Below, one piece after another: positions 1 through 64,000 of a stretch of 64,000 nucleotides of DNA; the stretch's first letter is position 1; each line of letters starts with the position of its first letter. The notes beneath the pieces were generated by a model. It was not told the DNA's origin. It searched no databases and saw nothing but the letters and a program-made list of their open reading frames with translations. The stretch is from an uncultured Gammaproteobacteria bacterium (lineage in GTDB: Bacteria; Patescibacteriota; Patescibacteriia; UBA11705; JABHMO01): positions 2,873 through 66,872 of the forward strand of contig CAZMEQ010000004.1 of assembly GCA_964565345.1 (NCBI GenBank). The letters are read 5' to 3'. The position numbers were made by a program, and so were the translations under genes.

Positions 1-7789: not shown

Positions 7790-9136
7790 ATGGATAAATT
7801 CGATGTCATAATTGTCGGGGCAGGTCCTGCTGGCATTTTTGCGGCCTATGAGCTTATTCGAAATCGCCCCTCTTTAAACATTTGTATTTTAGAAATTGGT
7901 AATTTAATCCGTAATCGTGGCCGGCAAGAAGTGATGTCTGGGGTAGGAGGAGCTGGAACTTTTTCTGATGGGAAGTTACATTACACTCCGGTTTTGAGTC
8001 ACGAAAAAATGTTCCACCTGTACCAAGCAGAAGAATACCAAAAATATTTGGATGAAGTTGAGCTAATTTTTGCTCAGTTTGGAGTTAGGGCTGAATATTA
8101 TCCACGGAATCTTGAAGAAGCGAAAAACCTAGCTGATAATGCCAAGAAGAAAGGCATTAAATTATTTATCCGCAAAGCACAGCATGTGGGCTCGGATAAA
8201 TTGCCGGAAGTTATAAAAAACTTTGAGGATTATTTACTCGCTCGTAATGTAAAGATTAAAGATAAAACAGAAGTTACTGATTTACTGATCGAGGCTGGCC
8301 AGGTTCAGGGTGTACGGTTAAGCACGGGCGAAAGTTTATTAGCGAATAAGATTATTGTGGCGCCTGGTCGTATTAGAGCCCAGTGGCTACAACAAATTTC
8401 GGAAAAACTTAATCTTTCGTATACTTATGAGAAGGTTGAAGTGGGCGTTAGAGTTGAGTTCTCCGAGGCCGTTTTAAAGAAACACGCTGAATTGATGTAT
8501 GAAACAGTTTTTATGATGCGGACTCCAACCTTTGATGATGTGGTTAGAACGTTTTGTCCTTGTCCTAAGGGTCATGTCGCGGCAGAACATTATGATGATT
8601 TTGTTTGTGTAAATGGTCATTCAAATTCAAACCATAATTCTGAAAATTCTAATTTTGCATTTGTCTCAGAGGTTACTTTGACCGAGCCAGTGGAAAATAC
8701 TATCGCCTATGCTAAGTCTATCGCTAAATTAGCTTCAACTATAGGTGGAGGAAAACCGATTTTGCAACGATTAACTGATTTGCAAAAAGGTAGACGCAGT
8801 ACCTGGGAACGCATTAATAAAAGCTTTGTCTTGCCCTCTTTGCGTGATGTAACCCCAGGGGATATTTCAATGGCATTACCGCATCGAATAGTTCGTAATA
8901 TAATGGAAGGGTTAGAGATGTTAGATCAAGTGTTACCAGGGATTAACTCTGGACATACACTACTCTACGCACCAGAAATTAAATTGCGTTCGTCAAAAAT
9001 TCAAACAGATAAATATTTGCAAACTGAAATAAAAGGACTTTATGTGGCTGGTGATGGGGCTGGTGTCTCTGGCAATATCACTGGGGCTGCAGCAACAGGT
9101 ATAATTGCAGCACAAGGTGTTTTAAATAACTTTTAA
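7790..9136 (+). CDS. NAD(P)/FAD-dependent oxidoreductase (COG2509-like)
   Basis: N-terminal VIIVGAGPAGIFAA dinucleotide-binding motif. 448 aa. Confidence 0.6.
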   Translation: MDKFDVIIVGAGPAGIFAAYELIRNRPSLNICILEIGNLIRNRGRQEVMSGVGGAGTFSDGKLHYTPVLSHEKMFHLYQAEEYQKYLDEVELIFAQFGVRAEYYPRNLEEAKNLADNAKKKGIKLFIRKAQHVGSDKLPEVIKNFEDYLLARNVKIKDKTEVTDLLIEAGQVQGVRLSTGESLLANKIIVAPGRIRAQWLQQISEKLNLSYTYEKVEVGVRVEFSEAVLKKHAELMYETVFMMRTPTFDDVVRTFCPCPKGHVAAEHYDDFVCVNGHSNSNHNSENSNFAFVSEVTLTEPVENTIAYAKSIAKLASTIGGGKPILQRLTDLQKGRRSTWERINKSFVLPSLRDVTPGDISMALPHRIVRNIMEGLEMLDQVLPGINSGHTLLYAPEIKLRSSKIQTDKYLQTEIKGLYVAGDGAGVSGNITGAAATGIIAAQGVLNNF

Positions 9137-9137
9137 C

Positions 9138-9809
9138 ATGGACTTTGGTATTGAATTAGCCAGTAGAAAAAAGCAAAGAACAAAGCTGCCACAAATTATT
9201 AATGTTTTGTTGATGGGCAGTGCTTTGTTATGTTTGTTTTTTTTGTTTATTGCGTGGAGAGTCCAAGAAAAATATGCGGAACAGATAGTCCCAGTCGAAG
9301 AAATTACGGGGCCTAATATTGCGCTTGTCTTTGGGGCGGGGTTAAAAAAATCAGGCGCTCCGAGTCATATATTGGAAGATAGAGTTTTAACAGCTATAAA
9401 ACTTTATCAAGATGGTCGAGTTGGTAAAATTATAATGAGTGGAGCAAACCCCGTTGTTGATTACAATGAAGTTCAAGCTATGAAAGACTTTGCTTTGTCC
9501 GAAGGCTTACCGGATGACGCTATAATTTTAGATTATGCGGGGCGCAGAACTTATGACAGTTGTTATCGTTTAAAAGAAATTTTTTCTCTTAATAAAATTA
9601 TTTTAGTAACGCAGGCTTATCATTTACCTCGAGCTTTGTATTTGTGTGAATCTTTAGGCGTATCAGCTCGTGGTATTTCGGCCATAGATCGTGGTTACTT
9701 TTACCAATGGAAATATAATTTACGGGAATGGCCAGCAAGTTTTAAGGCTTGGTTAGATATTAATTTTTTGAAACCAAAACCAATTTTGGGTGAAAAAATA
9801 GAATTATAA
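9138..9809 (+). CDS. ElyC/SanA/YdcF (DUF218) family membrane protein
   Basis: N-terminal transmembrane segment followed by a DUF218-like core (ALVFGAG...IIMSGANP...ILVTQAYHLPRA). Confidence 0.6.
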   Translation: MDFGIELASRKKQRTKLPQIINVLLMGSALLCLFFLFIAWRVQEKYAEQIVPVEEITGPNIALVFGAGLKKSGAPSHILEDRVLTAIKLYQDGRVGKIIMSGANPVVDYNEVQAMKDFALSEGLPDDAIILDYAGRRTYDSCYRLKEIFSLNKIILVTQAYHLPRALYLCESLGVSARGISAIDRGYFYQWKYNLREWPASFKAWLDINFLKPKPILGEKIEL

Positions 9810-9912
9810 GTGCGACGCCTAAGAGTCTATTAGTAAAAAAGATTCTTTTTTGATTCTTGAAAATAAATAGTTTTTCTAATATAATAAAATGTCGTTTGTG
9901 AAGGAGGACAGA

Positions 9913-10488
9913 ATGCGACCCAAAAACATTCTGATAACTGGTATTGGACTAAGCGGCAAGAGTACCTTGCGCCGCCAACTCGTGGACTTTCTGACAAATC
10001 TGGGGGTCAATTTCGTACAGCATGACGCTGATGGTTTCGCGGAAGTGCGCGACATCCGAGATGCGCGCAATGTCCTGTCGGCCGATGAGATCCAGCTTGC
10101 ACTGACACGACGCGAGACAGTGGTCCTGGTCGAAGATGTTCACGGCGCTGAGCTCGAGGGAAACTTGCGGCCTTTGGTGGCCTACGACCTGGTCTTGTAC
10201 GTTGAGCCTACGCGCTGGGCGTACTTCTTCTTCTGGCTGAGTCGAGCTTGGCAGTGGTTCCGGCGTGGACACTATGCGTGGGATCGTGAGGCCGGCTGGT
10301 CTGGCTCGGGTAAGCCATACCAACTCCGAAACCTGCTTCACATCGGTTATCACATGATTCGAGCGCTCTGGCATCGCAAACGCTGGGTGGCCCAGGATCA
10401 CTGGGTCATGAGGAATTCTGGCTGTATGGTCTGGGTTCTGCGTTCCTACTGGACGCGGCGCGGCCCTGGGTTTCTGTTCAAGTTCTAG
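9913..10488 (+). CDS. P-loop NTPase/kinase-like protein, GC-rich (likely foreign)
   Basis: GIGLSGKST is a Walker A motif. A GAAGGAGG ribosome-binding site precedes the ATG at 9913. The track start at 9889 lies upstream of that site. About 60% GC. The C-terminus is Trp/Arg-rich. Confidence 0.45.
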   Translation: MRPKNILITGIGLSGKSTLRRQLVDFLTNLGVNFVQHDADGFAEVRDIRDARNVLSADEIQLALTRRETVVLVEDVHGAELEGNLRPLVAYDLVLYVEPTRWAYFFFWLSRAWQWFRRGHYAWDREAGWSGSGKPYQLRNLLHIGYHMIRALWHRKRWVAQDHWVMRNSGCMVWVLRSYWTRRGPGFLFKF

Positions 10489-10630
10489 CTCCCAATGTCG
10501 TTGGCTGCACCGGCTGACGACTTTTTTATTTAAAATTAGAATAAAAGCCGTTTTCGATGTAACACTTTTAGTCCTTGGACCGTCTTATATAATAGAGTCC
10601 CACGTACTATTAAGGTACGGGGCAATTAAT

Positions 10631-10768
10631 ATGAATAAAAATTGGCACAATTATCCTTGTGTTGAAAAGACTGACTTACGTTCAGGCTGGATTTTTGGTA
10701 TGTACCAAAAAGCTAGCGGAGCGAAAGCTGATCTGTTTGTACGGATAATTGTGTTTAATAAGAATTAA
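10631..10768 (+). CDS. small hypothetical ORF (45 aa)
   Basis: ATG start with a 10-bp perfect hairpin terminator downstream (10790-10825). Weak evidence. Confidence 0.2.
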   Translation: MNKNWHNYPCVEKTDLRSGWIFGMYQKASGAKADLFVRIIVFNKN

Positions 10769-10866
10769 AAAAATTTCTTCTATACAATTACGCGTCCAGT
10801 CAGATCGGCTGGACGCGTTTGTTTGCTTCTGGCTGTGATCATTACAACCCACACGGGAGGGTTCCC

Positions 10867-12054
10867 ATGTCCGAAAAGATCGAGCGGAACTTTGTCATCT
10901 TCAAGATTCTCTTTCAGTTTTTCTTCGCCTTGTCATTTCCCATGTACGTGCTCTTTCTGAAAGACGGTGGAATGAACCCCAATCAGATTGGACTCGTCAA
11001 CACCCTGTTCATGGTTGCGGTCTGCTTGTTTGAAGTGCCCACTGGCATTGTTGGTGATCGGTTTGGTCGTAAGAAATCGATCATCATCGGTTTGGGTGTA
11101 AGTAGCTTGGGCTTTATGTGGTACTTTGCCAGTACCAGTTTCTGGATGTACGTTGCGGCGGAGGTCATCCTGGCTCTGGGCATGAGTTTCATATCGGGTT
11201 CGCTCCAAGCTTGGCTTAAGGACACGCTGCACTACCATAACGGCAAGAAAAGTTTCGGCGTTGTTTGGAGTAATGGCTCTAAGTTCGCTCACTTGGCTGG
11301 AATCTTGGGTGGGTCAACCGGAGCCCTACTGGGAAGTTACTGCATCTCTTGTCCATGGCTCTTGGCCAGTTTGGGGACACTGTTCCTGACTGTTCTCTCG
11401 TGCTTTATCGTGGACGAAAGCTACTTTAAGCACACAAACCTGAGCTGGAAAGAGGGCGCCAAGGAGTTTTCTCGTCTTTTTAAAACAGCGACTTCTTTGG
11501 CTTACCGGCAAAAGAAGATTCGTTATTTCTTTGCCATCACTTGCCTGACAACCTTTGCATTGCAACCGCTAAACCAACAGTGGTCCTTGTTTTTTGAGGC
11601 AACCTTTGACCTGAAGTCCATCATGTTCGTATGGATGGGGATGTCTTTGGCTCTGTTTGTCGGTTCGCACACAGCGAGTCGACTCTTGAAAAAAGAAAAG
11701 AATCAGGAATTGGCCTACCTCCTGATGGCCTTGCTCATCAAGAGCAGTTGCATTATTGTCATGTCGCAACAAACAAGCTCAATTCTTGTTCTGTTGCTGT
11801 TCTTGGGACACGAGCTACCTCGTGGCTCTTGGGAGCCCCTAGCTGAATCCTACTTGCAGAAACAAGTTCCGGATGAAGTCCGTGCCACCATGGGGTCTCT
11901 CTCGTCGCTGGTGAATAAGCTCGGGGCTGGCGCGGGATGGCTCCTGGCTGGGTTTATGCTAGAACACTGGCACATCCTCGATTGTTGGCTTGTTGGTGGG
12001 CTCGCACTCTTGCTCACCATCCCATTCTTCTACCTGCTGCTCCGAGAAAGTTAA
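10867..12054 (+). CDS. MFS transporter, GC-rich
   Basis: Multiple predicted transmembrane helices. Contains the MFS-like GDRFGRKK motif. A GGGAGG ribosome-binding site precedes the ATG at 10867. The track start at 10819 is upstream of that site. Confidence 0.6.
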   Translation: MSEKIERNFVIFKILFQFFFALSFPMYVLFLKDGGMNPNQIGLVNTLFMVAVCLFEVPTGIVGDRFGRKKSIIIGLGVSSLGFMWYFASTSFWMYVAAEVILALGMSFISGSLQAWLKDTLHYHNGKKSFGVVWSNGSKFAHLAGILGGSTGALLGSYCISCPWLLASLGTLFLTVLSCFIVDESYFKHTNLSWKEGAKEFSRLFKTATSLAYRQKKIRYFFAITCLTTFALQPLNQQWSLFFEATFDLKSIMFVWMGMSLALFVGSHTASRLLKKEKNQELAYLLMALLIKSSCIIVMSQQTSSILVLLLFLGHELPRGSWEPLAESYLQKQVPDEVRATMGSLSSLVNKLGAGAGWLLAGFMLEHWHILDCWLVGGLALLLTIPFFYLLLRES

Positions 12055-12056
12055 CA

Positions 12057-12092
12057 AACGCCGCTTGATCACATGGATCAGGCGGCGTTTAT
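12057..12092. terminator. bidirectional hairpin terminator AACGCCGC...GCGGCGTT
   Basis: 8-bp GC stem between convergent genes. Confidence 0.6.
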
Positions 12093-13004
12093 AATAGATT
12101 CAATTTTTTCTTTTTTCTTTTCCAGTAAAGAAAGCAAATAATTTAGCGAATGGAGAGAATAATTTTTGGCTTCTTTATCTTTGTTATAAAGAAATTTAAT
12201 ATAAAAGGATAGGGCTCTTTCAATGACAGCAAACTTAATAGCAGGATATAGATATTTTTTTTCTTGTTGACTTAATTTTCTTTCTTTTTGGTAGTTATCA
12301 AGAATGCGTTTTAATTTTTTATTGCACCAGGCTTTCCAGTTGGTATGAAAACACCAGCCGCGGAGGACCTGCCCTAAATCATAGATGAGTGGGGCATAAT
12401 AACTGCGTTCAAAATCAATCAGCCCAGAAATTTTTCCGTCTAGCCACAGGACATGTCGCTTGCCTAAGTCTTCATGAATCATCCCTCTGGGCAAGTTGTT
12501 GGGAATTATAATAGTACTAAGCTCTTTTTGTATTTGTTGTAAAATTTTATCTTTGGGAAATTTAGTTTTCAGTTCAGTTAAATGTCTCTCAGTTGTTTTT
12601 AGATCCCACTTATGGAGAATTTTATTTTTTGTTTGATAGTTTTGGATACTTTTATGGAATCGTCCAAAGACCATGGAGAATTCGGCTACTTCAAATGGAT
12701 TGGGAGTGGCTTTAGATCGTCCGTCGATATGTTTTTTTATTAAAATGTTAGAGGCGCCAAACTTCAGTATAGAAATAATTGGTGCAACTGGAATTTTCTT
12801 TTTGATCAAGAATTCGGATAATTCTTTTTGGGCAGCTAATTCTTTGAGCGATCTAAAACGAGGCCCTTTGTTGTAAAGAGTAAAAACATAGTTATCTCTA
12901 TTTGTTTTAATTAAATAATTACGATCAGAATTTTTTTCGAGTAAGCTAAAAGAAAGAAGAGTACCTAATTTTTGTAATGATGTGATTTTGGGTATGTTTA
13001 TCAT
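12078..13004 (-). CDS. phosphotransferase-family kinase (APH/choline-kinase-like)
   Basis: HEDLGKRHVLW (catalytic-loop HxDxxxxN-like) and IDFERSYYAPLIYDLG (DFG-like) motifs. Confidence 0.6.
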   Translation of the reverse strand: MINIPKITSLQKLGTLLSFSLLEKNSDRNYLIKTNRDNYVFTLYNKGPRFRSLKELAAQKELSEFLIKKKIPVAPIISILKFGASNILIKKHIDGRSKATPNPFEVAEFSMVFGRFHKSIQNYQTKNKILHKWDLKTTERHLTELKTKFPKDKILQQIQKELSTIIIPNNLPRGMIHEDLGKRHVLWLDGKISGLIDFERSYYAPLIYDLGQVLRGWCFHTNWKAWCNKKLKRILDNYQKERKLSQQEKKYLYPAIKFAVIERALSFYIKFLYNKDKEAKNYSLHSLNYLLSLLEKKKEKIESIINAA

Positions 13005-13105
13005 GATTTAAGTGTAGCAAATTTATATTAGTAGAGAAGGGGGCATGCAAAAAATTTATAAAAAAATATCGACGCCTCAGCTGTGGCCGAAGCGTCGAAG
13101 TTGGG

Positions 13106-14209
13106 TCAGGCAATTCTTGCCTCCGTCGGGGTGAGATTGAGTTCGCCCTGTCCCAGGGGGGTGAGGTGTCGCGTGAGATTCGTTGCGACCAGGCGTCTCA
13201 AGTCACTCAGTGTCAGGTTCAACCGCGTGCCGGTAGGTTCGCGGAAGTAGATCAAGAAGCCTTTCTGGTGGTAGAACACGTCGGCTTGGGGCTCTGCTTG
13301 GCGCAGGGCCTGGGCCAACTTTTCCATCCCGGCCACGTACTTGGTTTTACGCGACAGGATGGCCACCGTGAAGCGACCACGGAGTTCCGGCCTTCCGGTA
13401 TTTTCCGCCACCATGATGTCAACGTCCGAGTGACGTCGGTCGTTCATGATGTCGCGCAGGTCGCTCGGAGCGAAGGGGTGCGCAGGCACAAAGGCGATCC
13501 GCAATCCACCAACTTCCTGCACCTCGATCGTGGGCTCCACCGCTTGTGCGAAGGTGGTTTCACGTTCGTAGTAATTACGCGCTTCCTGGGCGTAGCACTG
13601 GAGTGCGTTGACCAGGCAAACCATGTGCAACAAGTCCGGAGTCCCACTCGGCTTGTTCTTGACCAAGGTCATGAACCAGGTCGGGCCTGGCAAGTTGGGT
13701 ACGAATCGGCCTACCGGGCCGTGCTCTTCGTAGAGCATCTCGTTCAAGGTGCCGATGGTTTCGTACACCTCTTCTTCCAGGTCACCGACTTCGTGGCCGG
13801 AGTCGATCCGGTTGACGAACTCGACGAGTCGCTTCAAGTACTTGGGCGGGTTAAATCCTTCGCCCACGAACAGGAGCTCAAAAATGATCTCCGAGGCACT
13901 GTGGAATTCGCAGTCCACATAGTGGTGGTCGAAGATCAGGTTGTCGAGGTCCAGCCGGCCACCGGTGTCGATGTGCACGACCACGTCGCGTCCGTGGAAC
14001 GATTTGTACGAGTCGGGGTCCAAGAGCTGCCCCGGAGGGACGAAATGCCAGTGGATCCGGTTTTCATACAAGTTGAACCCGGATTTCTTGAGGATCATGA
14101 GGGCGCCGACGGCACCGTCCTGGTCCGGGTCCTGGTGTGTCACGATGTGCAAGTTGTGGGCATCGCGCAGACGGCGAATCACCGCCCTTTTCTGTTCGGG
14201 GGAAAACAT
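13106..14209 (-). CDS. DHH-family phosphoesterase, GC-rich
   Basis: Motifs HQDPDQDGAVGA, VVHIDTGG and IFDHHY match the DHH family. The overlapping plus-strand ORF 13166..14215 is an antisense artefact. Confidence 0.6.
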   Translation of the reverse strand: MFSPEQKRAVIRRLRDAHNLHIVTHQDPDQDGAVGALMILKKSGFNLYENRIHWHFVPPGQLLDPDSYKSFHGRDVVVHIDTGGRLDLDNLIFDHHYVDCEFHSASEIIFELLFVGEGFNPPKYLKRLVEFVNRIDSGHEVGDLEEEVYETIGTLNEMLYEEHGPVGRFVPNLPGPTWFMTLVKNKPSGTPDLLHMVCLVNALQCYAQEARNYYERETTFAQAVEPTIEVQEVGGLRIAFVPAHPFAPSDLRDIMNDRRHSDVDIMVAENTGRPELRGRFTVAILSRKTKYVAGMEKLAQALRQAEPQADVFYHQKGFLIYFREPTGTRLNLTLSDLRRLVATNLTRHLTPLGQGELNLTPTEARIA

Positions 14210-14330
14210 GGGTAACCTCCTTGAATGTGACCTGCTATCATAATATAAATGGGGCGTTTTGTCAAGATAAAAGTTGTCTAATTTTAGATAAAATTGAATA
14301 AAAGCTAATTTTCTGCTAAATTTAGTCTAT

Positions 14331-15545
14331 ATGAAGAAAGTAGAACTTTTGGCCCCAGCTGGAAATCTTAAAAAATTGAAGTACGCCTTGGCCTTTGGCG
14401 CGGATGCGGTCTATTGTGGTCTGCCTGATTTTTCTTTGCGTGTGCGTATTAACCAGTTTAACTTGAAGACTCTAAAAGAAGGAATTGCGTTGGCACAGGG
14501 CCAAGGGAAAAAGGTTTATGTTACAACTAATATCTTTGCGCACAATAAGCATTTAAAAAAATTAGAACCTCATTTGAAACAGTTAAAAAAATTACAGCCA
14601 GACGCTCTTATTGTCTCTGATCCTGGGGTAATACAACTTGTTAAAAAAATTTGGCCTAAGTGCGAAATTCATCTTTCTACCCAAGCCAATTGCACTAACT
14701 GGCAAGCCGCAAAATTTTGGTATGATCAAGGAGTCAAAAGAATTATTTTGGGCCGAGAAGTTACCTTAAAGGAAATTAAAGAAATTCATCAGAAAGTTCC
14801 TAAAGTTCAATTAGAAGTTTTTGTTCATGGGGCCATGTGCATGTCTTATTCTGGTCGATGTTTACTTTCAAAATATTATACTAATAGAAGTGCTAATTTG
14901 GGTGACTGCACACAACCTTGTCGTTGGCAGTTTCGACATTTTATTGGCGAGGTAACGCGTCCTGATGATTTGTTAGAAGTTGAAGAAGATGACCGCGGAA
15001 CCTATATTATGAATTCACGCGATTTATGTTTGATTGAATATTTAGATCAATTGAAGAAAGCTGGTGTGATGTCGTTTAAGATTGAAGGCCGGGCTAAAAG
15101 TATTTATTATTTAGCCAATACAGTTAAGGTTTATCGCGAGGTTATGAATAAGAAAGAAAGAATTAAGAATTTTGAACCATATCTAAAAGAATTAAAGAAA
15201 ACACAAAACCGAGGCTTCACCAAAGGCTTTATTTTTGGTGCAGAACAAGTTGAGCAAGAGGTTAATAAAAGCCACGAAGATTGTCCTTGGGAGTTTTGTG
15301 GAGAAATTGTGGGCTGGGAAAAGGGTCTGGCCAAGATTATGGTTCATAATCAATTGAAAGTAGGCGATAAAGTGGAACTGATTACTCCGAAAGGCGAAAA
15401 CATTGATTTGAAAATTAGCCAGCTGGAAGATAAAAATCATCGCACAATAGAAGAAGCGCATGGGGGACAAGAGACGATCATTTATATCCACAGCAAGAAG
15501 GAAATTCCTGTCTACACTCTGATTAGACGTAGGTTGTCCAAGTAG
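14331..15545 (+). CDS. U32 family peptidase (YhbU/TrhP-like)
   Basis: N-terminal ELLAPAGNLKKLKYALAFGADAVYCG is typical of U32. 404 aa. Confidence 0.75.
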   Translation: MKKVELLAPAGNLKKLKYALAFGADAVYCGLPDFSLRVRINQFNLKTLKEGIALAQGQGKKVYVTTNIFAHNKHLKKLEPHLKQLKKLQPDALIVSDPGVIQLVKKIWPKCEIHLSTQANCTNWQAAKFWYDQGVKRIILGREVTLKEIKEIHQKVPKVQLEVFVHGAMCMSYSGRCLLSKYYTNRSANLGDCTQPCRWQFRHFIGEVTRPDDLLEVEEDDRGTYIMNSRDLCLIEYLDQLKKAGVMSFKIEGRAKSIYYLANTVKVYREVMNKKERIKNFEPYLKELKKTQNRGFTKGFIFGAEQVEQEVNKSHEDCPWEFCGEIVGWEKGLAKIMVHNQLKVGDKVELITPKGENIDLKISQLEDKNHRTIEEAHGGQETIIYIHSKKEIPVYTLIRRRLSK

Positions 15546-15570
15546 GTGCAATGATGTAAAATTATAATAT

Positions 15571-16152
15571 ATGATAGCGAGTATTAAAGGAATTCTTAAG
15601 TTTAAGCGAGAGAATTTTTTGATTCTTGAAAATAACGGCATAGGCTATAAAGTTTTTGTGCCAGAGAATATACTTTTGAGCAAAAACGTTGGTGATGAAT
15701 TAGAGCTTTATACTTATCATCATGTGCGCGAGGATATAATGCAACTTTTTGGTTTTACTAGTCTGGAAGAGTTAGAGTTATTTGAAAAATTAATTTCTGT
15801 ATCCGGTGTTGGGCCTAAAACTGGCATGAATGTCTTTGGGGTGGCTAGCGTTAAGGATATTAAATCAGCTATAGTTAACGAGAATCCGAATATATTAAAA
15901 AAGGTTTCTGGGATAGGAGCAAAAACAGCCGAAAGAATTGTCTTGGAATTAAAAAATAAGATCGGAGCCTTGGTTGGCCATGACGGGATTAAGACTGAAG
16001 AAGAAATGACCACTGATTCAGATGTTATTGATGCCTTGGTTTCCTTGGGCTATCAAGCCAGACAAGCGCAAGAAGCATTAAAAAAAATTGATCAGAATAT
16101 AAAAGAATCTGGAGCAAAAGTAAAAGCTGTGCTTAAGATTTTAACTAAATAG
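15571..16152 (+). CDS. ruvA: Holliday junction branch migration protein RuvA
   Basis: MIASIKG...SVSGVGPKTG...VSGIGAKTAERI helix-hairpin-helix motifs. 193 aa. Confidence 0.85.
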   Translation: MIASIKGILKFKRENFLILENNGIGYKVFVPENILLSKNVGDELELYTYHHVREDIMQLFGFTSLEELELFEKLISVSGVGPKTGMNVFGVASVKDIKSAIVNENPNILKKVSGIGAKTAERIVLELKNKIGALVGHDGIKTEEEMTTDSDVIDALVSLGYQARQAQEALKKIDQNIKESGAKVKAVLKILTK

Positions 16153-16249
16153 TAGATTAATCTAAGCGCCAGTCATTTGCAGATGCCGGATCCCCCGCAT
16201 TAAATGCGGGGCCGGTATGACAGTGCTGGCGTAATTTGCCTAAGAAACT

Positions 16250-17260
16250 ATGATTTTACGTGAAGCAACAATTAATGATAAAGAAAACTGGGACCGTTTT
16301 GTCGAAACAACCGAAGGCGGTTCCTTTGTTCAATCTTGGGCTTGGAGCGAGTTCATGTCTACGCAAAAAGAAAAGGTCTGGCGTTATTTGATTGAATCAG
16401 ATGACAAGATTGTGGCCGTTATGTTTTTATTTCTTTCAAGACTCAAATTGAAGCAAACTTTATTATATTCACCTAAGGGTCCAATTATTAGCACAGAAAT
16501 TGAGCGCGCCAAAGCGTGGGATTTATTCATGACCACAGTGGACCAAATTGCCGACGAAGAAAAAGCCTTAACTTTCCAATTAGACCCAGAAACTAGCGAT
16601 GTAACTTGGTGTCAATTGTTCGATCAGGCTGGATTGGTTAAGTCTAAGATTGATATACAACCTCGCCACACTTTAATTTTGGATATTCGTAAGTCAGAGG
16701 AAGATTTATTAAAACAAATGCACCAAAAAACGCGTTATAATATAAATTTGGCACATAAAAAAATGATTAAGGTGCGAGTTGACAATAAAGACGATAAAAA
16801 TTTAATTGAACTTTTAAAGAAAACAGAAGAGCGTCAGCGCATTCAACTTTTTGGTGCAGACTATTTTAAAAAATTATTACAATGCCCTTTAGTTAAATTG
16901 TATTTGGCTGACTATGCTGGTAAAACGATCGCGGCTAATGTTATGATTTTTTGGAATCATACTGCTACTTATTTGTTTGGAGCTTCGGATTATGAAGCTC
17001 GTGCTCTTATGGCGCCCTATCTTTTGCAGTGGCAGGCTATGAAGGATGCAAAAGATTCTGGTATGTGGTTTTATGATTTTTGGGGCGCAGCACCAGAAAA
17101 CGCCAAGGGACAAGAAATGAGTTGGGCTGGATTTACTAGATTCAAAAAAGGTTTTTCGCCAAATGCTGAAATTACAGAATTTTTAGGCGCCTACGAAAAA
17201 AATTATCAACCAGTGAAATTGGGCTTGTATCGATTTTTGCGCAAAATATATAAACGTTAA
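16250..17260 (+). CDS. FemAB-family peptidoglycan peptide-bridge aminoacyltransferase
   Basis: 336 aa. The FemABX-type GNAT-fold region GASDYEARALMAPYLLQWQAMKDAKDSGMWFYDFWG is present. Confidence 0.65.
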   Translation: MILREATINDKENWDRFVETTEGGSFVQSWAWSEFMSTQKEKVWRYLIESDDKIVAVMFLFLSRLKLKQTLLYSPKGPIISTEIERAKAWDLFMTTVDQIADEEKALTFQLDPETSDVTWCQLFDQAGLVKSKIDIQPRHTLILDIRKSEEDLLKQMHQKTRYNINLAHKKMIKVRVDNKDDKNLIELLKKTEERQRIQLFGADYFKKLLQCPLVKLYLADYAGKTIAANVMIFWNHTATYLFGASDYEARALMAPYLLQWQAMKDAKDSGMWFYDFWGAAPENAKGQEMSWAGFTRFKKGFSPNAEITEFLGAYEKNYQPVKLGLYRFLRKIYKR

Positions 17261-17439
17261 ATATGAAAAACTATTCGCGTCGAACTAATAAAAAAGTGAC
17301 GCGTTTTCGAACAGCTAGTGTCTTCAAGGCTTCGCATAGTGAAGAGAATAAACGGGTCAACGCGCATCTTAAAACAGCTCCCAGGTAGGGAGCTGTTGTC
17401 ATTTGATTTGCGAATCGACAACGGCGATGAAGCAAACCG

Positions 17440-17769
17440 CTAGCCAAATTCATAAATATCATGTTCATACCAATCGTATGAAAGATCTTCCCATTTGGGG
17501 TCGGTAGCTTCAATTAAGTTTATTTTCTTTTTTCTTGAACCAGCCTTGATTTGTTTCTCTCTGGAATTTGCAGCATCAATACGTTGGTATATTTCGAAAT
17601 AGACTAACTTATCAAGGTTGTACCGTGATGAGAAAGACTTTGTGAAATATTTGTTTTTATGTTGCCAGACCCTTCTATAGAGATCAATTGTTACTCCGGT
17701 ACATAACGCCTGGTTTTTCTTGTTAGTCATAATGTAGACAGCGCAATTGGATTTATCCATATCTAACAT
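17440..17769 (-). CDS. GIY-YIG nuclease family protein (second copy)
   Basis: VYIMTNKKNQALCTGVTIDLYRRVWQHK matches the GIY-YIG core. Inverted repeats flank it at 17408-17444 and 17810-17854. Confidence 0.7.
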   Translation of the reverse strand: MLDMDKSNCAVYIMTNKKNQALCTGVTIDLYRRVWQHKNKYFTKSFSSRYNLDKLVYFEIYQRIDAANSREKQIKAGSRKKKINLIEATDPKWEDLSYDWYEHDIYEFG

Positions 17770-17809
17770 TAAAGAACAACGGTAAGATTTTGGTAATTTT
17801 AGGTGTGGG

Positions 17810-17932
17810 GCTAGCGGTTTGCGTCGTCTCCGACAGAGCGGATCATCGCAAAACGCTATGGGGCACCTAATAATTAGAGGGAGCTAGCGGTTTGCGTCGT
17901 TGCTGCGCTTCTCGCAAAACGCCAGGGTTCAC
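17810..17932. repeat. tandem ~50-nt direct repeats (GCTAGCGGTTTGCGTCGT...CGCAAAACGC...CACCT) x2; first copy is inverted repeat partner of 17408-17444
   Basis: Seen directly. The TTAGGTGTGGGG motif at 17799-17810 is shared with the flanks of the first GIY-YIG gene. Confidence 0.6.
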
Positions 17933-17974
17933 CTACCTGCGACATTCTAATTTATCGGGATCTATAATTAAGGG

Positions 17975-19411
17975 ATGAAATTAACCCGGTCGCAAAAGTT
18001 TTTTTACTTGTGCTTATGTTTTCTGATTGGGATAGTTCTCGGCGAACTTCCTGTTTCTCTTTCTTTTATTTTTTTATTATGTTTTTTTGTTTTTTTGTTC
18101 CTATTTTTAATTAAATTATCAAAAATTTATTATCTATTATTGATTTCCCTGGTCGTAGGAATATTTTGGCGCAACTCGTTCAACCCCAGTATAGATGATG
18201 ACCATATCAGTTATTATAATAATAAGTTCATGACCTTTTTGGGTGTTGTTATTAATGAACCTGATGTTAGAATAGATAGTCAAAAACTGACTATAGATGT
18301 TACTGACTATAAGGGAAAAGTTCTTTTAAAGACTTTGCAATATCCGGAATATAGCTATGGGGACCAGCTTTCAATAAAATGTAAGTTGCATCCACCGGAA
18401 CCAATCGAAGATTTCCGCTATGACAAATTTTTAGCCCGCGAGGGTATTTATTCAGTTTGTTATAATCCTCAAATAAAAAAGGTTAGTGGGAATAATGGCA
18501 ATTTTATTTATGCTTGGATTTTAAAATTTAAAAAAGGGGTTGAACAAATCATCAATAAAACCATTTCAGAACCACAAGCCGCCTTGCTCGGTGGTATTTT
18601 GTTAGGTTCGCGTAGGGGCCTTCCCACGGAGTTAATGGATCAGTTCAATCGCGTAGGCATTACGCATATTATCGCCATCTCTGGCTATAATATTACCATT
18701 ATCGTTTCGGTGCTAATGACATTGGCCAAGTTCTTGTATATAAATCGAAAAAAAGTTTTGTGGTTCATATTCCCGAGTTTAATTATTTTTGTTATTTTAA
18801 CAGGGCTGAGTGCTTCGGTAGTGCGCGCCACTATTATGGGGTTGCTGGTTGTCGTCGCTGGCCAGGTGGGGAGAAAATCAAATCCGAAAAATATTTTGAT
18901 AGCCGCAGCTGTTGTGATGTCTGTGTGCAATCCGTTTGTGATCTTGTGGGATTCTGGTTTCCAACTGTCATTCTTGGCTACATGTGGGTTGATGTTTTTG
19001 TCTGAGAAATTAAAAAAGTATTTCGCCCGAGTACCGGAAATTTTTGGGTTGCAAGAGAATTTGGTTAGTACCTTTTCCGCCATTATTATGACTTTACCTT
19101 TAATACTTTTTAATTTTAAAAGACTTTCACTTATTGCGCCGATTGCAAATCTACTAGTTTTGCCGACCATTCCGCTGGCTATGTTATTAGGTTTTGTTCA
19201 AATCATAGTCGGTTCTTTTTCTGTTGCCTTGGGACAAGTAGTTGGTTGGTCTAGTTGGTTAATTTTGAGTTATGTGGTTAAGGTGACAGAAATTTTAGCT
19301 TTACTATGGTGGTCGGCCGTTGATTTGTCTGTGGGTTGGGGAGGTCTAATTCTGGGATTTTTAACTCTAGTAGTCATTATTAAAAAGAAGAGACGTATAG
19401 TCTATTCGTAA
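17975..19411 (+). CDS. comEC: ComEC/Rec2 competence membrane channel (DUF4131 + competence domain, no MBL domain)
   Basis: Polytopic membrane protein. The competence-domain core ITHIIAISGYNI...SASVVRATIMG is present. Confidence 0.75.
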   Translation: MKLTRSQKFFYLCLCFLIGIVLGELPVSLSFIFLLCFFVFLFLFLIKLSKIYYLLLISLVVGIFWRNSFNPSIDDDHISYYNNKFMTFLGVVINEPDVRIDSQKLTIDVTDYKGKVLLKTLQYPEYSYGDQLSIKCKLHPPEPIEDFRYDKFLAREGIYSVCYNPQIKKVSGNNGNFIYAWILKFKKGVEQIINKTISEPQAALLGGILLGSRRGLPTELMDQFNRVGITHIIAISGYNITIIVSVLMTLAKFLYINRKKVLWFIFPSLIIFVILTGLSASVVRATIMGLLVVVAGQVGRKSNPKNILIAAAVVMSVCNPFVILWDSGFQLSFLATCGLMFLSEKLKKYFARVPEIFGLQENLVSTFSAIIMTLPLILFNFKRLSLIAPIANLLVLPTIPLAMLLGFVQIIVGSFSVALGQVVGWSSWLILSYVVKVTEILALLWWSAVDLSVGWGGLILGFLTLVVIIKKKRRIVYS

Positions 19412-19435
19412 AGCTTATGATAAACTAGGAGTGAT

Positions 19436-19924
19436 ATGAAAACATTGGTAGTTTATTATTCAAGAACAGGGGTGACCAAGAAGGTGGCCGAGATTTTGAG
19501 TGTAAAACTCAAAGCTGATTTAGAAGAGATAGTTGATACACAAGATCGTTCTGGTGCCCTGGGTTATCTTAAAGCAGGACGTGATGCGACCTTTAAAAAA
19601 CTTACGAAATTGGTACCCATAAAGCGAAGATTATCGGATTATGATTTGGTTGTTGTGGGAACACCGGTGTGGGCCTGGACTATGTCGACGCCGATCAAGA
19701 CTTTTTTAACTGAAAACAAGGGAAAGTTTAATCAGGTTGCCTTTTTTTGTACCATGGGTGGGTCTGGTGACGACAAAACATTTTTGCATATGGCAGATGT
19801 TTGTGGTAAAAAAGAAAAAGCTAGGTTAGCCATGTTAACGAAAGAAGTAGTCAACGAAGACGTAGAAGAAAAAATTAATAACTTTTTAGAAGAAATATAT
19901 GGCCATGGAAAGATTTCTGCATAA
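19436..19924 (+). CDS. flavodoxin-like fold protein
   Basis: N-terminal MKTLVVYYSRTGVTKKVAEIL. Confidence 0.5.
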   Translation: MKTLVVYYSRTGVTKKVAEILSVKLKADLEEIVDTQDRSGALGYLKAGRDATFKKLTKLVPIKRRLSDYDLVVVGTPVWAWTMSTPIKTFLTENKGKFNQVAFFCTMGGSGDDKTFLHMADVCGKKEKARLAMLTKEVVNEDVEEKINNFLEEIYGHGKISA

Positions 19925-20858
19925 AATGTTCGAAAGTAGTACTGGACACGATTTACGAGAAGCCCAAACAGCGGAGGATGTCATGATTCTTTTGAGCGGG
20001 TTGGGTTATGAGAATGTCCCTGAAGAAGTTGCTCGCCGTTTGAGCTTTTTATCTTTACCCACTGAAATGCGTAATTCTCATTTTCAAGATGCCCTAGATA
20101 TTTCGGAAATTATAGACGATTTAGTCCCAGAGGATTTATCAGATCAAGAAACAAATGAATTAAGGGCTGCTAGCTTGCTCCATGATGTGGGTAAGGCCGG
20201 CCCACCCGAAGCTAATGAAAACGAACAGTTGGCTATTGTGACTCTATTCAATTTGAATTTTCCTTATGGGCAAATGATTGATGGAGTAAGGATAAATGAT
20301 GTTAGTATTCAGCGTGCATTAGGATTAAAAGTTGAAGAAGGTGAAATTACGCAAGAACGCGCAGCTGAGTTATTGTCTTTAGTTATTGCTGCCTCCGAAA
20401 GGCAAATCAATAAAAGGGTAGAAACAACTATTACCCCGGAAACGCCGATTGGCAAATTTTGGTCCGCCCATGTTTATTGGACGTATGATGTTCTGAAAAC
20501 TACAAATTTGCCGGACTCTTTAATTGATACTGCAGCGAGTCACCATCTCTTGGAGGGGCATGATCCCGCTGGAATTGGTTTGGATCGAGTTAGTAGTGGT
20601 ATGGCCTCTTTAGAGTTGGCTGACAAATACCAAGCCTATCGTATTCGTTTGATGTTAGCTGACAAATACCAAGCCTTTATGCAACGTAGTGGGCGGACTC
20701 ATGAGGATACAATAAAAATTATGCGGGCTCGTATTGAAGATTTCTTTAAAGATTGTCCGGCTGAGCGGGTTAGATTGCGTGATTTATATTTTCATATTTT
20801 AGATCAAATCGATCAAAAGAAAGAGGTTTTTGCGCGAGAGTTAGAATTAGCAAAATAA
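19899..20858 (+). CDS. HD-domain-like hypothetical protein with internal LADKYQA tandem duplication
   Basis: Contains LLHDVGKAG. A 13-residue repeat LADKYQAYRIRLM/LADKYQAFMQRSG occurs twice. Confidence 0.35.
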   Translation: MAMERFLHKMFESSTGHDLREAQTAEDVMILLSGLGYENVPEEVARRLSFLSLPTEMRNSHFQDALDISEIIDDLVPEDLSDQETNELRAASLLHDVGKAGPPEANENEQLAIVTLFNLNFPYGQMIDGVRINDVSIQRALGLKVEEGEITQERAAELLSLVIAASERQINKRVETTITPETPIGKFWSAHVYWTYDVLKTTNLPDSLIDTAASHHLLEGHDPAGIGLDRVSSGMASLELADKYQAYRIRLMLADKYQAFMQRSGRTHEDTIKIMRARIEDFFKDCPAERVRLRDLYFHILDQIDQKKEVFARELELAK

Positions 20859-20962
20859 AAAATAATTAACCAATGTCGTCCGGAAGGTTTTTCAGGATCT
20901 CTAATTCATCGGTTACGGTGGTTATGAGATGCTGAACTAAATTCAGCATGACAATGTGAGAT

Positions 20963-21466
20963 ATGCATTTATACAAAGAACAACGAGTCGGCGTTTTGGT
21001 CGACATCCAAAATTTATACTATAGCAGCAAGGTTATGTTTAAGAAAAAAGTTAACTTTGGGGCTATTTTAAAAGAAGTGGTAGGGGATAGAAAGTTAATT
21101 CGGGCCATCGCTTACGGAGTAGCCACAGAAGAGGGCTTAGAAGAAAAGTTTTTCACCGCTTTAGAAGGTGTGGGTTATGAAGTTAAGACAAAAGATTTAC
21201 AAATTTTTCCAGGGGGCCATAAAAAAGGTGATTGGGACGTGGGGATTGCGATCGATGCCATCAAGCTTTCCAAGAATTTGGATGTTATAGTCTTGGTTTC
21301 TGGCGATGGTGATTATTTACCTTTGGTCGAATATTTACAAAACACCACGGGCTGCCGTGTAGAAATCGCTGCTTTCCGCGAATCAACCAGTTCTCTTTTA
21401 TTAAATTATGTAGATTCTTTTATTGATTTAAGTGCTAACAAAAAGAAATTTTTATTGCCAGCTTAG
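20963..21466 (+). CDS. NYN/LabA-like PIN-fold ribonuclease domain protein
   Basis: VGVLVDIQNLYYS...VIVLVSGDGDYLPLVEYL motifs. Confidence 0.7.
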   Translation: MHLYKEQRVGVLVDIQNLYYSSKVMFKKKVNFGAILKEVVGDRKLIRAIAYGVATEEGLEEKFFTALEGVGYEVKTKDLQIFPGGHKKGDWDVGIAIDAIKLSKNLDVIVLVSGDGDYLPLVEYLQNTTGCRVEIAAFRESTSSLLLNYVDSFIDLSANKKKFLLPA

Positions 21467-21479
21467 AATAAAAAATATA

Positions 21480-21587
21480 CGGCCGTACACGCGTACGGTA
21501 GGGACAGGTCGTCCACCTTCCGAAGTCTCGTACGGAGGACAGGCGACCTGTCCCTACAACGCGGATGCGTTGTCCGTATATTTTTTT
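21480..21587 (+). terminator. three consecutive GC hairpins + T-run (complex terminator for NYN gene)
   Basis: Hairpins CCGTACacgcGTACGG, GTAGGGACAGGTCG...CGACCTGTCCCTAC (14 bp) and CAACGCggatGCGTTG are followed by TATATTTTTTTA. Confidence 0.5.
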
Positions 21588-21588
21588 A

Positions 21589-21617
21589 TTGACAATTTTT
21601 TTATCTCGATATATATT
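21589..21617 (+). promoter_or_regulatory. sigma70-like promoter TTGACA-16-TATATT
   Basis: Consensus -35 box with a near-consensus -10 box, upstream of the 21654 ORF. Confidence 0.45.
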
Positions 21618-21653
21618 GTGGTGTCCTTGATTTTTCTATCCACGGAGGGAGTG

Positions 21654-21989
21654 ATGGATAAACTGACTTTGACAACAGAAACAATCGAGTGCCTAATGTA
21701 CAAAGAGGAGATGCCCTTTTGGGGCAAACGAGGGCTGAGCTGGGTTGTTATTTCAGCGCTCGATCCAATTCTCTGGCATGTCCAGGTTCGGTTTCCGGTT
21801 GGCACGGAAATGGTTTCGGGCCAAACAAAGAGTGGCTATGGGCTATCTCTGTTTGCGCTACCGGAAGGTCACTTTTGCAGATTGCGTCATCCGACAGCAA
21901 CAAGGCCAGTTCGTACTCTTGAGTACGTGATTCCGTACCAATTCAAAGACACATTCGCTTCGCCATTGCCACCACCGTTTGGCAAGTAG
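21654..21989 (+). CDS. hypothetical protein, GC-rich (111 aa)
   Basis: A GGAGGG ribosome-binding site lies 4 nt upstream of the ATG at 21654 (gGGAGGGagtgATG). The track ORF 21432..21989 is in the same frame but starts earlier. A GC hairpin plus T-run terminator sits at 21994-22031. Confidence 0.4.
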   Translation: MDKLTLTTETIECLMYKEEMPFWGKRGLSWVVISALDPILWHVQVRFPVGTEMVSGQTKSGYGLSLFALPEGHFCRLRHPTATRPVRTLEYVIPYQFKDTFASPLPPPFGK

Positions 21990-22027
21990 GCTAAGCCCCT
22001 TAACCGACATTGGTTCTGGGGGCTTTT

Positions 22028-23263
22028 TTATTTACTGGTACTATTTCCGGCCACAAACCCCGTGCTCCAACACACTTGAAGATTGTATCCGCCGGTAGGT
22101 CCAGCGAGATCTAATATTTCCCCAGCAAAATATAAGTTTTTAATTATTTTAGATTGCATTGTTTTTGGGTCAACTTCTTTCAAATTAACCCCGCCAACAG
22201 TGATCATGGCTTTATCAAAGCCTTCTAGGTTTTTAATTGAATATTTTATTTTTTTTAATTCTTCAACGAAATCTCTTCGTTCTTTTGCTGTTACTACATT
22301 ACATTTTTTTTGGAAGTCAAACCAGTACTTATGAGCCAGATATTCGAAAAATCTCTTTGGTAGAAAACTGTTAAGAACTGTTTGCAGTGTTTTATTTTGA
22401 TTGGTTGAAATAAGATTGATTAAGTTCTGATCAAATTGTTCTTTACTAAGGAGAGGGAAGATGTCGATTTCTAAAATTAAATTATCTTCAATCTTACTTG
22501 CAATCTTTTGGCTAAGTAAAATAGCGCCTGGGCCGCTAATACCATTATTGGTAAAGATAATATCACCGGCAGATTGCGCGATTACTTTTTTCAGAGTGGT
22601 AGCTTTCAGTGAAACATCCTTCAAAGAAACGCCTTCCATCATTGTTATTTTTTGATCATCTAGAATAATCGGAGTCAGCGCCGGAAACAGCTGGGTAACT
22701 GAGTGACCAGCTTGTTCTGCCAAAGCATAGCCGGAGCCGTCAGAGCCAGTTTGAGGATATGATTTACCGCCGGTACACAGGACAAAATTTGTAGCTTCGA
22801 TTTTGGTTTTGTCACTTAATAGTAGATAGTTTATCGTCTTATTCTTTAAGCTCAACTTTTTTACTGTTACATTGTAACGGACTTCTACACCATTCTGAGT
22901 AAGTTCTTTCTTGAGAGCATTAAGAACATCAGCGCCCTTATTGCTTTGCGGAAAAACTTTATTATTTTCTTCAATTTTTAAAGGGATACCAAGCGATTCG
23001 AAAAAAGACCAGGTTTTATCTAGCCCGAATTGATTTAACGAAGAAAATAAAAACTTGCCATTAGGTCCAAATGATTCAATAAAAAGGCGATCATCAGGGG
23101 CTCTATTCATTAAGTTACAACGTCCATTGCCAGCCAGCATTAATTTAATACCCAGCCGGTCATTTTTTTCTAAAATAATAACCTTGGCACCTTTATGCGC
23201 TGCGTTTATGGCGGCCATTATTCCGGCCGGACCCCCACCCATGATAGCTACATCGTATTTCAT
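22028..23263 (-). CDS. NAD(P)/FAD-dependent oxidoreductase (HI0933/BaiN-like)
   Basis: MKYDVAIMGGGPAGIMAA dinucleotide-binding motif. 411 aa. Confidence 0.7.
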   Translation of the reverse strand: MKYDVAIMGGGPAGIMAAINAAHKGAKVIILEKNDRLGIKLMLAGNGRCNLMNRAPDDRLFIESFGPNGKFLFSSLNQFGLDKTWSFFESLGIPLKIEENNKVFPQSNKGADVLNALKKELTQNGVEVRYNVTVKKLSLKNKTINYLLLSDKTKIEATNFVLCTGGKSYPQTGSDGSGYALAEQAGHSVTQLFPALTPIILDDQKITMMEGVSLKDVSLKATTLKKVIAQSAGDIIFTNNGISGPGAILLSQKIASKIEDNLILEIDIFPLLSKEQFDQNLINLISTNQNKTLQTVLNSFLPKRFFEYLAHKYWFDFQKKCNVVTAKERRDFVEELKKIKYSIKNLEGFDKAMITVGGVNLKEVDPKTMQSKIIKNLYFAGEILDLAGPTGGYNLQVCWSTGFVAGNSTSK

Positions 23264-23349
23264 ATTATTCCTAACATAACATTAAAAAGGGTCAGTTCGC
23301 AAGCACCTTTGTTTAGCTGATTAGAGCGGATACGATATAATAAAAGAAC

Positions 23350-24249
23350 ATGAAAAATAAATATCAAAAATATTTTGGCTTAGCTTTCCTTATCTGTATC
23401 TCGCTTTTTAGTATTGTCTACTCAAGTGGCGTTGATTTTAAGGTGTCTGTTTTATCAACTAATGATAGTAATGCCAGCGAACTTAGCGTCAGCTTTTTGA
23501 ATGTCGGTCAGGGTGATGCTATTTATATCCGCACACCGGATGATGTTGATGTCCTGATTGATGGCGGGCCGGATAAATCCATATTAAATGAGTTGGGTTC
23601 GGTAATGCCGTTTTGGGACAAAGAAATTGATTTAATGATTTTAACCCATCCACATTCAGATCATGTAGCTGGACTAGTCGAAGTCCTGCGTCGTTATCAA
23701 GTCAAAAAGATTCTTTATACGGGAGTGCTTCACACAGCCCCGGATTATCTCGCTTGGTTAGAAGAAATAAAAGAGCAAGGAATTCCTCTCGAAATAGTCG
23801 ATAAAAAGAGTCGAGTTTTGCTCGGTTCATTCGTCCAGTTGGATTTACTGTATCCTAATAAAAGTTACTTAAATCAAAAAGTGAAAAATTTAAATAATAC
23901 TTCAATTGTGGCCCGTTTGATTTACGGTGAAATAAGTTTTTTGTTTACAGGCGATGCGGAAGTGGAAGTTGAGGAAGAATTATTGGCTGATGGTTCAATC
24001 GTTTTAGATTCGGACGTCTTAAAAGTCGGTCACCATGGGAGCCGGTCATCTAGTTCATGGCTATTTTTACAAGCGGTTAGTCCTGAATTAGCTATAATTC
24101 AAGTGGGCAAAGATAATTCTTTTGAGCATCCGCACGGGGAGACATTGTTTAATTTACAGAAGTTGAAGGTTACGCTCCTTCGGACAGATTTAAATAGTAC
24201 GAGTACGTTAATTTCCAACGGGACGGGAATACAACTCTTGAACAATTAA
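23350..24249 (+). CDS. ComEC-type metallo-beta-lactamase domain protein (secreted/anchored), stand-alone
   Basis: Signal or transmembrane N-terminus. Contains LNVGQGDAIYI...ILTHPHSDH (HxHxDH). Resembles the C-terminal nuclease domain of full-length ComEC. Confidence 0.65.
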   Translation: MKNKYQKYFGLAFLICISLFSIVYSSGVDFKVSVLSTNDSNASELSVSFLNVGQGDAIYIRTPDDVDVLIDGGPDKSILNELGSVMPFWDKEIDLMILTHPHSDHVAGLVEVLRRYQVKKILYTGVLHTAPDYLAWLEEIKEQGIPLEIVDKKSRVLLGSFVQLDLLYPNKSYLNQKVKNLNNTSIVARLIYGEISFLFTGDAEVEVEEELLADGSIVLDSDVLKVGHHGSRSSSSWLFLQAVSPELAIIQVGKDNSFEHPHGETLFNLQKLKVTLLRTDLNSTSTLISNGTGIQLLNN

Positions 24250-24269
24250 ATGTGTTATAATTAATACAT

Positions 24270-26306
24270 ATGTGGCCATTTGCTTTCATTATTTTTTTTA
24301 GCGCCTTCTTGCTTTTTCAAGTCCAACCTTTAATAAGTAAGTTTATTTTACCTTGGTTTGGCGGGTCGGCTTCGGTGTGGTTGGTAGCCATGTTGTTTTT
24401 TCAATTGCTGTTATTGTTAGGGTACTTGTATTCTTTTATCTTGAATCATTTTAAAGTAAAAACGCAAAAATACGTTCATCTTTTTTTGATTTTTGTAACC
24501 TTGCTAACTTTGCCCATTATTCCAGAGGCCGAGTGGAAACCAATAGATTCGTCTTGGCCGGCTATAAAAATTATTGTTATTTTGTTTTTAACAGTGGGGC
24601 TTCCATATTTTGTCCTTTCTACCACCGGGCCGTTACTGCAAGCTTGGTATGTTCGTAAAAACCCGGCTAAAAATCCATATATACTTTACGCACTATCTAA
24701 TGCCGGTTCACTGATTGGGTTAATTTCTTTTCCTTTTTTATTTGAGCCGTTCTTAGATAGTTTTACTCAGGCGTGGTTTTGGTCGGGCGGTTTTCTTTTA
24801 TTTGGACTAGCAGTTTTTGTCTTGGTTTTTAAAAAGCTTAAAGCCTTACCAGAAAAATTATTTATTGAGACTGCTAAGGAAAATATTAAACCTTTAAGAT
24901 TAGCGCTTTGGATTATTTTTCCAGCCTTAGCCTCAGCTATTTTTCTGGCAGTTACAAATCATATTTGTCTTGATGTAGCAACAATACCGTTTTTGTGGAT
25001 TTTGCCGTTTTCTCTGTATCTGCTCACTTTTATTATTACTTTCGCTGATCCATATTTTTACAAACGCGGGTTTTATATTGCCGCTTCATTGTTTTGTTTG
25101 GCCGTGGTTCCGTTTTTAGTTTTTTATCGAGAGATAGTTTCTTTTGATATTAGCTTACAAGTCGTAAGTTATCTGCTAGTTTTGTTTGTGACCTGTATGA
25201 CCTGTCATGGGGAGCTATACAGATTAAAACCTAAAGCAGAGTCGCTTACATATTATTATTTAATGATTGCTATCGGTGGCGCTTTGGGCGGTTTGTTTGT
25301 CTCTGTCATTGCGCCACTTATTTTTACTGCTTATTGGGAGTTGCCTTTTTGCATCTTAGCATTATTGGTGGTGATTTGTTTAAAGCATTTTGGTAGTAAT
25401 GGTTTTAAAACAGAAGTTAGTTACAAAAATCGTAAAGTTATTATTATTTGTTTTATTCTTTTGTGTGTGTTTTTTATCGGATACATAATTTATGCGCAAA
25501 AAAGTGGAGCCAAGCGAACCATCGCTGCTCAAAGAAATTTTTATGGTACATTAAGAGTAGAAGATATTGATTCAAGAGAGGTTGGTAAACAAGAAAGATA
25601 TTTGTTGTACGGCTCAACTGTCCATGGTAATAGTTTGCGTGAACAAGGTAAGGATATCCCTTATTTGGGTTATTATGCGGAGGGGAGTGGAGTGGGGGTG
25701 CTTATGGAAGAAATAATTAATACTCCCAATCGTGAGGTTGCGTTAATCGGTTTGGGGACTGGGACTTTGGCGTATTATGGTAATGAAGGCGATAATTTTA
25801 CTTTTTATGAAATTAACCCAGCGGTTTTACCTTATGCCGAGCAATATTTTTCGTACTTAAAAGAGAGTCGGGCTAAAATCAATCATGTTTTAGGTGATGC
25901 CAGACTTTCTTTAGAAAAAGAACCTAACAACAAATTTGATAGTTTAGTTTTAGATGCTTTTAGCAGTGATTCAATCCCAGTTCACTTGTTGACCAAGGAA
26001 GCTTTTGAAATGTATTTAAAGAAGATGAAAGAAAAATCAGTCATGGCGGTTCATATCTCGAATAGACATTTAGACTTAACTCCAGTTTTACGGGCATTAG
26101 CAGATTATTTTGATTTAGATATGGCGATTATCTCTGCCCCCAAAGATGAAGCGAAAAAAAGACATAATTCCACGTGGATTCTTTTGGCAAAAGATAAAAG
26201 CATTTTACACAGCAGGGAATTAGATGCACTGTATACGAAAGAAGCGGTTAAGAGTATCAATATTTGGACTGATCATTATAGTAATTTATTCAAAATTTTA
26301 AAATAA
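24270..26306 (+). CDS. polytopic membrane protein fused to spermidine-synthase-like methyltransferase-fold domain
   Basis: About 12 transmembrane segments. The C-terminal LIGLGTGTLA...VLDAFSSD region has a PABS-like fold. Confidence 0.5.
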   Translation: MWPFAFIIFFSAFLLFQVQPLISKFILPWFGGSASVWLVAMLFFQLLLLLGYLYSFILNHFKVKTQKYVHLFLIFVTLLTLPIIPEAEWKPIDSSWPAIKIIVILFLTVGLPYFVLSTTGPLLQAWYVRKNPAKNPYILYALSNAGSLIGLISFPFLFEPFLDSFTQAWFWSGGFLLFGLAVFVLVFKKLKALPEKLFIETAKENIKPLRLALWIIFPALASAIFLAVTNHICLDVATIPFLWILPFSLYLLTFIITFADPYFYKRGFYIAASLFCLAVVPFLVFYREIVSFDISLQVVSYLLVLFVTCMTCHGELYRLKPKAESLTYYYLMIAIGGALGGLFVSVIAPLIFTAYWELPFCILALLVVICLKHFGSNGFKTEVSYKNRKVIIICFILLCVFFIGYIIYAQKSGAKRTIAAQRNFYGTLRVEDIDSREVGKQERYLLYGSTVHGNSLREQGKDIPYLGYYAEGSGVGVLMEEIINTPNREVALIGLGTGTLAYYGNEGDNFTFYEINPAVLPYAEQYFSYLKESRAKINHVLGDARLSLEKEPNNKFDSLVLDAFSSDSIPVHLLTKEAFEMYLKKMKEKSVMAVHISNRHLDLTPVLRALADYFDLDMAIISAPKDEAKKRHNSTWILLAKDKSILHSRELDALYTKEAVKSINIWTDHYSNLFKILK

Positions 26307-26453
26307 AATCGATAAATAAGAACGTCCCCCTGAGCCTTGAGCTTAGGGGGATTTTTGACAATTCCTAGGGTAATGATACGGTTAAAGTACGGGTGTTAAC
26401 TTGGCAATACGTGTCTTAGCCTCCCGTCCGTAAGTCGGAGTAAGGAGGCCCTC

Positions 26454-27503
26454 ATGAAGAGTCCTGTCCAGAGTCTTACTGTCAACACCTACGGCACGCG
26501 CGGCAGTCAGCCGATCTGTAATCCGGAATCGGTTGTCACCGGCGGCAACACCACCTGTCTGCGTATCGAGTCGCTCTGCCTGCCTAGTGGTATGGCTCTC
26601 GTCATCGACGCAGGGACCGGCTTTCCTCCACTCGCACGGGTTTTGGCAGCGGAAGGAATCACTGGCAGCTCCAAACATGGCGATGGTCACGAACACGACC
26701 AAGTCGTGATCTGCTTCACGCACTACCACCGTGATCACACCATCGGTCTGACCACGGCCATTCCGGTAATTTTCAACAAGAAGTTGCCGGTGCGGTTCAT
26801 TGGTCCGTTGGATCAGGGCGGTGGGCCGAAGGAGATGATGCAGAGACTGTTCTGCCCACCGGACTTCCCAGCTGGGTACAAGAAGGTCGCTTCTCACCTG
26901 GAATACACGCCGCTGGACGACCCATCGACCTACGTGATCATGTTTCACCCCAAGGGGGGGCTCAAGGTACTGGGGCTCGATGAGTTCGAGCGGCTGGTCC
27001 GCAAGGGCGGAGAACGCATGCCCTTCGGAGCCAAGTCCTACTACCCGCTGGGAGAATGCTTGGTCGTGCGCATGCTCAAGACCGAGCATCCCCAGACCAC
27101 GGTGTCATATCGATTCGACGAGATGCCGACCGGGAAGAGTTTCGTGTTCATGACCGACAACGAGTCCATGGACGGTATCCCACAAGCGTACTTGGCACAC
27201 GTCAGGGACGCGGACCTCCTCATCCTGGATGTTCAGTACGACGAGGCAACTTATTACGGCTTCACGGCGGGCTTCGGTCACGCCTGGGCCGGGTTCGCGG
27301 TTCGCCTAGCCAATGCTACCCATGTCAAGCGTCTTGGTACCACCCACCACGATCCGGATTCCACGGATCAGAAGGTTGATGCGATTGTCGATGAAATCCG
27401 TCATCTGGCAGCTGCAAGGCTGGCCGAAGCGGGCGATTCGACCCTGCTACTGCAACCCAAGAACGTCTTCGCTTGCCGTGATTACGGTAGGACCGAAGTC
27501 TAG
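26454..27503 (+). CDS. MBL-fold metallo-hydrolase, GC-rich
   Basis: FTHYHRDHTIGL (HxHxDH) motif. An AGGAGG ribosome-binding site is present. A terminator sits at 27576-27610. The antisense ORF 26382..27089 is rejected. Confidence 0.6.
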   Translation: MKSPVQSLTVNTYGTRGSQPICNPESVVTGGNTTCLRIESLCLPSGMALVIDAGTGFPPLARVLAAEGITGSSKHGDGHEHDQVVICFTHYHRDHTIGLTTAIPVIFNKKLPVRFIGPLDQGGGPKEMMQRLFCPPDFPAGYKKVASHLEYTPLDDPSTYVIMFHPKGGLKVLGLDEFERLVRKGGERMPFGAKSYYPLGECLVVRMLKTEHPQTTVSYRFDEMPTGKSFVFMTDNESMDGIPQAYLAHVRDADLLILDVQYDEATYYGFTAGFGHAWAGFAVRLANATHVKRLGTTHHDPDSTDQKVDAIVDEIRHLAAARLAEAGDSTLLLQPKNVFACRDYGRTEV

Positions 27504-27627
27504 TTCTCGTGCTACTAAACCCATTACGCGCAGGGCGGATTAAGGCGGACACCACCCGCCAGTGTTAACACCCCAGGGGTAGCTCCACGGAGCTACCCCT
27601 AAATTTTTTATAATTATCGTTGTTCCA

Positions 27628-27660
27628 TTTACAAAATCGCATATTTTGCTATACTTAAGC
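27628..27660 (+). promoter_or_regulatory. promoter TTTACA-16-TATACT upstream of ndk
   Basis: Seen directly. Confidence 0.4.
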
Positions 27661-27681
27661 CAAAATAATTAAGATTAATTT

Positions 27682-28269
27682 ATGGAAAGATCATTTGTTA
27701 TTATCAAGCCAGATGGAGTCCAACGCGGACTGATGGGTGAAATTATTAAACGTTTTGAACGCACAGGTTTAAAGTTTGTGGCCTTTAAATTTTTAGTCCC
27801 CGAGGCTGATACTTGTTGGAAACATTATAATAAAGATGAAAAATGGTTTTTAGAAAAAGGGACTCGAATTTTATCGGAAAGACAATTAGCTGGTTTACCA
27901 GTTGATAAGGAAGCAATTGAATACGGTAAAGACATTGTTAATCAACTAGTAAAGTTCATGACTAGCGGTCCAGTTTTAGCGATGATTTTAGAAGGCAATC
28001 AAGCCGTTGGTATTGTCAAAAAGCTAGTTGGTGGAACCGAGCCATTAACTTCTGACGTGGGAACGATTCGTGGAGACTTTACTCTTGATTCTTATAGTCT
28101 TTCTGGAACTAGTGGTCGCGCAGTGCGTAATTTAATTCATTGTTCAGATAAACCAGAAGAAGCGGAACGCGAAATTGGACTTTGGTTTAAACCAGAAGAA
28201 ATTGTAAAGTACAATGTGATTCAAGAAAAAGTTTTATATGATGTTAATTTAGACGGAATTTTAGAATAA
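27682..28269 (+). CDS. ndk: nucleoside-diphosphate kinase (long form)
   Basis: FVIIKPDGVQRGLMGEIIKRFE plus the active-site NLIHCSD. Terminator at 28277-28320. Confidence 0.8.
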   Translation: MERSFVIIKPDGVQRGLMGEIIKRFERTGLKFVAFKFLVPEADTCWKHYNKDEKWFLEKGTRILSERQLAGLPVDKEAIEYGKDIVNQLVKFMTSGPVLAMILEGNQAVGIVKKLVGGTEPLTSDVGTIRGDFTLDSYSLSGTSGRAVRNLIHCSDKPEEAEREIGLWFKPEEIVKYNVIQEKVLYDVNLDGILE

Positions 28270-28394
28270 ATTTTAAAAACCTGTCGCACTTCGGCTAGCT
28301 CAGTGTGACAGGTTTTTTTATTGAACATTTTTTGATTTTATTGTAAGCTCTGCTCAGAGTTTCAGGTGGTCATAATCGACAAAGGAGGCCGTTC

Positions 28395-29399
28395 ATGTTA
28401 GATCGCGTGGGTATAGTTGCCAACACTAAGGCGCGTTCAGGTTATCAGGGTTTCGCTCCGATCATGGACGAAATCCACGCGCGTGGCTGGCACGAAACGC
28501 GCGTATTCTACTGCTTGCCAGACTCGGTTTCCAAGCTCTCGCATGATCTTATCGAGCTCGTCGAGGGACACAAGGTTCAGTTGCTCTTTGTTTACGGTGG
28601 AGATGGCACCTTGCACAAGGTGATCGATATCCTCATCTATGAACAGGAGCGTGGACAGATCAAGACTATTCCGCCCATTGTCACCTTGGGTGGAGGGACG
28701 CAGAAGGCGCTGTTCCAGTGGTTGGGCTGGGGCAAGGGGGTCTTCTTGCACGAGCCACCGCTGAAGATCTTCCGTCGTGTCATGGCTGCTTCGTTCGAAC
28801 ACCTTCCGCGACGTAAGATGCGCCCGCTCGCCATCACTTTCCACAATTCTCGCAAAGGGAGAGTGGAAACCCATTACGGGTTCATTTTCATCATGGGTGC
28901 CATGGCGCGCGTCATCCAGCTATACGACGCTGGGGGCAAGTCGCCACTGACAGGTCTCAAGCACATCGGGTTTGGCATTATTGGCTCATTACTGCGAGTG
29001 CCAAGATCTCACGCTGCGTTGACAGATCAGTTTCAGGCAAATCAGTGGGCTGATGATGTCCTCTTGCCACGTCGTGACCCTCTGGCCGTAGTTTGCAGCG
29101 TGACGCACAGTTTGCTTTTCGGCATCGAACCTTTCCGGGGATCAGCCGAGAGCAATCAGTTCTACGCTGCTAGCTACGCTGTGCCAGCTTCGATTCTTTC
29201 CGCTCTCGTACCGGTAGAGTGGCGGGGGACTGTCGTTCCTCCGGGTGATCGATTCTTTAACCAGCCGGTCTTCTCCTTTAGTGTCCAACCGGACCATGAA
29301 GGATCCTTCTTCGTTGATGGGGATTTCTTCTTCAACACGCCGGGCGAGAAGTTGACCGTTAGTCTGGGCCCTGAGCTCGAGCTAGTTTCTCACTTCTAG
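28395..29399 (+). CDS. diacylglycerol/lipid kinase catalytic-domain protein (YegS/LCB5-like), GC-rich
   Basis: VYGGDGTLHKVI matches the DAGK_cat motif. An AAAGGAGG ribosome-binding site is present. Terminator at 29407-29441. Confidence 0.6.
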   Translation: MLDRVGIVANTKARSGYQGFAPIMDEIHARGWHETRVFYCLPDSVSKLSHDLIELVEGHKVQLLFVYGGDGTLHKVIDILIYEQERGQIKTIPPIVTLGGGTQKALFQWLGWGKGVFLHEPPLKIFRRVMAASFEHLPRRKMRPLAITFHNSRKGRVETHYGFIFIMGAMARVIQLYDAGGKSPLTGLKHIGFGIIGSLLRVPRSHAALTDQFQANQWADDVLLPRRDPLAVVCSVTHSLLFGIEPFRGSAESNQFYAASYAVPASILSALVPVEWRGTVVPPGDRFFNQPVFSFSVQPDHEGSFFVDGDFFFNTPGEKLTVSLGPELELVSHF

Positions 29400-29733
29400 T
29401 CATGACTCCTCACTGCGCACCGCGGTGAGGAGATTTTTTTATTAAATTTTTTTTGATATAATTAATATACCAGAGATGCTGGTGCAATTTCGGGTCAACA
29501 TTATTTCTTGGGAATTCTATATTTCATTAGTCCGAGGATTAGTGGTGCGATATCCCACGTGGCGTTCAGCCGGAATAATGACCAGCCTCTGGTTTTTGAT
29601 TTGCGAGCAGGTTCTAAAAGACATACGTTTACCCCGTACCCAGTAATCTGTGGTGCGGGGAAGCAATCAGTAAAACCAGTTTCATAATATAAAAAAATAG
29701 GCCCCCACCGCGTGTGTGCGGTAGGGGCAGGGG

Positions 29734-30369
29734 CTAGGCGCCGAGCGTCATGTTGTGGCGTCGATGCGCGTTCTGGAGGCCGGGCGTCGGTATCCGTGGT
29801 TCTGGACGGCGGGCGGCCTCACGGTCGTCGGGGGCGTTGTTGCCGCGGATCTTGTCCATCCACTCCTGCAGAGTGCAGGGCAAGATGGCGACCTGCTTGG
29901 GCCACTCGACCGGCTCCTTGTCCGGGGCGGGGTTCAGCGGGGTGTCCCGTTGTTCTTCGAGGACAGTCTCCTGGCCGATGAGGGGCAGGTACTGATCCAC
30001 GCGAACGTAGCGGACGACCGGCGATTGGTAGTACCAGCCGATGTCGCTCTGCGGGTCGTACTTGACGACCGGGACTTCGTGTTGGGTCAGCTTGAGGTAC
30101 ATGGTCAGGTAGGGGGGGATCGGATCTCCGTAGTCCACGAACTCGAAGTCCAACAGTTTGTTATTGGCGTCGTAGACGGCCAAGGCGATCGGCGGAGTTG
30201 CAGGCAGGACGTTGATGTCGCCCGCAGTGAACTGCAGCGTGATGTCCGGGGGGAGCTGGGTCTGCGTTGTCTCGGCCTTGGTACTTGTGGCCTGGAAAGC
30301 GAACAGGGCAGCAAAGGACCAGGGGAAGCCGAGCACGAAGATGCCGAGCAAACGAATGAACCGTTTCAT
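29734..30369 (-). CDS. secreted hypothetical protein, GC-rich
   Basis: Start chosen at MKRFIRLLGIFVLG (signal peptide) with a GGAGG ribosome-binding site. The antisense ORF 29755..30414 is rejected. Confidence 0.45.
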   Translation of the reverse strand: MKRFIRLLGIFVLGFPWSFAALFAFQATSTKAETTQTQLPPDITLQFTAGDINVLPATPPIALAVYDANNKLLDFEFVDYGDPIPPYLTMYLKLTQHEVPVVKYDPQSDIGWYYQSPVVRYVRVDQYLPLIGQETVLEEQRDTPLNPAPDKEPVEWPKQVAILPCTLQEWMDKIRGNNAPDDREAARRPEPRIPTPGLQNAHRRHNMTLGA

Positions 30370-30451
30370 GGGTGCCTCCAAAGAGTTATTGTACTCAGGA
30401 CTACAAGAGATTAGCATTTTGGCTAAATTTTGTCAATATTAATTTTATTTT

Positions 30452-31171
30452 ATGATTGCTGCTTTCCCTAAATTTTGCTATTATTTTAGCAATTCAGAAT
30501 ATATGCCATCAAATTTTGTAAAAACTTTTTGGAAGGGTTTAACAACTGGACTTATACTTCAATTAGCCATAGGTCCTGTTTTTATATTTCTTGTTAACTT
30601 AACACTGCAAAAGACATTTTGGCATGGTTTGGTTGCTCTGTGTGCTGTAAATCTAGTAGATTATTTTTATATTTTGGTTGCTATTTTAGGCTTAGGTAAA
30701 ATATTAACTAAACCTCGAGTAAGCACACCTATTGGTATTTTGGGATCAGCGGTGCTAATTTTATTTGGACTAATCACGGTATTTAATGGCTTTAGTAATT
30801 TTTCTGGGCCGACTATGATTATTAGTTCTGATAGTTTTGGATCGAGCTTTATCGCTGCTTTTATAATTACTATTTCCAGTCCTCTTGCAATAGTTTTTTT
30901 TACTGGAGTTTTTGCTGCCAAGGCGATAGAAAATAAATTTACCAAAAAAGAATTATATGTTTTTGGTTTATCAACTGGATTGGCGACATTCTTATTTATG
31001 GGAACAGTAATTGTTTTGGTTTCTTTAATCCGGGGAACACTGCCTATTGTTGTGGTTAGGTTATTAAATGTTGTAGTGGGTATTTTGTTAGTTACTTATG
31101 GGGTAGTGCGATTATATAAATTGTTAAGAAGAAAAGAAGTTGCTATAACATTAAATAGTTCCGGGGATTAG
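30452..31171 (+). CDS. LysE/RhtB-type small multi-TM membrane protein (putative exporter)
   Basis: 6 predicted transmembrane segments. There is an alternative start at 30503. The stop codon lies inside a partial tRNA-Pro copy. Confidence 0.4.
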   Translation: MIAAFPKFCYYFSNSEYMPSNFVKTFWKGLTTGLILQLAIGPVFIFLVNLTLQKTFWHGLVALCAVNLVDYFYILVAILGLGKILTKPRVSTPIGILGSAVLILFGLITVFNGFSNFSGPTMIISSDSFGSSFIAAFIITISSPLAIVFFTGVFAAKAIENKFTKKELYVFGLSTGLATFLFMGTVIVLVSLIRGTLPIVVVRLLNVVVGILLVTYGVVRLYKLLRRKEVAITLNSSGD

Positions 31172-31199
31172 CGCAGTTGGCTTAGCGCGCTACGTTCGG
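31162..31199 (+). repeat. partial duplicate of tRNA-Pro(CGG) 5-prime half (acceptor to anticodon loop, 1-nt indel)
   Basis: CGGGGATTAGCGCAGTTGGCTTAGCGCGCTACGTTCGG matches tRNA positions 1-38. It lies 15 nt upstream of the intact gene. Confidence 0.7.
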
Positions 31200-31213
31200 C
31201 CTGCCCGCCGTGC

Positions 31214-31287
31214 CGGGGATTAGCGCAGTTGGCTAGCGCGCTACGTTCGGGACGTAGAGGTCGCCAGTTCAAGTCTGGTATCCCCGA
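31214..31287 (+). tRNA. tRNA-Pro(CGG)
   Basis: Cloverleaf CGGGGAT-TA-GCGC..GCGC-G-CTACG-TTCGGGA-CGTAG-AGGTC-GCCAG-TTCAAGT-CTGGT-ATCCCCG-A. CCA is not encoded. Confidence 0.8.
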
Positions 31288-31392
31288 CACGTCGACGGCA
31301 GGCGGGGACGCTGAGGTTGTGGGTTCGAGCTTTGTTCAGCAATTGCGACCATAAAGCGGAACCTATTTATTCTTACCCTTGGTATTTAAATT

Positions 31393-32031
31393 ATGACAAT
31401 TTGGGATAAAATTTATAAAGATTTTTTGGGTGGAGGCCAAGCTTGGGCGACTTTATCAGAAGAGATAGATTCGAGGTTTAAAGGTTTTATTAATAAAAAG
31501 ACATTCAAACAAAAAAGTGTTCTTGATATTGGTTGTGGGACAGGTAAGTATTTAAGATTTTTGCAGCAGGCGGGATTTAAAGTTACGGGAATTGATTCAA
31601 GCAAAACAGCAGTAAGCATGTCAAAAGAATCTTTAGGCAATGAAGCTGATATCTTTTGCGTTAGTATGTTCGACTTTGAGATTGCTCCAAATACATTTGA
31701 TTTAATCATTTCTATTTCTACAATACACCATGGGACAAAAGATCAAGTAAAACAGCTTATCGAAAAAGTTTACAGAGCGTTAATTGAAGGAGGAAAAATT
31801 TTCATAACGCTTCCAGATTTTGAGAGTGGCAAAAAATGGCACACTTTTAAAGAGCATCAAGAAATTGCCCCCGGGACATATGCACCGTTATCGGGTCCAG
31901 AAAAAGGTCTGGCACATAGTTTTTACACAAAAGTGGAAGTCGAACAGTTGTTTGCAAGTTTTTCTGAGGTTATGCTTGAACTGGATGAAAAAGGGCGGTG
32001 GTTTGTAACCGCTGTAAAATCGTGTAGCTAA
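31393..32031 (+). CDS. class I SAM-dependent methyltransferase
   Basis: VLDIGCGTGKY is SAM-binding motif I. Confidence 0.7.
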   Translation: MTIWDKIYKDFLGGGQAWATLSEEIDSRFKGFINKKTFKQKSVLDIGCGTGKYLRFLQQAGFKVTGIDSSKTAVSMSKESLGNEADIFCVSMFDFEIAPNTFDLIISISTIHHGTKDQVKQLIEKVYRALIEGGKIFITLPDFESGKKWHTFKEHQEIAPGTYAPLSGPEKGLAHSFYTKVEVEQLFASFSEVMLELDEKGRWFVTAVKSCS

Positions 32032-32068
32032 TAATTTTAAAATTAATCAAACGCCAAAAATAAAAAAT

Positions 32069-32707
32069 ATGGAAATTCTATCTTTCCTTCTGCATATAGA
32101 TAAATATTTAATGGATGTTATTAGTTTTTTTGGAAACTGGACCTATGTTTTGTTGTTTATAGTTATTTTTGCTGAAACAGGATTAGTTGTCACTCCATTT
32201 TTACCAGGCGACTCTCTTCTTTTTGCTGTTGGGACCTTTGCTGGTGGGGGGCTACTTAATTTAGTAACATCGTATTTAACATTATTGGCAGCCGCTATCT
32301 TGGGCGATACTGTTAACTATTGGGTCGGTCATTATATAGGTCCTAAAGTTTTTAAAAATGAAACTTCCAAATTTTTTAAAAAGGAATACTTAAAAAAGAC
32401 GCGCACTTTTTACGATAAATATGGCGGGAAAACTATCATTATCGCTAGATTCTTGCCGATAATTAGAACTTTTGCTCCTTTTGTCGCTGGAGTTGGAAGA
32501 ATGAATTACAGTAAATTCTTTTTGTATAATGTTGTTGGTGGTTTTGTGTGGGTTAGTGCCTTGGTTTTGGCGGGATTCTTTTTGGGTGGGTTACCTTTTA
32601 TTAAAGAAAATTTTGAATATGCGATATTTATCATTATTGTTTTATCATTGTTGCCCGGTTTTGTAGAGTATATTAAATATAAAAAAGGACCAAAAAATAT
32701 AAAATAA
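32069..32707 (+). CDS. DedA-family membrane protein
   Basis: VTPFLPGDSLLFAVG and IARFLPIIRTFAPFVAGV motifs. Confidence 0.75.
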   Translation: MEILSFLLHIDKYLMDVISFFGNWTYVLLFIVIFAETGLVVTPFLPGDSLLFAVGTFAGGGLLNLVTSYLTLLAAAILGDTVNYWVGHYIGPKVFKNETSKFFKKEYLKKTRTFYDKYGGKTIIIARFLPIIRTFAPFVAGVGRMNYSKFFLYNVVGGFVWVSALVLAGFFLGGLPFIKENFEYAIFIIIVLSLLPGFVEYIKYKKGPKNIK

Positions 32708-33709
32708 ATGCAACACGTTTACCACATAGACAAAAATTTTAAAACACTCAACACTCGGTTTGCGATTTTAAAGTTAATCCGTGAATTTTTGTGGCAAGAA
32801 AAGTTTATTGAAATTGAGGCACCCATAATTGTCCGATTGCCGGGCCAAGAGCCAAACATCCAACCGATTCCAGTGATCGTTCAAGATGACAAGAAGAAAA
32901 AGTTTAAAGGATTTTTACATACCTCCCCTGAATATAGCATGAAAAAAATGCTAGCGACTGGTTTTGAGAAAATATTTTATCTCGGTAAATGTTTTCGCGA
33001 CGAGGAAAGCTTTGGGGGAACGCATAATCCAGAGTTCACTATGCTTGAGTGGTACCGCCAGAATGCCAGTTATTTTGATTTAATGAATGATTTGGAAAAT
33101 TTGAGTAAATTCATTAACAAAAAATTAAAATTTAATAACAAAGATATTAATAAAAAATGGGTGCGTTTGACAATGCGCCAGGTTTGGAAAAAATATGTAA
33201 GTGTTGATTTAGATGATTGTTTGGAACAAAAGGCAATGTATACTCTGTGCAAAAAATTATGCTATAAACCGAAAAAAACAGAAGAGTACGAAGAACTTTT
33301 TTATCGAATATTTTTAAATAAGATTGAGCCGTTTATCGGGCAGGACGTTCCGACTATTATTTATGAGTTCCCTAAATGCATGGCTTCCTTATCAAAACAA
33401 ACTAAGGACGGCAAGTACGCGGAACGTTTTGAGTTGTATTATAAAGGAATTGAATTGGCCAATGTTTATACGGAGTTAAATGAGGCTGAGGAACAAAAGT
33501 CACGTTTAGTAAACGAACGTAAAGTCCGGAGTAAAAATGGTAGTTTGGTTTATGATATTGATGAAGAATTTATTGACGCTCTAAGGGCTGGAATCGGGAA
33601 TTGTGCCGGTGGAGCGTTGGGCGTGGATCGACTTGTTATGATCTTTACCATGGACAAAAATATAGATAATGTGCTAGGGTTACCTATGTCAAAGATATTC
33701 AATAAATAA
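32708..33709 (+). CDS. epmA: EF-P--(R)-beta-lysine ligase EpmA (truncated class II LysRS paralog)
   Basis: Class II motifs FRDEES and HNPEFTMLEWY are present. Its ~333 aa length and position directly upstream of efp support the call. Confidence 0.7.
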   Translation: MQHVYHIDKNFKTLNTRFAILKLIREFLWQEKFIEIEAPIIVRLPGQEPNIQPIPVIVQDDKKKKFKGFLHTSPEYSMKKMLATGFEKIFYLGKCFRDEESFGGTHNPEFTMLEWYRQNASYFDLMNDLENLSKFINKKLKFNNKDINKKWVRLTMRQVWKKYVSVDLDDCLEQKAMYTLCKKLCYKPKKTEEYEELFYRIFLNKIEPFIGQDVPTIIYEFPKCMASLSKQTKDGKYAERFELYYKGIELANVYTELNEAEEQKSRLVNERKVRSKNGSLVYDIDEEFIDALRAGIGNCAGGALGVDRLVMIFTMDKNIDNVLGLPMSKIFNK

Positions 33710-33718
33710 TGAAAAAAT

Positions 33719-34291
33719 ATGGCAGGATCAATTTCAGAAGTAAAAAAGGGTTGCGTTATTAAGCATCAAGGAGATCTTTTTTTGGTTACAGATTCTCGTT
33801 TTACTAATCCAGGCAAGGGGTCACCTTTTGTCACGGCAAAAATGAAAAGCATTACTAAGGGTAAAACGATTGAAATGACCTATAAGCCAGTTGATGATAT
33901 CGAGATTGTTGAAGTTCAAAATCAACGTCTTCAATATTTGTATAAAAATGGAACATTTTATTCTTTCATGAATAATGACACCTACGAAACTTATGAACTA
34001 GAGGAGGAACTTGTAGGGGATACAGGGAAGTATTTGAAAGATGGCATGGAAGTTTATGGTGTTATGTACGAAGATCGAGTAATCGCGATTAGCATTGCTC
34101 CAAAGATGCAATATAAAGTGGTGGATGCTCCGCCAGCTGTTAAGGGTGACACCGCTAGCTCTGGCCGATTATTAAAAGAAGTCACTTTAGAAAATGGATT
34201 AATAGTTAAAGCTCCAATTTTTATCAAAACAGGCGAAACAATACTTATCAATACAGATACAGGTGAATATTGCGAAAGAATCAATGAATAA
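33719..34291 (+). CDS. efp: elongation factor P
   Basis: 190 aa. The NPGKGSPFVTAKMK loop carries the modifiable Lys. Terminator at 34296-34330. Confidence 0.85.
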   Translation: MAGSISEVKKGCVIKHQGDLFLVTDSRFTNPGKGSPFVTAKMKSITKGKTIEMTYKPVDDIEIVEVQNQRLQYLYKNGTFYSFMNNDTYETYELEEELVGDTGKYLKDGMEVYGVMYEDRVIAISIAPKMQYKVVDAPPAVKGDTASSGRLLKEVTLENGLIVKAPIFIKTGETILINTDTGEYCERINE

Positions 34292-34429
34292 AGCGAAAAA
34301 CGACCCAAAGTTTCTGGGTCGTTTTGATTTCAGCTCGCATTGAAATTATCGCCGAAGTATGATACTTTTATGTTCAGAATAGTATCGATTTAGGACTTGC
34401 CGCGAAGTCAGGCAAGGCCTGTACTTCGC

Positions 34430-34514
34430 GGGCACGTGGTGGAATTGGTATACACGTACGTTTCAGAAGCGTATGGGGAAACCCATGAGAGTTCAAATCT
34501 CTCCGCGCCCACCA
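34430..34514 (+). tRNA. tRNA-Leu(CAG), long variable arm, CCA encoded
   Basis: GGGCACG-TG-GTG-GAATTGGTATA-CAC-G-TACGT-TTCAGAA-GCGTA-TGGGGAAACCCAT-GAGAG-TTCAAAT-CTCTC-CGCGCCC-ACCA. There is one A5·C68 mismatch in the acceptor stem. The tRNA lies inside the spurious 5' extension of track ORF 34397..35215. Confidence 0.7.
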
Positions 34515-34621
34515 TTCTTCTCCACCGTTGGCGGATTCGAATGGCGAGCCATAAAATTAACCTTTTGTTTCTTTACTTTCTTACTTTCTTGTTTCTTTGT
34601 TTAATTGTTTGTTTATTCTTT

Positions 34622-35215
34622 ATGTATACGGAATTCGAAGCGACAATTTTAGACATCAAAAAAGATGATTTAAGAAAGCGCTTAAAAAAAGTCGGCGCTA
34701 AATTAATTTATAAAGAAAGATTAATGCGTCGTTATATTTTTGCGCCCTTTCAAGGCGGGGAGATACATGGTAAATGGATACGCATCCGTGACGAGGGGGA
34801 TAAAATAACCATGAGTATCAAAATCGTTTCTGGTAAAAAAATATCAGATCAAAAAGAAATCTGTTTGCAGGTTGATAGTTTTGAAGAAGGCTATGATTTT
34901 TTAAAACAACTTGGCTTGAAGCAAAAGGCTTATCAAGAAACTAAGCGCGAGCTTTGGACCTTTGGCGGCACAGAGATAACGATTGATACCTGGCCGGGTT
35001 TAGAGCCGTTTATGGAAGTGGAAGGTAAAAATGAGAAAAGCGTTAAAATGGTGGTCAAAAAGCTGGGCTATGATTATTCTAAGGCTGTTTTTGGAGCTGT
35101 AGATTTAATTTATAATATAAAATTGGGAATTCCCATGGATGTAATTAATAATAAAACTCCATTGTTATCTTTTAAAAATCCAGTTAAAAAATATGTTAAG
35201 AAAAAAACAAAATAA
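34622..35215 (+). CDS. CYTH-domain protein (class IV adenylate cyclase / triphosphatase-like)
   Basis: The start MYTEFEATILDI fits CYTH N-termini (EiE.Kf). Everything upstream in this frame is tRNA or pyrimidine repeat. Confidence 0.55.
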   Translation: MYTEFEATILDIKKDDLRKRLKKVGAKLIYKERLMRRYIFAPFQGGEIHGKWIRIRDEGDKITMSIKIVSGKKISDQKEICLQVDSFEEGYDFLKQLGLKQKAYQETKRELWTFGGTEITIDTWPGLEPFMEVEGKNEKSVKMVVKKLGYDYSKAVFGAVDLIYNIKLGIPMDVINNKTPLLSFKNPVKKYVKKKTK

Positions 35216-35810
35216 TTTAAAGCAAATTGCGAATTTTATTTATGAAAGTGGCGTTCTTAGCAAGATGCCCCGTTCTGGGCTTTGGTTTTTAGGTACTGGT
35301 CGACAAAGTGTTGCAGAACACAGCTTAAGAGTAACTTATATTGGTTATGCACTGGCTTCCATGACACCTAAGGTAAATTTGGAAAGAGTAGTTTTAATGT
35401 GTTTGTTCCATGATTTAGCCGAGGGGCGGACTTCTGATTTGAATTACGTCCACCAAAAATATGGAAAATTAGCCGAAGCACAGGCTTTTGCGGATATTGC
35501 TCAAGCGGTTCCTTTTGGTGATAAAATACTCGGATATTTTACAGAATTTGAAGAACGCAAATCCATCGAGGCTAAATTGACCAAGGATGCAGATCAGTTG
35601 GAATGGATTGCTACTTTAAGAGATGAGGAAACAAAAGGAAATATTAAGGCTAAGGCCTGGTCTAAGTTAGCTTATGAAAGATTAAAAACCCCAGCTGGCC
35701 AAAAACTCGGTAAAATTTTGCTAAGTACCCATCCAGATGATTGGTGGTTTAGTGCCAAAGACGCCTGGTTTGTGGATCGTAAACAAAAAGATCAAAAATG
35801 GAAAAAATAA
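35193..35810 (+). CDS. HD-domain phosphohydrolase (YfbR-like)
   Basis: Contains LFHDLAEGRTSD...DADQLE. Confidence 0.65.
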   Translation: MLRKKQNNLKQIANFIYESGVLSKMPRSGLWFLGTGRQSVAEHSLRVTYIGYALASMTPKVNLERVVLMCLFHDLAEGRTSDLNYVHQKYGKLAEAQAFADIAQAVPFGDKILGYFTEFEERKSIEAKLTKDADQLEWIATLRDEETKGNIKAKAWSKLAYERLKTPAGQKLGKILLSTHPDDWWFSAKDAWFVDRKQKDQKWKK

Positions 35811-35811
35811 T

Positions 35812-36621
35812 ATGGCGAAAAGAAAAACATTAGGTTTAGCATTGGGTAGTGGTGGACCAAAAGGTTTAATTCATGTTGGGGTCATTAAGGAATTAGTTAA
35901 AAATAAAATTCCCATCGATTTTATTGCTGGTACGAGTGTGGGTGCTTGGGTCGGGGCGCATTATGCCTTAAATCAAGACATTCAATTATTGGAGGAATTG
36001 ACAGTTCAGCGTCGTTTAAGTAAGTTAGTTGCATTAATTGACCCTACTTTTAAGGGAGGTTTTGTTGGAGGCGAGAAAGTAAAAAAACTTTTAGGGAGCT
36101 GGCTGGATAATAAAAAATTTGCGGAAACAAAAATCCCTTTTCGCTGTGTCGCAACAGATATTGTCTCTGGAAAGGAAAAAATTTTTTCCCAAGGGTTGAT
36201 AGTTCCAGCCGTACAAGCAAGTATGGCCATTCCTTCTCTTTTTCGTCCGGTCCAAATACAAGGGAAATTTTACGTTGATGGCGGAATTATTGATCCAGTG
36301 CCTGATGAGGTGGTCAGAGCCATGGGTGCTGATGTGGTTTTGTCTGTGAATCTTGATAATTGCAAAACGAAAAAAGGTTTTTCAATAAAAAATATTACGT
36401 CAATAACTAACGTGGCTGGTCGTTCCGTAGAGATTATGCGTCACTATTTGGCGGAGTTTGGCACGGTTAGTTCAGACTTTATTATTCAACCGCAAATGAA
36501 AGATCACGAACCACTTATTTGGAAGGATTACTTTTTAGGAAAATATGGTCCAGAGTTAGTAAAGACGGGTGAGAAAGAAACTCGTAAGTTGATTAGCTCC
36601 TTGAAGAGTGTCTTGAAATAG
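35812..36621 (+). CDS. patatin-like phospholipase
   Basis: GSGGPKG is the oxyanion motif. GTSVG is the GxSxG nucleophile. Start set at MAKRKTLGLALG. Confidence 0.7.
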   Translation: MAKRKTLGLALGSGGPKGLIHVGVIKELVKNKIPIDFIAGTSVGAWVGAHYALNQDIQLLEELTVQRRLSKLVALIDPTFKGGFVGGEKVKKLLGSWLDNKKFAETKIPFRCVATDIVSGKEKIFSQGLIVPAVQASMAIPSLFRPVQIQGKFYVDGGIIDPVPDEVVRAMGADVVLSVNLDNCKTKKGFSIKNITSITNVAGRSVEIMRHYLAEFGTVSSDFIIQPQMKDHEPLIWKDYFLGKYGPELVKTGEKETRKLISSLKSVLK

Positions 36622-36643
36622 AAAATTCTGAAAATTTTTTTGT

Positions 36644-36717
36644 CGGGCTATAGCGCAGTTGGCTAGCGCGCATGCATGGGGTGCATGAGGTCGCGAGTTC
36701 GAGTCTCGCTAGCCCGA
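36644..36717 (+). tRNA. tRNA-Pro(GGG)
   Basis: CGGGCTA-TA-GCGC..GCGC-G-CATGC-ATGGGGT-GCATG-AGGTC-GCGAG-TTCGAGT-CTCGC-TAGCCCG-A. CCA is not encoded. Confidence 0.8.
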
Positions 36718-36866
36718 CAGAAAAATCTTCAATTTACTGTAAGGGGTCCAGCTTGCCCCGCACTTTCGCTGAATGCGGATAGTGCGGGGAGATCGTGAGT
36801 TAAATCTTGTCTAATAGACTATAAGAGTGCGAAGTTCTAATAGCCCCCCCCAAAAAAAAATGTAAA

Positions 36867-36893
36867 CCACGCAGATAAAAGGCGTGTTTTTTT
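36867..36893 (+). terminator. hairpin CACGC...GCGTG + T7
   Basis: Seen directly. Confidence 0.5.
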
Positions 36894-36984
36894 GACTTAA
36901 ATAGTTTTGTACTGTCGGGATAAGTTTCTTTGAGTGGTGACTATTTTGTTGTATAATATATTTGGAGGATTTTAATCATTATTT

Positions 36985-37356
36985 TTGGATATGGCAAAAA
37001 ATATTTTAATTGCAGAAGACGAAAAGCCGATGGCAAAAGCTTTGGAATTAAAGTTGACTAAGGAGGGATTCAATGTATCTGTTGCGTACGATGGCGAAGA
37101 GGCCTTAAACTTAATCGCTAAAAAGAAATTTGACCTAATGCTCTTAGACATTATGATGCCTAAAGTGGATGGTTTTTCGGTTCTGACGAAGTTAAACGAA
37201 GAGAAGCTTAAGCTCCCCGTTATAGTAAGTTCCAATTTAAGCCAAGTCGAAGATATAGAGAGAGCCAAGTCCTTAGGCGCAGTTGATTTTTTAGTCAAAT
37301 CTAATGTTACCCTGGCTGAAATTATTCAAAAAATTAAAGCTATTTTAAAAATTTGA
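36985..37356 (+). CDS. stand-alone response-regulator receiver (CheY-like)
   Basis: ILIAEDE...LLDIMMPKVDG. There is no output domain. Confidence 0.75.
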   Translation: MDMAKNILIAEDEKPMAKALELKLTKEGFNVSVAYDGEEALNLIAKKKFDLMLLDIMMPKVDGFSVLTKLNEEKLKLPVIVSSNLSQVEDIERAKSLGAVDFLVKSNVTLAEIIQKIKAILKI

Positions 37357-37364
37357 TATAACAT

Positions 37365-39125
37365 ATGCTAGGAGGAAAAACAAAAACAAAGAAGAATGAT
37401 GTCGCTGTAAACCCAAAAAAGTTGGGCATAAAAAAAGGGGATAAACTAGAAAAAACAGAAGCCTCTTCAAAAACATTACCGTTGGATGATGTTGCTTTAC
37501 TCAAGGTTTTATTTGATGAAAGTTATATTGCTGAATCTGATTACGCTAAGGCTAGTGCTTATTTAAAAGAAAAACGCGGGACGCTCGCGGATTTTTTGTT
37601 GTCCTCGGGAATTTTGAACCGCGATTTATTGGGTCAGGCCCAGGCCGAGTATTATGGCCTTATGTATGCTGATTTGAATTCAACTAAGCCGACAGTGGAA
37701 CAAGTAAAAAAAATCCCACAAGATTTAGCTCTTAATAATTTAGTGGTTTTGTACAAAGAAGACGAGACGAGTGTTATTATTACAACCTCCAAACCATGGG
37801 TATTAGATTGGCAAATTAAGATTAAACCTCTTTTCCCTAAAAAGAAAATTGTAGTCGCTTTTTCTTTAAAAGAAGATATCGAGTCTGTATTAACGGCCTA
37901 CAGACAAGAATTGGATACTGAATTTTCAAAAATTATCACCACTGGAAATAAGATTGCACCCGAGATTGTAGAAACAATTTTTAAGGACGCTATTTTAAAT
38001 AGGTGCTCTGACATTCACTTTGAGCCTATGGTTGACGATGTAGTAGTCCGTTTTCGTTTAGATGGTGTCATGCAAAGTGTCGGTCGTCTACCAAAGGTAA
38101 CATATGCTAATGTTATAAATCGCATAAAGGTGTTAAGTAATCTTCGAATTGACGAACATTCCGCCGCTCAAGATGGAGCCATTCGTTTTGAGAGTGCTGA
38201 AACTGGAGCTGACATGCGTGTGTCTATAGTCCCTACTATGGAGGGGGAAAAGATAGTTATTCGTCTTTTGTCTCGTTATGTCAGTGGATTTTCATTGTCG
38301 GATTTGGGTTTATCAGAAGCCCAAAAAAATATTGTCACGCAAACCGCCGAAAAACCTTTTGGCATGATGCTTGTTGTTGGCCCCACTGGTTCAGGAAAAA
38401 CCACAACATTATATTCGTTACTAAAAATGGTTAACTCACCACGTGTAAATATTACAACCATCGAAGATCCGGTTGAGTATCGTATTGCTGGAGTTAACCA
38501 AATTCAAGTTAATTCCGCGACAAATTTAACTTTCGCTAAAGGGTTACGCTCCATCGTGCGTCAAGATCCCGATGTGATTTTGGTCGGAGAAATTCGTGAC
38601 CAAGAAACGGCCGAAATAGCAGTTAATGCCTCTTTGACCGGGCACCTCTTGCTTTCAACTTTCCATGCCAATGATGCAGCCAGCGCAATTCCACGCTTAT
38701 TAGATATGGGCGTTGAACCATTCTTAGTCGCCTCGACTCTTGAATTACTAATTGCCCAACGTTTAACTAGGAAAATTTGTGAAATGTGTCGTGTGGGTGA
38801 AGATGTTACCAAAAAAGACATTGAAGAAAAATATGGACGTGTGGCTGAATTCATTACAGAGTCTAAATTAACGCTTTACCGTGGCCGAGGTTGCGAAATG
38901 TGTAATCATACTGGGTATCATGGACGCACGGCTATTTTCGAAATGATTGAAATCACGCCTGAGATGGAAGACTTAATTATGAAAAATCCATCTAGTAAAG
39001 AAATTTGGTCCTTGGCGCGATCACAAGGTGCAAAGACCTTATTTGAGGATGGTCTTTATAAAGTGAAGGCCGGTCAAACAACAATCGAAGAAGTTTTACG
39101 TGTCGCTGAACCGCCAATTTTATAA
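37365..39125 (+). CDS. pilB: type IV pilus assembly ATPase PilB/GspE family
   Basis: Walker A GPTGSGKTT. A C-terminal tetracysteine CEMC...CEMC is present. 586 aa. Confidence 0.8.
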   Translation: MLGGKTKTKKNDVAVNPKKLGIKKGDKLEKTEASSKTLPLDDVALLKVLFDESYIAESDYAKASAYLKEKRGTLADFLLSSGILNRDLLGQAQAEYYGLMYADLNSTKPTVEQVKKIPQDLALNNLVVLYKEDETSVIITTSKPWVLDWQIKIKPLFPKKKIVVAFSLKEDIESVLTAYRQELDTEFSKIITTGNKIAPEIVETIFKDAILNRCSDIHFEPMVDDVVVRFRLDGVMQSVGRLPKVTYANVINRIKVLSNLRIDEHSAAQDGAIRFESAETGADMRVSIVPTMEGEKIVIRLLSRYVSGFSLSDLGLSEAQKNIVTQTAEKPFGMMLVVGPTGSGKTTTLYSLLKMVNSPRVNITTIEDPVEYRIAGVNQIQVNSATNLTFAKGLRSIVRQDPDVILVGEIRDQETAEIAVNASLTGHLLLSTFHANDAASAIPRLLDMGVEPFLVASTLELLIAQRLTRKICEMCRVGEDVTKKDIEEKYGRVAEFITESKLTLYRGRGCEMCNHTGYHGRTAIFEMIEITPEMEDLIMKNPSSKEIWSLARSQGAKTLFEDGLYKVKAGQTTIEEVLRVAEPPIL

Positions 39126-39127
39126 AT

Positions 39128-40228
39128 ATGGAAAAAAATAGGAGCAGTTTTTTATCTCAAATAAATTTACGTCTTAATACTTTGTTCTCTGCCAAAGAGA
39201 AGGATGTTATTTTTGAAAATTTGGCCATGTTGATTGGAGCTGGGCTAGAAGTTTCTTTATCATTGGGCGCATTGGCAAAAGAAATTCGCAACAAGCATTT
39301 ACAGAAAGTTGTTTTGCAAATTAAAGACGATATTCAGGGGGGCAGTCATTTGTGGGAGGCCTTTAGTATTAGTGGGTTATTTCCAGAGTATGTTTTAGCG
39401 CTTATCCGGGTGGGGGAAGAGTCTGGACAGCTCAAGGAAAAGCTGCAAATTATTGCCGAACAGCAAAAAAAGCAACGAATTCTTAGGTCTCGAATTAAAT
39501 CAGCACTCAGCTATCCAATTCTTATTATAATTTTAACCTTTATAGTTGGTATAGGCATAAGTTGGTTTATATTGCCACGCTTTGTTTCTATTTTTAAAAT
39601 GATGAATCGCGAATTGCCAGTTTTAACTAAAGGGCTGGTTGCGAGTGGCCAATTTTTTGCTACCTATGGTGTTATTTTTGTCCCAACTTTGGCTTTGTTG
39701 CTCATGATAATTTGTTATTTTCTATTTTTATTCCCTAAGACGCGATTTTCGGGGCAATGGATTTTAGCGCATTTACCAGTCTCTAAGAGATTGTTACAGG
39801 AGGTTGAACTGTCACGTTTTGGATATAATTTGGGCACTTTAATTAAAGCCGGCTTACCTCTGACGACCGCACTTTCGGCAATTGTCAATGTTACCTCAAT
39901 TGTAAGTTATAAAAAGTTTTATAAATATTTAAGAGAAAAAATTGAGGAGGGTTGGTCCTTTGCTCATTGTTTTTCTGACTATAAAGGTAGTGAAAAACTA
40001 GTGCCAGCATCTATCCAGCAAATTATAGTCTCTGGTGAAGAATCAGCCTCCTTGGCGAATAGCTTGGTTGATATTGGAAATATTTATGAAACAAAAACAG
40101 ATATTACAGCCAAAAATTTAACTACTCTTTTAGAGCCAATTTTATTAATTATTATTGGTTTGGGGATTATGGGGGTAGCGCTGGCAATAATAAGCCCAAT
40201 TTATGGCTTGATGGGTAATTTGCAATAA
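39128..40228 (+). CDS. pilC: type IV pilus platform protein PilC/GspF family
   Basis: 366 aa, polytopic. Two GspF-like repeats are present. Confidence 0.75.
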   Translation: MEKNRSSFLSQINLRLNTLFSAKEKDVIFENLAMLIGAGLEVSLSLGALAKEIRNKHLQKVVLQIKDDIQGGSHLWEAFSISGLFPEYVLALIRVGEESGQLKEKLQIIAEQQKKQRILRSRIKSALSYPILIIILTFIVGIGISWFILPRFVSIFKMMNRELPVLTKGLVASGQFFATYGVIFVPTLALLLMIICYFLFLFPKTRFSGQWILAHLPVSKRLLQEVELSRFGYNLGTLIKAGLPLTTALSAIVNVTSIVSYKKFYKYLREKIEEGWSFAHCFSDYKGSEKLVPASIQQIIVSGEESASLANSLVDIGNIYETKTDITAKNLTTLLEPILLIIIGLGIMGVALAIISPIYGLMGNLQ

Positions 40229-40229
40229 C

Positions 40230-40676
40230 ATGCACTCCAAAATAACGAAAAAGGGATTTACTTTAATTGAGGCAATAGTAGTTATTGCCTTAATTAGTCT
40301 TTTAGCTGGTCTTTCCATTCCCTTTTACGCTGATATTTTAAGCCGTAACGAAATTTTTGTGGCCACTGACGCTACTATTAGAACCTTGCGCCGGGCACAG
40401 ATATTGGCACGGGGTGTTGCGGCGGATAATAGTTGGTCCGTTAAATTAAACGATGGTCTGATTCGTTTATACAAGGGTAATGACTACGATACGCGAGACA
40501 CACAATACGACGAAGATATTGATTTAAACGATAAAACAATGTTTTCGGGCAATACAGACATAAATTTTTCTAAATTTTACGGGATTCCAAGTGTTACAGG
40601 TATAACAACAATTACTGGGCCAGATGGTTCAACTAGAAATTTAACTTTGAATAGTTGGGGATTCATTGATTATTAA
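40230..40676 (+). CDS. prepilin-type N-terminal cleavage/methylation domain protein (pilin/pseudopilin)
   Basis: KKGFTLIEAIVVIALISLLAG. Confidence 0.75.
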   Translation: MHSKITKKGFTLIEAIVVIALISLLAGLSIPFYADILSRNEIFVATDATIRTLRRAQILARGVAADNSWSVKLNDGLIRLYKGNDYDTRDTQYDEDIDLNDKTMFSGNTDINFSKFYGIPSVTGITTITGPDGSTRNLTLNSWGFIDY

Positions 40677-40678
40677 AA

Positions 40679-42427
40679 ATGGCAACTCAATTAAAAAATA
40701 ATCTAGGATTTAGTTTTGTCGAGGCAATTTTGGCCATTGCTTTGTTTGGTTTAATTGCCACCGGTTTAGTTGGAGCCTTAATCTCCGGCTATTTTGATGT
40801 TTTTTTGGCTGGGGGGAATCAGCGCGCTACGCTTTTGGCCGAAGAGGGCTTAGAGGCCGCACGCAATATTCGAGATTCTGGCTATGGCAATTTAGCGGTA
40901 GGCACTCATGGTATAGGAGTTAGTGGAAATAATTATGTTTTTAGTGGGGCAAGTGATGTTGTTGATGGCTATACACGGCAGGTTGTTGTTACAGCCCCCT
41001 CAGCCAATAGAAAGTTAGTGACAAGCACAGTTAGTTGGGTGCAACAAGAAGGCCGGAATGGCACAGTAACTGTTTCCACCTACTTAAATAACTGGCAAGC
41101 AGTTACAGGGACAAAAAAAGGTCTTTTAGTTTATGGGGAGGGTGGATTGGCTTCAGATACTATCCGCTATCGTGTTTTGAATTCGTCGGGGAGTTGGGGT
41201 GTTGTTGGAACAGCGGCTGATATTGATGGTTTATCTACAAATCGTGCTTTGCGCGTAGCTAATTTGTATGCCTCTGCTACGCGAGACGAAAAGATTTTAA
41301 TTTCTAAACATTACGCTACTGCGACCACAACACAATATATTTATGCGCAAGTTTTTAATGGAACCACTTGGGGTAATGTTATAAATTTAACCAGCTATAC
41401 TTCGGCTACTAATATTGATGTTAAAAATTTTGGTGGGGCTTATTTGAATAATGGCGATTTTATGCTTGTTTATTCTGATAATGCTACTAATATTCCTAAA
41501 TTTGTAACTTGGAATGGGACCACTTGGGCGGCGGCTCAAAATACTCAAAATATTGGCGGTATTGCACGTGCCATTGTTGTTAAAGCACGACCAGCTACCA
41601 ATGAAGTAATGGCTGTATTCTTTGATTCAGCAAACGATACTAACTCCTTATATTTTAATGGGGGAGCCTATGCGCCGGCCAGTTGGACAGGTTTAACAGA
41701 GCATGGGATTAATGCTCCTTCTACAAATAAGGCTTTGATAGATTTTGAGTGGAGCGTTAACACTCCTACTTTTGGTGGTTTAATTTATACTAATAATCGC
41801 ACTGAAAGAAGTTTTCGTTTAAGAGAATTTACTGCAGATGGCGCGGGTAGTGGTGTTTGGGGTGCGGTGGCTAATGCCACTAATCAGCCAGCAGGTCGTA
41901 ATATTGGAACTATGCGGCTTTCAGCACGAGCCGGTGCAAATGAATTTTTAGCTTGTAATAAAGATCAAAATGCTGCGCCACAAATTCGTTGTTATGAAGG
42001 GGATCACACTCCAGCCTGGATTAATCCAACGAATCAAAATTTAGGTTCAACAGACACCGGCATTCAAAGAAGCTTTGATTTGGCATACGAAAAATCAGGG
42101 ACAGATGCTTTGGTTATTTATTCTGACACAACCACAGTCCCTAAATTAAAAAAATATAACCCGAGTACAAATACGTTTGATATTGCAGCTACTAATTTAA
42201 CGGCAATGACAGCTGCGGTAGAAACAGTCAAGTTAATTCCGTCTCCAGATGCAGATGATATTATGGTTTTAATTGGGGATACGGCTCAAAACTTGCGTTC
42301 CGAAGTCTGGAATGGCGCAACTAATTCATTTTATGTAACTCCATCGGGCTGGGCTGCTACCACCCAAGGAACTAGCGGTTCATCTGATGAAGATTATTGG
42401 TATGATTTTGTCTGGGATAAATTTTAA
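40679..42427 (+). CDS. large pilin-like protein (prepilin N-terminus + ~550-aa Thr/Asn-rich extracellular domain; putative tip/adhesin)
   Basis: N-terminal LGFSFVEAILAIALFGL. Confidence 0.55.
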   Translation: MATQLKNNLGFSFVEAILAIALFGLIATGLVGALISGYFDVFLAGGNQRATLLAEEGLEAARNIRDSGYGNLAVGTHGIGVSGNNYVFSGASDVVDGYTRQVVVTAPSANRKLVTSTVSWVQQEGRNGTVTVSTYLNNWQAVTGTKKGLLVYGEGGLASDTIRYRVLNSSGSWGVVGTAADIDGLSTNRALRVANLYASATRDEKILISKHYATATTTQYIYAQVFNGTTWGNVINLTSYTSATNIDVKNFGGAYLNNGDFMLVYSDNATNIPKFVTWNGTTWAAAQNTQNIGGIARAIVVKARPATNEVMAVFFDSANDTNSLYFNGGAYAPASWTGLTEHGINAPSTNKALIDFEWSVNTPTFGGLIYTNNRTERSFRLREFTADGAGSGVWGAVANATNQPAGRNIGTMRLSARAGANEFLACNKDQNAAPQIRCYEGDHTPAWINPTNQNLGSTDTGIQRSFDLAYEKSGTDALVIYSDTTTVPKLKKYNPSTNTFDIAATNLTAMTAAVETVKLIPSPDADDIMVLIGDTAQNLRSEVWNGATNSFYVTPSGWAATTQGTSGSSDEDYWYDFVWDKF

Positions 42428-42932
42428 AAAGCAACGCAAGGCTTTTACTCTGGTTGAAGCCTTAGTATATATTACGTTAATGTCTATCACTTTGGTGAGT
42501 ATTGTGACATTAATGTATTGGATTTTGGATAGTCGATCTAAAACTCAAGTTATAGCTGAAGTAGAATCGCAATCGGTTTTGGCTATTGATGAAATCAGCC
42601 AAAGAATTCGTAATGCCACGGGCATTAATAGCCCCACACCTGGTAATAGCTCAAGTACGTTGTCGTTGGTTGTTTCGGACGGAGCTAAAAACCCAACGAT
42701 AATTGATTTGTCGGCGGGGGTTATACGAATTAAAGAAGGTGTTAGCTCGGAGGTTCCAATTACCACGGCACGTTTAAGCATTACTAATTTAACCTTTCAG
42801 AATGTTACGCGGGTTGGTACTCCAGGGAGTATGAAAATTAATTTTACTACTTCTTATGTGAATCCTGCAAATACAAAAGTTTTTGATTATTCCAAAAATT
42901 ACTATTTTGCCGCCAATCCACGCGGTTATTAA
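42387..42932 (+). CDS. pseudopilin-like protein
   Basis: KAFTLVEALVYITLMSI N-terminus. The start is uncertain and overlaps the upstream gene. Confidence 0.5.
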   Translation: MKIIGMILSGINFKKQRKAFTLVEALVYITLMSITLVSIVTLMYWILDSRSKTQVIAEVESQSVLAIDEISQRIRNATGINSPTPGNSSSTLSLVVSDGAKNPTIIDLSAGVIRIKEGVSSEVPITTARLSITNLTFQNVTRVGTPGSMKINFTTSYVNPANTKVFDYSKNYYFAANPRGY

Positions 42933-42934
42933 AT

Positions 42935-43324
42935 ATGGTTAAGTCGGGTTTTGTTTTATTAATAAGCGTCCTTATCATAGGAGCAGTGGGACTAAGTGTT
43001 GCTTCAACTTTTTTGTTGCTGGGTGTTGATGCTACGCGGACGGGTTTAGATTTTATTCAAAGCAAAAAGGCGCGCGCCTTGGCTGATGCCTGCGCGGAGG
43101 AGGCCTTGGAAAAAATTTGGGAATCAACAGCTTATTCTGGCTCGGGCAATTTAACTATAGGCTCTGAAACGTGTATGTACACTGTTATTGATTTGGGTGG
43201 ATCTAACCGACAGATTAATGCCTCCGGAGTGGTTTCTTCGGCCACACGTAAAGTAAAAATACTAATAAATCAGATAAATCCTAGCATCGGAGTAAGCTCT
43301 TGGCAGGAAGTCGCTGATTTTTAA
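42935..43324 (+). CDS. minor pilin-like protein
   Basis: Hydrophobic N-terminus SGFVLLISVLIIGAVGL. Confidence 0.45.
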   Translation: MVKSGFVLLISVLIIGAVGLSVASTFLLLGVDATRTGLDFIQSKKARALADACAEEALEKIWESTAYSGSGNLTIGSETCMYTVIDLGGSNRQINASGVVSSATRKVKILINQINPSIGVSSWQEVADF

Positions 43325-43328
43325 AAAT

Positions 43329-44909
43329 ATGTTATTAACAAGCTATAATTTAAAAGTCTGGGCAGCGGTTATTTCGTTAGTGATCGTTATCTTGATGTCG
43401 GGTTTTGTATATTATCAATATCAAAACGAATTAGCCTTAGCTCGTTCTGCTGCGCAAGAACTTGATCAAGAAATTTTAAGGTCTGTTACTACTGTCCCGG
43501 CCGATATTTTGAATAGGGTTTTTTCGGATGTGAAAACAATTTCACAATTACCAGCGTTCAAAGAGTATCTGGCGGACCCAGCTCCAGTTAATGCCCAAAG
43601 AGTAGCCGATATTTTTGTGGCTTTTAGCCAGAACAAAAAAGTATACGATCAAATACGCTTTATTGATGATAGCGGACAAGAAAAAATTAGAGTTAACAAC
43701 ACTCTAGGTAAGGGAGAGATTATCCCCGAAGAAAAACTGCAAAATAAAAAAGGTCGGTACTATTTTGACGAAGCATACGCTTTATCTGAAGGACAAATTT
43801 ATGTTTCGCCTTTAGATTTAAATGTAGAACAAAATAAAGTCGAGGAGCCATATAAACCAATGTTACGTATTGCCACGCCTGTTTTTGAGCAGGGCGAGAA
43901 AAAGGGGATTTTGATTATTAATTTTTTGGCGCAGGAGCTTATCGCGGAATTGGAGAAAAGAATCCAATTTAATGCTGATACTAGTCCAATCTCGCTGAAT
44001 TTTATAAATCGTGATGGGTATTGGTTTTTTGGTGTGCCAGACGAAAAACTTTGGGGCTTTATGTTTGATGGAAGAAAGGATGAGTCTGTAGCAAAAATTA
44101 ATCCGGAACTTTGGACTATTATGGAGAGTAGCACTGCTGGTCATTATTATGCTGGTCCGGGGCTTTATTCGTATGTTGAGTTAACTCAGCCAGAAGTAAT
44201 TAATCAAAAATGGAGACTTTATTTGTTTGACCCTAATTACAATATTTATAAAATAGCTAATTGGGATAACAAAAAATTACTTTTGGCTTTCGTTGTTTTG
44301 TTGTTAATCTTTGTTGCCCTTAATGTAATTTTTTCATTCATTATTAATCGAGCGAGACGCGTTAAAGAAGCTCAAATTGAAGCCGAGAACTTATATCGCA
44401 ATTTATATGAAAATTCGGCTGACTCTATTATGTTAATAGCTCCACCGAACTGGAATTTCATTTCTGGTAATAAAGCTACCTTAGATATGTTTGGTTGCCA
44501 AACAAAGGAGGAGTTTTTACGTTTTACACCAGAGCAGCTGTCTCCAGAAAAGCAAAACGACGGACAAAGTTCAAAAAAGAAAGCCAAAGAAATGATTGAT
44601 CAAGCTTTAGCCAAGGGGACGGTATCCTTTGAGTGGACCCATCAAACAATAGCGGGCAAACTTTTTCTCGCACATGTGACATTGGGTAAAGTGCTTGTTG
44701 GAGATAAAACCATGGTTCAGGCAGTTGTTAGAGATATTACCCAGGAAAAAGAGCTTAGTGCTATTAAAGAAAAACAAGAGGAAAAAGTAAAATTAGCTTT
44801 GAGCGAAGCAGAGCGTTTTAATAAACTTATGGTTGGGAGAGAGATGGAAATGATTGCTTTAAAAAAAGAATTAGCAGCTCTTCGTGCTAATAAAGAAAAG
44901 AGTAATTAG
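43329..44909 (+). CDS. membrane sensor protein with extracytoplasmic domain and C-terminal PAS domain (no kinase domain)
   Basis: Two transmembrane segments flank a ~290-aa periplasmic domain, then a PAS domain. A kinase gene follows. Confidence 0.5.
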   Translation: MLLTSYNLKVWAAVISLVIVILMSGFVYYQYQNELALARSAAQELDQEILRSVTTVPADILNRVFSDVKTISQLPAFKEYLADPAPVNAQRVADIFVAFSQNKKVYDQIRFIDDSGQEKIRVNNTLGKGEIIPEEKLQNKKGRYYFDEAYALSEGQIYVSPLDLNVEQNKVEEPYKPMLRIATPVFEQGEKKGILIINFLAQELIAELEKRIQFNADTSPISLNFINRDGYWFFGVPDEKLWGFMFDGRKDESVAKINPELWTIMESSTAGHYYAGPGLYSYVELTQPEVINQKWRLYLFDPNYNIYKIANWDNKKLLLAFVVLLLIFVALNVIFSFIINRARRVKEAQIEAENLYRNLYENSADSIMLIAPPNWNFISGNKATLDMFGCQTKEEFLRFTPEQLSPEKQNDGQSSKKKAKEMIDQALAKGTVSFEWTHQTIAGKLFLAHVTLGKVLVGDKTMVQAVVRDITQEKELSAIKEKQEEKVKLALSEAERFNKLMVGREMEMIALKKELAALRANKEKSN

Positions 44910-44919
44910 AAATACAATT

Positions 44920-47682
44920 ATGACAATTAAGCGAAAAATACTTTTTAGCATTATTGCCCTCGGTTTAGTTGTTGGCGCAATGGGTAGCTTGGTTGTGTTC
45001 TCTTATGTTAATAATAACTTAACAACAAGGTTGTTAGAAAGCGCCCATGAACTAACTAAAGAGCAAGAGCACGAGGCCTCTGCTGTTTTTAATAATAGTA
45101 GCCTTTTTGCACATATGTTGGCTACTAGAACTCGTGTCAAAGAATATTTAGTCGATAAGTCCGAGGCCAGAAGATTTGAGTTAGATGGTATTTTTTATGA
45201 ATATGACCAAAATGACAGCAGAATTCAGGCTATATATTTATTAGATAAAGATGGAGATGCCTTAATTTCAACGGACAAAAGCTTTGTCGGGAAAAACTAT
45301 AGTTTCCGAGATTATTATAAAAAAGCTTTAATTGGGCAAGCTTCGGTCCACGCCTATATCGGGGTAACAAGCGAGGCTTTTGGTTATTATTTCTCTGAAC
45401 CTGTTTTGGATGCTAACAATCATTTGTTGGGAGTTTTAGTTATAAAAACGGATGGAACCGATATAATCGAATCTATAAAAGAGAGCCGTCTTGTTGTATA
45501 CGGCAACCTTATGTTGGCCGATGAGAATGGGGTTGTGGTAGCTTCCACTAAGAATGAACGATTTCTAAAAAGTCTTGGCCCATTACAAGAAGAAACACAA
45601 AAAAGTCTTAAAGAGAAAAACACCTATGGAGGCAGGGATATTTTGGGGATTCAATATCCAGATGTTTTAAAAGCAATTCAATTATATGGCGGGCCACAGA
45701 CAATTGAGCTGTTCGATGAAGAAGATGATGACAGAGAAATTTTTTATGTTCAAAAAATAGGGGATAAAAATTTTTATCTTGTATCCGAAATACAACTGGA
45801 ACAAATTGAGGCCGCTGTCATTACAACTACCGCCATTATTGTTTTCTTATTTTTGTTATTTATTGTCGTTTTGTCGGTAATCCTATATTTTGTACTTAGT
45901 TATTTATTGGCTCCGATTAAAAAAATAAAAGAAGTTACAGAGAGAATTAGCCAAGGGGACTATTCAAAACGAGTAGAAATAGAAACAAAAGATGAGTTCT
46001 TTGATTTTGCACAATCATTCAATTCAATGGTTGCAAATATCGAGAACGTCTATAGGGAAATTTCCAAGAAGGTCGAAGAGCAAACAGCTGAACTTAATGC
46101 GAATAACTCGGCTTTATCCGAACAACGTACGGCTATTTTGAATGTTTTAGAAGATGCTGAAGTTGCAAAAAAAATGGCCGAAGAGATAGCTCAAAAATTT
46201 TCCGTTATGGTAGCAAACCTCCCTGGTATTACTTACCGATGTTTATATGATAAAAACTGGAGTATGGTTTTTATTAGTGATTATATTCGGACATTAACTG
46301 GTTATTTGGCGGATGATCTTATTGCCAACCAAAAAATAGCTTACAACGATATTATTTTTTCTAAAGACAGAAAAAGAGTGTCGACGGTAATTAATGCAGC
46401 GGTAAAAGATAAAAAAGAGTGGAGCCTTGATTATAGAATTACAAGCAAAGAGGGCAATATTATTTGGGTCGCAGAATATGGTAGGGCGCTTTATGATGAA
46501 AGCGGGTCAGTGTTGTTTTTGGATGGAATTATCCTGGATATCACACAACAGAAAAAATTGGAGCAGGATCTTAGAGCTAAAAATTTTGATTTAGAAAAAT
46601 TTAAATTAGCTGTTGAGTTTTCTTCTAATCACATTGTGATTACCGATAAGGAGGGCATAATACTTTATGCAAATAAAGCGGCAGAAACAATTACAGGATT
46701 CCCGCTAAAGAAGATGCTTGGACAAAAGGTGGGGAATAAAAATCTTTGGGGCGGTAGAATGAGCAAAGAATTTTATGAAAACATGTGGAAAACCATTAAA
46801 ACAGAAAAGAAAATGTTCAATGGCGAAATAGAAAACATACGTGCTAATGGCGAAGTGTATATGGCATTCGCTAGTATTGCTCCTGTTTTAGATAAAAATC
46901 AAAACATTATTTTCTTTGTTGGTTTGGAGCGGGATATTACCAAAGAGAAAGAAGTTGATAGAGCCAAGACAGAATTTGTTTCATTGGCTTCTCATCAACT
47001 ACGAACCCCACTTTCTGCTATTAACTGGTATACCGAAATGCTCATGGATGGTGATGCGGGTAAGCTTAATAAGAATCAAAAACAATATTTAGCCGAAATT
47101 TACAATGGTAATCAACGAATGGTAAGCTTGGTTAATTCGTTATTAAATGTGTCGCGCTTGGAATTAGGTACCTTTATGATAGAGCCTGTTCCTACTGACC
47201 TTTTTGCTTTGTGTGATGGTGTAATTAAAGAAATGCAACCACGGGTGGAGGCCCAAAAGTTACAGATTAAGAAAAAATATGACAAGAATATTAAAGAGTT
47301 AATGTTAGATCCTAATTTAATAAGAATTGTTTTACAAAATCTTATTTCCAACGCTGTTAAATATACTGGTGAAAAGGGCTTAATAGACATCTCGATCGGT
47401 AAAGAAAAAGAAATGATTGTTATTAGTGTAAAGGACACAGGATTAGGAATTCCCGAAAACCAGAAAGATAAAATTTTTACTCGTTTGTTTAGAGCAGATA
47501 ATGTCCGTAAAACAGCAATTGAGGGTACTGGGTTGGGACTATATATAATAAAGTCGATTATGGAAAATATAGGTGGCAGTATAAGTTTTGAATCGCAAGA
47601 GAATAAGGGAACCACCTTTATTGTTAAGTTTCCGGCTAAGGGAATGAGCAAAAAAACAGGTACAAAAAAGTTAGATTCATAA
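44920..47682 (+). CDS. sensor histidine kinase (Cache-like periplasmic domain, HAMP, PAS x2-3, HisKA, HATPase_c)
   Basis: H-box SLASHQLRTPLSAI. The N and G boxes are present. The track offers an alternative GTG start at 44884. Confidence 0.8.
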   Translation: MTIKRKILFSIIALGLVVGAMGSLVVFSYVNNNLTTRLLESAHELTKEQEHEASAVFNNSSLFAHMLATRTRVKEYLVDKSEARRFELDGIFYEYDQNDSRIQAIYLLDKDGDALISTDKSFVGKNYSFRDYYKKALIGQASVHAYIGVTSEAFGYYFSEPVLDANNHLLGVLVIKTDGTDIIESIKESRLVVYGNLMLADENGVVVASTKNERFLKSLGPLQEETQKSLKEKNTYGGRDILGIQYPDVLKAIQLYGGPQTIELFDEEDDDREIFYVQKIGDKNFYLVSEIQLEQIEAAVITTTAIIVFLFLLFIVVLSVILYFVLSYLLAPIKKIKEVTERISQGDYSKRVEIETKDEFFDFAQSFNSMVANIENVYREISKKVEEQTAELNANNSALSEQRTAILNVLEDAEVAKKMAEEIAQKFSVMVANLPGITYRCLYDKNWSMVFISDYIRTLTGYLADDLIANQKIAYNDIIFSKDRKRVSTVINAAVKDKKEWSLDYRITSKEGNIIWVAEYGRALYDESGSVLFLDGIILDITQQKKLEQDLRAKNFDLEKFKLAVEFSSNHIVITDKEGIILYANKAAETITGFPLKKMLGQKVGNKNLWGGRMSKEFYENMWKTIKTEKKMFNGEIENIRANGEVYMAFASIAPVLDKNQNIIFFVGLERDITKEKEVDRAKTEFVSLASHQLRTPLSAINWYTEMLMDGDAGKLNKNQKQYLAEIYNGNQRMVSLVNSLLNVSRLELGTFMIEPVPTDLFALCDGVIKEMQPRVEAQKLQIKKKYDKNIKELMLDPNLIRIVLQNLISNAVKYTGEKGLIDISIGKEKEMIVISVKDTGLGIPENQKDKIFTRLFRADNVRKTAIEGTGLGLYIIKSIMENIGGSISFESQENKGTTFIVKFPAKGMSKKTGTKKLDS

Positions 47683-47692
47683 ATAAATTTAT

Positions 47693-48085
47693 ATGACATC
47701 AAAATTAAAGGCACCTAAATATACAATTTTAGTTGTTGAAGATGAATTGCCATTACAACAAGCCATACAGCTAAAATTAGAAAAAAATGGCTTGGGCGTA
47801 GTTACTGCTCGATCTGTTAAGCAGGCTCGTATGTTATTAGAGGAATTAAGCAAGGTTGATGTTGTTTGGCTTGATCATTATTTGATAGGAGAGGAAAGCG
47901 GGTTAGATTTTGTGGCTGAATTGAAAAATAATGCTAAATGGAAAAAAATTCCGGTCTTTGTTGTCTCCAACACGGCCAGCTCTGATAAAGTTAAAACATA
48001 TTTAGAGTTAGGCGTAAATAAATATTTTACTAAGTCAAATTATCTTTTGGAACAGATTATTGCAGAGATAAAAAAGGCTATTTAG
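47693..48085 (+). CDS. stand-alone response-regulator receiver
   Basis: ILVVEDE...WLDHYL...VSN. 130 aa. Confidence 0.7.
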   Translation: MTSKLKAPKYTILVVEDELPLQQAIQLKLEKNGLGVVTARSVKQARMLLEELSKVDVVWLDHYLIGEESGLDFVAELKNNAKWKKIPVFVVSNTASSDKVKTYLELGVNKYFTKSNYLLEQIIAEIKKAI

Positions 48086-48092
48086 TAATAAT

Positions 48093-48133
48093 AAAAAACC
48101 CCTCCGAAGCCTTGGCGTAGGAGGGGTTTTTTA
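48093..48133. terminator. bidirectional terminator CCCCTCCgaagccttggcgtaGGAGGGG
   Basis: Seen directly. It lies between the convergent response-regulator and pilin genes. Confidence 0.75.
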
Positions 48134-48134
48134 T

Positions 48135-48599
48135 TTAACGAGTAATTTCTATGCTGGTAGCATCTTCTGGGTCGCAAGCGCCAATGGTGAGAGAATCTTC
48201 TGAGTTTTTTACAAAATAATACCCAGTTGCGCCAACTTCTCCGTCAATCGGGTCAGTTGGTATCTTCGGCAATTTCTTTTCATCGACCAGTGGAGTAAAG
48301 TCAAAACAGCTGGTTGCGGTTACTTTAGCCACACAGTTATTACAGCCGTTACTAGCAGTCCCAATTTGGTAATAAACATTAGGACTAACATTCTCAAGCG
48401 CGGTAAAATAGGAGCCACCGTTGTCGACCTGGAAAAGTTTAGCAGCTGCTCCAATAGCATCAACGTCCGACCAGCGTTGTGCATCGCGGGCTTTTTGAAA
48501 ACGTGTTAAGGGGTCAAGTGCTACGAACACGACTGTTACCAAAATCGCAATAATGGCAATCACTATTAACAGTTCAATTAAAGTAAAACCTTTTTTCAT
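48135..48599 (-). CDS. type IV major pilin-like protein (paralog 1)
   Basis: MKKGFTLIELLIVIAIIAIL. Confidence 0.8.
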   Translation of the reverse strand: MKKGFTLIELLIVIAIIAILVTVVFVALDPLTRFQKARDAQRWSDVDAIGAAAKLFQVDNGGSYFTALENVSPNVYYQIGTASNGCNNCVAKVTATSCFDFTPLVDEKKLPKIPTDPIDGEVGATGYYFVKNSEDSLTIGACDPEDATSIEITR

Positions 48600-48654
48600 A
48601 TGTTATTTAAATTATTACTACTTAATTATAGCGTATTTATCGAGAAATAAAAAA

Positions 48655-48696
48655 CCCTCCTTCCCCCGCATCTAGTGCGGGGTTCGGAGGGTTTTT
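48655..48696 (-). terminator. hairpin CCCTCCttCCCCGCatctagtGCGGGGttcGGAGGG + T-run
   Basis: Seen directly. It sits downstream of pilin paralog 2. Confidence 0.7.
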
Positions 48697-48700
48697 AAAT

Positions 48701-49168
48701 TTATCTGGAAACGTTGATAGTTGCTGCATCTTCTGGGTCGCAAGCACCAATTGTGATAGCTCCAGTAGCGCTCTTACTGATATAGTAATCAGTTTCAACG
48801 GCAGTGCCGGTTGAAGGATCCATTGGTACTGCTGGTAAATAACCATCTGTAACTAAGCCAGTTAGGTCAGCACAAGCTGCTTGAGTAACAACAGCAGTAC
48901 AGCCAGCGTCACCACCATTGGCGCAAGTACCAATCGTGTAGTTTAGGGCATTAGTTAAAGCTGTAACGGTTGCCATGTAGGTGCCACCATTATCAACCTG
49001 GTCTAATTTAATTGCATCTAACAAGGAACTAACATCCGAATAACGTTGTGCATCTCGAGCCTTTTGGAAACGTGTTAAAGGATCAAGAGCCACAAAGACC
49101 ACCACCGCCAAAATTGCAATAATGGCAATGACGATCAAGAGTTCGATCAAGGTAAACCCTTTTCGCAT
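48701..49168 (-). CDS. type IV major pilin-like protein (paralog 2)
   Basis: MRKGFTLIELLIVIAIIAIL. The N-terminal ~50 aa are near-identical to paralog 1, but the C-terminus diverges. Confidence 0.8.
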   Translation of the reverse strand: MRKGFTLIELLIVIAIIAILAVVVFVALDPLTRFQKARDAQRYSDVSSLLDAIKLDQVDNGGTYMATVTALTNALNYTIGTCANGGDAGCTAVVTQAACADLTGLVTDGYLPAVPMDPSTGTAVETDYYISKSATGAITIGACDPEDAATINVSR

Positions 49169-49227
49169 AGTTTTATGGTTAATTTTTTACTTCTATATTA
49201 TAGCACACATGGCTAAATTAAGCACAA

Positions 49228-49668
49228 TTAGTTATCCCAAGCCATTATAGTCTTGGTGGCTGGGTCAAAGGTAACTTTTATGTTGTCGGTTAGTTCATTT
49301 TGGGTGGTCGTCATATTGATTTCGAGATAAGCTCCATTCTCGTTAATCGTGCTTAGGCAAGTACCAGAAAAGATATCAAGTGTGCCCCCTTGATAGGCTT
49401 GGTTGCGAGTTAGGTTTAATAAATTTTCTTGAATACACGATAGTTGGAGTGTATCAAAATGAGTTTTTTGGACTTCTAGTGTTGAAGTTTCGAGATAAAT
49501 AATAGATTGGATAGTTATCTTAATTAAGACAACCGAAAAAACACTAGCCATAATGAGGACAATGACCATCAAAACATATCCGTCCTTATTCTGATTTAAT
49601 TGTGGTGACCTGTGTCCAGGACTTATTCGCTTCATAGCGTTTGTCTTGACTCGGATTATAATAATCAA
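49228..49668 (-). CDS. pilus-associated hypothetical membrane-anchored protein
   Basis: One transmembrane segment. Sits in the pilin operon. Start is uncertain. Confidence 0.35.
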   Translation of the reverse strand: MIIIIRVKTNAMKRISPGHRSPQLNQNKDGYVLMVIVLIMASVFSVVLIKITIQSIIYLETSTLEVQKTHFDTLQLSCIQENLLNLTRNQAYQGGTLDIFSGTCLSTINENGAYLEINMTTTQNELTDNIKVTFDPATKTIMAWDN

Positions 49669-50113
49669 GTCTAATATCGGTTGTTATTTGTTTTGTGGTA
49701 GGACTATAGTGAACTATAAAATCAGTTATATTAATTTTAGAAGTTATTAAATTAGTTGGTTGGGAATTGGGTAAAGTTACTATTAAGTTTGTTAGGGTAA
49801 AGGTCTGGCCGTTAAGATTTAAACTTTTATTTTCAGTTTCTATGCTTGTTGTGCTGTCATCTTGGTTTGTTATTACTAAGCGTCCGGGATTAGCATCTAG
49901 TACAGATTGCGTTATATTTATGGCTTTCGCATTTTGAATCTCCTGATGTAAAAAATTACTTAAAAACCGGTAATTATAGTTTATCTCGTTTACAGCGGTT
50001 AATTTCATTTGTGATGATAATACAGTCCAGGCTAAACTTAAACTAGCTGTTAGAATAATAGCCGTTAGCCCTATGTAGAGGAGAAGTTCAATTAAGGTAA
50101 AGCCTTGTCTCAT
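49586..50113 (-). CDS. pseudopilin-like protein
   Basis: MRQGFTLIELLLYIGLTAIIL. Confidence 0.65.
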   Translation of the reverse strand: MRQGFTLIELLLYIGLTAIILTASLSLAWTVLSSQMKLTAVNEINYNYRFLSNFLHQEIQNAKAINITQSVLDANPGRLVITNQDDSTTSIETENKSLNLNGQTFTLTNLIVTLPNSQPTNLITSKINITDFIVHYSPTTKQITTDIRLDYYNPSQDKRYEANKSWTQVTTIKSE

Positions 50114-50114
50114 A

Positions 50115-50999
50115 TTATGGAATAAAGGGGGGTGTTGTTATTTCTGTTTTGGTTGAGCCATCAAGCATTTTTGCTGTAATACTAAAGGTGGCGCCGTCCA
50201 CCTTTTCGTCAAAGCGAACAGTATTCATTTCATAGCTCGTATTTGGTTGTAAAACAAAATCCACTAAATCTAACTCAGTTCCAGATGGTTGAGCGCCGGT
50301 GGGAGTCCCAATCCCATTAGTGGAATGCCAGTAATTTTGGCCGGCAATTTTTACATAGGTGATATTACCCGGTTTATCCCACGAAAAAGTCATTTTGTCT
50401 AAGGTAATAATGGTGTTGCCGTTGTTGCGCAGAAAAATACCAAATAATGATTTTTTAGTGGAGTCAATGTAGGCTGTGCTGATATCCAAATCCAGTTTTC
50501 CGGCTTCAGTTATAACAACACAATTAGTAGGTGTTTTCCAGTTCGTAAAAATTTGGCTGAAGGTTTTAGTTTGTGGGCCGCGGTTATCGTTGTAAGATAA
50601 GGTTAGCTCTACAATTTTTGTATCAGAATCGTCCGTACCGTCCACTTCTACTAGATTACAATTCAGGTCTCTGGTAGCTTCGGTGATAGTTATAGTCCTA
50701 TTAAAGTTATTGATGGTGTCTGGTGTTTCTGAAAGAGTCCAGTTTGGATTATTAAAGATTAAGCCATGGGTTCCGTTGGTTAATGTCGCCCAATTGGTTT
50801 TCGCCAAAGAGTCAATAATTTCGAAGGTGCTTTGGGCTACTTGTGCTGTTGTTTGTTGTGCTTGTCCGCGGATTTGGTTGTCATAATAACGTAAGCTAGT
50901 TAAAACTCCTCCAGACATAAGAATACCAAACAGCGCAATAGCTAAAATGGCTTCAATTAAGTTTTGTCCTAGTCGTTGACTGTGTAACATGTTATTCAA
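50115..50999 (-). CDS. pilin-like protein with large extracellular domain
   Basis: GQNLIEAILAIALFGIL. Confidence 0.55.
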   Translation of the reverse strand: MNNMLHSQRLGQNLIEAILAIALFGILMSGGVLTSLRYYDNQIRGQAQQTTAQVAQSTFEIIDSLAKTNWATLTNGTHGLIFNNPNWTLSETPDTINNFNRTITITEATRDLNCNLVEVDGTDDSDTKIVELTLSYNDNRGPQTKTFSQIFTNWKTPTNCVVITEAGKLDLDISTAYIDSTKKSLFGIFLRNNGNTIITLDKMTFSWDKPGNITYVKIAGQNYWHSTNGIGTPTGAQPSGTELDLVDFVLQPNTSYEMNTVRFDEKVDGATFSITAKMLDGSTKTEITTPPFIP

Positions 51000-51423
51000 T
51001 TAACCCAATTAAAGAATAGTTAATGACGGATTGTTGGCCAGAGCGGTCGTTAACTAACGTGAGTGTTCCGGCCGTAATAGGGAATCCAGTATTTTTTATA
51101 AAGTTGATATCAGTGTTAGCCAAAGCGGATATGGTATTAGAAAGTGTGTAGGTGGTAGCACTTCCAGGTATTAGTTCAGCATATGATGAGCCCATATAGG
51201 AGGTGTAAGTATGTCCCGAAAAATAAACGCCATGATTATTATTGTTTTGTCCAATTTGAGCCAAAAATTGAATTTCTCGTAGCGCAACAATAATTTCTTG
51301 TTTTACGCTTTCTCGTTCACTAAACTCTTGGAATTTAAAATAGAGCGGGACACTTACAGCCACAATAATTAAAAAAACTATCACTACGATTACCATTTCA
51401 ATCAGAGTGAACCCTTTTCGCAT
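50992..51423 (-). CDS. pseudopilin-like protein
   Basis: MRKGFTLIEMVIVVIVFLII. Confidence 0.7.
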   Translation of the reverse strand: MRKGFTLIEMVIVVIVFLIIVAVSVPLYFKFQEFSERESVKQEIIVALREIQFLAQIGQNNNNHGVYFSGHTYTSYMGSSYAELIPGSATTYTLSNTISALANTDINFIKNTGFPITAGTLTLVNDRSGQQSVINYSLIGLIE

Positions 51424-51425
51424 AT

Positions 51426-52556
51426 TTAGTTAAATTCTTGAGTAATAGAGTAAATAGGTGTGATAATCGACAGAGCCAGCACCGCGACAATTAAGCCCAA
51501 GAAGATGAATAAAACAGGTTCGAGTATATTAGAAAGATTTTTTGAAAGATCGTTTAATTCTTCTTCTCTAATAGAAGCGACATAGGCCAAAGAGTCAGCT
51601 AGGGTACCGGATTCTTCGCCTACGTTAATAATTTGCGTGTCGGTAGGGGGAAAAAGTTTGTGATGTTGATCTAATAAATCAAAAAGGTTTTCTCCGGTTT
51701 TGATACGACTATGTATTTCTTCGATGATTTTTTTATAATGGACATTATTAATCGTTTGGCTACAGATGATAATACCTTCATCAATAGTGGACCCGCTTTT
51801 GAGAAGAATGCTCAAACTACGATAAAACATTGATAGGTTATAGTTTTTTGTAAACCTATTCAAAATGGGAAAATGTATTAAGAGCCTGTGGGTGAGTGGT
51901 TTAACCTGTTTTAGACGTAAGACAATAAAAAGGGTCACTAATACTGCCAAAACCAGCGAAACGGCCAGCACTCCATGATTTTCAAAGAAGTCAGATACGG
52001 TAATCAATATTCTTGTTGTTAGGGGAAGCTCGACTCGAAAATTCTTGAACATTTTCGTTAGTTTGGGGAGAACAAATAAGGCAATTAAGGTTCCCAAAAT
52101 AAGCGTTCCACCTAAAATTATCATTGGGTACACCATGGCCCCGACAATTTGTTTTTTAAGTTTGTAGGTTTTATCAAGTTGTTCGGCTAGATATTCTAGG
52201 TTTTTGTCTAGGGTTCCTGATTCTTCACCAATTTTGACGATATTGATGTATATGTCCGAAAATATTTTGGGATGTTCTCCCAAAGCTTCACTAAATTTAC
52301 GTCCTTGTTCAACTATGTCGATAATTTCGATTAGTGTTTGGTGGAACTTACCCTTAGTTTGTTTGTTTATGACGCGCAGGGATTCGCTTAATGTTGACCC
52401 TGTTTTAAGCATGATAGACAAGTTTTTAGTAAAAAAAAGTACGGTTCTTTTAGAAACCCCACCAATGTAGATTTGTTTTTTTTCTTTTTTGGTAGATACT
52501 TTTTTTGATTGAACTTCGTCGCTGGTAGTTTTTTTGTTTTTACTTTTTGGGCGCAT
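51426..52556 (-). CDS. type IV pilus platform protein PilC/GspF family (second copy)
   Basis: 376 aa with GspF-like repeats. Confidence 0.75.
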   Translation of the reverse strand: MRPKSKNKKTTSDEVQSKKVSTKKEKKQIYIGGVSKRTVLFFTKNLSIMLKTGSTLSESLRVINKQTKGKFHQTLIEIIDIVEQGRKFSEALGEHPKIFSDIYINIVKIGEESGTLDKNLEYLAEQLDKTYKLKKQIVGAMVYPMIILGGTLILGTLIALFVLPKLTKMFKNFRVELPLTTRILITVSDFFENHGVLAVSLVLAVLVTLFIVLRLKQVKPLTHRLLIHFPILNRFTKNYNLSMFYRSLSILLKSGSTIDEGIIICSQTINNVHYKKIIEEIHSRIKTGENLFDLLDQHHKLFPPTDTQIINVGEESGTLADSLAYVASIREEELNDLSKNLSNILEPVLFIFLGLIVAVLALSIITPIYSITQEFN

Positions 52557-52576
52557 AGAACTATGTTAGAGTGCGT

Positions 52577-54268
52577 TTATTCTCGTGTCACACGCAAGAC
52601 TTCGTCAATTGTGGTAATCCCTGTTAAAACTTTTTCGACCCCATCTTCTATCATGGTGCTCATGCCCTTACTCACGGCCTTATTTTTTATGTCTTCGGCG
52701 TTTGATTTTTCCATAATCATGTGTTTAATATCTTCGTCCAACGCCATAATTTCAAAAATGCCGATTCGTCCAGTATAACCAGTGTTTTGACATTTGGGAC
52801 AGCCCTCTCCTTTATATATTTTAGTGCTTATTTTATCTAATTTATACTTTTTAATTATTTCTGGTGAGAGCTGTTGCTCAATTAGATTTATTGTTTCTTG
52901 GGAGAGTTTAATTTCTTTGCGGCAATTATTACAGACCTTACGGACTAATCGTTGGGCAATAATAACATTAATAGTTGAGGCCACCAGAAATGGTTCTACG
53001 CCCATGTCCATTAAGCGGGGGAGGGTTGTGGGGGCGTCATTGGTGTGTAGAGTAGACAAAACTAAGTGTCCAGTCATAGCTGAATTAATAGCAATGCTGG
53101 CAGTTTCTTGATCGCGGATTTCGCCCACCATAATAATGTCAGGGTCTTGACGGACTATAGCACGCAACCCGGCCGCAAAGGTTAAGTTGGTATTGGGGTT
53201 AACTTGAATTTGATTAATGCCTTCGATATCATATTCAACCGGATCTTCAATTGTTGAAATATTAACTTCACGGGTATTTAAAATTTTTAGAACAGAATAA
53301 AGAGTGGTTGTTTTCCCGGTACCTGTTGGCCCTGTTACTAGAATCATACCCCAGGGTTTATCGATATTATTTTGGACTATTTTAAGTTGCTTTTTATTGA
53401 AACCGAGGTTTTCAAGGTCATACTGGCGGGCTTTTTCTGAGAGTAGGCGCATCACAATTTTTTCTCCGTAAATAACTGGAACTATCGAAACGCGGACATC
53501 GATTTTTTTACTTTCAGATTTAAAACGGAGGCGACCATCTTGGGCGGCGCGGTGTTCATCAGTACGTAGACGCGATAAAATTTTAATGCGAGTTATTATT
53601 AGGTCGTGGAGATTTTTAGGGATTTCAACTATGTCATGCATAATGCCATCAATACGGAAGCGAACGTCAGTCTTTGTTTCGTGTGGCTCTATGTGAATAT
53701 CAGAAGCTTTATTGTCATAGCCTAAAACTAATATTTTTTCCACGATGTTGATGATGGGCAAATCTTCGGCGTGCGAAATTTTTTCACTGGCGGCGCTTGC
53801 GCTTTCAATCATTTTGTTCAATTCTTTGTCAGTAGATTGCAAGGGCAGTCTGTTTATGTAATCAACTAGTTCTTCGTCATTTTCATAATATACAAGAAGA
53901 GGTTGATCAAGTCTTTTTTCGAGGTTGGCTATGAAGGCCTTGTTATCGGGGCGGCAGGTAGCAACATGAAAGCCGCGGTGATCTTTTTTAAAAATGACCA
54001 CGCCTTCTTTTTGAGCTAATATCTCTGGCAGATATTGAAAACTCTCTACAAAAGGTTTTTCATTTGCAAGAGTTATGCTTTTTAATTTATAGGTATCAGC
54101 AATAGCCTCTTTAATTTCTGCTTCGTTGATAATCTCGTTGGTTGTCAGGTATTTTAATAAAGGCAGATTTTGTTTTTCGGCCTCCGTAGCATGTTTTTTC
54201 AACTCATCTGCTTTTAGTAGTTTTTGGTCTTTGATTATTTTTTCGAAATCTTGGTCAGATAAATTCAT
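52577..54268 (-). CDS. type IV pilus assembly ATPase PilB/GspE family (second copy)
   Basis: Walker A GPTGTGKTT. Tetracysteine CNNC...CPKC. Confidence 0.8.
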   Translation of the reverse strand: MNLSDQDFEKIIKDQKLLKADELKKHATEAEKQNLPLLKYLTTNEIINEAEIKEAIADTYKLKSITLANEKPFVESFQYLPEILAQKEGVVIFKKDHRGFHVATCRPDNKAFIANLEKRLDQPLLVYYENDEELVDYINRLPLQSTDKELNKMIESASAASEKISHAEDLPIINIVEKILVLGYDNKASDIHIEPHETKTDVRFRIDGIMHDIVEIPKNLHDLIITRIKILSRLRTDEHRAAQDGRLRFKSESKKIDVRVSIVPVIYGEKIVMRLLSEKARQYDLENLGFNKKQLKIVQNNIDKPWGMILVTGPTGTGKTTTLYSVLKILNTREVNISTIEDPVEYDIEGINQIQVNPNTNLTFAAGLRAIVRQDPDIIMVGEIRDQETASIAINSAMTGHLVLSTLHTNDAPTTLPRLMDMGVEPFLVASTINVIIAQRLVRKVCNNCRKEIKLSQETINLIEQQLSPEIIKKYKLDKISTKIYKGEGCPKCQNTGYTGRIGIFEIMALDEDIKHMIMEKSNAEDIKNKAVSKGMSTMIEDGVEKVLTGITTIDEVLRVTRE

Positions 54269-54347
54269 AAAATAAAATATTCTTGATTTAATTATATCAT
54301 AAAAGGAGTTTTATGATAAAACTCCCAAGTCTGATATTTTAAAATGA

Positions 54348-55604
54348 TTATTCGTGCCTTAACGCATCAATCGGGCTCATGTGGGCAGCTTGACGAGCTG
54401 GATATAAACCAAAGATTAAACCGACTAAGACGGACATTACAACGGAAGCCAACATGCCTTGCCACGAAATTGAAAAGTCCCAGTCGAACCCCAATAACCC
54501 GGCCACCAACGATACGAGTAGGGACAGTAAAATTCCCAAAATAATGCCAATAATCCCGCCCATAAAGGTGACAATGACTGATTCAGCTAAGAATTGCCAT
54601 AAGATATTGGCATTTTTTGCGCCCAGAGATTTACGTAACCCAATTTCTGGCGTGCGCTCAGTAACTGAAACATACATAATGTTCATAATTCCAACGCCAC
54701 CGACTATCAGAGATATAGAGCCGAGGGCTATTAAAAGTATTTGAATGCCGTAAATAATAACATTCAACATATCCATGGCTTGTTCCATGGTGGTAACAGC
54801 AAAATCATCCTTATCGGGATCTGTTATTTTATGTCGTTCGCGTAGTGTTAGTGTAATATCTTCCGCTGTTATGGGGGATAGCTTAGTATCGTAAACTTGA
54901 GTTAAAATAAAACTGACATAATCAACACCCAGGATTCTTTTTTGAAGGGTTTGTATGGGCAGAAAGGCCATGCCATCCATGTCCATGGCAAAACTCGCAC
55001 CTTTTTCTTTTAAAATGCCAACCACATTGAATTTTTCGGAACCTATTTTAATAGATTGGCCTAAAGCCGAGGATTCTCCAAACAGATCATTTTTAAGTTT
55101 TGAACCTAAAACAACAACTTTACTAAGGGTACGATCTTCTTCGTCCGTAAAAAATTGACCCTCAGCGATTTCGCTGGTATCAATGTCAATAAAGCTGGCA
55201 TTAACTCCAAAAATATTAGTTTTTTTAAATTCATTATCATGGCTTAATATTTCTTGACCCATAAGACCAGCGTAATAATTTTTCACATTATCAATCTTGG
55301 CAATGGCTTCGGCATCTTCTAATTTTAAAGTTGTAATAGTTGTTCCCCCGACCATGCTAAATGAGTTCTCACTGGAAGTATGTCCTGTCTGAGGTGTTTT
55401 TACTTCCACTTGTATGTAATCAGTCCCAAACGCTTCTATCTCGTCTATTATAAAGCCTCTTATGGCTTGGCCAATAGACAGTACGGCGATAACAGCTGTG
55501 ATGCCAATTACAATCCCGAGTATGGTTAAAAGCGTGCGCCCTTTATTTTTACGTAAGGAGTTTATAGCGATGTTAAAAGAATTTGTGATTAGCGTTTTAT
55601 TCAT
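54348..55604 (-). CDS. ABC transporter permease, FtsX/MacB-like
   Basis: N-terminal transmembrane segment, large periplasmic loop and a C-terminal bundle of 3 transmembrane segments. Confidence 0.7.
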   Translation of the reverse strand: MNKTLITNSFNIAINSLRKNKGRTLLTILGIVIGITAVIAVLSIGQAIRGFIIDEIEAFGTDYIQVEVKTPQTGHTSSENSFSMVGGTTITTLKLEDAEAIAKIDNVKNYYAGLMGQEILSHDNEFKKTNIFGVNASFIDIDTSEIAEGQFFTDEEDRTLSKVVVLGSKLKNDLFGESSALGQSIKIGSEKFNVVGILKEKGASFAMDMDGMAFLPIQTLQKRILGVDYVSFILTQVYDTKLSPITAEDITLTLRERHKITDPDKDDFAVTTMEQAMDMLNVIIYGIQILLIALGSISLIVGGVGIMNIMYVSVTERTPEIGLRKSLGAKNANILWQFLAESVIVTFMGGIIGIILGILLSLLVSLVAGLLGFDWDFSISWQGMLASVVMSVLVGLIFGLYPARQAAHMSPIDALRHE

Positions 55605-56829
55605 AGTGGAGCGCAGTTATGGGGTCTAGTTTTGCGGCTTTACGTGCTGGATATAGGCCAAATATAAGACCAACCAGCGAAGACATAACGCAGGCTAAAA
55701 GTATCGAGCCCGGGGTTATAACAAAAGTCCAGTCATAGCCTAGCTGATTAACTATAATGGAAATTAAATATGATAACGAAACCCCAATAGCAATCCCAAT
55801 GATTGCCCCTAGAGATGTTATAACTAAAGTTTCTAGAAGGAACTGAAAAACAATTTGTTGAGATTTGGCGCCCACGGATTTTCTAAGGCCAATTTCTTTA
55901 ACTCTTTGTGTTACCGCTGCCAACATAATATTCATAATACCGATGCCACCAACTATAAGAGAAATAGAAACAATGGCTAATAAAAAGAATTGCAATGAGC
56001 TTGTAATGGTGCTCAGCATTTCTTGGGCGTCGGCAGTATTTCTAACCGAAAAGTCATCTTTTTCAGGATCTTTTATATTATGTCGACTGCGTAATAATAT
56101 TTCAGCTTCTTCGATGATAAAAGGGATATTTTTTTCTTCGGCTACTTTAACACGCATAAACCCAATATGTTTTATGCCGAGCAGTCGTGTTTGTGCTGTA
56201 GTTACCGGGACAAAAATCATGTTGTCTACGTTTTGAAATCCGGCTGTACCTTGCGGTTCCATTACACCAATCACGGTAAAACTATTTTGTTTGATATATA
56301 TTTTTTGTCCCAGTGGGTCGGTGTTTTCAAATAAATTATCTTTAACTTGTGAACCAATAACAGCCACAGTGGCATTTGTTTTTTTATGTTCTTCGGTGAA
56401 AAATTCGCCTTGAGCTGTTTTGGCATCAGTAATAATAGGGTAGTCTGCAGAAACTCCATAAATAGAGTTGACAATTTTTTGGTTATCCCAACTAATTGCA
56501 TCGGTTGTACTCACATATGAGCTGGCCGCAATAACGCCAGGTATTTTTTTTATGGCTTCTGTGTCTGAATCCTTAAGGGTGGTGATAATAACACCAAATA
56601 CTGCGGCTGGTGGTCCTTTTTCATCTGATTTACCGGGTAGAATGCCAATAATATTTGAGCCAATGCCGCGTATTTGATTGGTTATGAGACTTTCGGCCCC
56701 GGCTACTACAGAGGTAATAGTAATGACTGATGAAATTCCAATAATAATGCCGAGCATGGTTAAAAACGAACGCATTTTAAAAGTTCGTAAATTAGTAAAA
56801 GATTGTTTAACCGTGGCGCGAATGAGCAT
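55597..56829 (-). CDS. ABC transporter permease, FtsX/MacB-like (paralog)
   Basis: Same architecture as the neighbouring permease. Confidence 0.7.
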   Translation of the reverse strand: MLIRATVKQSFTNLRTFKMRSFLTMLGIIIGISSVITITSVVAGAESLITNQIRGIGSNIIGILPGKSDEKGPPAAVFGVIITTLKDSDTEAIKKIPGVIAASSYVSTTDAISWDNQKIVNSIYGVSADYPIITDAKTAQGEFFTEEHKKTNATVAVIGSQVKDNLFENTDPLGQKIYIKQNSFTVIGVMEPQGTAGFQNVDNMIFVPVTTAQTRLLGIKHIGFMRVKVAEEKNIPFIIEEAEILLRSRHNIKDPEKDDFSVRNTADAQEMLSTITSSLQFFLLAIVSISLIVGGIGIMNIMLAAVTQRVKEIGLRKSVGAKSQQIVFQFLLETLVITSLGAIIGIAIGVSLSYLISIIVNQLGYDWTFVITPGSILLACVMSSLVGLIFGLYPARKAAKLDPITALHYE

Positions 56830-56830
56830 G

Positions 56831-57553
56831 TTATTTTTTTAGTTCGCTGTTAGCGGAAGCTAAACGACGCTGACCAACCTTGTTGTCAGAATATATCTCA
56901 CCGTCTTTGATTTTAATAATTCTTTTAGCGTGTTCAGCTGTATCATTTTCATGGGTTACAATAATTATGGTTTTACCTTTTTCGTTTAGTTCTTGGAGAA
57001 GTTGCATAATTTGGTTGCCTGTTTTGGAGTCGAGGTTGCCGGTGGGTTCGTCGGCTAAAATAATCTCGGGTTCATTAACTAGGGCTCGAGCAATAGCAAC
57101 GCGTTGTTTTTCGCCACCGGAGAGTTGATTCGAAAGATAATCACGACGGTGTTCGAGGCTGACTTCTTTAATGGCTTCATCAACAAGTTTGGTGTGTTTG
57201 GTGGTTGGTTGTTTGCTATATATAAGAGGGAGTTTTACGTTTTCAAAGACTGAAGTTCGGGGTAGCAGGTTGAATGACTGAAAAACGAAGCCGATTTCTT
57301 TGTTACGGATTTCGGCCATTTCATCATCACTTAGATTTTCAATATTCTCACCCTTAAAAAGATATTGCCCTCCAGTCGGCTTAGTTAGAAAACCGATTAT
57401 GTGCATCAACGTTGATTTCCCTGATCCCGAAGGGCCCATGATGGCCACAAATTCTCCTTTTTCAATGACAAAACTAGCTTCTTTAAGGGCCAGCGTTTTT
57501 ACTTCTTCATTTTCGTAAACTTTTTGTAAATTTTTTGCTTCGATTAATTTCAT
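56831..57553 (-). CDS. ABC transporter ATP-binding protein (MacB/LolD-like)
   Basis: [24 protein letters not shown] and [11 protein letters not shown] motifs. Confidence 0.85.
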
Positions 57554-57556
57554 ACA

Positions 57557-59311
57557 TTATTTTTCGCTAGTCGAAATTACAACTTTGTCGCCCTCGTTGA
57601 GGCCAGAAAGAATTTCAATATTTCCATTGGAACCTCTTATCCCAGTAGATACTTTTACCTCTTGGATTTCTTTTTCTCCTTTTAGCATTTTGACGATTTT
57701 GTCACCATTATTTCTAATAATAGCTCTTTGGGGTATGTTTAGAATATTTTCTTTTTTCGCAGTTAGAATATCAACGTTAGCTGTTAATCCAGATTTGATG
57801 TTTTCGTTCTCTTCCGTAAATTCCAAGGTCACTTTATAGGTTGGGACTCCATCAACAATGGTTTCAGCCGGGTCAACGGATATAACTGTCGCTGTAAATT
57901 CAGTATCAGAACCAAAAGCATCTAATGTAACCGTGGCTTCATCAGCTACTTTCACATTAGCTATATCTACCTCTGCTACGTTGGCCTCAATTTGGAATTT
58001 ATTGTCACTAATGATTTTTATGACTGCAATATTTGATTGGATAATTTCACCAACCTTGGCGTCTTGCATGACAACTTTACCGTCTATAGGCGAGGTGATG
58101 GTATTTTTAGCTATTTGAGCCGCAATATTACCTAAATTGGATTGAGCGTACTTAATTTGAGCTAGTTGTGATTTGACATTTGCTTCGGCTAATTTGACTT
58201 GAGCTTCTTGGGCCGCGATTTGTTCTATTGTTGGACCGGCCAACTTTAAGCTTAGGTTGTTCTGCGCTGATTGAAGATTATTTTTGGCAGTGTTAACAGC
58301 TGTTTCAGCGTTATTGATGGTTGAAGAGTTGGTTACCTTTTGAACTTTGATCAGATTTTCATTCGTGGTAATAGCCGTAATTTGGGCATCCACATAACCT
58401 TTTTGAGTGTTAAGATTGCTAATGTCAGTGTTGGATAATGGCGAAAGGTAGATGGAATTAAATACTTGTCGGACTTGAAGCATTGCTGATTTGGTTTCAT
58501 TCAAAGCGGCGATAATATTTACTTCCGTCGGATTTTGAAAGGCATTATTAACTAAAGCTTTGGCACCACCATTTAAACTATTTAAGCTCGAACTACTCAT
58601 TTTGCCGCCATTGCTTCCACCAAGTAAATAATAAACAGCATAACTTTTTGTCTCGGCTAGTCGGGTGGCTTCTGGTGTTGATTCCGAAAAGTAGGTATTT
58701 TGGATGTCTGTAATGGAAAATAATGCAGATAGGCCAACACTTATGGCATCACTTAGTCCAGCGTTGGTGATTTCCAGTTGTTTTTGTAAATCAGCAGCGG
58801 CTTTTATTTTTGCATTTTCTAGAGCCACTTGTGCATCTGATAATGTTTGTTGGGCTGTGCTGACTGTAGTTTGAGCAATTGTTAGTTCTTCTGCTCTGGT
58901 GCCTAATTTTAGTTCGTTAAGTTTAGCCTGTTGTGCAGCCAAGGCGGATTCATAGTTTATAAGGAGTGCGCGGCTGCTTTCGAGCGAAGCTGCGGCCTGT
59001 CCGCTTTGAGCATATAGATCATTGCTAGAAAGGCTAGCTAAAATTTGGCCTGCTTTGACAGGATCTCCAATTTTTACATTTATTTGAGCTACTTTACCTG
59101 GTTTTTCAAAAGCCAGTTCTACATTGTTGGCCGCTTTAACTGTCCCTGTAACACTTACTTCCTGTGTTAAAGTCGATTTTTCAACAACAACGGTAGTGTA
59201 AACAGGTGTTGTTTCTTTTTGTGAGGCTACCACGGCAATTACAAAGACTATAAGCACGAGAATAGAGCTGATGTAGAAAGATTTTTTCTTAAAAATGTTT
59301 GGTAAGGTCAT
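57557..59311 (-). CDS. periplasmic adaptor / membrane-fusion protein (HlyD/MacA-like, long coiled-coil)
   Basis: N-terminal transmembrane anchor, beta-barrel/lipoyl-like segments and an extended A/Q-rich coiled coil. Confidence 0.55.
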   Translation of the reverse strand: MTLPNIFKKKSFYISSILVLIVFVIAVVASQKETTPVYTTVVVEKSTLTQEVSVTGTVKAANNVELAFEKPGKVAQINVKIGDPVKAGQILASLSSNDLYAQSGQAAASLESSRALLINYESALAAQQAKLNELKLGTRAEELTIAQTTVSTAQQTLSDAQVALENAKIKAAADLQKQLEITNAGLSDAISVGLSALFSITDIQNTYFSESTPEATRLAETKSYAVYYLLGGSNGGKMSSSSLNSLNGGAKALVNNAFQNPTEVNIIAALNETKSAMLQVRQVFNSIYLSPLSNTDISNLNTQKGYVDAQITAITTNENLIKVQKVTNSSTINNAETAVNTAKNNLQSAQNNLSLKLAGPTIEQIAAQEAQVKLAEANVKSQLAQIKYAQSNLGNIAAQIAKNTITSPIDGKVVMQDAKVGEIIQSNIAVIKIISDNKFQIEANVAEVDIANVKVADEATVTLDAFGSDTEFTATVISVDPAETIVDGVPTYKVTLEFTEENENIKSGLTANVDILTAKKENILNIPQRAIIRNNGDKIVKMLKGEKEIQEVKVSTGIRGSNGNIEILSGLNEGDKVVISTSEK

Positions 59312-59312
59312 A

Positions 59313-59747
59313 TTATTTTTTATTTTCGTAGTGGGTAAATAATTTTTTATAAATATTTATTAAGTCTTTTTTATCGTTTTCGTTTAAAGGAGAGAGAAAG
59401 TCGATGATGGTTGATTCAAGTTGTTTTTGATTGACTTGTAAAAATTTTATCCCCTCCCTGGTTAGTTTTAAATAGATGTTCCGGCGGTCTTCTTTGTCAT
59501 GGCTGCGCATTAAAAGGTGCCGATGTTCAAGTTTGTCGATCATACAGGTTATGGAGGGCGGCGTTATGCCAAAAAACTGCGCCAGATCCTTCATTTTTGG
59601 CCTTTTTTGATTATGAATATAGGATAGTGCCTCAAACTGAATCATTCTTTCTGGAGAATTTTTTGTCTTGTTTTGAAGGTACGCAAAAAGAAATCTTTTT
59701 AGAGTAAAAATTGTCTGGACAAGCTCTTTGGCTTCTTTTGTGGGCAT
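59313..59747 (-). CDS. MarR-family transcriptional regulator
   Basis: Winged helix-turn-helix KMKDLAQFFGITPPSITCMIDKLE. Confidence 0.65.
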   Translation of the reverse strand: MPTKEAKELVQTIFTLKRFLFAYLQNKTKNSPERMIQFEALSYIHNQKRPKMKDLAQFFGITPPSITCMIDKLEHRHLLMRSHDKEDRRNIYLKLTREGIKFLQVNQKQLESTIIDFLSPLNENDKKDLINIYKKLFTHYENKK

Positions 59748-59877
59748 ACTTAGGTATTCTAACTATTTTGCTAACTAAGTATATCATGTTGTAGAGAATA
59801 AACAAGACTGTGCATGTTTTTCTTTCCTTGCTTTTGACTAAGCGCTATACTACTTATATAGATACATAAAAATTGCT

Positions 59878-61506
59878 ATGTTAAAACATTTTTTGTTGGT
59901 TGCGCTCTTAGTTGTTTTTTTGTCGCCACAAGTTGCCTCGGCCGATGGGGCAGCCTTTATTCCAGGCCCCTATGATAATCGCTGGGATTATAATAGGGAA
60001 TCCAGTCAATCAGCTATTATTGATTATAAAAGTGGAACGCAAAAGATGTTGTTAAGCGTTGGTTTTGAGAATTCTAAAGAGAATACTGTTTGGTTATTTC
60101 CCGTCCCATCTGTACCAGAAAAAATTGTTGTTGATGTTTTAGATGATGTCCCAAGTTTATATGGTGAAAACATTGCCGATGGCGCTAAAGCGAATTTACT
60201 AGATGCACGAAAGGGGTTATTGGCAACGCAGCTTTACCCTATTCCTTGGGCGCTAAGGAGTTCCTATAAATCTTTTGAGGGAACTGGATTAGGGGCTACC
60301 GCTGGTTTTGGTTTGTCTGACGGGGTAGCCAATGATGTTACAGTTCATGAATCTTTAGAAAAGAATGGAATGACAACTCAAATAATAACCGCAAAAACTT
60401 CGGTCGGTCTTTTTAAATATTTGCGAGAATTAAATTTAGATATTAAGGGCGGCAGTATACCGGCATTAGATGAATACGTGGGGAAGGATTTTTCTTTTGT
60501 TGTTTCTTGGATTATGCCAGAAGACAAAGTGTTGGCCAAACGTTTGGAGGTCGAAGATAAACTATTACGTTTTATTAATAATTATTTTCAAGATGGTAAT
60601 GGGATCAAACCGAGTTTTTTAGATTTGGTTGCTTTAACTTTTCCGTCTGAATATTCATTGCTACAAGCATCAGTATATGAAGATCAGAGCTATCTAAAGA
60701 ACAATCCTGCTTTTAAAGAAAAATTGGTTGATTTGTTAATGCAAAATCTCAGTTATGTCACCGATGTTGATCCATATTACTACGATCGATATGAGAGGAA
60801 GGTGCGCGGTGTTTTTGTCAGTTTCCCAACCCCACAGATTTACTATCCTTTAAAATTAACCAGCGTTTATGGTAGTGAAGTTATTCCTACCGATATTCGC
60901 ATAATGGGTTACGTTAAGCCAGAGCTTTATCCAGATATAGCCCCTTATGTCACAACAGAATACTATTTTGATGCTGATTATTATCCTGATTACCGTAAAG
61001 CTAATCCTTTTGAATGGGTGGAGCGTGAGCCAATGCGCTATACAAAAATAAAATTAAAAGCACCTTCTAAGCTTTTTCGTGAAGATCTCTTTTTTTCACC
61101 TAAAAGTAGTTTAGGGCTATGGTGTCAAGAGCTTATAACTCGTTCAGCAGTTATTCCCTTTATTCCTTTGTTTTTGATAATATCATTTTTGTCGGGAATC
61201 TTAGCGGCACTCTTGGCTTTTTGGGGGCGTCTGGAAACAAAAAGAAAACTTTGGAAGTATGGATTTTTGTCTTGGTTGAATATTTTTTCAATAATTATGT
61301 TTGCTTTTTGGATTTTCTATTCCCGAACTAAAAGTTTAGACGAAAATCAAAAACAACTTTTAGCCAATGTAAAAGCCCAAGGACTATCCACGTGGAGCAT
61401 CCATTCTCGTGATTATGGTCGGAAGGTTTTGTTTGTCTTTTTGTTCTCCTTGATTTATATTATATTAGCATTGATAATCCCATGGCTTATAGTTCAAGCA
61501 ATTTAG
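59878..61506 (+). CDS. secreted/membrane-anchored hypothetical protein (signal peptide + C-terminal TM helices)
   Basis: N-terminal LLVALLVVFLSPQVASA. About 3 C-terminal transmembrane segments. Confidence 0.4.
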   Translation: MLKHFLLVALLVVFLSPQVASADGAAFIPGPYDNRWDYNRESSQSAIIDYKSGTQKMLLSVGFENSKENTVWLFPVPSVPEKIVVDVLDDVPSLYGENIADGAKANLLDARKGLLATQLYPIPWALRSSYKSFEGTGLGATAGFGLSDGVANDVTVHESLEKNGMTTQIITAKTSVGLFKYLRELNLDIKGGSIPALDEYVGKDFSFVVSWIMPEDKVLAKRLEVEDKLLRFINNYFQDGNGIKPSFLDLVALTFPSEYSLLQASVYEDQSYLKNNPAFKEKLVDLLMQNLSYVTDVDPYYYDRYERKVRGVFVSFPTPQIYYPLKLTSVYGSEVIPTDIRIMGYVKPELYPDIAPYVTTEYYFDADYYPDYRKANPFEWVEREPMRYTKIKLKAPSKLFREDLFFSPKSSLGLWCQELITRSAVIPFIPLFLIISFLSGILAALLAFWGRLETKRKLWKYGFLSWLNIFSIIMFAFWIFYSRTKSLDENQKQLLANVKAQGLSTWSIHSRDYGRKVLFVFLFSLIYIILALIIPWLIVQAI

Positions 61507-61510
61507 TTTT

Positions 61511-62206
61511 ATGGTTAAAAAGTACCACAATGTATTAATAACGGGCGACACTCATTTAGGTGATGTGGTTTTTAGGGATGAAGCCAAGTTGGTATCAGCA
61601 ATTAAACAGGATAATTTTGACGCAATTGTTTTTGGCGGAGATACATTTGACCCTTGGCGTGGTCGTTCAGTTGAGGATTTAGTGGCAAAATATGATCAGC
61701 TTTTTAAGTTTTTACAAAACCTAAAAAGTCGGGTCGTTTTTATTAAGGGTAACCATGACCCCAAAATTGATTTTCTAAAAAAATTTGGTTTTTCAGTTCA
61801 AAAACGATTCAAATATGTTGGCTCTCTTGGGGAAAGGACAAAAATTATCCACGGACATGAATTTGATGATGCTTGCCGCAATTGGGAGTTTATAACAAAG
61901 CGCATTGCTTTTGTCGAAAATAAGATAAATCAATATTTAACTCGAGTCGATAATGAAGCTTTTGTGCGCTTTATCAACCTGATTAATAAGGTTGATCTTA
62001 AAAGAGTTATTTCTAATTTTCGTGAAAGAGTAAATCAATATAGAAATGTGGATAATTTATTATTTGGACATACTCATATGCCTATGCGAGAGGAGCAGGG
62101 TAGGGTAAAGTTTTATAATTGGGGCGGATGGCAAAAGGATTTTAATCTGCCTCCGCAGGTTATAGTCCATAAACAGGGAAAGTTTAATAGTATTGATATA
62201 AAATAA
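61511..62206 (+). CDS. calcineurin-like metallophosphoesterase
   Basis: GDTH, GGDTFD, GNHD, HGHE and GHTH motifs. Confidence 0.75.
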   Translation: MVKKYHNVLITGDTHLGDVVFRDEAKLVSAIKQDNFDAIVFGGDTFDPWRGRSVEDLVAKYDQLFKFLQNLKSRVVFIKGNHDPKIDFLKKFGFSVQKRFKYVGSLGERTKIIHGHEFDDACRNWEFITKRIAFVENKINQYLTRVDNEAFVRFINLINKVDLKRVISNFRERVNQYRNVDNLLFGHTHMPMREEQGRVKFYNWGGWQKDFNLPPQVIVHKQGKFNSIDIK

Positions 62207-62238
62207 AAAACGTCCCGACTAAGTCGGGCGTTTTTATT
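62206..62238. terminator. bidirectional terminator ACGTCCCGACTaAGTCGGGCGT
   Basis: Seen directly. It lies between the convergent genes. Confidence 0.75.
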
Positions 62239-62240
62239 TC

Positions 62241-62411
62241 TTAAGCTTTTGATAAAGTTTTTATGCAACGAGTGCAAAGAAGTTTTCTTTTTCCCTCTAC
62301 AGTTTTAATTTGTAGGTTTGGGTATTGAAATTTTTTTGTGGCAATGTGAGAATGGCTTCTGGTAATAGTCACCTTCGGTCCCTTGCCGCAGCTTTGACAA
62401 ATTTTAGACAT
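62241..62411 (-). CDS. rpmB: 50S ribosomal protein L28
   Basis: MSKICQSCGKGPKVTITRSHSHIATKKFQYPNLQ matches L28. The track ORF carries a spurious 13-aa N-terminal extension. Confidence 0.8.
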   Translation of the reverse strand: MSKICQSCGKGPKVTITRSHSHIATKKFQYPNLQIKTVEGKRKLLCTRCIKTLSKA

Positions 62412-62477
62412 ATAGCAAATTAATAACCTTAGATGGTAATATACTAGCATATATGTTATAATTTAGCAAGATAGTAT

Positions 62478-63119
62478 ATGCTGATTAATTTATTATTCGA
62501 AAATCCAATATATTTTTTCGTCGTGGCTGTAGTGGTGGTGGTAGCTTTAACTGTACATGAATTTGCGCATGCGGTAGCGGCTACTTCTTTAGGTGATCCA
62601 ACAGCCAAACAAGAAGGGAGACTCACGCTTAATCCTGCTTCCCATTTGAGTCTTTTAGGGTCAGTTTTTTTGCTATTTGTCGGTTTCGGATGGGGCAAGC
62701 CAGTCCCATTTAACCCCTATAACTTACGTTTACAGAAATGGGGGCCGGCTATAGTCGCTGTTGCAGGCCCTTTTTCTAATCTAATTTTAGCAATTATTTT
62801 CGGATTAAGTCTAAGGGTTATTAGCCATTATTCCTTATTTTCACCGGATAATTTACTTGTTATTTTTCTTTATTTTTCGGTCTTGTTGAATATTAGTTTA
62901 ATGTTTTTTAATCTTTTACCCCTGGCTCCGTTAGATGGTTCAAAAATTCTTTTTGCATTCATTTCTGATTATAAATTTGCTAAATTAAGGCAAGTTTTAG
63001 AAACTCAGGGCACTTTTATCCTTATAAGTTTGGTTTTCTTAGAAAGTTTTTCTGGATTAAATGTTTTCGGGTCTTTCTTTTCAGTTATTCAGGAGTGGAT
63101 TAGCCATTTAGTTTTTTAA
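62478..63119 (+). CDS. site-2 protease family (M50) zinc metalloprotease
   Basis: HEFAHAV is the HExxH motif. NLLPLAPLDGSKI is the LDG motif. Polytopic. Confidence 0.75.
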   Translation: MLINLLFENPIYFFVVAVVVVVALTVHEFAHAVAATSLGDPTAKQEGRLTLNPASHLSLLGSVFLLFVGFGWGKPVPFNPYNLRLQKWGPAIVAVAGPFSNLILAIIFGLSLRVISHYSLFSPDNLLVIFLYFSVLLNISLMFFNLLPLAPLDGSKILFAFISDYKFAKLRQVLETQGTFILISLVFLESFSGLNVFGSFFSVIQEWISHLVF

Positions 63120-63227
63120 CGAATTTTTGAGCTTGACTTCTTGACGTATATAATTTTGTGTGATATCCTTTGGTTAATTATAATAGCTTAAATTAAGCTA
63201 ATTTTTATTTTCTCTAGATCATAATCT

Positions 63228-63644
63228 ATGCCAACTATCAACCAATTGATTAGAAAAAGACGCAAGAGCAATGTTAAAAAAACAAAATCTCCTGCAATGC
63301 AAACAGTTTTAAATAACATTAAGCGTAAGCAAAACACGTTACCAAAAGGTGCTGCTTTTAAACGTGGCGTTTGCGTTAAAGTTACTACAACTACACCTAA
63401 AAAACCTAACTCAGCGTTACGCAAAATCGCTCGCGTACGCCTATCTAATGGACAAGAAGTAACAGCTTATATCCCTGGAGAAGGACACAATTTACAAGAA
63501 CACTCTATTGTTATGATTCGTGGTGGGCGAGTTTCTGACTTGCCTGGTGTTCTTTATCATATAGTACGTGGAGTTTACGATACCCATGGAGTTGAAGGAC
63601 GAAAGAATTCTCGTTCACTTTATGGTGCTAAGAAAGCTAAATAA
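63228..63644 (+). CDS. rpsL: 30S ribosomal protein S12
   Basis: [10 protein letters not shown]...[10 protein letters not shown]...GGRVKDLPGV-like core. Confidence 0.95.
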
Positions 63645-63652
63645 TATTGATT

Positions 63653-64000
63653 ATGCGCGGAAAACAAGCCCCCAAGAGAAAAATTAAACCAGACAGTAAA
63701 TACAACAGTACTTTGGTTGCAAAATTTATTAATTACATAATGGAAAGAGGAAAAAAAGCTGTTGCTGAGCAGATTGTTTATGATTGTTTTAATATTATTG
63801 ATGGAAACATTAAAAGCGGAAAAATTGCTAAAGAAAATGAAAATGCTTTAAATGTTTTTGACATAGCTGTTAAAAATGTTTCACCTCAAATTGAGGTTAA
63901 GAGTAAACGTATTGGCGGTGGTAATTATCAAATTCCAATGCCTGTCCGAGGCGAAAGAAAGTACTTTTTAGCCTTTCATTGGTTAATTAATGCTGCTGCT
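63653..64000 (+). CDS. rpsG: 30S ribosomal protein S7 (partial, continues beyond window)
   Basis: MRGKQAPKRKIKPDSKYNSTLVAKFINYIMERGKK matches the S7 N-terminus. Confidence 0.85.
   Translation, partial: MRGKQAPKRKIKPDSKYNSTLVAKFINYIMERGKKAVAEQIVYDCFNIIDGNIKSGKIAKENENALNVFDIAVKNVSPQIEVKSKRIGGGNYQIPMPVRGERKYFLAFHWLINAAA

Follow-up and report, generated by a model that had tools for sequence, protein, structure and literature searches.

Introduction

The closest described system to the locus reported here is the Ssn family of ssDNA-specific nucleases, whose genes are found in an SRM-ssn-SRM layout (Chenal et al., Nat Commun 2025; PMC11893778). In N. meningitidis, SsnA (NMV_0044/NMB0047) is a 94-aa single-domain GIY-YIG protein (CDD cd10448) that binds the NTS hairpin repeat (CGTCATTCCCGCGMAVGCGGGAATCYRG) as ssDNA only and on one strand only, and its cleavage site lies a few nucleotides upstream of the NTS (PMC11893778). 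Binding depends most on the C directly 3' of the palindrome, and cleavage on the three nucleotides 5' of it (PMC11893778). Each of the substitutions Y6A, Y17A, and E64A abolished cleavage and kept binding, and no RNA binding was seen in vitro (PMC11893778). Among Ssn homologs across phyla, 71% have at least one SRM and 42% have an SRM on both sides (PMC11893778). The arrangement NTS-ssnA-NTS was likened by its authors to an insertion sequence (IS), and a parallel was drawn with the REP-associated IS200/IS605-type transposases (PMC11893778). A second relevant report describes GIY-YIG ORFs in non-intron insertions of CPR rRNA genes (Tsurumaki et al., J Bacteriol 2024; PMC11270868); the term "inverted repeat" is absent from the main text of that paper.

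We analysed a stretch of 64,000 nucleotides (the window; 39.6% G+C). The original prediction had read one of its genes, GIY-YIG #2, as part of a family of miniature elements bounded by terminal inverted repeats (TIRs) and belonging to no classically described IS family. The novelty of this layout did not stand. The NTS/SRM-ssnA-NTS/SRM arrangement, in which the repeats are the ssDNA recognition hairpins of the nuclease, has already been published (PMC11893778); the find is explained by this system from 2025 and is not an undescribed IS family. Judged from its sequence, the region 17401-17925 very probably represents an SRM-ssn-SRM module of the Ssn family, vertically inherited and with diverged hairpins of its own. 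"TIR cassettes" of the GIY-YIG #2 kind are to be labelled ssn plus SRM and not novel transposons. The locus extends the pairing of an Ssn nuclease with SRM hairpins to a genome of the Patescibacteria (CPR), a host group that is absent from the main text of the Ssn paper (PMC11893778). Ssn enzymes are also of interest as programmable ssDNA tools.

Locus layout and relationship to Neisseria SsnA

A minus-strand ORF (17440-17769) lies between a FemAB-family gene (16250-17260, plus strand) and comEC (17975-19411, plus strand). The closest matches of the FemAB protein are proteins of Candidatus Falkowbacteria and other Patescibacteria, and the host of this GIY-YIG #2 copy is a Falkowbacteria-like CPR genome. 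The upstream small ORF has a terminator of its own, a separate hairpin at 17373-17397.

Two start codons are available for GIY-YIG #2: the ATG at 17760 gives a protein of 106 aa, and a further-upstream ATG at 17769 gives 109 aa. We placed the start at 17760 because an orthologous locus on contig L002, which comes from a different sample and species, has this ATG too, and there the upstream ATG directly precedes a stop codon. Hence, the ssnA-like gene spans 17440..17760 on the minus strand. In databases, the protein starts at an internal Met (P0001, 96 aa), which drops the first catalytic Tyr. Exact-protein look-ups with the 109-aa ORF and with GIY-YIG #1, the only other GIY-YIG gene in the window, gave no match because the databases use other start codons.

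The assignment of the ORF as a GIY-YIG nuclease-domain protein was borne out, as GIY-YIG is the only domain matched in Pfam (residues 9-84, E 6.9e-12). With 106 aa and a single domain, the protein is within the size range of the Ssn family (~94-110 aa). Among solved structures, no Ssn structure was matched and the best match was UPF0213 BH0048 (1zg2) at E 0.27; NCBIfam holds no specific family for GIY-YIG #2.

For a direct comparison with Neisseria, two N. gonorrhoeae chromosomes in PLSDB served as the source of the locus, found in a tblastn search of 7.3 Gb. The window protein matched one place per chromosome (E 2e-15 and 4e-16). This place encodes a 94-aa protein with Tyr, Tyr, and Glu at positions 6, 17, and 64, and it is surrounded by eight repeats, of which the SRM pattern matches 8 and the stricter NTS pattern 7. 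The eight repeats of the published pattern together with the Y6/Y17/E64 numbering identify the N. gonorrhoeae locus as ssnA. In a pairwise comparison, the window protein is 40% identical to N. gonorrhoeae SsnA over 91 aa (E 9e-26), which is well below the threshold of E < 1e-10 (tblastn/blastp) used for homology in the Ssn paper (PMC11893778). The first feature that the window has in common with the Ssn/NTS-SRM system is a homolog of Neisseria SsnA that is small and has GIY-YIG as its single domain.

Hairpin repeats flanking the gene

GIY-YIG #2 is flanked by three copies of a hairpin motif of 45-60 nt, one downstream and two in tandem upstream, so that hairpins are present on both the 5' and the 3' side of the gene, as SRMs are in the Ssn family. 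The bracketing of the gene by inverted copies of one motif, as originally proposed, was recovered by a repeat search, which returned inverted arms of 35 nt at 77% and of 21 nt at 86% identity and right-hand direct copies 73 nt apart. A gene between 20-50 nt hairpin repeats in inverted orientation is the second feature in common with the Ssn/NTS-SRM system.

L: The left (downstream) SRM-like hairpin is located at 17401..17444 on the plus strand and has the structure GATTTGCGAA-ATCG..CGAT-GAAGCAAA-CCGCTAGC. Its 3' tail includes the end of GIY-YIG #2, with the final Gly codon and the stop codon TAG (CTA, 17440-17442 on the plus strand), which places the stop inside the hairpin. The sequence given originally for the left end (17408-17444, including the stop codon) is present there.

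R1: The right (upstream) SRM-like hairpin is located at 17810..17858 on the minus strand, i.e., forward on the gene strand, and reads GCGTTTTGCGATGA-TCCG..CGGA-GACGACGCAAA-CCGCTAGC. The sequence given for the right end (17810-17854) is likewise found at these positions. R1 is part of an extended hairpin (17799..17871, no strand assigned), which is closed by TTAGGTG(TGGGG) at 17799-17810 and CACCTAAT at 17864-17871. A degenerate version of this extended motif occurs in L002 (TTAGGAGTTGGGG).

R2: The second upstream SRM-like hairpin (17883..17925, minus strand) repeats the right-hand unit in tandem, with a 73-nt period. The duplication had been predicted at 17884-17925; the copy and its tandem nature are real, and its start is at 17883. 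In its inner loop, R2 matches the only right-hand copy present in the ortholog; R1 and R2 together represent this one L002 unit duplicated in tandem.

The 13-mer GCTAGCGGTTTGC has three exact occurrences in the 64 kb, all at the GIY-YIG #2 locus: at 17432-17444 (minus) in L, at 17810-17822 (plus) in R1, and at 17883-17895 (plus) in R2. Together with one copy per gene side in L002, the three window hairpins give five lineage copies. Their consensus is nnG(A/T)TTTGCGA-[variable]-GA(C/T)GA(C/A)GCAAACCGCTAGC, and the outer stem TTTGC/GCAAA can form as ssDNA in all five, L included. The palindromic core and the conserved C 3' of the palindrome (kept in 5/5 copies) are alike in the Ssn/NTS-SRM system, and the directional flanks agree in part. 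In contrast to that system, the outermost pair has changed from A-T to T-A, with both sides flipped; there is an additional 3' tail (CCGCTAGC), which is conserved, and the repeat is outside the published SRM pattern. The 5' GTC is missing from all five copies, compared with its presence in 80% of family elements when these are not selected for it.

The stability of the hairpins raises the question of whether they act at the level of RNA, as terminators or attenuators or by pairing of the 5'UTR with the 3'UTR to close the mRNA, the DNA form playing no part. The extended hairpin around R1 is very stable as RNA (-31.1 kcal/mol, z -3.4; other strand z -4.3), the ORF has L at its 3' end, and pairing of L with R1 is possible (35 nt, 77%). 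A weak Phe_leader-like Rfam match also covers L and the neighbouring terminator, at E 0.049 and below the gathering score. Against this stand the lack of a T-tract and of any terminator-like site; in addition, the upstream small ORF has its real terminator in the separate hairpin described above. At gathering score, Rfam matched only four tRNAs in the whole window and nothing in 11 homolog loci, and with E up to 10 it gave only sub-threshold noise at the GIY-YIG #2 locus. Therefore, the repeats are not a curated RNA family. A COG2827-associated RNA motif did not appear among the Rfam matches. Furthermore, conserved non-palindromic flanks and an orientation bias across phyla fit a protein recognition site, and SsnA does not bind RNA in vitro (PMC11893778). 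We thus consider a purely RNA-level role extremely improbable. As ssDNA, R1 folds with -12.2 kcal/mol (z -3.3).

For the preferred reading, an SRM-ssn-SRM module, the mechanism would be as follows. The SsnA-like protein would be a site-specific, ssDNA-only nuclease with R1 and R2 (forward, upstream) and L (reversed, downstream) as its recognition hairpins. By analogy with the Neisseria and Wolbachia enzymes, the folded hairpin would be bound only in single-stranded DNA, which could arise, e.g., during replication or in incoming transforming or conjugative DNA. By the same analogy, the protein would recognise the palindrome with its adjoining 3' C and would cut a few nucleotides 5' of the motif.

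Repeats of the homolog family

A protein search with GIY-YIG #2 found 2268 homologs; the nearest outside the CPR are 60-66% identical and belong to other phyla. With a profile of 36 homologs, 80 loci were retrieved from metagenome contigs, with proteins 49-64% identical to the window protein. The motif GTC[AG]TTGCGA is present in 63 of these 80 loci, with 188 matches in 190 kb against an expectation of < 1. The motif common to the arms of the homolog loci is (C)GTCATTGCGAG-[variable stem-loop]-CGAAGCAATC(Y). The orientation of the copies is biased, with 65 forward and 31 in reverse upstream of the gene, and 59 in reverse and 30 forward downstream; 30 of 78 loci combine a forward copy within 250 nt upstream with a reverse copy within 250 nt downstream. 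In alignments of the upstream 200 nt with the reverse-complemented downstream flank, judged against a null of mismatched loci, inverted-repeat flanks exceeded the 95th percentile in 16 of the 64 loci whose flanks were long enough for this test and the 99th percentile in 8. The inner stem covaries: 55 double-change cells were counted vs 21.8 in shuffles, and the score was exceeded by none of 500 shuffles. Such covariation argues for selection on the hairpin across the family.

The original prediction of a family of TIR-bounded GIY-YIG elements is correct to the extent that the layout is family-wide (63/80 loci with the motif); the mobility that it implied for the window copy did not find support. 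The similarity is also not confined to one locus, since the motif recurs in the homolog loci and the repeats are conserved in L002.

The published SRM pattern, HGTCWYN(0-2)YYVSBRHN(0-5)WNVSBRGN(0-2)RNCYNB, has no match in the window and matches in only 1 of the 80 homolog loci; the same pattern finds 8 sites at the Neisseria ssnA locus. As only one locus is matched, the homolog clade uses an SRM variant with NTS-like CGTCATT...AATC flanks and a different stem. A large clade of Ssn homologs with the GTCATTGCGAG...CGAAGCAATC repeat, together with its CPR derivative, thus escapes the published pattern, and genome surveys that rely on this pattern therefore undercount the association.

To relate the window hairpins to this variant, two covariance models were used. 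The first was trained on the lineage repeats, so the window copies are training sequences in its scores of 65.9 bits for L, 64.3 bits for R1 (17802-17865, minus), and 63.1 bits for R2 (E about 1e-16 for the three). The second was built from 59 metagenome SRMs and run unfiltered over the whole window (128 kb search space). Its best match in the window is L (17408-17435, plus; 18.2 bits, E 0.048) and its second is R2 (17892-17917, minus; E 0.48), both in the family orientation, i.e., forward upstream and reversed downstream of the gene. These E-values are modest, and R1, which has a longer inner stem, gave no match at E < 10 with this model; on visual inspection it is very similar to single members of the family, e.g., GTCATTGCGAGTATCCGCC..GGCGGAGACGAAGCAATCC. 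L and R2 have TTGCGA...GA(C/T)GA(C/A)GCAA and the 3' C in common with the metagenome SRMs.

Vertical inheritance and the question of mobility

The contig L002 encodes a protein (P0002) that is about 81-82% identical to the window GIY-YIG #2. Its gene order equals that of the window, with U32 peptidase, RuvA, FemAB, the GIY-YIG gene, and comEC, and there is one motif copy on each side of the GIY-YIG gene. The amino acid identities between window and L002 are 83% for U32, 80% for RuvA, 91% for FemAB, and 82% for the SsnA-like protein. For GIY-YIG #2, dN/dS is 0.076 at a dS of about 1.1. Because synteny is kept, divergence is like that of the neighbours, and dN/dS is low, the gene has been at the same position and under purifying selection since the lineages split; it is inherited vertically. 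Despite that divergence, window and L002 have identical repeat cores (TTTGCGA and GAYGACGCAAACCGCTAGCC), and the inner stems of L differ and are still paired in both. As the repeats are conserved in the orthologous locus, they are not due to chance.

In more distant relatives, a pair of unannotated ORFs (L113-L115), a sulfatase (L116), or a Y1 transposase (L117, L118) fills the slot between FemAB and ComEC. Since the cargo of the slot differs among relatives, the module must have been inserted at some past time. Its entry into this variable slot would predate the split of window and L002 in the Falkowbacteria-like CPR lineage, and since then it has been inherited vertically under purifying selection with no sign of current mobility or repeat expansion. 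A functional link of ssn homologs to the adjacent comEC was considered and rejected, as none of the 80 homolog loci contains a ComEC gene; the proximity of the two genes here is probably a by-product of the variable slot.

The TIR interpretation would make the locus an autonomous, currently mobile miniature element of a new IS-like family, with the ~40-nt TIRs as transposon ends and the GIY-YIG protein as a transposase or homing nuclease. The inverted architecture of the flanks is in line with this, as is a slot with differing cargo, into which the module was inserted once; the 60-66% identity of the nearest non-CPR homologs, from other phyla, suggests horizontal transfer, and the IS-like layout was remarked on by the authors of the Ssn paper (PMC11893778). 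With classical IS and MITEs, the locus shares a unit of ~0.5 kb that is bounded by inverted repeats, contains one nuclease gene, and varies in presence among relatives. However, the GIY-YIG #2 unit has no transposase family, no multiple copies, and no target-site duplication; the latter had been proposed as a check at the TIR edges, and none was found. Its "TIRs" are individually folding hairpins, and homologs of these hairpins occur elsewhere independently of the gene. The element is single-copy, as the two GIY-YIG genes in the 64 kb are only 33% identical to each other. It occupies the same site in L002, with a divergence like that of its housekeeping neighbours and a dN/dS of 0.076. The activity characterised for the family is ssDNA cleavage and not strand transfer (PMC11893778), and one catalytic Tyr is a Cys in the window protein (see below).

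Copies of the repeat elsewhere, which the TIR interpretation also called for, were not recovered. The lineage model detected no fourth copy in the 64 kb (next match 11.9 bits) and no extra copies in ~59 kb of related loci. In the GTDB representative genomes, the pattern GCTAGCGGTTTGCN{8,38}TCGCAAA gave 28 single matches vs about 34 expected by chance; they fall in unrelated taxa, none of them CPR, and the collection apparently holds neither the source genome nor a relative. The window thus has three repeat copies only, all at the gene, and differs from the expanded genomes in the Ssn paper by the lack of SRM copies away from the gene in 64 kb. Hence, we regard a currently mobile element as very improbable, and the vertically inherited SRM-ssn-SRM module is retained as the explanation of the locus.

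Substitution of the second catalytic tyrosine

C20: In the window protein, the second Tyr of the GIY-YIG motif is replaced by Cys20 (TGT codon, 17701..17703, minus strand). The equivalent residue in Neisseria SsnA is Y17, with ALCTG in the window aligned to TLYIG in SsnA, and this is a further difference from the Ssn/NTS-SRM system, one that makes nuclease activity of the window copy doubtful. Equivalents of the other two catalytic residues, Y6 (VYI) and E64 (REKQ), are present. Tyr is found at this position in the L002 ortholog and in all 119 other homologs (114 identified by pattern, and five other, unmatched sequences read by eye), and Cys is unique among the 120 listed. The TGT codon is also present in the strain variant L001, an independent assembly that differs from the window only in a 150-bp patch (17176-17322).

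Y17A in SsnA abolishes cleavage and keeps binding (PMC11893778), and the lineage repeats lack the 5' GTC. On the basis of the Cys, the Y17A phenotype, and the missing GTC, the window copy may bind its hairpins without cutting them, or it may cut by altered rules. The combination of the Tyr-to-Cys change with the loss of GTC is a natural experiment on the separation of binding from cutting.

Taken further, the locus could be a decaying or repurposed relic of Ssn/SRM origin, nuclease-dead through the Tyr-to-Cys change and either a hairpin binder or close to loss, which would be a compatible variant of the SRM-ssn-SRM module. The uniqueness of the Cys among the 120 listed homologs, the Y17A phenotype, the absence of the GTC cleavage determinant from 5/5 lineage repeats, and the purely local repeat copies are in its favour. 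In contrast, the reading frame is unbroken and has evolved under strong constraint after the split from L002 (dN/dS 0.076), and the L002 ortholog keeps the Tyr, so the loss is recent. Moreover, only in the Neisseria enzyme has the need for GTC been measured, and Ssn homologs cut at differing positions (PMC11893778). We consider a relic possible and worth keeping in mind, but rather unlikely.

GIY-YIG #1 and the shared motif

GIY-YIG #1 is located at 2111-2377 on the minus strand. The protein is closer to the UPF0213 proteins (1zg2, E 7.7e-7) and is 34% identical to N. gonorrhoeae SsnA over 70 residues. In the original prediction, GIY-YIG #1 and #2 formed one element family, linked by the motif TTAGGTGTGGGG. 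The motif was indeed found at 17799-17810 and beside GIY-YIG #1, at 2039-2050 (minus) and 2067-2078 (plus); the grouping fails, as the two proteins are 33% identical and their cognate repeats differ.

Sharing of a 12-mer alone is weak evidence, as 7.7% of random window pairs share some 12-mer, and only the loci of GIY-YIG #1 homologs make the motif informative. Twelve homologs were found. Those of ~60% identity are in unrelated contexts: beside a TRCF-like helicase (L119), between VTT and DUF5679 genes (L120), before rplJ (L123), and before ruvB (L124). In all four, CCCCCACACCTAAT precedes the ATG by 9-24 nt (with one substitution in L123, CCCCCCCACCTAAT), and ATTAGGTGTGGGGG contains the TAG stop. 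Direct repeats of 4-5 nt (TCAA, CTTG, TTGA) are found just outside the CCCCCACACCTAAT/ATTAGGTGTGGGGG pair. From these loci, TTAGGTGTGGGG is the cognate inverted repeat of family #1 and not of cassette #2. In the window, two arms of the family #1 repeat form a perfect gene-less hairpin (2037-2080) abutting tRNA-Ala, and family #1 half-sites bracket R1 at 17799-17871. A tRNA-like origin of R1 was considered, as TTAGGTGT followed by GGGG also precedes tRNA-Ala, and was rejected, as this motif is the family #1 inverted repeat.

The SRM-ssn-SRM unit and, more plausibly, the TIR-bounded GIY-YIG #1 type could be or descend from an autonomous mobile element whose small GIY-YIG ssDNA nuclease would recognise hairpin ends; in this CPR lineage, GIY-YIG #2 would be a domesticated, possibly binding-only derivative next to comEC. 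We hold this to be doubtful, with a small chance of being correct. If true, it would be a GIY-YIG analogue of the IS200/IS605 and RAYT elements and an IS-like class not yet demonstrated. Like RAYT/REP-REPIN systems (IS200/IS605-related Y1 transposases), the window has a single-copy gene between inverted hairpins that the product would recognise as ssDNA, in a seemingly domesticated, non-mobile state; a Y1_Tnp gene occupies the FemAB-ComEC slot of the relative L117. Unlike these systems, fold and chemistry are unrelated (GIY-YIG vs HUH/Y1), and there are no dispersed repeats in the window.

The GIY-YIG ORFs in CPR rRNA genes (PMC11270868) resemble the window genes, and are relevant to GIY-YIG #1, in being small CPR GIY-YIG genes outside group I/II introns; cassette #2 differs in that it is intergenic and not in an rRNA gene. 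A 51% homolog of GIY-YIG #1 (L127) is located inside a 23S rRNA gene with a different 17-nt inverted pair, a placement which fits the CPR rRNA-insertion report (PMC11270868).

The FemAB-ComEC slot

The intergenic slot between FemAB and ComEC is a variable hotspot within this CPR group. For the comparison, window positions 17261-17975 were set against the locus of the relative L002 and those of the more distant relatives L113-L118. The slot is occupied by ssnA and its Ssn-related motif (SRM) hairpins in the window and by ssnA and a G+C-rich ORF of 118 aa in L002. In L113-L115 it contains a pair of unannotated ORFs (155 and 223 aa), in L116 a sulfatase, and in L117 and L118 a Y1 (IS200-type) transposase.

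Directly 3' of FemAB lies a basic ORF of 41 aa, MKNYSRRTNKKVTRFRTASVFKASHSEENKRVNAHLKTAPR (17263-17388, + strand), which terminates in a perfect 10-bp hairpin (17373-17397). L002 keeps this ORF, with early differences that are mostly synonymous and at third positions. The ORF is likely a genuine small gene that gene callers overlook.

Across 1.7 kb, L001, a strain variant, matches the window exactly apart from 26 differences, which cluster in about 150 bp (17176-17322) covering the 3' end of FemAB and the first part of the small ORF. The patch is a short recombination tract, and it stops about 80 nt short of the left SRM.

Ssn paralogs and their repeats

L002 carries a second Ssn-like GIY-YIG gene (1085-1432, - strand; 41% identity to N. 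gonorrhoeae SsnA, E 7e-15), bracketed by its own inverted hairpin pair (flanks 1075-1130 and 1440-1500). The pair is another SRM-like sequence, GTCATGCTGAGGTGCG..AGCCTCGAAGCATGAC and GTCACGGTTCGAGGCT..GCGCACCTCACCGTGAC, and its outer stems show compensatory changes between them. Hence, several Ssn paralogs per genome are possible, with a motif specific to each.

Among the metagenome loci of homologs of the window's ssnA-like gene (L032-L111), arrays and head-to-head doublets of the canonical repeat GTCATTGCGAGG..GACGAAGCAATC are frequent (e.g., L053, L082, and L108). Its translation gives peptides such as VIARS...DEAIS, and some database proteins (P0069, P0077, and P0011) carry such repeat-derived peptides as spurious extensions at the N or C terminus.

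The GIY-YIG #1 family

GIY-YIG #1, the other GIY-YIG gene of the window (2111-2377, - strand; associated sites 2037-2080 and 2417-2466), belongs to a small family, with 12 homologs found, all of them 82-87 aa long by the database gene calls. The members that are ~60% identical (L119, L120, L123, and L124) have unrelated gene contexts, and all of them share one 14-nt inverted pair at their boundaries (around 1465-1491 and 1757-1770). One arm, CCCCCACACCTAAT, is located 9-24 nt before the ATG and has one substitution in L123; the other, ATTAGGTGTGGGGG, contains the TAG stop. Direct repeats of 4-5 nt lie immediately outside the pair. In L127, a 51% homolog (around 1440-1775) sits within a 23S rRNA gene and has a different 17-nt pair. 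In the window, both arms also make a gene-less perfect 18-bp hairpin that takes in the first bases of tRNA-Ala. Compared with the ssnA-like cassette #2, this family resembles a mobile TIR-bounded mini-element more closely. We found no description of its inverted repeats.

A G+C-rich stretch

Window positions 2600-4860 (2.3 kb) have a G+C content of 0.48-0.56 versus 0.40 overall. This stretch lacks a long ORF and gave no match in an Rfam search at E up to 1. A ~70-nt module occurs in it three times (about 3363-3440, 3920-3995, and 4255-4326), in which the GC hairpin GCGCGAC..GTCGCGC precedes CTCTAAG(G/T)AGTTGAG..CGAC..TTAGAGA. Possible explanations of the stretch are a structured RNA of an uncharacterised kind and an insert of foreign DNA. 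Further G+C-rich patches of the window lie at about 10000-12000, 13000-14000, and 26000-30000.
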